A DNA stretch of 64,000 nt from Lepidodermella squamata (GCA_047495785.1 JBLDXI010000016.1:1025862-1089861); one strand, 5' to 3'; numbered from the stretch's first letter, positions 1 to 64,000 are shown. A program made the numbers and translations. The notes: a model not told the origin generated them from the sequence alone.

Positions 1-11161: not shown

Positions 11162-11252
11162 AATAGAAGTGGGATTATCGAAGCCGCGCCAGTAGAAACG
11201 GCTGCGACCTAGCAGCTGAACGAAGCGCCTCAGACCGCTCGGCCATCCTGAC
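11162..11252 (-). pseudogene. tRNA-Leu(CAG)-derived pseudogene
   Basis: revcomp GTCAGGATGGCCGAGCGGTCTGAGGCGCTTCGTTCAG+insertion...GCTTCGATAATCCCACTTCT; disrupted anticodon loop, T-arm and acceptor. Confidence 0.75.
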
Positions 11253-11434
11253 GGGATCTGAATAAAAATTCAGATTTATATTCAGCAGACGGCATTTTTC
11301 GGCGAGATATCGATTGAGCGCTTTTCGGCGCGTTCGTTTAAAGCGCAATTTCGATGGAACACCCAGTTTTATTTGAGCCAATGACACTTCCGAACGTTAT
11401 CATTTTCGATTTCAGTAGACCATAATTTCAGACA

Positions 11435-11506
11435 AGCAGAGTGGCGCAGTGGAAGCGCGCTGGGCCCATAACCCAGAGGTCTGTAGATCGAAACTACGCT
11501 CTGCTA
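11435..11506 (+). tRNA. initiator tRNA-Met(CAT), cassette 2
   Basis: identical to 513-584. Confidence 0.96.
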
Positions 11507-11622
11507 AATGTCGCAATATTTTTAATCAGAATTTCGATTTAAATAGGAATACCCAAATGGCTTCAGCATCCGCTTATGGTCCAACTGCTGTGCGGGGCCG
11601 ATCGCGTGGACCTTTGGCCACT

Positions 11623-11781
11623 AAACTTACCTGGCACTGGGATGAACCGAGCTCAGCAAGTCGGTCGCCCCAGGGCGAGGCGGGCCATTGCACTGCGGTC
11701 CGCTGACCCCTGCGCTCTGCCTCATCGGTGGAGTCGGGTGCAAAATATTTCACTTGGGTATCGGCGTTCGCGCCACACCCG
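11623..11781 (+). ncRNA. U1: U1 snRNA (variant), copy 2
   Basis: near-identical to 700-858. Confidence 0.93.
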
Positions 11782-11886
11782 TAAAATTTTAAGAAAAATA
11801 TATGTCTCACTTTTACTTGGTTCTTATCAAAACTTCGAAAGTAATATACCGGATTTGTTCCAATTTTAGCCCAGGGTTGAGGGGCC

Positions 11887-11986
11887 AAGTCGGTTCGAAA
11901 GTATGAAAAATGAACGAGTAATTAACGATTAATTAACGATTAATTAATTAAGGAATCGTTCACTTTTTATACTTTCGAACCGAATT
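11887..11986. repeat. palindromic MITE-like inverted repeat with TTAA-rich centre
   Basis: TCGGTTCGAAAGTATGAAAAATGAACGA ... TCGTTCACTTTTTATACTTTCGAACCGA. Confidence 0.7.
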
Positions 11987-12368
11987 GACGTTAATTAGTT
12001 AGTTAATTAATTTTCGAGTTTACCAAAATTTGAAGGTTGAAATTTTTGTAGCCCGGGCTGCTATAGGAACAACTATGAGAATATTAACAGGCTAATTGCA
12101 CTGATTCATTCCTATCATTTTTTCACTCGGAACTACCGTGTACCAGAAATGCTACTCACTTACGATGCCTTTGGAAATACGTAAGATTATGTAATACCCT
12201 AATACGTTTGTATTTTATCTTCATCTCCATGCTAGTCTAATCTGGCTCAGTGGGGAATGAGTCACATAGTTTGGCACCTACTATATCAACCTGCATGTTT
12301 GTGGAAAAGTTCAAGCATCACGTTTTATTAGTTTCAGTCGACAAGGCGAAAGCATTTTTCAAGCACGA

Positions 12369-14349
12369 ATGCTACAACCACTAAGGAACGTCTTTTATTC
12401 TACTCTCATTATCAGTGCGATTTTTCCTCCAACGACTGAAGCAATCGAACTGCCTCTAGCATGTGTGACTAACACTACGCTCGACCAGTGGATGACCAAC
12501 TTACCTGCCAGGCTACGCGATCTGCCTCTGACAAAACTGGCTATTCCTGGATCCTATGCAGCGTTTTCAAGTACCCTAAACCCCAGCCTCGGCCGAGATT
12601 ATACCATCGACCGCGATTTGATGCCATTTCAGCTGTCTCGACGCATCAATGACGACTTGATGAACTGCAGGCTGGAGCAATGGGGCATATCTCAGGAACA
12701 AACCATTTTCGACCAGCTGTACCTTGGCATCCGGTATTTCGACCTTCCAATCGCAGCTCGCAACCCGGACTATTACATGGTTAATGACAACAAGATTTAC
12801 TTTACCAGCTATATTCATCAGTCTATGCCGGAGATGTTTGGCGACATGAGAGATTTCTTGAATATGAACCCTGGCGAGGTTGTTATACTGAACTTCAATA
12901 ATTTCGACAGCATGACTCAGCAGCAGCATGTCGCGTTTCTGAAGAAGCTCTACATCAACTTTGGATACGATATGTTCGCGAAGCCTAGCGATTACCCTGA
13001 TGGACCGAGTTCCATGAGTTTGAGCAACATGACAGCTGCGGGCCATCAAATAATCATTTTTTACGACAAGGCAACTGGGCCGGCTAGTTCTATAGCTTGG
13101 CGGGGTGATGCAATTAGTGGAAGCGAGGCTTCCTACACGGAACAAACAGGGCTTGAAGTCAATTGGGCTGAGGTAATTAATTGATTAATTAATCCATATT
13201 TTTTAAATTTTTACTCCCATCGAAATAAAAAAATCTGAAAATTAAACCAGAGGTGGGATGGAAATATCTGATCTTTCTTGAAATTTTAGAAATGCTTCTA
13301 TTTTAATGGAATCTAGCATTTGGGAATAAGGTATCATTCAAGAATCGCACGAATCGTTCGGACGCTCATTTGAATATATTTTAATGACCTCATGACTCTC
13401 AAAACGTAAAGAAGGAATGAGCGGCTTTAACTCTGGGTCTTACTTTTAGCGGAATCAAATTTTGGAATTTTCATTTGGCATAAAACCAATTTTAGAAACA
13501 TTCTAAGATGTCATGATTGATCGGCATAATTGTAAATAAATCATCTCAAAATTCAACGTGAAATTCTGTGTTGGACACATTTTTTCCTATTGAATTTACT
13601 CTCTGCCATAATTTCGTGGAAATATTCAAGAAGCGACCTTTGGCTTATCTAGAACTATAGGTTCGCAACATGCAACCAATTCCGCAACGGGCAAAAAATA
13701 TTCTGCTTTTAATTAAAAAAATGCAATTACTTGTTGTCGCGAATTCGAAAAGATTTTAAATCTGAATCTCAGGTTAAAATTGGCTCGTAGTAGCGGGTCC
13801 TCAATAAGCATCCCGAATTGCATCCCAAATTTTAACCGAAACGCCATTTATAGGTTATTTCCGAAAATTTATCAGCCTCCAATTTTACAAATTGTTGTCT
13901 TTTTACTGAACTTACAGGCCGTTCGGTCGCGACCGGCTGATGACACCAATTTGTTCGTCTTGCCTGGTGTAATGGTACCTTCAATTGGGCTGTTTGAGGA
14001 TAAATTATTGATGCAACCTGGCAGCTATTTGGGGCAAATGGGCGCGTGCACGACCAGCAAGTTTGTAAAATGGATCAAAGCGAATCGTCTAGCGGCAAGT
14101 AGTGGAAAAATCAACATATTTATGGCGGCGTTTGTTCACTACTACAATTTTTTCGGCGAGATCATCGCGTTGAACTACGCGGACGAGGCGAAACCTGTCG
14201 CAGCCGCGGATCTAACGGCGAGTTATTGCATTCGGCAACCGACGTTTTATGCGTGCAGTAATGAACTCGGTGATGGTGATATGTGCTCGAAATATGATAC
14301 TGGGGAGTACTATACAAATTTTCCAAGATCAAGTCTCATAAATGTTTAG
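12369..14349 (+). CDS. secreted PI-PLC X-domain (PLCXD-like) protein 1; exons 12369-13172, 13918-14349
   Basis: signal peptide; WM..LP..L..LPL..LAIPGS, Q...I..QL..GIRYFDL, EVVIL motifs; phase-0 GT-AG intron. Confidence 0.85.
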
Positions 14350-14355
14350 ACATTA

Positions 14356-15433
14356 AGGGAATACTCTATGGCAAACCATGGAGAAATATAATTTCCCCCC
14401 TCTCTGGAACCCCTCGATTCGTTTGGCTGCGCCAAACTCACTCGGGGTTCCAGATCGGGGGGAAATTATATTTCTCCATGGTTTGCCATAGAGTAATCCT
14501 ATTCCCACATGCGCACGACACCTGTAGGCTCACTAAAGGGGTGTAATAGGTACACAGGGGTGAATTCACAGTAACCATTTTGAGAAAATAAAACATCCAA
14601 CTTAAAATTTCACGAAAATGATTCTTCGTTTGTAAAAGAAAATCATTTTTCATTCCGGCGAATTTTTTCTTGTTTGCAACTTGATTTTTGGTCAACCTTC
14701 ATTCGTCGTCGAAATCGTCATGCTCTCCGGCTGGCCGAAGCATCAGTAGTCAAGATTCATGGAATTCAGAGCGCCGATATCAAGCCCCGATCATCAAGCC
14801 GAGATCATCAGTTGCCTTGGTTCGATGGATTCTGGAAACGAACAAATCGTTGCCTCGAAGAATCCTCTCAAATCGATCGCCAGCCAGCCGGTTGCGCACA
14901 GAAATCAATGAATCTGCATCGCGTCGTTTGGGAGACTGGCAACGATAAAAGCCATCCGCTCGCTACATGGTATCCGATGGTATTCAGGTCGCGGCGGAAA
15001 TAAATCGTGGATATGGGTCAATTTTGCCGGTCGAAGACTCGCCGAGAAAGCAGTCATTGTCGCCTCTAACGTTGCTATGGCTAGTCGCTGACGTTCTTTC
15101 GCTGCTCAAAACCGCGATTCCGGAGGGAAAACCGGATCTGCATCGCCTCAGCTGCCAGCAAGAAATTTCGACGACCTCGCTTTCCGCCTCATTTGGTCAA
15201 ATTTTTATTTTTGGACGTGAAATTGCTTTTAAATAAAATTGGGGTTTTCACTGTTCTAGTGACTTTCAAGTGACTTTTCTGGGGGTTTTGAGGCAAATTC
15301 TGAGCGAAATGCTGCCCAAATTTGTGGCAGTTTCAACCCAAAGAGAAATTATTGGTTGCCATAGAGAAACATTTCTAGCCATAGAGAAACATATGTTTCT
15401 CCATGGCAAAATTTAACCATGCGTATGTGGGAA
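14356..15433. mobile_element. non-autonomous hairpin-ended element, copy 2 (flop), in the PLCXD-like 3' UTR
   Basis: paralogous empty site GAAT-TA-CATTGAA after the PLCXD-like 2 stop supports TA duplication; hairpin core inverted relative to copy 1. Confidence 0.87.
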
Positions 15434-16037
15434 TACATTGAATTGTTCATTCAATTTCAAACGCGAAAAACATTATGATAATTTGCTTATAATAGGAAAA
15501 GCCCAAGAGCTTTAAAATAAAGTATCAAATAAGTTATACGACGATGTCTATATCAATAGTTCACAAACTTTCGACTTTAAGTGATCGAGAGAGTAGCTTG
15601 TGAGGTCGAAACTTGGAAAATGCCCGGCCGCTGATTTCACAATTGTGCGCAAATCAAATGTCCCTGACCGGCCCGAAATAAGCTGAAATATGTGCTGGAA
15701 CTGACTTGAGCAGCTGAAATACGCTGAAAGAAGGCATACTGAACTATGGTGGAGCTGATTTCTAGGCTGCGCAAATTCCAGGCGATTTCTGTCCGAGTGA
15801 TGTTTCTTTTCAATCCATTGCGCGGAAGTTCGGTGCACGTGGCGACATCGACATATTACCGTGTTTCTCGAAAATGGTCCGAATGATGAGTTTAAAACCA
15901 TCCATATGAAAATAATACATTGACCATTACAAGGGCGTCTTCGGCAGCGATAGCTCATGATAACTCGGAATTTTCGATTTAAATATCAAGATCAAGGTGG
16001 TTATCATTGATCGTGTTTTCCGTATCCGTTATATCAA

Positions 16038-16119
16038 GGTAGCGTGGCCGAGTGGTCTAAGGCGCTAGATTTAGGCTCTAGTCTCTTCGGAGGCGTGGGT
16101 TCGAACCCCACCGCTGCCA
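16038..16119 (+). tRNA. tRNA-Leu(TAG), cluster B
   Basis: identical to 362-443. Confidence 0.96.
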
Positions 16120-16280
16120 TCATTTTGCTATCAGCTACGGCGAAACCAAAACTCAAACTAATTTCAGCAGGCAGTGGACAAATATTTGAAGTCATTCGTG
16201 ACTCGGGGTAATTAGTAATGAGGTTTCTTTATGTTATAGCCAAGTATATTGAGCCAGCTGGTCAACTGGTATTTCAGCAA

Positions 16281-16362
16281 GTCGCTATGCCCGAGTGGTT
16301 AAGGGGTCTGACTAGAAATCAGATGCGGTCTCCGCGCGTAGGTTCAAATCCTACTGGCGACG
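16281..16362 (+). tRNA. tRNA-Ser(AGA)
   Basis: identical to 4597-4678. Confidence 0.95.
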
Positions 16363-16436
16363 ACAGTTTTTGCAGATTGACTGGAAATTTGAAATCAGCA
16401 GCACCTCGCTTCCAGAACAGTCCCCACATTCATGAG

Positions 16437-16508
16437 GCGTCAGTGGTGTAACGGTCAGCATGGTTGCCTTCCAAGCAGCCGATCCGGGTTCGACTCCCGG
16501 CTGACGCA
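16437..16508 (+). tRNA. tRNA-Gly(TCC)
   Basis: GCGTCAGTGGTGTAACGG...CTTCCAA...GGTTCGACTCCCGGCTGACGCA. Confidence 0.94.
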
Positions 16509-16600
16509 CACGTTTTTACAGCACACGCTTGAGAGTAGCGAACACATTGCTTGGAGAGGTTAAAGGTTAAAGCTGATCTTGCCCTTAACAGTGTTCGAAA

Positions 16601-16672
16601 GGTCCCATGGTGTAGCGGTTAGCACTCTGGACTCTGAATCCAGCGACTCGAGTTCGATTCTCGATGGGACCT
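16601..16672 (+). tRNA. tRNA-Gln(CTG)
   Basis: intact cloverleaf, anticodon CTG. Confidence 0.95.
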
Positions 16673-16755
16673 TGGCTACGTTTTTTGGGCAAGAGAACAA
16701 ACACTCATGTGCGACAAGTCCCAACCAGTGTTAATCTAGTAGGCAGGTCGGCCTA

Positions 16756-16827
16756 GGGGGCATAGCTCAGTGGTAGAGCGTCTCATTCGCATTGTGAAGG
16801 TCTCGGGTTCAATCCCCGATGCCTCCA
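16756..16827 (+). tRNA. tRNA-Ala(CGC)
   Basis: identical to 5052-5123. Confidence 0.92.
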
Positions 16828-16884
16828 GTTGGCCACTTTTTCACATTATTAATGGGAAATTAAAAGCAAAAAGTCGTAAAATGG

Positions 16885-16968
16885 TGTCAGAAGTGGGGTT
16901 CGAACCCACGCCCTCTTTCGAGGACCAGATCTTGAGTCTGGCGCCTTAGACCGCTCGGCCATCCTGAC
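16885..16968 (-). tRNA. tRNA-Leu(CAA)
   Basis: identical to 5184-5267. Confidence 0.95.
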
Positions 16969-17077
16969 TGCTTGACCAACCTCTCGATTATTTGCAAATC
17001 AACACACTGTTTCTAGCTTCGAGCAATCACAATCAGAGCGAGCTTGAAACCTTCCATTGGCTGCAGCTGATAAGAGA

Positions 17078-17150
17078 GGCGCTGTGGCGAAATGGCTATC
17101 GCGTCGGACTTCGGATCCGAAGATTGTGGGTTCGAGTCCCATCAGCGTCA
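17078..17150 (+). tRNA. tRNA-Arg(TCG)
   Basis: identical to 5367-5439. Confidence 0.94.
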
Positions 17151-17281
17151 TTTGCTCCTTTTGTACTATTTTTGTTTTTGTTTGTACTATTTTCAGTAGC
17201 ATGCTTCAAAAGCCAACGTATTTTTATTTCTTATTTTGCTGATTTCGTACATTGACCAACAATTTGCCTCTCATATCACGG

Positions 17282-17354
17282 GCCTTCCTAGCTCAGTCGG
17301 TAGAGCATGTGACTTTTAATCACAGGGTCGGGGGTTCGAGTCCCCCGGAGGGCG
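17282..17354 (+). tRNA. tRNA-Lys(TTT)
   Basis: identical to 5560-5632. Confidence 0.95.
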
Positions 17355-17418
17355 CAATAATTTTTACCCAAAGTAACTTGTAACTTGCTAATGCTGCTAA
17401 GATGACGAAGATCTTGAA

Positions 17419-17491
17419 GGGGGATTAGCTCAAATGGTAGAGCGCTCGCTTAGCATGCGAGAGGTAACGGGATCGACGCCCGTATCCTCCA
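17419..17491 (+). tRNA. tRNA-Ala(AGC)
   Basis: identical to 5708-5780. Confidence 0.95.
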
Positions 17492-17645
17492 CAACTTTTT
17501 CGGCTAGCGAGTAAGATAAGATAAGATAAGCAAAACAAATGATGAGAGGACTTGACACTCAAATATTTGAGCATTTGGATGTCTTCCGTCCCTTTTTATA
17601 ACGCCATCATCAAACAGGATGAACATTTAGAAGGTTAAAAAAAAG

Positions 17646-17717
17646 TTCCCTGACCGGGAATCGAACCCGGGCCGCCGCGGTGAAAGCGCGGAATCCTAAC
17701 CACTAGACCATCAGGGA
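17646..17717 (-). tRNA. tRNA-Glu(TTC)
   Basis: revcomp TCCCTGATGGTCTAGTGGTTAGGATTCCGCGCTTTCACCGCGG... Confidence 0.95.
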
Positions 17718-17811
17718 GGTGCTGACTACAATACTGCTGGACCTCAATTTCAGCTGTGATTCCGCGCTTCAGCGCAAAGTAGTCGAAAATGATATAGCTA
17801 AAACAAATTGC

Positions 17812-17883
17812 GGGCCCGTTCGGGTATTGAACCCGAGACCTCTCGCACCCGAAGCGAGAATCATACCCCTAGACCAACGGGCC
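17812..17883 (-). tRNA. tRNA-Pro(CGG)
   Basis: revcomp GGCCCGTTGGTCTAGGGGTATGATTCTCGCTTCGGGTGCGAG... Confidence 0.94.
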
Positions 17884-19030
17884 GGTGCTAAGCTGCGGTC
17901 ACGCGAGGGCTCTATCTAAGACTTAGATTATTCGAAGTTGGGATTTATTGATGATCGAAGCTATGTACAACGAAGCTACAACGTTTCATCTGTATCTTCA
18001 AAATCAGCTTTTATTCACCATGGAACTTTAGTTTCGCGAAAGCTGAAGTATTCAATAAGGTAAATTTATTCTAATAATGATTGACGAGTTTGCGATTGGC
18101 CTAAACCAAGATTCCTAAGTTGATAGAACTTCGGAAAATGATGTTCAACCCCTGTAGTCTCAGCTTTACAGAGAGAATTAGCTGAACTCTCCGATTTCGG
18201 GTCCAATGCACACCTGACTTCGCGAACCTTTTTCTGCCTTCGATCAACTGGAAAAAAATAAACCCAGATATAATTTAAAAGAATTATATAATAAGACGAC
18301 TCAATCCACGAGAAATATTCGAAATAGCCATATTTATTCAATTTAAAAAATCTCATTTGTGTTCAAAGTCGTTTAGAAGATCCGTTGCGATTGTCACCAG
18401 TTCCAGAATCGAAATAATCTTGAAGGTTCAATTTGAAATTCTCTTTTGATTTGTACTGCTTGAATCCTTAGGTAGCCAATGTAGCCACCTTACAAATCTC
18501 GATCGTTGAAGGAGGCAACGCCAACTGCATTAAGGTTCAGGACATTAGATACCAAGCTTTTAGCTTGATGGGTAAAACTAAGCACCTGTTAACAAAAATC
18601 ACGAGATTAAATACGATAAATCGACTGTTTTAACTAACAATTTGGGAGATTTGTCCATAATTTATCGCCAATCCATCACCACATTTCTCCGTGAGCAAGG
18701 TGAAAAGTGACGTCACCGACTTGTAAAACAGAACGAACGAAATGGAAACGAACAAAAATCCCGACAGCAACAGCAAAAATTGAACACAAGCAGACACAAA
18801 TCTGGCTATGAACATCTCTCGAAATCTCGCCTGGAAAAAAATATTTAAAACTGCTTCACCCGTAATCCTTTTCATCACACTTTCGCAAAATGTTGTGTGT
18901 ATAGTGAAAAAAGTAGTTACGATTGTGTACTCAGCTGTTTATTCATGCATTCATAGATATAGCGTAGTTTAAAATTAAAAAAAAATTTAACAGTGTAATT
19001 TGATTCTGGAAGTACACACGCGAAAACTCG

Positions 19031-20335
19031 TCAGTTACTAACAGTGCTTTGCATCTTCGATAAATCGTCAAATTTCACGTAATCACTAACAGTTTTAGGC
19101 AAGCCCAGCAACTCGATGGCTCGATTCCGCTCGTTGAGGCCCTTCGGCAGCTGATTGAGCAAAACACGCCGCGACAGCCTTTGCAGCGATAACGGAACTT
19201 TCGAGTCGAATTCTACGCCAACTAGCCCGTACTCTTCTAGGATCCGCCTTAAAAACACAACCAACCGCGGCCTGTCGTCGATCGGCGTTCGGATTAGCAC
19301 TAAATGATGCTGACTTGTCGCTCTGATTCGGGCGGGTAGGCGAAACCCGGCCTGGATAAGGAGTAGCAGGCCGTTCCTTAGAACCAGCTCGAACTCGTCG
19401 AATTTGCCAGATGATAGCAATTTTTTCAGCAGGGTGAATAATGCAGCTTCTAACTGGTAACGCCTCGACAAACTCGCCAGAGCTTGGCTGGAAAACATTT
19501 CCAACAACCTGCGGTATAAATCGGGCGATTGATAGGCCAGCGATGAGATACTCGCGATTGAGACTGAATCTTCAATCGAATCCCGATCTGAAACTAAACC
19601 AGCTTTCACTTCTTCCTGCCGTCTATTCAGGAATAGCTTCATCATAACAACGTAATCGTCGATTGGGTGATTTGTCATCAGAGCTTGGCTGATTGATGAC
19701 GCGGTGGCGACGATCGGCCTAGGGTGGGGCCGTCTACCAGGCGGGGGGTCGTTCAAAACCACGGTTAACGCGCCTTTTTTCAAGCAAATTTTAACGCATT
19801 CAGGATAGCCGTTGTAGACAGCTTCGTACAACAGCGCCTGTAGGTAGCAGCGCGGGATGATTGCTGAATTTTTTCGAATTAAAACCGAAAAATTGCGATG
19901 GTCACCGGAGGAAACCGAACACCACAATTGCATAGCTAGCCGGTGGTCGAAAACTTTTTTATGAAAAACTTTCGCAACATCTTTCAACCGAAATTTCGTT
20001 AGTTCGGCGAGAAATTTTTCGTGGAGTTCTTTCGATTGCGATCGGCTGATTTCTCGCAGGCCGATATCACGATCTTGCCGCTGCGAATTCGAGCAGTAGC
20101 CGGTTAAACACCGCGGGTAGAACATGATAAATTGCGCCTGGTCCGGGTCGAATTGTGACGTTAGCCTACTGAACAGGTACCAGTGCGATTGAAGGGTGGA
20201 ACTCGTTGTTGTATCAGGGGGAAGTTTTAGCCTAACTTTGCACCATGTCGCGTTCGCTAGCGCCAGGTAGTCGTCGTGGAAGTTGTCGGTGTTAAGCGGG
20301 CAATTTGGCGGGCAGATAAGGCGGCCTCGTTGCAT
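19031..20335 (-). CDS. SOCS-box protein with degenerate ankyrin-like repeat (ASB-like), intronless
   Basis: C-terminal VPLSLQRLSRRVL (BC-box)...IELLGLPKTVSDYV (cullin box); LLYEAVYNGYPECVKICLKKGA ankyrin-like. Confidence 0.75.
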   Translation of the reverse strand: MQRGRLICPPNCPLNTDNFHDDYLALANATWCKVRLKLPPDTTTSSTLQSHWYLFSRLTSQFDPDQAQFIMFYPRCLTGYCSNSQRQDRDIGLREISRSQSKELHEKFLAELTKFRLKDVAKVFHKKVFDHRLAMQLWCSVSSGDHRNFSVLIRKNSAIIPRCYLQALLYEAVYNGYPECVKICLKKGALTVVLNDPPPGRRPHPRPIVATASSISQALMTNHPIDDYVVMMKLFLNRRQEEVKAGLVSDRDSIEDSVSIASISSLAYQSPDLYRRLLEMFSSQALASLSRRYQLEAALFTLLKKLLSSGKFDEFELVLRNGLLLLIQAGFRLPARIRATSQHHLVLIRTPIDDRPRLVVFLRRILEEYGLVGVEFDSKVPLSLQRLSRRVLLNQLPKGLNERNRAIELLGLPKTVSDYVKFDDLSKMQSTVSN

Positions 20336-21798
20336 GCTTTTTCAATGCGTTGTGTTTTATTACATGCCTGAAATGTGCGCGAATGTTATTATCAAATATA
20401 TATCTAGCGCGTAGCCTTCTGCCGTTTTTATCGATCGATGCCTATGTTATAACACGTTGTATATATAAAGGAAAACAACGCGTGAAATCAATAGAAAAAA
20501 TGCGGCGGAAGAATACTAGAACTATTCCCATAAGTATTGATCTTATACTTTGAAAGCGCATTAATAATAATAAAAGTTGTAATTGCGCCTCTCTGACGCA
20601 AGTGATTTTGGTCATAGCATTGTGCGCGGAGAAAAAAATTAATCCGCTTGATAGGATAATGCCTGGATTCTTTTTAAATGCCTGGTTAAATCTCTCGCCA
20701 ATTTCGGGTGGTTTTTTTTTTAAAAACGGAGTAATCACGGACAAAATCTTGCTTCTCGAGGATTAAAAATCAGTCTTGATTCAGAAATCGATGAATTTTG
20801 GTATGAATATGTACAAAGCGATTGCCGATTTATCTGTGAATTTTAGTGATTTTTACGAATTTTACCTGATTTTTCGCAATTGAAAACAAAATTTGTGGAT
20901 AATATCGGACAATTAGCGGGTAATTTTGGACGCTCATAAGAAAATTCAAGCAATAATTTATCACAACGATCAATCAATGCTTTAGATGGTTGAAAAAATT
21001 GATAATTAATATGATCGAACTTTTGAAAGATGGTTGAATTCATTGGAATTGTTTTGCGAATTTATTTATTCGGTGGAATTTTTTTTTCAGGTGAAAGCAG
21101 AGTTCCGATGGTGGAAATGAAATAAAACCATCAACGATTTTACGCCTGGATCTTTTTAACTGTATCGTCACGGAATTATTATCTGCTGGTGAAATAATAA
21201 TTATATTATTTAACAAACCTTTAAGGAGGTTTTAGGTAGCGGAGCTTATTAATTTGAAACCGCTGTTCGTCTCTTTCTATCACCGTTAAGACTAGGCGAA
21301 ACTGACAGGATTGTTCCTAAGAAATTCGCCGCTTGCTTGAATAGGAAAATCAAGCTGCACCTTGCTTTGCCGATTTCTTTCCAGAATCCAAAATCCAAAA
21401 TGCAAGCATTGAACAGGACTGGTCGGCGGGGGTTCAAAACAAAAAAACTGATTTTCGAAAATCGCAAATTTCTCTATGGAATACAACAATCGTTTCCAGA
21501 GTACAACTAGAGGGTCCTGAACCTCTGAAAACAATATTTCGGGGCAATATAAGGATGCAGTCTGTCGTTTAGCGTTGGTACCATGATTTTAAGCACACTT
21601 TTTAAATCAATGGACCATCTTTCAAGTTCAAAGTTCCGATCTCTCAAGCTAGTCGCTCGATCATTTTATTTTAATTGACAGGCTTTTTCGTATAACTTGC
21701 TCCCTATTTTATTTCAAAGCTTGACTTTTCCTTTTATAAGCGGAATTATCATGTCTTTCGAGCCTGAAATTGAATGAACAAACCATTCAATGTAATTC

Positions 21799-23252
21799 CT
21801 AGTTATCTATAAGACTTGATCTTTGCACATTTGAATAGTATCCGCCATTTTCATATTTCGAGCACGCGTCAAATGGATATAATCGAGTATATCCTAGTTT
21901 GCGGCACTCAAAAAACCTCGGCTCCTGAATGCAATAACTCGCCGTTAGACCCGCGGCTGCGACAGGTTTCGCCTCGTCCGCGTAGTTCAACGCGATGATC
22001 TCGCCGAAAAAATTGTTGTAGTGAACGAACGCCGCCATAAATATGTTGATTTTTCCACTACTTGCCGTGAGACGATTCGCTTTGATCCATTTTACGAACT
22101 GGCTGGTAGTGCAAGCGCCCATTCGCGTAAAATAACCGCTACGTCCTACCACCAATTCATCATGTAACAGCCTCATTGAAGGTTCCGTCACACCACATAT
22201 GACAAAGAATTTGTTGTCATTGGCTGGTCGCGACCTAACGGCCTGCAATTTTGAAACAAAAATGTTACCTTAAAATTTCTACTGTAACGTAAAAAATTTG
22301 CTAAAAATCTAGTAAAAATGGGAAATTTTATAAAATTTCAGAGAAATTCAGATATTGTCCAGCCTCTGGTTTAATTTCCGACGCAAAATTTAAAAACATG
22401 TATTAAAAAGAATGTGATTACTTCTGTCCAATTTTCCTCAAGCTCCGTTAGCTCCGTGTATGAAGCCTCGCTTCCACGAATTGCATCACCCCGCCAAGCT
22501 ATGGAACTAGCTGGCCCAGTTGCCTTGTCGTAAAAAAGGATTATTTGATGTCCCGCAGCTGTCATGTTTCTCAGGCTCATCGAACTCGGCCCATCAGGGT
22601 AATCGCTAGGCTTCGCGAACTTATCATATCCAAAGTTGATGTAGAGCTTCTTCAAAAAAGCGACATGCTGCTGCTCAGTAATGCTCTCGAAATCATTGAA
22701 ATTCAGTATAATAACCTCGCCAGGATTCATATTCAAGAAATCCCTCATGCCGCCGAACACACTCAGGTCGCCAAACATCTCTGGCGAAGACTGATGAAGA
22801 TAGTTGGTAAAGTAAATCTTGTTGTCATTAACCCCTAAATATTCAGGGTTGCGAGCTGCGATTGGAAGGTCGAAATACCGGATGCCAAGGTACAGCTGGT
22901 CGAAAATGGTATGTTCCTGAGCTTTGCCCCATTGCTCCAGCCTGCAGTTCATCAAGTCGTCATTTACGCGCTGAGACAGCTGAAATGGCATCAAATCGCG
23001 GTCAATGGTATAAACTCGGCCGAGACGGGGGTTTAGGGCTCTTGAAAAAGCTGCGTAGGCCCCTGGAATAGCAAGTTTTGTCAGTGGCAGATCGCGTAGC
23101 CTGGCAGGTAAGTTGGTCATCCACCGATCGAGTGTTGTATTCGTCGTACATCTTAAAGGCAGTTCGGCTGCATCAGTCGTTAGAGAAAATAAAATCGCAC
23201 TGATAATGAGAGTAGAATAAACAAAATGCATCAACATTGATAGTGCTGGCAT
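21799..23252 (-). CDS. secreted PI-PLC X-domain (PLCXD-like) protein 2; exons 23252-22422, 22242-21799
   Basis: paralog of 12369-14349, same intron position. Confidence 0.85.
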
Positions 23253-23590
23253 TTGTGATGAAAAATGCTGAAGTTGAGCCGACGTGATGCTTTGTTAAAT
23301 CTTTCGAGATGCATGCTCGTGGGTTTCAAGATGTGACTCATGTTACCACGCAGAACTAAACTAGAATAGCCTGAGATAAAGGCAGATAACACGAAATAAA
23401 TATTTAATGTTTCACGTACCTTCGGGGTCATGAAAATATGATATAAGGGTTAAGGGTTGGCATATTTCTAGCAACTAAGGTCGGATCCGGGACCTGGTTT
23501 AGCAACCGACTGCGGTGCGCTGTGGCCATCGCATTTTCGGGTTTTGAAAGGCTTTCACTTCCTTGCGGATTTCATTTTCTATTGCTTTTC

Positions 23591-23749
23591 CGGGCGTGGC
23601 GCGAACGCCGTTACCCAAGTGAAATATTTTGCACCCGACTCCACCGATGAGGCAGAGCGCAGGGGTCAGCGGACCGCAGTGCAATGGCCCGCCTCGCCCT
23701 GGGGCGACCGACTTGCTGAGCTCGGTTCATCCCAGTGCCAGGTAAGTTT
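23591..23749 (-). ncRNA. U1: U1 snRNA (variant), copy 3
   Basis: revcomp near-identical to 700-858. Confidence 0.92.
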
Positions 23750-23865
23750 AGTGGCCAAAGGTCCACGCGATCGACCCCACTCGGCAGTTTGACCATAAGT
23801 GGATGCTGAAGTCATTTGGTTATTCCTTTTTCATCGAAATTCTTTTTAAAAATGATTGCGACAGT

Positions 23866-23937
23866 TAGCAGAGCGTAGTTTCGATCTACAGACCTCTGGG
23901 TTATGGGCCCAGCGCGCTTCCACTGCGCCACTCTGCT
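23866..23937 (-). tRNA. initiator tRNA-Met(CAT), cassette 3
   Basis: revcomp identical to 513-584. Confidence 0.96.
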
Positions 23938-24005
23938 TGTCTGAAGGAGGAATTTGACCATTCAGTAGCTGTTTTATAAGTGTCGTGAATTCAAATGGAA
24001 AATTA

Positions 24006-24090
24006 TGGCAAGCGGTGGGGTTCGAACCCACGCCTCCGAAGAGACTAGAGCCTATAAATCTAGCGCCTTAGACCACTCGGCCACGCTACC
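24006..24090 (-). pseudogene. tRNA-Leu(TAG) probable pseudogene, cassette 3
   Basis: 2-nt insertion gives a 9-nt anticodon loop; 1-nt insertion in the 3' acceptor strand. Confidence 0.8.
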
Positions 24091-25087
24091 TCGGCTTCTC
24101 TTTATTCCACTATTTAACCAATAATTCAAAACAAGCGAGTGGTTGAAATGATGTTTTGGAGCTGAGGAATTTTCGCAAGGAGATCTATTTGCTGCGGCGT
24201 CGAATTTCGGCTAATTAAAATGCATCAAAACGGGGTGAGGTGGCGGTCTGATTGTTTCAAAGTCTTTTAACCAACATCGAGCTGTAATATTCCTCAAAGG
24301 GCGATCAATAATTCATCAAAATTGAAATTATACAGTCAATGTCTGAATAATTCCTGAATCGTCCTTCCCGCCGTGAAAGGGCTCATTTGATTAGGGCAGA
24401 CGATGTTTTTCTGAAATTTTTAATTTGTTCAAGCTGAATACTAATACGTTAACTTGTGTATGTGCACTGTTGATTGACAATTTGCCAGCGTAGGCGGCTA
24501 GAGTTAGCCAGAGTTACCCAGCCTGCAGAGCCGATATCGATTTCAAGAATCGACTTTACAATTCAGTGATTTTTCCGATATCAGCCGTCGTAGTAACCAA
24601 CATCGATAATTTTTCTATGTAGCTTAGGGCGCCAGGCAGCTGTGGTAAAAATCCTAGATTCAGGGAGCGCATGAGCATCGATCAAAAACTTGAAACACCG
24701 AAATCGCAAAGAATCTGAAAAATGTAGTGCCAGTTGGACGCTTAAATTTCGTGCATGAACCTCATTTTTAGTGGTGCAAATATTATTTGGACCCAATTGC
24801 AAATTAATGGCGAAATCACCCGGAAGAATGTTCGTTCGGGGTATTGTTGTTGAAATATTGTTTCAGGTAAATCTAGTGCTGCGGTCTCACATTTAGTTTT
24901 GGTATTTGTGAAATTGCTGAGTTTTTTTTCCAAGTTTCGACATTTCGAGTTACTCGCTCGATCACACGAACTCAACCGAATTGTTTCAACGGACAGAAAT
25001 TATTGTCGCTACTTTATTTCTTTAATAAGCGGAATTATCATGTCCATCGAGCCTAAAATTAGATGAACAAACCGTTCAATGCAATTT

Positions 25088-26685
25088 CTAGTTATCTATA
25101 AGACTTTTTCTCGGGAAATATGTAAAATACTCCTCAGTTTTATAATCCGAGCACTCATCACTATCATTGTCTTGATTCCTGCACACAAGAAACGTCGGCT
25201 GCCGAATGCAATAAATCGCCGTTAGATCCGCAGCGCTGACAGGTTTCATCGCCTCGCCCGCGTAGTTCAACGCGATAACCTCGCCGAAAAAATTGTTGTA
25301 GTGAACGAACGCCGCCATAAATATGTTGATTTTTCCACTACTTGCCGTGAGACGATTCGCTTTGATCCATTTTACAAACTTGCTGGTCGTGCACGCGCCC
25401 ATTTCCGTCAAATAATTGACAGGTTCCAGCAATATTCCACCCTGCAACATCCCAATTGAAGGTACCATCACACCACGTAAGACAAATAGGTTTTTGTCAT
25501 CATCTCGTCGCGATCTAACGGCCTGTAATTCCGGTGAAAAAAAATATTCCACCTATAAAATTGTATCGTAACGTGGAAAGTGTAGTTTGGAATACATAGC
25601 TCAGGGTAATTTGAGGTTGATTCAGCATTTTCTACTTTTGTTTGTTAATTTGACCTATTTTCGAGTGTCATGAGGTTCAATATTCAAATGAGCAACAATC
25701 CGTCCAATGTTAGGCGAATAGGCTCAAATTAGCTAAAAATCGAGTACAAATTTCCTAACTTTCAGAGAAAATAAGATTTTGTCGAGCCTATACCTCTGGT
25801 TTAATTTTTTGGAGAACAGCTGATTTTAAAAAATTGAAAAACAGCGACTAATTATAATGTAATTACTTCGGTCCACTTTGGTTCAAGGTCCGTTAGTTCC
25901 GTGTAGGCCTCGCCTCCACTAATTGCATCAGCCTGCCAAGCTATGGAACTAGCTGGCCCAGTTGCCATGTCGTAAAAAATTATTATTTGATGTCCCGCAG
26001 CTGTCATGTTGCTCAAACTCATCGAACTCGGTCCATCAGGGTAATCGCTAGGCTTCGCGATCTTATCATATCCAAAGTTGATGTAGAGCTTCTTCAGAAA
26101 CGCGACATGCTGCTGCTGAGTCATGCTGTCGAAATTATTGAAATTCAGTATAACAATCTCGCCAGGGTTTATATTCAAGAAATCTCTCATGCCGCCGAAC
26201 AAGCCGAACTCGCCGAACATGTCCGGAATAGACTGATGAAGATAGTTGGTCAAGTAAACCTTGTTGTCATTAACCGCGTAATAGTCCGGGTTGCGAGCTG
26301 CGATTGGAAGGTCGAAATACCGGATGCCAAGGTACAGCTGGTCGAGAATGGTATGTTCCTGAGCTTTGCCCCATTGCTCCAGCCTGCAGTTCATCAAGTC
26401 GTCATTTACGCGCTGAGACAGCTGAAATGGCATCAAATCGCGGTCAATGGTATAAACTCGGCCGAGACGGGGGTTTAGGGCACTTGAAAAAGCTGCGTAG
26501 GATCCAGGAATAGCAAGTTTTGTCAGTGGCAGATCGCGTAGCCTGGCAGGTAAGTTGGTCATCCATTGTTCAAGCGTAGTGTTCGTCGTACATCTTAAAG
26601 GCAGTTCGTTTGCATCAGTCGTTGGAGGAAAAATCACACTGATAATGAGAGAAGAATAAAAGACGTTCCTTAGTGGTTGTAGCAT
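25088..26685 (-). CDS. secreted PI-PLC X-domain (PLCXD-like) protein 3; exons 26685-25867, 25522-25088
   Basis: paralog of 12369-14349, same intron position. Confidence 0.85.
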
Positions 26686-27241
26686 TCGTGCTTAACAAAT
26701 GCTTCAACCAAGTCGACAGAAACTAAACCATCATGCTTGTACTTTTCCAAAGGCATGCAGGTTGTAGTAGGTGCCAAACTATGTGACTCATTCCCCGCTG
26801 AGCCAGATTAGACCAGCATGAGATGAAGATTTAGTACAAATAATTTACGTATTTCCGATGTCATTGAAATAAAGTTCTAGCATTTATGGTCGTTCTGAGT
26901 GGAAAAAGGTGTCCATTTAATGATCGGTGCAATTAGACTGTTGATAATATAACCGTATTTGTTCCTATTACGGCCCGAGCTACTGAAATTCAACCTCGAA
27001 ATTTTGAAAAAATTCAAAATTGAAACAATAATTGTCGGTGAATCGTTCATTTTTAGTGATTTTGAACCGACTTGACTCTCAACCTCAACCCTCGGCTTAC
27101 CATTAGGGATGGGCGATTATTATCGACTATTTTTGATAGCCTGAGCTATTTTTCGACACAATAAGGTGTAGTATTTCAGGAAGTTGAGTAATGTTCGAAA
27201 ACAACCAATTAAAAATGACACCTATATTTTTCGTAATTTTA

Positions 27242-27400
27242 CGGGTGTGGCGCGAACGCCGATACCCAAGTGAAATATTTTGCACCCGACTCCACCGATG
27301 AGGCAGAGCGCAGGGGTCAGCGGACCGCAGTGCAATGGCCCGCCTCGCCCTGGGGCGACCGACTTGCTGAGCTCGGTGCATCCCAGTGCCAGGTAAGTTT
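27242..27400 (-). ncRNA. U1: U1 snRNA (variant), copy 4
   Basis: revcomp near-identical to 700-858 (SL1 GATGCACC variant). Confidence 0.93.
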
Positions 27401-27517
27401 AGTGGCCAAAGGTCCACGCGATCGACCCCACTCAACAGTTGGACCATAAACGGACACTCAAGTCATTTGGTTATTCCTCAGATCTTGGGAGTTTCTGATT
27501 AAAAATATTGCGACAGT

Positions 27518-27589
27518 TAGCAGAGCGTAGTTTCGATCTACAGACCTCTGGGTTATGGGCCCAGCGCGCTTCCACTGCGCCACTCTGCT
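27518..27589 (-). tRNA. initiator tRNA-Met(CAT), cassette 4
   Basis: revcomp identical to 513-584. Confidence 0.96.
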
Positions 27590-27658
27590 TGTCTGAAGGA
27601 GGAATGTAGCCATTCGATCGTTGTTTTGAAGTTTTCAAGAATTCAAATGGAAAAATGA

Positions 27659-27741
27659 TGGCAAGCGGTGGGGTTCGAACCCACGCCTCCGAAGAGACTA
27701 GAGCCTAAATCTAGCGCCTTAGACCACTCGGCCACGCTACC
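27659..27741 (-). tRNA. tRNA-Leu(TAG) with 1-nt acceptor-stem insertion, cassette 4
   Basis: plus strand TGGCAAGCGG vs TGGCAGCGG; may be non-functional. Confidence 0.8.
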
Positions 27742-28539
27742 TCGACTCTCAACTTCTTTTTATTCCACAAATAAAACAATTTAAAACAAGCGATTCGCAG
27801 GATAAAAATGTAAACAATTGTAATTAATACGATCCAGGTACATACCTACGTACTGGGTAAAAAATAAAAAAAAATCAAGAAAATTGATGATCAATGAAAG
27901 CAGTTAGAGCCGGAGTGGTTGAAATGACGTTTTCGAGTTCGGGAATTTTCCGCAATAAAATCTAGTTGCCGCGGCGTTGAATTTTGTTTATTATACTTCT
28001 CAGAAACAGAAACAGATAAAAAATTAAAAAAATTTATGGCGCCGTAGAAATGTTTCAGCTGACAATTGTGAAAGTTGACATAAAATGTCGTTTCAGGGCA
28101 GTCTCACTCGAACCTGGCAGTTTTTCACAAGAAAACGTCCATTTGCTGCTCAGAGAATTTCCCTCTACCTCTATATTACTCCAATCTTTCACTTAGATCG
28201 AATATGAGAGTCCAGGCCAGACCTATTTTTTTATTTTAAATCGCAAAGCTAGATTAGTATTGATTCCATCCATGGCAGCTCAGCTTGTGTTGTACACATT
28301 GCATTTCTCGACTATTCCAGCGACCGGCAATTTTTTACACGTAGTTAATTATTCACCCGTATAGCGCATATATACGACGCCGCATATATCAAGAAAAAAA
28401 AACACACACACACACCCAAGTTGAGTCACCGGTATACATTGCGATAAGGAAAAAGATGACGCAATCGCGCGCAATTTTCGCGGTATAAAAACCTTTCATT
28501 TATTCGAGATTCGTTTAATACCATCGTTTTTTCCAGCAA

Positions 28540-29448
28540 ATGACAAGTACTTCCAGACCGATATCTGCAAAAAACGATGGCCAGAAACCCCGAGCAACTA
28601 TAGCTAATCTATGCAACGAAATCGAAGCATCTCTGCTTGAAAATTCGAAGATCGACCAACTTCGCGATGTGCTAAATCAAACCTGGCAAGTTTTGGCCGA
28701 TTCGATCAACGGCGATGAGTCACAGGACTTCAGCTGGCTGACGGAATTCGCGGCAGTGAAATCGCCGGAAAATCGGTTAATCTCCCGTTTACCGGGTATC
28801 ATCAGCGATGTTCGAGCCGTAGTTCGACTGGCGAATAAAGTCGATGAAGCGGCGATGAAATTACCGGAAAAATTCACCCCGGAACTTGAACCAGCTGTCC
28901 CGCCGGCAATTCTTACCCCTGACACCAGCGTTCAAAGCGTTGATTTTACGACGGAACTGGCTAAGAATAAACGTGACCGGCGTAAGCAGAAGAACAAGGA
29001 AAAAGACGCGAATTGGGTCGCAGTTGCCGCGAAGCCGAAACGCGAAGCTAAGCCGGAAAGCAACGAAAGTCTAGCCGGTTCAACCACGACTAAAACAAGC
29101 GATGAGGATAACAAGAAGAAGTACCTACTGCCTTACATGTCGAAATTTTTGAGCGAACGTATTAAAAAGGCGGAGAAGCGGACTGGTTTCGCGGGTATGG
29201 TCAACGCTTCACTCGGCCATTTGGCGTTGAATAACGTCGGCGAGTTGTGTTGTGGCGTTTGCAAATCGTCGCCGCCTTTCAGTGTCCCGCGGCAGCCGTT
29301 GCACATGGCCGCTGTTATGGAGCATCTTCACAGTGCTGGCCATGGTGATGCTGTTCGAAAGGCGCGCCGGCTTGAGATTAACGCGCAGCAGGAAGCGCTG
29401 AAAGCGATTTCTAGCGAGAAGGCTGAGGCCTCGAACAAGCAACAATAG
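28540..29448 (+). CDS. intronless protein with basic region and C-terminal matrin/U1-type C2H2-like finger
   Basis: 302-aa ATG ORF, TATAAAA at ~28485, CGVC...HLHSAGH motif. Confidence 0.65.
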   Translation: MTSTSRPISAKNDGQKPRATIANLCNEIEASLLENSKIDQLRDVLNQTWQVLADSINGDESQDFSWLTEFAAVKSPENRLISRLPGIISDVRAVVRLANKVDEAAMKLPEKFTPELEPAVPPAILTPDTSVQSVDFTTELAKNKRDRRKQKNKEKDANWVAVAAKPKREAKPESNESLAGSTTTKTSDEDNKKKYLLPYMSKFLSERIKKAEKRTGFAGMVNASLGHLALNNVGELCCGVCKSSPPFSVPRQPLHMAAVMEHLHSAGHGDAVRKARRLEINAQQEALKAISSEKAEASNKQQ

Positions 29449-30866
29449 GCCGAACAATCAATGTCTCATTGATGATAACTTTTTCAAATTTATTAGACTT
29501 TCAATATTCATGAGTGAAATTGACGAATTTCGATAATCAGACGGCTGAATTACATCATTTTTTTCAGTTTTTAACGACGATGATATAATAAAATGCTTTT
29601 GCTAGCTCGAAAATATGGCGAGTTTTCCGAATTTTCTAGAAAGTCGCAAAAATTACTTGGACATAGAAAGATTCGTGAACTAGTTTTTCGGAGAGATTTT
29701 GAATTCATTCAGATTAATATAAGAAATATGAGTATCCCTCAGTTTCTATCGTGCGGCAAATTATCAACTGAGCTACCATACAAATTCGAGATTTGCATTT
29801 ACCTCTACGAAACATCAAATTCAGAAAATGACTACCAACTTGTATGGCGGATCTTCCAGATAGGCCCAATATCGAGACCAACCCAATCCCTGGCCAATAG
29901 TTTCAATGGTGTCCTACTGGAACCGGCCTTAGGACCTTTGCGAAGCTGGGAACTTCGAAAGCCTTTCCTATCGTAGCGCATCACCATTTTGCCCTTACAT
30001 TGCCGCAAAGCTTCTAATGAAGTAATGATTTGGAGGAAAATGGTATTTCACGATTTCAAAGCAATAGGAATCATGGCAAGAAGATCCTGAGAGGCTAATA
30101 TGGGACTCGAACCGTCATCGTGAGGTTTATGACGAAGGGAAAAAGCTTTGTCATGGGATATTTTTTCCCCAGTATAGAAGTTTTCGCGTTGGGGCATTTT
30201 GTGCTTAATACTTTGGATAATTGGATAACAGTTTCAAATAAAAACCAGGTGTCATTTATTAGTTGTGAAATTTATTGGCATTAAAAATCCTTGTTTTTTC
30301 CACTACCTATAGTGGACTTCAATTTTAAAGTAAACGGAGCATGGAAAATGAAGGTTTTCCTCAATTAGATTTGCCGAGTTGTTCTCATAAATTTTAAAAC
30401 TGCACCAAACCCCCGACTTGCCTCATTAAAAACTATGTCATGAAAGACAATATCAGATTCGCGGCTTGGTGCATTTTTTTATTTAGGTAATGCTCGTAAT
30501 GCTCAATTCCTAGAAAGAAGCGTAAAGTTTCAAATAGATTTTATAAATGAAATGGTGAAATGGGGGAAAATTAATCGATTGAAAGGTCAAATAAATGTTA
30601 TACCAATCATATATATATATACCTATATATCACTGTGCTCCTGAGGCTATGTTCTGGAAATAGCTAGTGAAATCAGGAAGTTAAACCCCGACTTGATTAG
30701 GAGCAAATAGCTCTAAGGCTCATGAATAATTCAGCTGCAAAAACTGCAAACAGCGTAGTTCGAGCTAAGCAAGCCTCCTGGGCAATTAAAAAATATCGAA
30801 TTATATCAACACATACTATCCGCCGAATGGAGAATCGACATACATTGTAGTAAAGCGTTCAAAAAA

Positions 30867-33800
30867 ATGGCGAAGCAATATTTTGCTTTAATAGTAATTT
30901 CAGGAATAGCCGGCAATGTGTTAGTTCGATGTGATCAAGATTCTAGTACGCAAACAAAAGCACTGATGGAAGAATTGCAGAAGGAGTACGTCTACAACTG
31001 GTGCCCGGTCGTGATGTCTCGAAGCGTCCCGAGCGAAACGGTGGCCAGGAATAACTTCACCCAGGCACTTCGTGTCAAAACAGCCGCTTACATTTTCCGC
31101 TTCATTCAAATCAACGACGTCGAGCAGCGAATGTCTCTTTTCCTATACTTCACCTTTGAATGGTCGTTTCCCTGCCCAGTCTACGATTGCTCCAAAGTAG
31201 TTCCCGATTCGCCGTTGTGCAAATTGCCGAAAGATCGGGTTCAAAGTTTATACTTTCTCCTAACGCCTCGAGATGTCTGGCACCCCTACCTGGCCCATCT
31301 CAACGCTTATGAAACGACTCGGCCGTTGGAAAATGGAGCAGATGGAGACATCGTGTTCATCTTCCCATTCATGGCATCTGGGCCTCAAGCTTACATCGGT
31401 TACACCCGGCGAATCGACACGTCTTGCTCGTCATTCTCATTCAAGCACTTTCCATTCGACACTTTGACTTGCGAGATGAAGTTTGAACCGGAAGAGAGTA
31501 GTGACTTCCTTTGGTACGATGTCGTTTTCTATGGGACAGATGCGTCTCTAAGTACGAATCTGATAAGCGATACCGATGTTTGGGAGTTGGCGTATCCTAA
31601 TAATTTAAGTCGGACATTCACCGGGGAGAGTTTGAACGTTTCCGAGTCGACAGGCGTGTTTTCGCGAATGGTTTTAACGAGTCGATTTAGGCGCAAGTAC
31701 AACTACTACGTCGCGAGCATGATGATTCCGTCTTACGCGACCTTCTTCTTACAAATCACGTGCCTATTCTTACCGCCGAAATTACCAGACAGGTAATTTT
31801 TACATAAATTCGTAAAATAAATTCGTAAAATAAATTCGTAAATTAACGAATCCCAATCTTAATCAGTTGACCTATGTCCTATATTTGCGCAGCAATAATT
31901 TTTTTATTTCGCACCTTTTTATGGAAATTTAACTAATTTGTTAATGTAACCTACCGGGAGATTTCATTCTTTATCCAAGAATTTTCTGAAGAATTCATAT
32001 TTTACCGGAAACCTTGGAAAACTCTAAAGGTAACTTGCTTGGGGTTCGTTAATTGTCAGTATTTTATCATATGTTTGACCAAATTTCTCCGGATTTGTGA
32101 TTAATCTACCTTTTGCCGCAACCAAATTCAAGGTGAGCGGAACCAAATTTGTGGGTTTTATAGTGGTATTCTGTTTATTATTGGTGGTCTGCGTTACGGA
32201 TATTTACAGGAGCGTTGCCATATTACCAATATTTCTGTAATTTTTCGGTAGTACGCAAATTTCTTCTCAAGATTCTCAACAAATATACGGTCATGCGTAT
32301 CGAATATTGCGAGAAATACCTCTGTTATTGCTATAAATTAGCTCTCAATGAGTTGAAAGGATTATTATAAGGTGATTTCAACGCGTAAACACGGCCCTTA
32401 TAGTTTGCCACGAACAAGGACTTGGATAATATTTATTTTCCACTGTAAAAACTTTTTAATTAGCTAATCTTGAATAATAATAGAATTGTAATGTTTCAAA
32501 TTATCGCTCGAAGTTAGAGGTTTCAAGCACTCATCACTCCATTACTTGAAGTTCTTGAAACTACATGTTTACTTCTGTACAATAGCTCTGCAAGTTGGGC
32601 AACTGTCATTCTCTCTCAGCCAGCGGTTAATGCAGGCCATATGATAAGCTAGAAAAAACGTCAATATAGGGATGAGGTGAAGACATTTGAATTAGAAGTT
32701 ACCATGTCCACAAATCAAGCGTCTCGAACTGCAACCGAGTTTTACGATGTCCAAGTAACAAATCGGGCATTGAGAAGTCTCCCCATTCATAGTTTCGTCT
32801 TTAAGGAAGAAAAACAGATAGAAATTAGAAAAATTGCATCAACACCTTACCATTCCCTCCAGTATGCAAGAGTTCCTTCGAAGCAGTGTAAAGCTTCTCG
32901 GCCAATAAAAAGAAGTACCGCTCGGATTTATCAGATCGGGTGAAAATTTCAGCTTCGGTTTGAACGGCAAACTTGCGCAAAGCCACGAGGTCACTGTAAC
33001 CACCGCTCCTCACCCTTAATTCATGCATAAATTTATCGATAGCAGCCTGCCTAGCTTCAGTTCCGAATTCGCTCTGCCATGTTGAGGCATTAGCTTGAAT
33101 GGGAATAACGGTGCCATAGCCTGCCGGGATATTATCACTCGTTGTTTTCCGCAAAACTTTCGAGTCGAAAACAGGCTTCGACAAGTGACTCAGCATCCGA
33201 ACTTCCTTACATACAGGACACTCCTCGTCCTTGCACGACTGCCAATGTATACCTATTTGCCGCGTAGACAAGCAGCTTTTGTCTAAAATCGAATCTAAAA
33301 TCTTAGCATCCGAAATTAATTCCATAATTTAAACTCACATGTGCAAGATTTATCATGCCTGCAACCTCTCAGGTGGCTTATCACTTCTTTCATTCGTTGA
33401 CAATAAGCGACTCCGCAGTTCGGAAAAGTCGGGTTTGTTGCAGTACCAGCAACACTTGCTGCTATCGACTTTGCCATAGCATCTCGTTTCTCACACTTAT
33501 GAGCATGCAAAATCAAGATCAATTGATTTTGAATCCCTATTCTTTTCTCCTCGCTTAGCCCTTGATTAGTTTTATTCTGAAACCACAGAAAAATGTTGAA
33601 AATAGCACTAATTCAGAGGAAATTACCGGCGTAACGGTTGAGCTAGAAGAGACTGGCAGAGAAGAGATGGTTGAGCTTTCAAAAGAATCGCTTTTCTTGT
33701 CACAACCTTAATTGAAAAAAATAATAGTTCGATGATTCATCATTAAATTCATTACCTGAGCATTCACCGGAGATCATCTCAAAAGCTTCTTTTACTTGAT

Positions 33801-36592
33801 CGGCTAAAAAGTCGTTTGAAAGAATTTGCTGAGCTGATGGCCTCAATGTAGGGTCGTCATTGAGCATTGATTGAATTAAATTTCGAAGATTTGAACTGTA
33901 AATCTCGGGTATGGACCTATTTTTCCATCTGAATAGTGAGAAATATGAATGTTTCAGAGATGATTCATCTTTAAAATCAAACCTTTTTACAGCCATTTCG
34001 TAAGTTTCCCCGAGTTCTACTGTGAAAGCAGGTGATTTTAAGCTAGCCAACTCGAATAACGTTATTCCCAGCGACCAGATATCGGATTGTTTAGAGAAGC
34101 TCTGCTTCCTCCATAGCTCTGGGGCGACGTAAACTGCTTCCTCTTTTTCGAGATTAGGAAGTGACTCCAAGCTAGTAAAATGAAAAAAAACTATTGCCAT
34201 CATTCCTAAGATTGAAATTTGATTCTCCAAACCATTTCCGTTTTGTTAGCCCAAAGTCTCCGAGCTTCAATTTCCTACCAACAAGGAAAATATTCTGAAA
34301 AAGAAACATTACCGATTTCGCATCAAATATATAATAGGATAAGATCAATCCATACCAATGGCCTTATATCCCTATGAACGATTTCCAGATCATGAAGTGA
34401 TCGAATGGCTATCGTAAGCTGAGCCAACCATAAGCAAATGAGATTTTCAGGGAAAGGTTGTTTCGATTGAGCAATCAGCGATGAAAAAGCCGAACCTGAG
34501 GAAATGAATTGTTTTATATAAATTGTGTTCGCTTCTTCGTCACTTAGGTACCTATGCCGTAGGTTTCAGTGGTAACAAAAGTATAATCTTTCATATTTGC
34601 AACGTCGAGAACTCGAAACAGGAATGGAACATGGGTGGATTTCAGCCTTTCGTACTGGATATGACACATTTTGCGAAGAATATAACTAAGTTTATTTATA
34701 TTTACCTCTCTTATCGTTGCCTCTTGTTCGTTCGCTGCCCTAGTGGAAATGTAAGCTTTCTTGGTCGGATTTGTGTCATGAAATTCATGAGCGTTTTCGG
34801 AGAGCTGTTCAAAATTAACATTAGAGATTTTTATTCATTTCTTATTTTAATGTTACTGGATTTCCTTACATAATCTTTATTGCCATATCGATATGCGAAA
34901 GAGCCTGAAACATTTATTTGTTAAAAAAAAGGATCGACGGCTTGTGAAAAATTCTAACCAGTTTGAGGCAGAAACAGTAGAGACATTTTATGTTTTGATT
35001 TTAACCAAATCAGCTTATTGAATCCTGAAAATATTATGACTGCAGAGGACGAAGTAGTATAGAAGATTTGGTTACTTATATATTCTTTCGACACTACAAA
35101 TGATTCATTAGGTAATTTCATTCATTAGGTACAGTTTATTCTTCCGTGGAAAAGTGGCTTATCATTTATTTATTTCAGATATTAGCAATTTATTATTTAA
35201 GACTTGTCACTCCCGGTATAAAAGCAAATTTTAAGAAAGCTGACAATTCTTTCTACTTAACTTGACTTAACTTAACTTAAGTTGAGTCACGTTAACTGAT
35301 GTATCGTTCAATATTATTCATACTACAAACGCCGCTTATGCCTAATTGTTTTTACTAAATTTTTAATGTCGCACCCCATTTTTGCAACTGAAATACGGGG
35401 CCTATATCGGCACTGGTTAGTCGAACCTGTTTTAGCTTGGTCGAACCTAGCCGAAGCTGTTTTGGCCTGTTAGAACCTTTCTGTACCGGATAGTCGAACC
35501 TAATAATCGAAGATACTTTTGTTTGGCCTGGTCGAACCTGGGCGAACGTCTTGAGATGTGCGGTCAAACCTTTTCAGGCGTGGTTGGCCGAACTATTTCC
35601 TCACATCGGAGTCCTTAAAAATGTTCGGTCAACTTCGTGTCTAACGCATTTTTAGGATTTGTTTTACAACGTCGATATTTTTGAATCCTGGCCGAACTAT
35701 GTCGAACAAAAATGCCGGCTTCGGTTCGATCAACGATTTAGACGGCTATATCTCAAACTCTCGAAAATCCTTGATTTAGGTGTTCACAGTTCAATTAGAT
35801 CAACTCGGGTTTTTTAATTTTCTTGTCGCGTATATGAAATTTTTCGCGATTTCGAAGCGAAATCTTCGCATGTTCCGCGACTTGCAGGGAAATGAGCCAG
35901 CCATATCTTGTAGAGAATCAAACAGGCTACACGCCGATATGACCATTACCTTCCTGGTCCGTTTGTGCAGGAGACTAGCGTGCGAAGTTTGCCAAAATAT
36001 CTAAATTGCCAAAAGTTCAAATTTTTTCCTTGCGGTGGTTTTCCACCGAAAGAGTACTGAAAAAGTACCGCAGGATTCAGCTTATAGATACAGGATTGTA
36101 AAATTAATTATAATAAAATCATAGAATTATGAATTTTCCAAGATTTTTCTAGCCATGGTTGTAACCCTACAAATTTTTTCAAAGATGATTTCTTCGTTTA
36201 TATTCAGAATTTTGAAGTTTTTGATATTCGGTTCTTTTTTCACTGTTAATATGTGGAAATTTTTCAGGCCATCTTTTGCGATGACAGCAGTTTTAGCGAA
36301 TTCGGTTCTGCTTTCGCTGGTTTTCTCCAGCATTCCACCAACTTCAGAAACTGTCTACTTCGTAACGATGGTCATCATCAAGTTTGTCGCTGGTCTAGTG
36401 ATAACAATGTACACTTTGCTGACGGTGCCTCTAGCTGGCTGGTTGAAAGGTGGCGAACTGATTTCGATCGGCAGGTGGCATCTCACGCGAATTCGATTGG
36501 CGGATATCGTTCTAGGAATTGTGATTTTCATATTAGGACTAACCGCTGATATTTTCTTCTTTTCAAGACTGAGGAATGAAACTACTTACTAA
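30867..36592 (+). CDS. divergent pentameric (Cys-loop) ligand-gated ion channel A; exons 30867-31792, 36268-36592
   Basis: signal peptide, INDVEQ, WHP, C..F..FPFDT.TC loop, RFRRK pre-M1, four TM helices after phase-2 splice AG|G; paralog 38742-40308 has the same junction. Confidence 0.85.
32569..35121 (-). CDS. nested multi-exon gene: NEK-like kinase + TAZ1 zinc finger + KIX + RING-H2 (start approximate)
   Basis: spliced in frame: VHRDIRPLN, KLGDFG, YVAPE, SDIWSLG; QLILILHAHKC...HWQSC...CPVC; YFFLLAEKLYTASKEL; CPIC..CGH.YH..C..W..CPTC stop. Confidence 0.8.
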
Positions 36593-36787
36593 ATGGTTTT
36601 TCTACAATTCTGATGACATTGCTTTAATCGGAAAAAATCCAGTGAAATTTTAAAAATGAATAATAAGACCAGTCTACGGTGTATAAAGGCGGCCGCGAAA
36701 AATGTTAAAATATTTTGTTTGCCTCGAATTTTTTTAATCCGTGACCATTAGGAATATTTTGAAGCGGTTCAACAGTCGATCACGTGT

Positions 36788-37299
36788 AAAACTGTCGATT
36801 GAAACTTGGTCATTTTCAGCAGTGATAACAGGAATCTGATATGGTTTTCAAGTGTTTTGTTTTTAATTGGCACGGATGTTCGGTTTCGATTTGGCTTTTA
36901 TAGCCGCGAAGCGCGCGTATCATGACGTAACACACGCCCAGTTTCCCAGCCCGCGTGTCTCCCACCAGCTGTCACACACGTGTTCAGGAAACTAAAGGAT
37001 TGGAAAAAATTGGATTTGTTTATCTGTCCTAATTAATCTCAGATGTCAAGCTGGATTCACTAATGAGCGTTTCATCGCGCGACCAATTCAGGGCTTGACG
37101 GTGCCGCTACTGCACGCGACAATCGCAGCCCTGTTCACAACATCAATAATGTCGCGTGTCGCGTGGGTCGCTACTACTATTCACAAACTAGTGCTAATTA
37201 GCCTGCGACCTGTAATTGTTAAATTCGATTAAATTGAAGAAAATAAAAAAATGTTGGCAACAAAACTAAAATTATATGGGGGACCACCATATTTCGGTT
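36788..37299 (+). repeat. 512-bp near-identical direct duplication of 37965-38476 (promoter plus first codons of the peptide gene)
   Basis: nearly base-for-base match at offset 1177. Confidence 0.9.
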
Positions 37300-37756
37300 G
37301 CCTAAATTCACTGCTGGGTTTGCTGTATTAGAAGCCCCGCATTTGTTTAAATATACGCTGAAATATATGCTCGTTGCTGCGTAATGCCAGAAAATGGCGG
37401 ATTCGAAAATAAAATAAATTGTGCGATTTGCTTAGCCACGGAAAAAAACTGGCTGTGCTGTGCTTCAAACTTCATGCCCTTTCTTCTGTCAATAGACATG
37501 TTCCGTTGAAAGCATCGCTAAATACCTTATAAAAAACGACACACTTGGCCAATAGATATGTTTTATTAGTTGTTAGTGATCCTGTTAACATGGAGGACAT
37601 CGCAAGCTTTAAAACGACTTGAGTGTTAAGCAGTGAAATGATGAAATCTACTTGAATTCCAACACCTTTAAAACAACAACAAACAGTTATGTCGCGAAAT
37701 CGGCAGTACTGCGGAGGCCAGTGCTAGACCAGTGCGCGGTAGCCAGTTGCCAGTCG

Positions 37757-37990
37757 TCAGCATTCCCAGCCATCCTCGCCGCAACCACCATAACTACTGC
37801 ATAGCCTGAGGTTTTCACTTACGGGTGTCCAGGCTTTCCTAATCACAACTCGTCGACCACTGTTGGTCTCGCAGCAGCAAGTGACGCTCCACGTCCCGCA
37901 GCATCCGGCGCTTACCGAACCAACTTCGAACGAGACAATGAGGCAGGCAACTGCAACGAGCACAAAAACTGTCGATTGAAACTTGGTCAT
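37757..37990 (-). CDS. small secreted cysteine-rich peptide (77 aa precursor)
   Basis: signal MTKFQSTVFVLVAVACLIVSFEVGSVSA then 49-aa mature peptide with 8 Cys (CC, CCC, C, C, C). Confidence 0.75.
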   Translation of the reverse strand: MTKFQSTVFVLVAVACLIVSFEVGSVSAGCCGTWSVTCCCETNSGRRVVIRKAWTPVSENLRLCSSYGGCGEDGWEC

Positions 37991-38741
37991 TTTCAGCAGT
38001 GATAACAGGAATCTGATATGGTTTTCAAGTGTTTTGTTTTTAATTGGCACGGATGTTCGGTTTCGATTTGGCTTTTATAGCCGCGAAGCGCGCGTATCAT
38101 GACGTAACACACGCCCAGTTTCCCAGCCCGCGTGTCTCCCACCAGCTGTCACACACGTGTTCAGGAAACAAAAGGATTGGAAAAAATTGGATTTGTTTAT
38201 CTGTCCTAATTAATCTCAGATGTCAAGCTGGATTCACTAATGAGCGTTTCATCGCGCGACCAATTCAGGGCTTGACGGTGCCGCTACTGCACGCGACAAT
38301 CGCAGCCCTGTTCACAACATCAATAATGTCGCGTGTCGCGTGGGTCGCTACTACTATTCACAAACTAGTGCTAATTAGCCTGCGACCTGTAATTGTTAAA
38401 TTCGATTAAATTGAAGAAAATAAAAAAATGTTGGCAACAAAACTAAAATTATATGGGGGACCACCATATTTCGGTTAACCAACTGCACTGCTGGATCTGC
38501 TGTATTACTTCGAATCTACTTCAAACGTAGTATTATTTTCTTAATTTCCGATATCCATCAAATTATTTTAACGTCAACTTTACATTGTTTTATTACTTGA
38601 CCTCAACTTTCGATCATCAGCCTTGGCAAAATGGAGTTAAGTGAATTCCGTGCGATTACCGTTAATTATGGTATTAAATAAACATTTTCAAAGTAAGAAG
38701 CAAATATATAATCAACACTCTGATAATTCGAGCGAGATATT

Positions 38742-40308
38742 TCAATTCCTAGGTTCATTTCTCAATCTACAAAAGTAAACAACATCAGTTATTAGACCCA
38801 GTATAAGTATGGCTATTCCTAGCACGATATCCGCAAATCGAATTCGGGTGAGATGCCACGTGCCGATCGAAATCAGTTGGCCGCCTTTCAACCAGCCGGC
38901 TAGAGGCACCGTCAGCAGTGTGTACATTGTTATGACGAGACCAGCGACGAACTTGATAATGACCATTGTTACGAAGTAGACAGTTTCCGAAGTTGGTGGA
39001 ATGCTGGAGAAAACCAGCGAAAGCAGAACCGAATTCGCTAAAACTGCAGTCATCGCGAATGATGGTCTGAAAAGTTGAAATTACAACTTTTTAAAGATTT
39101 TATAAAGATTCAAGAAGTGAAGAAAGAATCCATAAATGGAGATAATTCGATAATATAACGAATCTTGGCTAATTAGCATCTTGAGTCAGGAAAAATATTC
39201 AAAAGAGGTATTTGATTGATATGATCAGGAGGCTGAAATAATTTCGAAATAGAAATTAATTATTTTGTAGCTGGAAATTTTCGTCGGTTTGTGACGAATA
39301 AATTTAATTATATTAATTTTGCTGAAAACATTTCACATTTGCCTTTAAAATTATTGGCAGTACTTTCTTAACATTTTACCTGTCTGGAAATTCAGGTGGT
39401 AAGAATAGGCACGTGATTTGTAAGAAGAAGGTGGCATAAGACGGAATCATCATACTCGCGACGTAGTAGTTGTATTTACGCCTGAATCGACTCGTTAACA
39501 CCATTCGCGAAAACACGCCTGTCGACTCGGAAGCATTCAGACTCTCCCCCGTAAAAGTCCGACCTAAATCGTCAGGATACGCCAGTTCCCAAACATCGGT
39601 ATCGCTTATCAGATTCGTACTTAGAGACGCATCCGTCCCATAAAAAACAACATCATACCAAAGGAAGTCACTACTCTCCTCGGGTTCAAACTTCATTTCG
39701 CAAGTCAACGTGTCGAATGGAAAGTGTTTAAATGAAAATGACGAGCAAGACGTGTCGATTCGCCGGGTGTAACCGATGTAAGCCTGAGGCCCAGAAGCCA
39801 TGAATGGGAAGATGAATACGATATCTCCATCTGCTCCATTTTCCAACGGCCGAGTCGTTTCATAAGCGTTGAGATGGGCCAAGTAGGGGTGCCAGACGTC
39901 TCGAGGCGTTAGGAGAAAGTATAAACTTTGAACCCGGTCTTTCGGTAATTTGCACAACGGCGAATCTGGTACGATTTTGTTACAATCGTAGACTGGACAA
40001 GGAAACGCCCATTCAAAGGTGAAGTATAGGAAAAGGGACATTCGCTGCTCGACGTCGTTGATCTGAATGAAGCGGAAAATGTAAGCGGCTGTTTTGACAC
40101 GAAGTGCCTGGGTGAAGTTATTCCTGGCCACCGTTTCGCTCGGGACGCTTCGAGACATCACGACCGGGCACCATTTGTAGACGTACTCCTTCTGCAATTC
40201 CTCCATCAACGCTTTTGTTTGTTTACTTGAATCAAAATCGCATCGAACTAAAATATTCCAGGTTAATCCTGAAATAAGTATTATTAATATTGTAAAATAT
40301 TGCTTCAT
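38742..40308 (-). CDS. divergent pentameric ligand-gated ion channel B; exons 40308-39380, 39066-38742
   Basis: near-identical protein to channel A, 313-nt intron. Confidence 0.87.
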
Positions 40309-40971
40309 AGTTTAGTCAGACGCTTTCAGTGTGTCGATAATTCATTCAGAGGAATGTGTGCTGATACCGTTCGATAATTTTCAGTCTCCCAGGAGGCTCG
40401 GTTATATCGAACCATATTTTACAGCTTTTCAAGGTGAATTATTTATGAGACTAGTAGATATTTGCCTACAATCAAAGGGTGGTTTAATTTCCTGATTTGG
40501 CAGGCAATTTTTAGAACATAGCGCAACACATTGTTGACTTGTTAATCGATTCAACTATTCAACTATTCAACTGTAGTCATAGAAACTCTCAAGACTCTTT
40601 GCTGCGTTCACTGGAATGAAATGCCGTTATCGGAGCTGAAAACAGTAGATAAACGAGTTGGTTTTGCAAATCGTCAATAAATGATTACACTTTTTACATG
40701 TAACTGCCGTCTGCCGCCTTTCACTTCAACACTGACATAAACATCCGAACTTCAGCATTTGAGTTGTCAACGATGTCAGCTGGTTGTTGAGTCATTCATA
40801 GAAAATATACGAGGTTCTGCCAAAGGTTCAGATAAGACGTTAGACAATAATGGCATTTACTAAAAAAAGGTAACTGAAGAAGTTTTCCGTTCGATTCGAA
40901 ATTTTCTCTGATTGAGTCATCAAATGGCGTCAAAGAATGTCCTCAAAGTGATAGTTAATAAATTGTTTAAT

Positions 40972-43900
40972 TCAGTGTACTGTCGTTTTGGCGGCGTTCT
41001 TCAAAATATGGACGATGTCGGGATTATTAGCGATCTCACTTGGAGTGATGCCGTTGTTATCAGCAACACAAATCATTTCTGGAGCTTCTGCTGCTAGGAA
41101 TCGAACAACTTCAATGTGTCCATTATACGAGGCAGTCCATAACGGAGTTCTACCGTTGCTATTAGCTTTAGAAACTGCGGCGGGAGCTTCCTTTGCAAGG
41201 AATTCAACAACTTCGAGATGGCCGTTTTGAGCAGCAATCCATAGCGGAGTTCCACAACTGCCGCAAACCATAGAAAGATTTTCAGGAGCTTTCTCTGCCA
41301 GGAATCGAACAACTTCCAAGTGACCATCAAAGGCGGCTAGCCAAAGAGGGGCTGTGCCGTTGTTATCAACTATTGAAACCGTGGCTGGTGCTTCCTTCGC
41401 CAGGAATCTAACAACATCGACGTGGCCATTTTGAGCGGCCATCCAGAGGGGGGTTGTTCCATTGTTGTTAGACATTGAAGTCGTAGCTGGCGCTTCCTTG
41501 GAAAGAAATCGAACGATTTCACCATGGCCACTTTGAGCGGCCGTCAGTAGCGGCGTTGAGCCCTTTTTGTCAGCCAGTGAAACTGTGGCTGGTGCTTCCC
41601 TCGCTAGGAATAGTACAACCTCGATGTAACCATTTTGAGCGGCAATCATAATCGGAGTTGTACCAGTATCATTAGCAAGTGAAACAGTGGTTGGCCCATT
41701 CTTCGCCAGGAATCGGACAACATCCATGTGGCCATTTTGAGCGGCCATCCAGAGGGGGGTTGTTCCATTGTTGTTAGACATTGAAATCGTAGCTGGCGCT
41801 TCCTTTGCCAGGAATTGAACAACTTGTATGTGTCCATTGCAAGCTGCGGTACCTATCGGTGTTCTACCGTTTTTATCTGGGGTAGAAACGGTGACGGGTG
41901 CTAACTTTGCTAAGAATTGAACAACTTCGATGTGGCCACTTTGAGCAGCAATCCATAACGGGGTTGCGCCGTCGTTTTCAGCCGCAGAAACAGTGGCGGG
42001 TGCTTCTTTTGCCAGGAAGCGAACTAGCTCGATGTGGCCATTTTGAGCGGCACTCATAAGCGGAGTTCTGCTGTCGTTATCAGCTGTCAGAACCGTTGCT
42101 GGCGCTGCCTTTGCCAGGAATCGAACGACTTCGATGTGACCGCTTGCAGAAGCTATCCGCAGCGGAGTATTACCGGCGTCATCCGGCGTAGAAATCAAAG
42201 CTGGTGCTGCTTTCGCCAGCAATCGGACAACTTCAATGTGGCCATTTTGAGCGGCAATCAATATTGGAGCTGTAGTAAGCGTGGAGGGGGATTTCTCAAT
42301 TATGTAAGCTGTCATTTCCGCCGACCCTTGGAGTGCGGCAATTAGCATAGCTTCCTCAGCTTCAGCTTGGTTGAAAAGGAGTTTCGATGCTGTGAAATCT
42401 TGCTTTAACACCGCTTTAATGAACTCTGAATCTTCATTAATGATCGCGCAAGCATTCAAATACGTTCTTGCTTGATATCTCCAATGGTGCCCATAAAAGA
42501 AGTTCGTTACTTTGTCCCTCTCGTATTTCAGCGTCTCTATGTCATCGTCGTCCCAAATTTGCATCAGAAAAGCCAAATCATTGTGCTCCGCTATGCATTT
42601 TATGTAGTTTTGATTCTGGTTTCCGTGCAGCCTTGCAAGTATCCATTCAATCAGGCGATAGGAGTGATGCACTCCATACATTTTGAAGTCATCGTCCGGT
42701 CTTCGACTGAAATTGTCGTCCCATTCTAAGCCATAGAGAAAATGAATGAAAGACTTGGCCTCGCGTTTACTTATCGACGTGCAAATTTCCAACAACGCAT
42801 CGCAACTCAAAGTCTCCAGGATATCACGCAGCAGTTGCCGACGAAGTGGTTCATGCTTTTGACCAGTTCCGCCCTTGAAAAACTCGAACAGCATCATATC
42901 GGCATTCGATACATTCCTTCTATGAAGAAGGAACAATCGGACTTTGTTGTAAAGATCGGCGTCATTTGAAGCTGTAATTTCGAAATCTTTAGCAGCTCGG
43001 CGAAAGCCGGCCTCCCAAAGCAGCTGATGCACAGACGAAAGCTCATGGCCCAGCCCAACTGCTCTGATAACAGCTCGCTGATCAAAGGCATTAAGAACGT
43101 CTTTAGCCCTCAGGGTAGGTGTCAGTTGACTCCATAGCATCGTTAAATGTTCGACTGAAATCAAATAGTTGGGCCCAAACAGCAAGTAAGCATAGAAACA
43201 CTGCCGATAGTTGTCTCCAAGTCTGTCGAGAGAAAACTGCAACAGACTGTCGACTGTTTGCTCTTTGAATCGGTAATCGCCACCCGTAATAGCAGTATTG
43301 AGGTCGTTGGTCTTTTGATTGACAATCTCTTCATACTCCTCGTCCCAGTTGTAATTTCCGAAGAGAAAGCGATTAGCAACGAGTGACATGATCAAAGGCA
43401 AACCACAACACATTTTAGCGAGGTTAGCTATCTTTTCCTTGGCGCTATCCTTCAATTTCACTTTCAAATCGCAAGTTGATTCGAGAAATCGTTCGATCGC
43501 TTCATTCGCGAGACGATCGATCTTCTCCAATTTGTAGATGAGCTGCCGCTGTTGCATTAAGATTGGAAATGGGTCACGAGTGATGACACAGCAGGACATT
43601 TCTGATTGCTCTTGAACAAAGAAGCGAAGCAATTCCACGTTGAACATATCATCGAGAACGACTAAAACGCGACGCCGTTTTTTATCGCGAAAATACTCGC
43701 TGATGTGCGATAGTTCTGATCCGACGAATTCAACTGCGGCTTTTTTCGCCAGAGCTATTAGACTTTCGCGGAATTCTTTCTTAGCTGAGTCGTCGAAAGT
43801 TGTTTCTTGCCATTTGAAACACTGAAGCCATAGAACAACTGTTGGGGATTGCAGCCCTCTTGGGATTGATTCGCTACCTAACAGTTTCGCCATCAAAACA

Positions 43901-44785
43901 GATTTGCCGACACCTCCCTCGCCGGCGACAACAAGGAGACTGGTGTTGCCTATAGCGACACAGGATCTTTATAAAGCTGAATCTTAGAGATAGGACTACT
44001 CACCTTTTGCTGGTTTATTGCAGATTTCGATTAGATGTTTCATCATTTTGGCTTCTAGGTCTTTCCGCTCAAAATAGTTCGAGATGCTTATAGGTAGCTT
44101 TGAAGCGTAGAATCGATTCAAAACGACTCCTTTTTGAGCCGGCATTTTGAGAATCAGCCGGATTTGCTGGCAAATGTCATTTGCATCATCGTGGAAGTGC
44201 ATGGCCTCCGTGCGCAAGAACACTCGAAGTAAATTTCCCAGGTTTCGAGACTCGCCAAGTTGGACAAAGTTGTCTTCCAAATTGACGAGGAGAACTTTCT
44301 TTTTCTTGAAGATGGCATAGTCGAATTCTTTAGCGGAATTGGAACCTTCTCTAAGGTATGGCTCGCAGAGGAAGCAAACAACGATGTCAGCCCAGTCGAC
44401 TTTCTGTTACTGGAATCATTAAGTCGAGAGACGTCTGGAAGAGATTGAAAACTTGCCTCAATCATCGCCTGATCGAGATCACCGCAGATTTTATGAATAT
44501 CTAAAAACACATCAAAGTCTTGCTGTTGGCTGAGATATTCATCTGCGACTTTTCGAACATCGTCTTCCCGATAACTCCAAGAATAGCTGACGAAAACACG
44601 AGCCTTACTAATGGCGCCGGACGATTCTGATAAAGGTTTCCCCATCTCTGGTAAAGCTCGCTTCCCAGTTGTCACAGTCGATTCTGGCGAGGATTTATCA
44701 ATCGTTTTCTTTCAAATCGTTCAAGCTGTTACTATAGATGGGCTATAATAATTGCGAAACTTACTTGCACCGTACAATTTCCCAT
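40972..44785 (-). CDS. TIR - NB-ARC (STAND) - ankyrin repeat receptor, 4 exons
   Basis: MGNC N-terminus with CCACCATGG context; VFVSYS/VFLD/KEF TIR; GEGGVGKS P-loop, VLVVLDD Walker B, GLPL; ~13 ankyrin repeats. Confidence 0.85.
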
Positions 44786-45708
44786 GGTGGGAAGGTATAA
44801 AACAGATATGCCTTCCTTGTAACCAATAGTTTCAACTCAACAAAAATCGGCTAATCGAGAAAAATACTCTGATCACTTAAACGGAAGCATTTGGGGTACC
44901 AACGGAAATGCCGGTGTATTTTGCTGTAGCAATCTATTCGAATTTTGGCATCATCGATCTGAATATGCACTGAAAACGTGTATCCTAGAAACGCCCGCTT
45001 TTTTGTTGACGAAAAATTCATAAGGACTTATTTTGTCAATCGATCGATTCAATCGATTCACTCCATCGGATTTCAGTTATAAAAACTCAAGACTCTTTAC
45101 TAATGTCGAAGCTATCTACATATCGAAAAGTGACCGAATTGATGTTTTCCTTTTATTCCTCCTAATGATAGAGTACGGCGACAAATCAGCAACTGCGCAA
45201 AACAGCGAATGCGACGAAACAGCAATTTTTTATTTCGCGAAAAAACATCAAAAACTAAGATGCATTGTATTTCTTTGTTTATTTTGGTGATTTCCTTATG
45301 AGGAATCACCGCAAAAAAACCGAAAAACTTCTTTAAAACAATATAAAAAATGCAAAATAATACTCATGTTTTTCATAATGTATTTTTCAAATAAGAACCT
45401 GATGATAAAATTTGTCTTCATTGTGGAAATCAATCATGCATGTCGGCAATTTAGCACGGGACTGTGCCATACTCCCTTTATAGTTCGATCGAACTTATTT
45501 ATTTATTTATTTATGAGCCATACATCCAGGTGACATAATATCGTTGGAAAGCTCAGCTGAAATAGAAATGAGATTAGGAAAATTCTGTACAAAATGTTTC
45601 GTGATATCGAACTTGCTATCGATTCGTTATATCGAATCATAAAACAAAAACGATTAGACGCGAAATTATTGTGTGAAAGCCTAATTTCACACCTATATCA
45701 TCTGTTGG

Positions 45709-46596
45709 ATGACATTTTACACCAACTGCAAGGAAACCAATACTGTTTTTATGAAAAGAATCAAACTTCTAACCGCCTCGTCATCGATAGCTGTATTGTT
45801 CGTGGTTAATATCTTATTAAAACCAGAAATCAGCCTTACAAATGTTTTCATGACTAAATTGGACTTCATCATCAACAAATTAAATCTGCGAAGAATGGAA
45901 CCTACCGAATCTCCAAGATCTGATTACTTCTGCAAGGGTCCAAACACAGCTCTGTGCGCTAAAATCGACGCTTTTATGAGCGAAAAGCCGCCATTTCGCG
46001 ACAGATCATCGCAACTTTGCAAATTGATGGATAAACACGGCAGTGATAAATGCTGGTACCACCACTACCCGATTTTCTACGAATTCCTTCTCAAGCAATG
46101 GCAAGGCAAGCATTTCAAGCTTCTCGAGATCGGCATAGGTACAAACAACACGAATATCCCGTCAAATATGGGTAAAAACGGCAGGCCTGGAGCTTCGTTA
46201 TATGCATGGCGAGATTTTTACTCGAACGCTTCAATCTACGGAGCTGATGTTGATACTGAAATTTTGTTTAGCGACACAAGAATCGCGACTCACTACGTCG
46301 ATCAGCTTGACACATCGACGATTAGGCAGTTGTTTGATGATTTCGGCGAGTTTGACGTAATTATTGAAGATGGCTTGCATTTTTACGAGGCTAATATCAA
46401 CGTTTTGAAGACGGCTTTCAAACACTTACTGCCTGGTGGAGTTTTTGTTACCGAAGATGTTGCTATGAAGTATTCGGACAGATATTTGAAGCTTTTGGAA
46501 GAAAATTACCGAAGTGGAATCCTGATCAGTTCGCCTACCTTCTCAAAACACGAGGCATTCAGAGATAGCTTATTAATGGTGATTTTGAAAAATTAA
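45709..46596 (+). CDS. type II membrane SAM-dependent methyltransferase paralog 2, intronless
   Basis: same motifs as 7323-8231 (LLEIGIG, YGAD, FDVIIEDGLH, PGGVFVTED). Confidence 0.82.
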   Translation: MTFYTNCKETNTVFMKRIKLLTASSSIAVLFVVNILLKPEISLTNVFMTKLDFIINKLNLRRMEPTESPRSDYFCKGPNTALCAKIDAFMSEKPPFRDRSSQLCKLMDKHGSDKCWYHHYPIFYEFLLKQWQGKHFKLLEIGIGTNNTNIPSNMGKNGRPGASLYAWRDFYSNASIYGADVDTEILFSDTRIATHYVDQLDTSTIRQLFDDFGEFDVIIEDGLHFYEANINVLKTAFKHLLPGGVFVTEDVAMKYSDRYLKLLEENYRSGILISSPTFSKHEAFRDSLLMVILKN

Positions 46597-47024
46597 GTAA
46601 AAAATTCTAAAAATAAATAATTACGTAAAAGTGTCTTTTTGCGGTTGTCTTAATTCAATTTAATTTGTTGGCCATGATTTTTAAATTTTTATAAAATTAA
46701 AACAAATGTTTAAAGAATTTATTTCGAAATTTATTTCGAATTTCAATTTTGATTAATAAATGAATAAATAATTTATTAATAATTTTGATTTTCGTTAAAA
46801 CATGATTTAAAAAAGACCTCATGCGAGGCGTTTTTCGCAAGGTTTCTATTATTTTTTTGCAATTTTCATAAGGAAAAACAAAACAATTTTTCAATATTGA
46901 GCCGCACGCGATCTGGCTGATTATTTCACGCGTCACGATTTTCTATTTATCAATTTATCAAGTAACTATCGCAGTAGCGATCAAGAATTTTTTTGCAAGC
47001 TTGTGTTTTGCTTAAATTGCTGCA

Positions 47025-48030
47025 ATGATGATGTTTAACTCGATCAAAGGCGTTTACCTGGTCTCGTCATCTCTGGCGATTGTTTTCTTGACCATCCTAA
47101 TGACCTGGGAAGTCAAGTACAGGTTGGCAACTGATGATGAGGTTCAAAGATTGATGGTTACCGTCGAAAAACTGCAGTCTGAATCGAAACCGATTTCACA
47201 GGTTAAAATTCAAAAATAAAAATTATTTTTATAAAAACTAAATTTTATTAATTTTTTTCTTATTTTTTAATTAATTTTTTAAATAAATTATAAATCAACA
47301 CTTTGCCTCAAAATAGGTTCCGAACGTGACGGCTGTGAATCTTCCGAAAGCTGCTGAATACTTTTGCAAGGGACCGAATAAGGCTTTATGCGAAAAATTG
47401 GATTCATTCGTGGCAACTGGATCGCCTCTTCGAGATCGGAAATCGATTTTATGCGAATTAATGGATAAATACCGAAGTGACAAATGTTGGTACCACCATT
47501 ACCCGATTTTTTACGAATTTCTGCTGAATGACTGCCATGGCAAGGAGTTCAAGCTACTAGAGATCGGTCTTGGAACCAACAACACTAACATACCGTCGAA
47601 TATGGGTAAAAATGGCCGGCCTGGCGCGTCTTTGTACGCTTGGCGGGACTATTTTCCGAAAGCTCAACTTTACGGGGCGGATGTTGATGCGGACATTTTG
47701 TTCACCGACTCGCGTATCAAAACTCATTTTGTCGATCAGTTGAAAACGTCGACCATTGAGAAGCTTTTCGAGGATTTTGGCGATTTTGACGTGATTATTG
47801 AAGATGGATTACATACTTACGAGGCGAATGTTAATTTTCTGGCTACAGCTTTCAAATACCTACGGCCTGGTGGGATGTATATAACGGAGGATATTGCGAT
47901 TAAAGATTCTGATAAATACGCTAAATTTCTGGAAGGTAAATATCCGAATGGAGCCCTGATAAGCTCGCCGAATTCAATCGATGAGGCGTACGAAGACAGT
48001 TTGTTTATGGTTATCTTGAAAGATGAATAA
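47025..48030 (+). CDS. type II membrane SAM-dependent methyltransferase paralog 3; exons 47025-47201, 47317-48030
   Basis: TM exon joins catalytic exon in frame via phase-0 GT-AG intron. Confidence 0.82.
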
Positions 48031-48353
48031 AATTGGACTGACCGAATCTATAACAGGGTTTTGTGAGAAAAATTAGTGAGGAGACACAATCCTACAAATA
48101 CCTGATGAATAGCTCATGAAAGATTGTGGAGTATGTTGTAGTGTTGAAATGTAAATTTAAGATTTCAAATTTAATTTCCCAATCAGCAGCTTTTTCACAT
48201 GAGGATCTGCTAAAATTGGGATCTTCGCAACCAGTCAAGGGTTTTCAGTTTCAAGAGCAAATATTCGTCAGAACTGTAATGTAGATTCAGTCTTCTTTTG
48301 ATTATTGATCATCTTTTACTCTTGATAATGTACTGAGTGGCTCCCATCCAACC

Positions 48354-48435
48354 GGTAGCGTGGCCGAGTGGTCTAAGGCGCTAGATTTAGGCTCTAGTCT
48401 CTTCGGAGGCGTGGGTTCGAACCCCACCGCTGCCA
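48354..48435 (+). tRNA. tRNA-Leu(TAG), cassette 5
   Basis: identical to 362-443. Confidence 0.96.
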
Positions 48436-48506
48436 TCATTTTTTTAATTATAATGATTGAAAACTTCGAAAACGAATTGTTGAGTGGTTAATACAATCTT
48501 CAGACG

Positions 48507-48578
48507 AGCAGAGTGGCGCAGTGGAAGCGCGCTGGGCCCATAACCCAGAGGTCTGTAGATCGAAACTACGCTCTGCTA
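48507..48578 (+). tRNA. initiator tRNA-Met(CAT), cassette 5
   Basis: identical to 513-584. Confidence 0.96.
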
Positions 48579-48694
48579 ACTGTCGCAATATTTTTCATCA
48601 GAATTACAATTATCAGAGGAATAACCAAATGACTTGATTGTTCGTTTATGGTCCAACTGATGAGTGGGGTCGATCGCGTGGACCTTTGGCCACT

Positions 48695-48853
48695 AAACTT
48701 ACCTGGCACTGGGATGCACCGAGCTCAGCAAGTCGGTCGCCCCAGGGCGAGGCGGGCCATTGCACTGCGGTCCGCTGACCCCTGCGCTCTGCCTCATCGG
48801 TGGAGTCGGGTGCAAAATATTTCACTTGGGTACCGGCGTTCGCGCCACACCCG
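48695..48853 (+). ncRNA. U1: U1 snRNA (variant), copy 5
   Basis: near-identical to 700-858. Confidence 0.93.
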
Positions 48854-49296
48854 TAAAATTGAAGAACAAGCCGAATAACCTGAGATATATTGGAAGTTAC
48901 GGAGATGTAAAACTAAAATTGTCCTTCGTTTCTTGGCGCTTGGCGTTATTTTCTTTTCCTGATAATTCGGGAGAATACACAAAGAATTGGCGCAGCATAA
49001 GTCAGCGGTTCATTTTCGAGAAATTCCTAGTATTTGAAGTTCACAAATTCACGGATAAGTAATGAAATTGAATTTGACGTGACGCAGCATGAGTCATCGA
49101 AGTGAACGCGTGGCAGACACCTGCTAACACATCTTGTTTGAGGTTGCTATGGTTACGGACACGAAATGATAAGTCGCGCTTGACTGCAAGCTGCCGCGTT
49201 GATGGCATGTTATTTCTTTCTATCCAAACTGCAATCATTGCAAGTTTTTCTACTTCAATTTAAATTCAAAATCTAAACATTTGAAGTTATAGTGCA

Positions 49297-51827
49297 ATGG
49301 CCATATTTTCGATATTCCTAGTTTTGGGATGCGTTGCCAGTGGTATAACCATAGTGGCCATTCTAGCTTTCATCAAGGCCTATCAATATGTTCATAAATT
49401 TCGTCACGTTTTCAAAGAAATGGGCCTCTATGAGATACCGTCCAGGCCGTTCATTGGATCCTGGGACCTCTACATGAAATCTGTAATTTTTCACCCATTT
49501 TGGAATAATTTCAAATCACCTGGTTATCTTCACATAGAAAACTGATTTGTTCGACCTCGAATGCAAGTTGATCAAAGAACATGGCAAGATTTTCGGCTAC
49601 TTCGAAGGACGCCAGCCTGTCATTACCATGGCCGATCCAGAAATGCTCAAGCAAGTTATGGTGAAATATCACGAAAATTTCATCGATCGAAAGGTAAAAA
49701 TTTTGCTCAGTAAAACGAAATCAAATTCAAAATTTTATTAAGATGTTGTTCGTGTCGCGAGATCGGCCGGTTAACCTCGGCCTCAGCCTAACCGGTCGGC
49801 GGTGGAAACACGTTCGCCAGACAATCACGCCCGCCTTCACGCCTGCGAATATCAGGAAAATGGAACCTCTTATCAAGACGATTGTCGAGCGATTCGTCGA
49901 CAATGTCGGCAGAGCGGCTGATGCGAATGAAAGTTTGGATGTCAAGAAATACGCCGGCTGCTTCACTATTGACGGTAATAAAAGCCATCTAAAACCGGAA
50001 CCTCAGTGTCACCTTGAAATTTGAAACTTAATTTTTCCTAAAATAAGGTCTTTCGGTTTTCTAGTTTTCTTGTTGTGGATCGTCAATCCTACCCGATGAT
50101 CTTACTCTTACGCGCAGTTTGCGCCATCACCGGCCGATTTACGAGTTACAGTTCGGTCTGGAGACCTGATATCGATTTCGGGTATCGATTATCGATTTTA
50201 CAAATCAGTGATTTCCTGATATAATCAGTTTTTTCAGCCCGAATTTGAAATGTTTCTGTATACCTAAATGTAACAGATAGCTAGGATAGAAAATCCCACG
50301 GCTATAGGCTGCATCATTACTGAACAAAAATAGCATCATTTCGAAATCGCAAAAAATATGAAAAATCGGAAATTTTGCGCTAGAGCCAATATTCATCATT
50401 CTAGAGCGAAAAAAAGTTCAGCAAAAAAATGACAATTTTATTGAACTGATGTGGTTTTTTGAAACCTATAGGATGACATTTTCCCCAAACTTAACCTGGG
50501 CCTTGTTATTTATCCTGTAGTTATTGGCTCGGTCGCGTTTGCTATGGATTTGGACTCATTGAACAACCCAGACAGCGCATTTGTTAGCGCGGCACGAACT
50601 GCCTTTTCGACAATTACTACAACCGGAGCCTTCATTGGCCTAGCTTGTGAGTTTTCTGATATTTTTCATAATTTTTCAATTTTATTTTAATAATCTTCTT
50701 ACTCATAGTCACCTTTCCGGACCTTGGCGGCTGGCTATTGCGGAACATGCCCCAGGTTGAAAAATGGAACTCAGCAATGGATTTATTTGAAAATGCAGTC
50801 GATCAAGAGCTGAACCGAAGGAAGAAAAACGAAGCCAACGTGAATCGATCTGATTTTCTCGCCGTAGTGCTGCCCAGCGAAAAAGACCCTAACGACCCTG
50901 ACAATGCTCACATGCGGGAAGTCGACGAATACGGCGGTGTATGGCTGCGAGACGGTATCACGCGAGACGAAATTATCGGCCAGTCTGTCATGTTCTTTCT
51001 GGCGGGCTATGAAACTGTTGCGAATACTGTGACGTTGATTTTGTTGGCACTCAGCCAATTTCCCGAAGTCCAGGCTAAACTCTACCACGAACTGAAGGCG
51101 TTCTTCATTGAGGGTGGGCGGCCAATGAACATGGAGACACTAGCCGAACTCAAATACCTGGATATGGTCATCAATGAAACGATGCGATTTTACACCCCGT
51201 TTCTGAGGTTTCGTTCAAGTTTCCCTTTAGTTTTTTATTTGGAAGAAAAATTCACTTGGCGATTTTTCAAATTTTTCAAAATTCATCAAAAATGTATTTT
51301 ATCGAATATCGATTATCGGAAAAATCGATCGATCGGGAAATCCGTAAATTTTCTATCTACGCTGTTCAACTAATTTAAATTTCTCGATTTTTTTCAGAGT
51401 CAATCGAATGTGTACTGAGGACATAACGATCAATGGTCTGAACATTCCTAAGGGTGTTAGCGTTAATATCCCGATTCACGCTGTTCACCACGACCCAGAC
51501 TTGTGGCACGAACCGGAAAACTTCGATCCGGAAAGGTTTTCCGACGAAAATCGAGGCAGAATCGTACCGTTTTCCTTCATGCCTTTCGGCGCTGGTAATC
51601 GAAATTGCGTTGGCATCCGTCTGGCCCAGCTCGAGATGAAGCTGCTAATTGCAAGCTTGGTTTGCCGTTTCGAGTTCGCCTTGTCGCCGAAAACGAAGGT
51701 AACCTTTGTCAATATCACAAATATGAGCTGTTATTTTTAATTTTATTATTAGCAACCGATCAAATGGGCAGCTAGCGAGTCGCGATTCGCCGAAACTCCC
51801 ATCTACCTGGAAGCCATTCGCAGATAA
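49297..51827 (+). CDS. cytochrome P450, clan 3-like, multi-exon
   Basis: N-terminal TM, WxxxR, FFLAGYET, ETMR, DPERF, PFGAGNRNCVG heme motif. Confidence 0.92.
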
Positions 51828-52288
51828 ATCGCGGGTGAAAATCAAGTAACATAATTATTGCAAATATCCGAACATTGCGATGACCTGAATTACATCAGCG
51901 AATCATCTTTTAAATAAAACGTTGTTTTTTATTTAAATTTGATTATTGAACGAAATCAGGTCTAAATTTAGGCAATAATTATTTGATCAGATTCTTTGCG
52001 ATTTCGGCTCTTTTCTTGATTGATACCCTGACGCCAATCGACCACCAGGATGGAATCATTTCTGAGGACATTTTTGAGGAATATCGGAGAAATCACTGAT
52101 TTTCCAAATCAATACTTGGAATCGATTTTGTGAAACTTGTTAAATATATTCTTAGCTTTCTACTTTCCAAGAATTTATTCTGCAGAAAACTACGCATCAT
52201 GCCTTTCTCAACTCTTCATTTCAGTAAAATAGTAATATCCATGCATGGATTTTATGGCCTCAGTTAACTCCTCGTCACCTCATCATCT

Positions 52289-53996
52289 TCACTGCGTAGC
52301 ATAAGGATACTTGTTACCATCCTCGACATTTCCGTCAGCCCCGAAAATCTTCATATTACCAGCCGGGCCGTAATTGCAAACCTGAAAAATACACAAACTA
52401 AGGTGACACATAAAAAGTTTTTTCTTACCTGGACGAATTCATACTTCCGGCCTGGGCAGTAAGCTTTTCCACAACTTTAGAAAGAAATATTCAAATTCGT
52501 TATACCTTCTGGCCGAAATACTCACCCAACAAATCGGCTACGCTCAGCAACAACTACATGCAGCAAAGCAAACAATTTAAATTTAAATTAATTAAAATTG
52601 GTTAATTACCCTGGGTGTAATGACCGACTTGGCCGGAGCCTGTTTTGCCCTTGCCGTAAGTGAAGTCCTTCTGCTCCTCGGCCTTTTCGCGAGAATAAGT
52701 TAGGAATCGATCATCATTATTTCACCCGATGACCTATACTTACCCAAGCATCAACGCAAGCCGACCACGTTTGGTTCAACGAGTGGTAGCAAATGTTTTG
52801 GCCGACTTTGCTCCACGAAACGCCGTCAGTTTCTCGGTGGGGCAACGCACGGGCTGGACCGCTGTCGTGGCCATTCGGGCACTGGGCGGCCCAGCTTAAA
52901 AATAGCAAAAAAATAATTGATAAATCCGCTCATATACGTGATAATCACCGTTCAGCGACTTGCGCCAGTTCATCGTCCCATTGAAGATCAGGCAAATTAG
53001 CAGCCGGAGGGTTTGTGTTGTCTGTTCGAGTTCAAAATCAGTTTATACTAGTTGAATATCCAAATGGCCTGGACCACTACAGAAATTAAGCGCCCTGGCA
53101 TTGATTTTTTCCAATTTTTGTTTGCAATTTCGGCTTTTTCATTGGTATTCTCATTTTAGCTACCTAATACCGTATGGACCAGGAGGAGCATTAAAAGCTT
53201 CTGATTATCGGAAAAATCACTGATTTTTCACTTTTCAAAATCGATACCTGGAATCGATATCGGCTTTGCTGGCTGAAATACGAATCCTAAACTGACCGAT
53301 CAAAGCTCGAAATAGTTAGATCAAGCAGTTACGCATTTAATTCTAGGGATGACGGGAAGTGGAAAACAATATTTTGGAACAATTTAGCGTTGGAACCTTT
53401 AATTCAAAATGCTGATAAAGATTTTTTAATTTTAATTAAATATTTAGCTATAATTCTAATGTACTCACGCCTCCAGCAATTATGTCGAGTCAGAACTTCT
53501 GGGATGGAGACTGGGACAAGATCGGCGGCTACGTCATCAAGGCAACGAGTTGTCGGCCCGGAAATGTCACCTTGACATTGATTCTAAATATTCACGAAAC
53601 TTCAACTCGCTGAAATTGTGAACAAAAATTGAGGATGCTCACGTTTTTTGTAGGTTCCCTGAAAGGAGCAACCGCCGGGGTGGACGGGCCGCATTTCGAG
53701 GTGCCACAGGCGAAGTTGATCGGAGACCAAGCTCCGCCGTCAACTGATGTGATTTTAGTGTCGCCTGTTGCAGGTTGGTCACTTCTCAGGCAGCAGTACT
53801 CGGCGTAGTTTTCCTGTGAATCGCCAGAGTATGACGAGCCCATGCTGCAAACGAAAGCCCCTGGAAAATTGAGAAAAATTAAGAAAATTCCTTGTTTCAT
53901 CTTTTATATTTTACCATCGACTTGAGGGTAGGGTGGTGGATCGGCACAGAAGGCGGAACTGATGAAAACAAACGATACGATAAACGGTCCGATCAT
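52289..53996 (-). CDS. secreted CAP (SCP/Tpx-1/Ag5/PR-1) protein with Cys-rich N-terminal extension, multi-exon
   Basis: signal peptide; HNCWR, PAANL..LQWDDELAQVA, VGQNI, HYTQ, VCNYGPAGN motifs across exons. Confidence 0.85.
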
Positions 53997-54851
53997 CTTG
54001 CTCTTTGGAGAGTGTTCTCTTTAGGATGAGAGAAAATTAAAAAAATTAAATTAAATAAATGATGAGCATTTTGGCTTCGCACCGAAAGGGTCTAGGGCGT
54101 ATTTTTTTCGTTGTATTACCAGCTGCGAAGCGAGAACATTTTCGCGTAGATTCCTACGTCATCTCCGAATGGCAAATTTCCATCATCTGTTCAAACTCTG
54201 GTAGCTTTTGTGAAAAATTGAAAAAAGCGTGAAAAATAAAATATATACATATTGAAATAAAATTACAATCAACCTTAGGCGTAGAAATGAGTCGGAATCT
54301 GCTGGTATTCTTATTAGCACCACTATAATGGAGGTTCCAACGGTAAAACAGTTTCGGCTGTTTTGGCCCCAACTTGCGCGCTAAAGTCATTAAAATTAAT
54401 TCGAACAACGACCCAACTCATGTTTTTGGATAGACCATCAAAAACTGAGAAACTTCAGTGATTTTTTTGCCACGGCGTAATGGCGAGGCTGCAAATTTCA
54501 AAAACTGAAACCCACGCCAGATCCTAGCAACAGTAGTCAAGGCGCTTGTTCTCGCTGCCTGTAGCGTTTCCTGGCGTGATATTTTTACTGGAGGTACTTC
54601 TCAATGGTTTCAGTATGCACACACAGTCTCGGCCTGGAATCGTCGATTTTAGAATTTAGGTACCCCCAAAAGTAGGCAGTTTCGGAAAGTGAAATATGCA
54701 TTCTACAATATTTTTTCTCGAAACAATGTTTTGCGCCGTAGTATTCAGCGTAAAAATGTGCATCACCCAAGTCGGAATCATGTTGGCCTTCTTCAGCAGT
54801 TTCTTGGAACGTGTGTGACGCAACATTAAGAGCAACATTAATTGCATTCTT

Positions 54852-57800
54852 ATGACAAGCAGCGTGATTACTTGAATTTCATTCTAATTCAATTTTTCGA
54901 ATCCAGTGCTCTTCATCCCTAGATTTTCACATGAGTATCTCTGTCGATTTTCGCAAGGTTTGCGGCTAGGTAAAAATAAATATTCCGACAATTTGTTCTC
55001 CCTATATTTACAGCAGATCGAATGCCCCGGGTGTAATGAAGATTGCGGCAATTATTATGCTTTAAAAAACAAACAGAAAATTCTTCCCGAATGTGGTCAT
55101 CAGTTTTGCGTTGCTTGCTTACGTCGAAGCATCGAAAATAACGCTTTGAAATGTCCGGAATGTTCGCTGGAATACCCGCTTGGCTCTGATCGCTTGAAAA
55201 GTTGTTCATTAATTTCTTATCATGGGCGCTATATAATTCTATTTTTTTAAAGGATTTGCGACGAACTTCAGTTTGCTCAGAGCTGCTGGTCATCTGGCTA
55301 AAAACGACATTTCTTTTGAGGATCTATCGAATGTTAATGACGATTGTGTTCATTTTGGGCTATCCGATAAGCTGATGTTGTGTGAACATTGCAAGGGGTA
55401 CAAACAAAATAAATTCTGTCAATTTTGCATCGGTAACCACGCCGAGCATGTTCGAATCGAAGCCAACTGGCTTTTTTGCCATGTAAGTTTTCAGACATTT
55501 CACCTATCACTAATAACGTATCACTAACCGATCACTATCCAGCTAAATTTCACTTTAAACTTGAGCTTTTTGCACCCAGATTTTACGAAAATTTTCAAAT
55601 TTTTCCAAGACCAAGCGAAAAGTGGGGTTTCGCGAGTTTTCTGAATTTTCTAGCAAATCGCGAAAAGTTGTTTGCCCTGAAGAAGTTTTTCTTGAGGATT
55701 TTTAATTTCCGAATTTCAGACCGCTAAGGTGCTCCCATCCTCTTTAAAAGACGGGAAACCCCATAGTGTCGCTTAAGAGTCCTATCTTTCCACATCAAAC
55801 TGATTCCACCTAAGTTTTCGAATATCCAGTGAAATGCATCACCTCAAATTAACCTAAAAATTTCAACTGTGCATATAAGAGAATAAGGATTTTAACATCA
55901 GAGTTTGGCATTATTAATTGATGCAATAAAAAACTCAATGTTTCGCTTAAAAGCCAATTTTCTCTGCTACCTTGATTACTATCAACATCTTCTTTGATAT
56001 CGTTCGACTCTACGTTAATTGATCGTTAAAGAGTTATCGAAATCTCACGATGTCCGAAATTTCGCCAAACCCCAAGTTTTCTGGTTAACGGTCTCATAAT
56101 ATAATCGGAATACGTTTTTTTGAAATGCGAACAAACCCGGCGCTCTTTCAATCTTTTTCAGGTTAAAAATCAGTGGGAAGGCGCGAATTCGTGGATTAAA
56201 GCTTACGGAAGCGAATTAAGGCAGCGGATCGCTGAAAAATCATCGAATATGAAGGCGGCTATTTTAGAAAGTGGCCATAAGAAAACCCGCAATAAGGCAA
56301 CGGCCAAAATCCGGGCATCAAAGCCTCTCTTACTGAAGCAAGCTGATCAGTCATCTTCGAAATGGGCTGAAAAACTGCGCGAAATCGAATTATTGACAAC
56401 GAACGATAGAAGAGATGAACTCGAGATGAGAATCGCAGAAATCAACTCGCTGTCATACACTCAAATTGACCCGGATGCGGCTGTTCAGCTGTTTTGCGAG
56501 CTTGATCGAATTCAGAGGGCTGTAGGTTTTATTGATCAAGTGCGCTCGGCATACCCAATCGATCCCACAAAGTTGCTTAATGAATTCGGAAATGTTAGTT
56601 TAAATTTGTAATCGTAACAACTTTTGTTTTGTCAGAAAAATGGCTCAGAAATGAATTATACTTTATCCCGCAGCAAATTCCTTTTTTCCGCAGCAAATTA
56701 CTTTTTTCCGCAGCAATTCTTTTTTTCCGCAGGAACGACTCTTTTCCGCAGTAAAAACAACTTTTTTCGCAGCAAAATTAAAAAATCGCATTTTAATTAG
56801 GAAATGAGAGAAAGCTATTAGAAAAACACTTTTATTGCAACAATCAAACAGAAAACGTTAATGAGCCAGCAAGTATGAACCAGCAAGTCATTTGCGACCA
56901 AGGGCTTTGTAGTGTCCCCCGATATTCAACAGGTTTAATGTTGTTTTGCGACCACGAATAGAGTTTTTCGGCTTGAACAGCAATACATCCGAACCATCAC
57001 AGAATGTAAGCAAGGATACTTTTTTGCGCCGAATTTGCATGTACAAGTTGTACCTTCATCGGTCAATGCGATGAGGAAAACGTTTTCAAGCGACCAGCGA
57101 TACTCATCGAAGTTCTTGCACGAGCCATAGCGACGCCGCTCTTGCGCTTTTTCATGTCCATCGGGAACGGCCGGGGTAGTGGCGACATAGAGATTATCTT
57201 CCAACTTGAAAACTTGGACTTCTTGAATTCTGCCCGCGATCGAGCCAATTGCAGCGCCCTCAAGTTGCCAGCAATTCGCTTATACAGTTTCGGCCTTCGT
57301 TCAAAGTTTCAAAATGTCTCACTACGCCATGCGATCCAACATATCGTTAGCTGCGTTGAAAAACTCGGATTCAGGCTTCTTTACATCCGTTTCAATGTCA
57401 CAGGTGACAAGTAAAAAGCGGTTTTTTTCAACGTGAATGAAGAGGCAAAAACAAAATACTTTTTACTTGTCGCCTATCACCTTGAAATGGAAGTAAATCC
57501 GAGGCCTAAATCCAAGTTATTCAACGTCGCTATCGATATGTCACCCTCCAAGCAATAGCGCGTGCCAAACATCGCAGGTTTTTCCTTCTTCCCTTCATTT
57601 TTACAATTAAAATTACAGAATTATATTTTATTAATTTTGCTGCGCGAAAAAGTTGGTTTTACTGCGGAAAAGAGGCGTTCCTGCGGAAAAAAAGAATTGC
57701 TGCGGAAAAAAGTAATTTGCTGCGGAAAAAAGGAATTTGCTGCGGAAAGAAGTGTCGTCCTCAGAAATTTTTCAGAAAAAAAATAAAAAAAAATAAAGAA

Positions 57801-58996
57801 AATTTGATTTACCAAGGGGGTGCTGAAATCAGATTGCTGTGAAAAATTCGGTTTTTTTCTTGTTTCACCTTTTGATTTCATAAAAATTACGCCTTTGACA
57901 TTTTTTAATTTCAATTTTTCAGAAGAATCAGCCGTCGCCTGCGCAATCCTACTTTCACGCTCGAGCAAAAGCCGGTGATTCAGCGTTCATAAAACAGCTC
58001 CTTTATCAGCTGCCGGCCTACTGTCGCGAATTTGCCGTGGAAAATGAGGACGAATGTGACGAATGCAAAACGATCCTCCACCATGCATGCGAATTTGGTC
58101 ATTTCGATCTCGTGCGATTTCTTGTCATTGATATGAACGCGAACAAGCTAGCTAAATTGGACGAAGGGTCGCGTTTTGAAAGAGACGACCCCGACTCAAC
58201 ACCGTTCCACCTCGCCGCGCAGAATAATCACCTGGAAATCGTCAAGTTCTTCTGCGAAATCGACCCATCTTTCGCTGAAATGGAGGAATGGGGCAAAAGG
58301 CGGCCGGTTCAAATCGCTGCTGGGTGGGGTGGCTTCGAGGTTGTTCGGTATCTCGTCGATGAGATGAAGGTCAACACCGACGTGTTGGATTTCGGGGGGA
58401 AAAGCGCGTTGAGCTTCGCCTGTGATGGTGGTTATTTTGAAGTCGTGAAATTTTTAGTCGAAAAAGGGGCCGATTTAGAAACATCGAAGCGGCCTGCTTT
58501 TATCGCCGCTGCAAATGGCTACATCAATATTGTCGAATATCTGGTCGGGTTAGACCCTGATATCGTGAAAGCCAGGGCGCCTACGTTTGAAGAAACGATG
58601 TTGATTACCGCGGCAAGGCATGGCAAAACAGCTATGGTGAAGCATCTAATTGAAGCCGGCAGTGAGGTCAATGCGTCGAGTGGCTTGTATGGTCGCACTG
58701 CGTTAATGAAAGCGGCTGAACTAGGTCACTTGCGAACGGTCAAAGCGCTAATTAAGGGAGGAGCTGACCCCTATTTGTTAAGCAATGATAGTGGAAAATA
58801 CGGGCTGCGTCAGTCGGCGTTGCATTTTGCAGCTGAATCTGGGCACTTGGCCGTTGTCAAGTTCTTGTGTCACTTGAAGCCGGATCTTGCTATTGTGGTT
58901 GATGGCAAACATAATCGAACACCTGGCGAAGCAGCCTCTTCGAAAAATAAAACAGCAGTCAGTGATTTCTTGGGAATCTTTACCGAAGACCTGTGA
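54852..58996 (+). CDS. TRIM-like RING - B-box-like - coiled coil - ankyrin repeat protein (start approximate)
   Basis: CPGC..LPECGHQFCVAC..CPEC then NFSLL; C.H..C..C..C..C..H..H exon; helical exon 56162-56593 splices in frame to 57923 ankyrin exon. Confidence 0.72.
56653..57759 (-). mobile_element. defective Mutator-like element (MULE) in intron
   Basis: 9-bp TSD CTCAGAAAT on both sides; ~130-bp TIRs built of TTTTTCCGCAGCAA repeats; internal SWIM finger fragment CTC...PCLH. Confidence 0.88.
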
Positions 58997-60325
58997 TGTT
59001 TTTTTGTTGCAAAAATAAAACGGTGTAATATTTCCTAAAATTACGCCAAGGTTTTTTGAAGGTTCATAGTTTCAAAATTCTGAAGCTTCAAATTTGAAAC
59101 AAATTTGTGGTACCTGATATTCTAATAGTTTTCCACCGGTTTTTTGCAACTCAAATTTGGTTGACTAGCTGGTAATTTGGACGTTCACTTGCTGGTTTTA
59201 CATTTGTCATCAGGGGATCTTTTCCGAATGTCATAAACATCATGAATATGCATATTATTTTGTAAACTAGGTAAAATTCTCCGGCCTGTCCGAGTTACAC
59301 TTTCTATTTTCGTTCCCTTAGAGCTAAAATTAGTTCAAGCGCGTGCGACATATTTACGCAATTTCAGTGCAAGACATTCAGAAAATAATTCTTCTACAAC
59401 ATTGCCCTTTTGTCTTTTGCGCGTACATGCGTGTTACCTGTTACGCACGTGCCTAACTTACGCAGGAGGGATAATCTACATCGATTTCGAATGGCTTATA
59501 TTGCCCTCTCGATGGTTTCTTTTTTTTTGCTTCGAACAAACAGAGCTGCTCAGCGGCTTGCGACTGCGAAAATAAGTAACTTTTTCAATCAGAATTTTTT
59601 GAAATAGTTCAACGTCTTATCGTGTTGAGCCTTAATGCGTAATTTGTGCTGCGTTCGGTCTAACGGCACTGCGCCGCACACTTTCGGCATTACGTGCCCC
59701 AGATTTAAAACATGGACATATACCATTTCAATTAGGCTTCTTTAATTTCAGCTCAATGTGGTCTTGATTAATTTTAATCAATTTATATATATTTTTTATT
59801 TAATCCGGGGGATCAGCCTATGCGCATGCTCACGTGACATGAAAAAAATTGCCAGCCACTGAGGCGGTGACGCGGTTTCTTCGTTGCTTCGTCGGTGGTT
59901 CGTCAGTTATAAGTAGGACGTGCCCTGCAAATCCAGCGTAAAATGACGTGCCTTAGTTGACACTCAGCCGCAGTAAAGCCGACATTTTGTCATTCTGGTC
60001 TGCGACACGTTCCGCTTCACTGGCCGCTGTTCGAAAATTCCGAAGAAATTTACGCGTCTAAGTGTAAATTCCGCATATGCCGTGATTATGGTCGGAGATA
60101 GGTAATCGTAAAATTTGATCGATGACGTCATTTTTGGCGGATATTCAACGACGCGGATTGCTCGTGTTGTTGAAAGATTCGGAGCCATTTTATTTGTTCT
60201 ATCTATCTTCATTCTATTATAGCCAGGTTTTAATATTAACCCTGGCGTTGCTTCGTAAAGAAATTTCGAAAAAAATCAATTTTTCGACATGGCAATTTTT
60301 CAAAGTTATCAATATTTTTTTAGAA

Positions 60326-62261
60326 ATGTCGCAATATTTCACAATCAATTTATTGCTAATTAATGCTATAATTTTGGCACGGTGCCAACAGCCATTTGGG
60401 CCGCCGAAATCGAAAGCGCCTGGTTGTAGGCGCGATAATTCTGCATCTGTGGTTACGGAGCAGCAACTTTCGGATAAATATTTTGCGCCTTATGGAAAAT
60501 GGCAGCGGCCAAGGTTAAACGCTAATGACACTGTTGATGTTTACCTTACGTTTGGCGTGTCCCAAATCAACGACGTCGTAAGATTTCGATTTTTTCACTA
60601 TTTTGAGAATTTTTAACATTTATTTTCTAGATTGAAAAAGAACGAATTATGAAAATTACCGGATATCTGAGTGTGGTAATTTGTTAAAAAAAATATTTTT
60701 TCTCGAAATTCTATTTTTTCAGAGGTGGGAAGACCAGTTCAGATATTGGATTAACGACTTTCCTTATAATTGCGTCGATTATGCCGGTTAGTATAGTTGA
60801 TTCATCATGCTACTCTTTTTATTTTTATTTTTCTATATTTCAGTACTACCCGCTCACGAAGTCTGGCTGCCTGACATAGCGCAGGTAAACTTTTATATTA
60901 AAAATTTCATTTAAATTTCAAATTGCAAAATTTGAGATGAATTCCGAAAGCCGTTACGTCCTTATGGGAAAAGACGATGAAAAAGTTCGAATTTACTCAA
61001 ATGGTTACAGTTTATACAGCCCTGGTGGGACATTTACGGTCTACTGCGATCTGGATTTGACGCTGTTCCCATTCGATACTCAGGTGAAAATTTCAAATTT
61101 TCATTATTACAATTTTATATTTTTTTCAAAATATTACAGACCTGTTCTTTAGAGCTGGAAAGGTATTGCGCGGTCGTTTTTTTGAATTTTAATTCTTATA
61201 AAAAAATAGCTGGCGATACACGAGACAATTCATGTCGCTGTATTTTGTTGGCGATGTGTCGAAAAAGTATTTCAAAGAAAATGAACAATGGGACTTGATA
61301 GCAACAACCCAGACCAAGGTTAATGTTACCTATGCCGATCCTAGCGCCTCGTTCGACCATCTCGAATTTCATTTTACCGTTAAGCGAAAAGTCAAATATT
61401 ACATGTAAAAATTAATTTGGAAATCATTTTTTCAGCATTTTTTTAATTTTCTCTTATAATAAATAGGATGAATGTAGTCATACCAAGTTGCGTTATTTCT
61501 GTTGCACACCTTGCGAATTTTGGCGTTCCAGTAGGACATGTTGAGAAGGTTGAAATATCATTCACATGCCTACTAGCCTATTCTGTATTTCAACTAATGG
61601 TTGTTGGTGACTTGCCAAGGTGAGAATGGCTCAAAATTCAAACTTTTTTATTTTTTTTCTATCTTAGATCAAGTCAGCACATACCTTTGCTATCGTATTA
61701 TATTAATCTACAAATGGCTTTCATTTCAATATCGATGGTAATTTTTCTACGATTTTCTAAATTAAAAAAGCAAACAAATTTCAGCTCGGCGAAGGGTTTG
61801 CACTCTATGCCCTGAGCATGATTGAAGAAAACCACGAAGCAACAGCAACTCGAATGCCTGATTGGCTGTTCAGATTCACTTGTGCAATAGCCACACTCGT
61901 CAACTTGCACTCGAAAATTCCGAAAGCTGAGCGGGAAATGCCCGAAACTACCGAAAACGGCAATAACGTAAAATCTGAGGAAATCCACCCGGGCGTTATG
62001 AATGGTATAAATGGGGTCGATTTTCACGACATCAAAACAAGTATTTCGACCCGACGGCGGTCGCACGAGCGGCGATTGGAAGGCGGCGATGTTGTCGGCG
62101 ATTTTACAGGCTGCGACAATTTAACGTACCGCGAGACTCAGTGGTACTTTTTGGCCGTTGTTACCGAACGAGTTGTCGGCCTGCTTTACCTTGTCTGCAT
62201 TAGCATCACTCCGATTGTTATGTTCGGAATTTACCCGGTAGCTGTTAATGGACCGTTTTGA
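60326..62261 (+). CDS. nAChR-like Cys-loop channel subunit, multi-exon
   Basis: RP..N..DTVDV, W.D, VWLPDI, CDLDLTLFPFDTQTC, EK at M2 entry, MPDW and M4 helix. Confidence 0.85.
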
Positions 62262-62994
62262 AGATTGAATCATTAGGAAATCTTAGCCGCATTGTTGAAA
62301 AAGAATGATTTTGTTTATCATCTTTCGATCATATTATTTTCATTACCTGATTGCATTGCAAAATTTGTGCAACCCAAAAATAAAACATGATAAAAAATGA
62401 TGAAAATGTGTGCAATTATTTGATGGTATATATTTGATATTTGATGGTGGCCGAAAAATTCCGCAGATAGCGAATTTGATGCGCATCAATTTAATGCGGA
62501 GTTTCAGGAAATTGAGGAGTTCCATTGGCGAAAGAATACAGTGTGTCCGTCAAATAATATGAGGCTATTTATAGTCCAAAAGCAACCGCAAGCGTGGCGC
62601 GTGCCAGATCTGGCGTCTCATTTTTTTCATGAGATGCAAAAAATAATACGTCAATGAAATCGAAAGCTTTATTTACTACTGCTAGTTAAAATTTGTATGC
62701 ATCAGCTAGTGTTGATGATTAAACCTTCTTCGTCTTAATTCTTTCAGGTGATAGAGAAGGTGATGTTCTGACCATCAGGAATGCTAATATTTTCCTCTTA
62801 ACGAGCCGCGCCTTTAAAAATTATCTTAATTATCAGGTTCATCTCCGTCATCACCATCTTCTCCCTGAGCCGTTTCAGTTTTTTGTTTTGCAAGGGCCAT
62901 TTTGAATTCGGCCATGGCCAGTTTTACAAACCGCTTTTTTGGAATCGGGTTTCCCCTTTTTCGCGTACATCGAAGTAGTAAGGATGGGAACTTT

Positions 62995-63172
62995 GGATCA
63001 GTAATGGCAGTACGGCGATTTTTACTATAGCCGTTTGGTATAAATATACGCAATTTGGGATCAGTAATGGCAGTACGGCGATTTTTACTATAGCCATTTG
63101 GCATAAATATACGAGCGTTGTATCAGTAATAGCACTACGGTCATTTTTACTATAACCGTTTCACATAAATAT
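62995..63172. repeat. 63-bp tandem repeat x~2.8
   Basis: GGATCAGTAATGGCAGTACGGCGATTTTTACTATAGCC... repeated. Confidence 0.8.
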
Positions 63173-63689
63173 ATAAGTGCGTTTTATCCGTTGCCCCATA
63201 AATGTACGCAATGTTTATGATAAAATATACAGCGGGCATACTTTTTTTCTAAAACTATTATGAGTCATGCTTTTGCATTCTTTCTGGGAATTAATTTGTA
63301 ATATAAAAAATGCACACATGATAATTTATTTTTAATTTTTCAATCTTTGTAACAGTAATTACAATTCCAATCACCACAATCTAGGCTGCATGCCTGATCT
63401 CTTGCTCGAGTTGCTATCATAAATCGTGATGCATCATTGATCAATTGTTCAACCTCCAATTGTGTGTTCAACATTTCGTTTATAGCTGCTGTCATTGCTC
63501 GTTGCAGATGGTCAATGCTTAGCAGTGCTTGATATAAGCGTTCACGACTAAACATAACAGAATTTATTCAAGATTTTTTAAAAAAGAACCAAACTTACAT
63601 GTCTTCTGCTTCCATCAATTTTCTTAGTTTCCAAAAAGATACTTGATTAGATACAGTAATCTAAGAACTCAAGCTAGCTCATCTTTTTT

Positions 63690-63935
63690 CCTGCTTTGTC
63701 CATTAGCTTATATAAATACACCTTACTTTCCATTAACCTTTTTTGTAAATAAACATTACTTTCTCCTATCAATCCCCCTTAACTTTAATCTAAAATATAA
63801 TAAATATTTTTTACTTTGGCCATTAGCATTTATAAATACTCCTTTCTTTCCTGATATGTCCATTAACTTGTTTTGTAAATAAACTTTACTTTCTCCTATC
63901 AATCCAACTTAACTGTAATCTAAAAAATATAAGAA
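63690..63935. repeat. AT-rich ~120-128 bp direct repeat x2
   Basis: CCATTAGC.T.TATAAATAC and TTACTTTCTCCTATCAATCC recur. Confidence 0.7.
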
Positions 63936-64000
63936 ACATTTTTTTACTCAAGGAAAATCGAATAAAAGCAAAGATTAAGGTAGGGATAGCAAGGTCAAAT

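What the first reader, a model, noticed from the sequence alone, without database searches (positions are those of the whole stretch)
32569..35121. Chimeric kinase-TAZ1-KIX-RING-H2 gene that the ORF track misses
Seen: joining minus-strand exons at GT-AG introns gives one frame. It runs kinase C-lobe (HRDIRPLN, DFG, APE) -> Ser-rich linker (33628-33706) -> TAZ finger (QNQLILILHAHKC...RQIGIHWQSC...CPVC) -> KIX (YFFLLAEKLYTASKEL) -> RING-H2 (CPIC..CGH.YH..C..W..CPTC) -> stop at 32569. Known: TAZ1 followed by KIX is the N-terminal transcription-factor-docking part of CBP/p300 (KIX has YYHLLAEKIYKIQKEL). Inference: the CBP docking module has been grafted between a NEK-like kinase and an E3 ligase, possibly to capture CBP-binding transcription factors for phosphorylation or ubiquitination. 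I know of no protein with this architecture. No Gly-loop/VAIK is visible in the N-lobe, so it may be a pseudokinase.
Basis: partly seen in the sequence, partly recalled or inferred. Interest (0 to 1): 0.88.

Follow-up and report, generated by a model that had tools for sequence, protein, structure and literature searches.

The report
Kinase-like CBP-mimic RING ubiquitin ligase gene
A 13-exon animal gene really does join a degenerate NEK-like kinase domain, copies of the two transcription-factor docking domains of the coactivator CBP/p300 (TAZ1 and KIX) and a RING ubiquitin-ligase finger, a design described in no paper I could find, but whether this copy is expressed and what it does are untested.

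Summary
On the minus strand, 13 exons (35121 to 32569) joined by 12 GT-AG introns of 49-65 nt give one 629-aa frame. Pfam run on single exons finds Pkinase, zf-TAZ, KIX/KIX_2 and RING-H2. The TAZ finger matches TAZ1 of CBP/p300, not TAZ2. An AlphaFold model of exon 11 matches CBP KIX structures first.

The fusion is not a mis-join.
- A metagenome contig from another animal (L004) carries the same four-domain gene at 23-44% identity.
- Its four introns sit at the window gene's positions and phases.
- Its kinase C-lobe and TAZ lie in one uninterrupted ORF.

TAZ1-KIX-RING also occurs without a kinase in other animal contigs. All family members form one 100/100 clade apart from CBP-type TAZ-KIX.

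Most likely it is a RING E3 ligase that picks targets by their activation domains, with a largely non-catalytic kinase-like domain as regulator or scaffold. That function is inferred.

No RNA data exist for this copy.

The scan had already noted paralogs of both kinds on other DNA of this genome. I found no paper describing the architecture.

The parts
34959..35121 (-). Exon 1, start codon at 35121-35119 (aa 1-54); N-terminal extension and a possible beta1-beta3 region of the kinase-like domain.
   Evidence: TAA and TGA stand in frame directly upstream. The N-terminus (MK..N.SFV.S) matches the start of the L004 homolog. No Pfam or PDB match.
34870..34904 (-). Exon 2 (aa 55-66); carries a 'GSF' remnant of the glycine-rich loop.
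   Evidence: GT-AG junctions and frame. A GSF motif is also present in L004 exon a.
34706..34804 (-). Exon 3 (aa 67-99); region of beta3 and helix C. Ser stands where the L004 alignment places the VAIK lysine.
   Evidence: The intron after this exon (..E|Y..) has the same position and phase as in L004. No Pfam or PDB kinase match on its own.
34552..34654 (-). Exon 4 (aa 100-133); end of the N-lobe and the hinge.
   Evidence: aligns with L004 exon b.
34356..34495 (-). Exon 5 (aa 134-180); helix E and the catalytic loop HRDIRPL.
   Evidence: Pkinase 21.6 bits, profile positions 89-126. The intron after it is shared with L004.
34233..34294 (-). Exon 6 (aa 181-200); NIFL and DFG.
33983..34171 (-). 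Exon 7 (aa 201-263); APE and helix F.
   Evidence: Pkinase 60.5 bits over exons 7 and 8. The best PDB match is NEK2, E 2.7e-10.
33756..33928 (-). Exon 8 (aa 264-321); end of the kinase fold (..LSNDFL..), then Met315, which may be the old start of the TAZ-KIX-RING unit.
   Evidence: Alignment of the start of stand-alone P0043 to Met315 onward scores 29, reached by 31 of 1000 shuffles, so it is only suggestive.
33627..33706 (-). Exon 9 (aa 322-348); Ser-rich linker.
   Evidence: No ATG, and an in-frame TAA directly upstream of its acceptor, so it needs an upstream exon. A DNA contig of run X1 spans 33680-34139 without differences, linking exon 9 to the kinase exons.
33339..33576 (-). Exon 10 (aa 349-427); TAZ1 helix 1 and the first two zinc sites, with a 13-residue loop insertion.
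   Evidence: zf-TAZ 35.6 bits. CBP/p300 TAZ1 chains E about 2e-9, against TAZ2 about 1e-3.
32851..33282 (-). Exon 11 (aa 428-571); third zinc site of TAZ1, a disordered linker, and KIX.
   Evidence: zf-TAZ 18.6 bits, KIX_2 29.9, KIX 18.5. The AF2 KIX part has pLDDT 86-96. Foldseek's top 7 hits are CBP/p300 KIX, target TM 0.71-0.78. Both flanking introns are shared with L004.
32703..32798 (-). Exon 12 (aa 572-603); first half of the RING-H2 (C582 C585 C601 H603).
   Evidence: 48% identical to the L004 RING.
32569..32648 (-). Exon 13 (aa 604-629 plus stop); second half of the RING-H2 (H606 C609 C620 C623).
   Evidence: zf-rbx1 32.6 bits and zf-RING_2 28.9 bits, both above their cut-offs.
32432..32437 (-). 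AATAAA, a candidate poly(A) signal about 130 nt after the stop codon.
   Evidence: Read from the sequence; not tested.

Best explanation
This is a real single gene of a small invertebrate. Earlier notes of this scan suggest the gastrotrich Lepidodermella squamata; I did not verify that.

It encodes a 629-aa protein with four parts in order:
- a NEK-like kinase domain with a degenerate N-lobe;
- a Ser-rich linker;
- a TAZ1 and a KIX domain of CBP/p300 type;
- a C-terminal RING-H2.

It belongs to a lineage-restricted family of TAZ1-KIX-RING proteins, some of which carry the kinase-like domain at the N-terminus.

Inferred mechanism:
- TAZ1 and KIX bind the short amphipathic activation domains of transcription factors, as they do in CBP.
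- The RING-H2 recruits a ubiquitin-charged E2, so the bound activator (or a partner) is ubiquitinated.
- The kinase-like domain acts mainly as a regulatory or docking scaffold, not as an enzyme.

Shown: the gene structure, the domain identities, conservation of the fusion, and the single origin of the family.

Inferred: ligase activity, the targets, and the role of the kinase-like domain.

The confidence of 0.6 is for the whole statement. Taken separately, I put the single fused gene at about 0.85 and the activation-domain-directed ligase function at about 0.45.
For: Gene model:
- 13 exons, 12 GT-AG introns of 49-65 nt, one frame.

Domains:
- Pfam hits on single exons.
- TAZ1 rather than TAZ2.
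- All 12 TAZ and 8 RING zinc ligands are present.
- KIX fold: AF2 pLDDT 86-96, and the top Foldseek hits are all CBP/p300 KIX.
- KIX helix 3 keeps the Y....LLAEK.Y...KEL pattern of a fish p300-like KIX in alignment A2.

The fusion is real:
- Exons 9 and 10 have no ATG before the first TAZ zinc ligands, and a stop precedes the exon 9 acceptor.
- L004, a contig of different composition (34% GC), has the same kinase-TAZ-KIX-RING order.
- In L004 the kinase C-lobe (Pkinase E 1.3e-4) and TAZ (E 3.6e-3) lie in one uninterrupted 256-aa ORF.
- All four L004 introns share position and phase with window introns.
- Identity to L004 is 31% in the kinase part, about the same as in TAZ (35%), and compares with KIX 23% and RING 44%. 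The kinase-like part is therefore maintained and is not a decaying relic.

Family:
- Stand-alone TAZ-KIX-RING ORFs include P0002, P0003/P0043, P0013/P0049 and P0059.
- The family is a 100/100 clade apart from CBP-type TAZ-KIX.

Non-catalytic kinase:
- Exons 1-4 match no kinase profile or structure.
- The Gly loop is reduced to 'GSF'.
- L004 has HKN in place of HRD.
Against: - There is no transcript evidence for this copy. The only public run with the stretch is DNA contigs.
- That run holds a variant contig with a 1-nt insertion after 33051, inside exon 11. One allele or a near-copy may therefore be frameshifted.
- The window copy keeps HRD, the catalytic Asn, DFG and APE, and exon 1 has a Lys in a NEK2-like 'LIWLK' context (the resemblance to NEK2 is from my memory). 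Residual kinase activity cannot be excluded.
- No binding or ubiquitination has been shown for any member of the family.
- The KIX match to the Pfam KIX model is below its cut-off (18.5 against 27 bits); only KIX_2 passes.
Confidence: 0.6

Rival explanations
1. Two neighbouring genes, a kinase gene and a TAZ-KIX-RING gene, wrongly joined by my model. One version would be an operon resolved by spliced-leader trans-splicing, which earlier notes report for this genome.
For: - Stand-alone TAZ-KIX-RING genes exist elsewhere.
- Retaining intron 8 gives a kinase-only product that stops at about 33701, and exon 10 begins with AATAAA.
- A good acceptor-like site (tttttag) lies about 30 nt upstream of Met315 in exon 8.
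- Met315 onward weakly resembles the start of P0043.
Against: - The kinase frame runs without a stop into the TAZ part.
- Exons 9 and 10 contain no ATG before the TAZ ligands H372/C376.
- In L004 the kinase C-lobe and TAZ are in one uninterrupted ORF with no internal Met at the junction.
- A TAZ-KIX-RING-only isoform starting at Met315 would be an extra product of the same gene, not a separate gene.
Confidence: 0.08
2. A real fusion locus, but this copy is a dispensable or dying paralog (an unexpressed or polymorphic pseudogene) in a fast-evolving gene family.
For: - No RNA run holds it.
- A variant contig has a +1 insertion in exon 11.
- Depth over the TAZ and KIX exons is 3-6 times that over the kinase exons, which suggests near-identical copies elsewhere.
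- The neighbourhood is full of lineage-specific genes.
Against: - The 629-codon frame is intact over 13 exons.
- All 12 splice sites are canonical.
- All 20 zinc ligands and the HRD, DFG and APE motifs are kept.
- The variant contig is only about 130 nt long with 5 differences, so it may come from a paralog.
Confidence: 0.15
3. A competitive decoy and not a degrader. The TAZ1-KIX part titrates activators away from CBP (or the protein modifies CBP partners with non-degradative ubiquitin), and the kinase is active and phosphorylates the bound activator.
For: - TAZ1 and KIX are CBP-like in sequence and fold.
- The window copy keeps HRD, Asn, DFG and APE.
- Small TAZ-KIX proteins without any ligase domain exist in rotifers and a wasp.
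Against: - The RING-H2 is the best conserved part of the family (44% to L004, invariant ligands in A1), which points to ligase function.
- L004 has lost the catalytic Asp.
- The N-lobe matches no kinase model.
Confidence: 0.15

Closest known systems
CBP/p300 N-terminal TAZ1-KIX module
   Same: Same two domains in the same order. TAZ1 chains of CBP/p300 are the best PDB sequence matches, and CBP/p300 KIX structures are the best fold matches. All HCCC zinc sites are kept.
   Different: No bromodomain, HAT, ZZ, TAZ2 or IBiD. There is a 13-residue insertion in the first TAZ loop. The family forms its own clade apart from CBP-type TAZ-KIX. It ends in a canonical RING-H2 and starts with a kinase-like domain.
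Unannotated stand-alone TAZ1-KIX-RING-H2 ORFs in metagenome contigs of animals (P0002, P0003/P0043, P0013/P0049, P0059), and paralogs noted earlier in this genome
   Same: Same TAZ1 (with the long loop), KIX and RING-H2; 28-37% identity over about 290 aa; same clade.
   Different: They have no kinase-like domain, and those found are single intronless ORFs with their own start codon.
L004 gene (ENA ERZ23486787, scaffold_31601)
   Same: Full kinase-like, TAZ1, KIX, RING order; four shared intron positions and phases; homologous start.
   Different: Only 5 exons. HRD is replaced by HKN and APE is lost, so it is a clear pseudokinase. Identity to the window gene is 23-44% depending on the domain.
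Plant BTB-and-TAZ (BT) proteins, substrate adaptors of CUL3 ligases (PMC11101318, PMC8774732)
   Same: A TAZ finger placed in a ubiquitin-ligase context as the protein-binding module.
   Different: BTB adaptor and not a RING; no KIX; no kinase; plant lineage; independent origin.
Fish 'p300-like' TAZ-KIXx3-SOCS-box protein (XP_029933398.1, P0009)
   Same: CBP-type TAZ and KIX fused to an E3-ligase recruiting element.
   Different: SOCS box (Cullin-5 adaptor) and not a RING. It groups with CBP-type TAZ-KIX, not with this family. Uncharacterised.
NEK kinases, and KEG-type kinase-RING ligases of plants (KEG is from my own knowledge)
   Same: C-lobe closest to NEK2, with an HRDI..N-IFL type catalytic loop. 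KEG also joins a kinase domain and a RING in a ligase that targets a transcription factor.
   Different: The N-lobe is unrecognisable to profiles. There are no NEK C-terminal coiled coils. The domain order and partner domains differ from KEG.

Membership tests
Protein kinase superfamily (Pfam Pkinase) | Recognisable kinase fold over both lobes | tested here: inconclusive
   The C-lobe is clear: 60.5 bits plus 21.6 bits, profile positions 89-263. Exons 1-4, which should form the N-lobe, match no Pfam family and no PDB kinase.
Protein kinase superfamily (Pfam Pkinase) | Catalytic residues: Gly-rich loop, VAIK Lys, helix-C Glu, HRD Asp, catalytic Asn, DFG Asp | tested here: inconclusive
   HRD174, N181, DFG193 and APE217 are present. 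The Gly loop is reduced to 'TGSFA'. Ser stands at the Lys position in the alignment with L004, though a Lys exists in exon 1 ('LIWLK'). L004 has HKN for HRD. No structural model of the spliced domain could be made.
NEK kinase family | Closest similarity to NEK catalytic domains | tested here: inconclusive
   NEK2 is the best PDB match (E 2.7e-10), but PLK1 and STK24/MST score nearly as well (1e-8). No kinase phylogeny was possible.
TAZ zinc finger, TAZ1 type | Three HCCC zinc sites; closer to TAZ1 than to TAZ2 | tested here: met
   zf-TAZ 35.6 plus 18.6 bits. All 12 ligands are present. TAZ1 chains score E about 2e-9 against TAZ2 chains about 1e-3.
KIX domain | Three-helix KIX fold with the conserved helix-3 motif | tested here: met
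   KIX_2 29.9 bits, above its 25.6 cut-off; KIX 18.5, below its 27 cut-off. AF2 pLDDT is 86-96, and the top 7 Foldseek hits are CBP/p300 KIX with target TM 0.71-0.78 and rmsd 2.1-3.4 A. W, R, E and Y are invariant in A2.
KIX domain | Binding of activation domains (pKID/c-Myb site, MLL site) | not testable with these tools
   In the window, Tyr and Lys stand at the positions of CBP Tyr658 and Lys662. The mapping goes through the fish p300-like KIX in A2, and the residue roles come from my own knowledge.
RING-H2 E3 ligases | C3H2C3 ligand pattern with canonical spacing | tested here: met
   Pattern C-x2-C-x15-C-x-H-x2-H-x2-C-x10-C-x2-C. zf-rbx1 32.6 and zf-RING_2 28.9 bits, both above cut-off, from exon 13 alone.
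RING-H2 E3 ligases | E2-dependent ubiquitin transfer | not testable with these tools
   Needs an in vitro ubiquitination assay.
CBP/p300 coactivators | Bromodomain, HAT (KAT11), ZZ and TAZ2 after TAZ1-KIX | tested here: not met
   The protein ends 60 residues after KIX in a RING-H2. No such domains were found in the exons or elsewhere in the window. It falls in a separate clade from CBP-type sequences.
TAZ1-KIX-RING family (unnamed, this report) | TAZ1 with a long first loop, KIX, C-terminal RING-H2; monophyly | tested here: met
   28-37% identity over about 290 aa to P0043, P0059, P0042 and P0049. The clade has 100/100 support.

The most novel reading that the evidence does not exclude
The family may be a set of 'integrated decoy' ligases.
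- Copies of the CBP surfaces that viruses, transposon proteins or other hijackers must bind (TAZ and KIX) are wired to a RING, and in some members to a pseudokinase sensor.
- Anything that grabs the coactivator mimic would then be ubiquitinated.
- This would be an immune logic known from plant NLR integrated decoys, here in an animal E3 ligase.

Observations that fit but do not show it:
- The family has expanded into many copies in this genome (the copy count comes from earlier notes).
- Members have diverged to about 30% identity.
Probability: 0.12. Interest if true: 0.9.

Novelty: new variant of a known kind. Interest (0 to 1): 0.62.

Why it matters
RING ligases usually find substrates through dedicated degron-binding domains. 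Here the recognition part is the pair of domains that CBP/p300 uses to read transcriptional activation domains. If the protein works as its parts suggest, it is a natural ligase that selects transcription factors by their activation domains. That would couple activator strength directly to turnover, and it resembles engineered degraders built on coactivator domains.

The family also shows that the CBP N-terminus can be detached and reused as a portable module: with a RING, with a SOCS box in a fish, and alone in rotifers. The conserved pseudokinase partner offers a handle on how such a ligase might be regulated.

All members found so far are unannotated, so the family is open for first characterisation.

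Tried and rejected
- RNA evidence: the look-up of sequencing runs gave one run, X1. Laying it showed genomic contigs with introns and no joints, so expression could not be tested.
- Full-length searches: the spliced protein has no reference, so I did not paste it into any tool. All database work used single exons or homologs.
- The search for homologous proteins was of little use here. With P0043 it found only near copies and unrelated RING proteins. With the L004 fused ORF it found only itself. With the kinase C-lobe ORF it found nothing.
- JGI metagenome scan: 5 loci, only TAZ or TAZ-KIX matches, no kinase and no RING.
- ESM Atlas with P0043: no usable hit.
- Internal duplication of the N-lobe (exon 1 against exons 2-3): not significant, 96 of 500 shuffles reach the score. 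Rejected.
- Paralogs inside the window: none.
- Kinase upstream of the stand-alone genes in L001, L002, L003, L010, L011 and L012: none found.
- PDB searches with N-lobe exons 1, 3 and 4: no kinase.
- Literature: two full-text searches for the domain combination returned only CBP/p300 reviews. The L. squamata genome paper mentions neither KIX nor TAZ.

Full report
**Observation.** I read 32300-36200 on the minus strand and translated all three frames.
- Thirteen exons from the ATG at 35121 to the TAA ending at 32569 join into one frame of 1890 nt, 629 aa.
- All 12 introns begin GT and end AG and are 49-65 nt long. Most have T-rich ..ttcag or ..tttag acceptors.
- All but introns 3 and 7 would break the frame if retained.
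- TAA and TGA stand in frame directly before the ATG. An AATAAA lies about 130 nt after the stop.

**Domains.** The spliced protein has no reference, so I scanned single exons.
- Pfam:
  - Pkinase: 60.5 bits on exons 7-8 and 21.6 bits on exon 5.
  - zf-TAZ: 35.6 bits on exon 10 and 18.6 bits on exon 11.
  - KIX_2: 29.9 bits, above its cut-off.
  - KIX: 18.5 bits, below its cut-off. Both KIX hits are on exon 11.
  - zf-rbx1: 32.6 bits and zf-RING_2 28.9 bits on exon 13, both above their cut-offs.
- Against PDB sequences, exon 10 matches the TAZ1 domains of CBP and p300 (E about 2e-9) far better than TAZ2 (about 1e-3). It carries a 13-residue insertion in the first loop.
- All 12 HCCC ligands of TAZ and the eight C3H2C3 ligands of the RING are present.
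- An AlphaFold model of exon 11, built on a 15-row alignment (A2), gives pLDDT 86-96 for the three KIX helices.
- Foldseek's first seven PDB matches to that model are all CBP/p300 KIX structures (target TM 0.71-0.78, rmsd 2.1-3.4 A). The E-values are weak, about 0.08, as expected for an 80-residue helical domain.
- The kinase C-lobe is closest to NEK2 (E 2.7e-10), with PLK1 and STK24 close behind.

**Is it one gene?** Three lines of evidence say yes.
- *Start codons.* Exon 9 and exon 10 contain no ATG before the first TAZ zinc ligands, and a TAA sits right before the exon 9 acceptor. The TAZ-KIX-RING part therefore cannot start on its own downstream of exon 8.
- *Physical linkage.* A DNA contig of run X1 spans 33680-34139 with no differences, tying exon 9 to the kinase exons. 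This run may not be independent of the assembly.
- *A distant homolog.* This is the decisive evidence.
  - A HMMER search of 1.84 billion cluster representatives with exon 11 found a small set of relatives.
  - One of them, P0007/P0048, lies on a 3.9-kb metagenome contig, L004 (34% GC against about 39% here).
  - tblastn of my model against L004 aligns kinase, TAZ, KIX and RING in order.
  - The ORF at L004 1507-2277 contains, without interruption, the kinase C-lobe (Pkinase E 1.3e-4) and the TAZ finger (E 3.6e-3).
  - I built a 5-exon model for L004 (575 aa). All four of its introns coincide in position and phase with window introns 3, 5, 10 and 11.
  - The two proteins start with a homologous Met (MK..N.SFV.S).
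  - Identity between the two is 31% in the kinase part, 35% in TAZ, 23% in KIX and 44% in RING. The kinase-like domain is therefore conserved about as well as the rest.

**The family.**
- Pfam scans of the other hits show stand-alone TAZ-KIX-RING-H2 proteins of 305-320 aa: P0002, P0003/P0043, P0013/P0049 and P0059.
- They sit on contigs with animal genes, Cys-loop channel fragments and a fibrinogen/PAN gene. They are single intronless ORFs and have no kinase upstream.
- Only intronless copies could surface as full ORFs in metagenome gene calls, so this is partly an ascertainment effect.
- A maximum-likelihood tree of the TAZ-KIX region puts the window gene, L004 and all stand-alone members in one clade (100/100). 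That clade is apart from CBP proper and from other short TAZ-KIX proteins: rotifer, wasp, and a fish TAZ-KIXx3-SOCS-box protein.
- Within the clade the order is unresolved. Either the kinase-like domain is ancestral and was lost, or it was gained once. One origin of the fusion is not excluded.
- The start of stand-alone P0043 weakly resembles the window sequence from Met315, at the end of exon 8 (score reached by 31 of 1000 shuffles). This hints at an old start codon there and at a possible TAZ-KIX-RING-only isoform, but it is only suggestive.

**Kinase or pseudokinase?**
- The window copy keeps HRD (as HRDIRPLN, with Arg for the catalytic-loop Lys), the Asn, DFG and APE.
- Exons 1-4 match no kinase profile or structure, and the Gly-rich loop is reduced to 'GSF'.
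- In the alignment with L004, the VAIK lysine position holds Ser (window) and Pro (L004).
- Exon 1 has a Lys in a 'LIWLK' context that resembles the beta3 strand of NEK2. That resemblance is from my memory of NEK2 and is not tested. It would leave about 48 residues between beta3 and helix C.
- L004 has HKN for HRD and has lost APE, so at least that member is catalytically dead.
- My estimate is about 60% that the window domain is non-catalytic. A model of the spliced domain would settle it.

**Expression and integrity.**
- No RNA run holds the stretch. Run X1 is genomic.
- In X1, depth over the TAZ and KIX exons is 160-300, against a flat 50 over the kinase exons.
- Three contigs match up to the exon 9 acceptor (33709) and then diverge. 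This suggests near-identical TAZ exons elsewhere in the genome.
- One contig of about 130 nt carries four substitutions and a +1 insertion after 33051, inside exon 11. It could be a frameshifted allele or a paralog fragment.

**Earlier notes of this scan.**
- They list both stand-alone TAZ-KIX-RING genes and pseudokinase-TAZ1-KIX-RING genes on other pieces of the same genome, one of them called expressed.
- Other notes propose the gastrotrich Lepidodermella squamata with spliced-leader trans-splicing.
- I could not read those loci and treat these notes as leads. The window GC (about 41%) is compatible with the 43% reported for that genome (PMC11660948). I did not verify the species.

**Mechanism (inferred).**
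- TAZ1 and KIX are the CBP surfaces that bind activation domains. A RING-H2 recruits an E2 charged with ubiquitin.
- The simplest reading is a ligase that ubiquitinates activators, or whatever binds the mimic, with the kinase-like domain as regulator or extra docking site.
- Rivals are a mis-joined gene pair (unlikely), a dying paralog, and a competitive decoy with an active kinase.
- A more speculative reading is an immune-type integrated decoy.

**Comparison and novelty.**
- Closest known systems:
  - the CBP/p300 N-terminus;
  - plant BTB-TAZ adaptors of CUL3 ligases (PMC11101318, PMC8774732);
  - an uncharacterised fish TAZ-KIX-SOCS-box protein;
  - kinase-plus-RING ligases such as plant KEG (own knowledge).
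- Two full-text searches found no description of TAZ1-KIX fused to a RING or a kinase. No annotated NCBI or UniProt protein with that architecture appeared among the hits.
- I class it as a new variant of a known kind: a RING E3 with a new recognition module and a pseudokinase partner.

Noticed in passing
window 36788-37087 and 37965-38264: An exact 300-nt direct repeat with 1177-nt spacing lies upstream of the gene on the other side of the spacer. Identical small ORFs recur in both copies.
   Followed up: partly
window 35381-35527 and 35822-35968: DNA contigs of run X1 pile up here (summed depth 566 and 1323, against about 50 nearby). The 1-kb spacer upstream of the start codon therefore holds fragments of high-copy repeats. 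Many short 'ggttcgac'-like motifs are visible in 35380-35620.
   Followed up: no
window 32992-33121 (exon 11): A variant contig in run X1 has four substitutions and one extra base after 33051. If it is an allele of this gene, it shifts the frame in KIX helix 1.
   Followed up: no
window 33709 (exon 9 acceptor): Three X1 contigs match the TAZ side up to 33709 and then continue with a different AT-rich intron-like sequence. Depth over the TAZ and KIX exons is 3-6 times that over the kinase exons. Near-identical TAZ-KIX exons probably exist elsewhere in the genome.
   Followed up: no
window 30867-31796 (+) and 39376-40308 (-): Two paralogous ORFs of about 310 aa, with weak Neur_chan_LBD matches, flank the gene. 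The stand-alone homolog on L001 is also flanked by Cys-loop channel fragments, which may be a trace of conserved neighbourhood.
   Followed up: partly
window 19031-20335 (-): A 434-aa ORF has a weak C-terminal SOCS-box match (E 8e-4, below cut-off). It may be another lineage-specific ubiquitin-ligase adaptor candidate in the same window.
   Followed up: no
P0009 (XP_029933398.1, Myripristis murdjan): A fish protein annotated 'p300-like' has one TAZ, three KIX domains and a C-terminal SOCS box. This would be an independent fusion of CBP docking domains to an E3-recruiting element in a vertebrate.
   Followed up: partly
P0001 (XP_067942658.1, Watersipora subatra) and the P0006 cluster (Rotaria sordida): A bryozoan protein has three TAZ fingers, and a multi-copy set of about 250-aa TAZ-KIX-only proteins occurs in a bdelloid rotifer. 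Detached CBP N-terminal modules recur in several small invertebrates.
   Followed up: no
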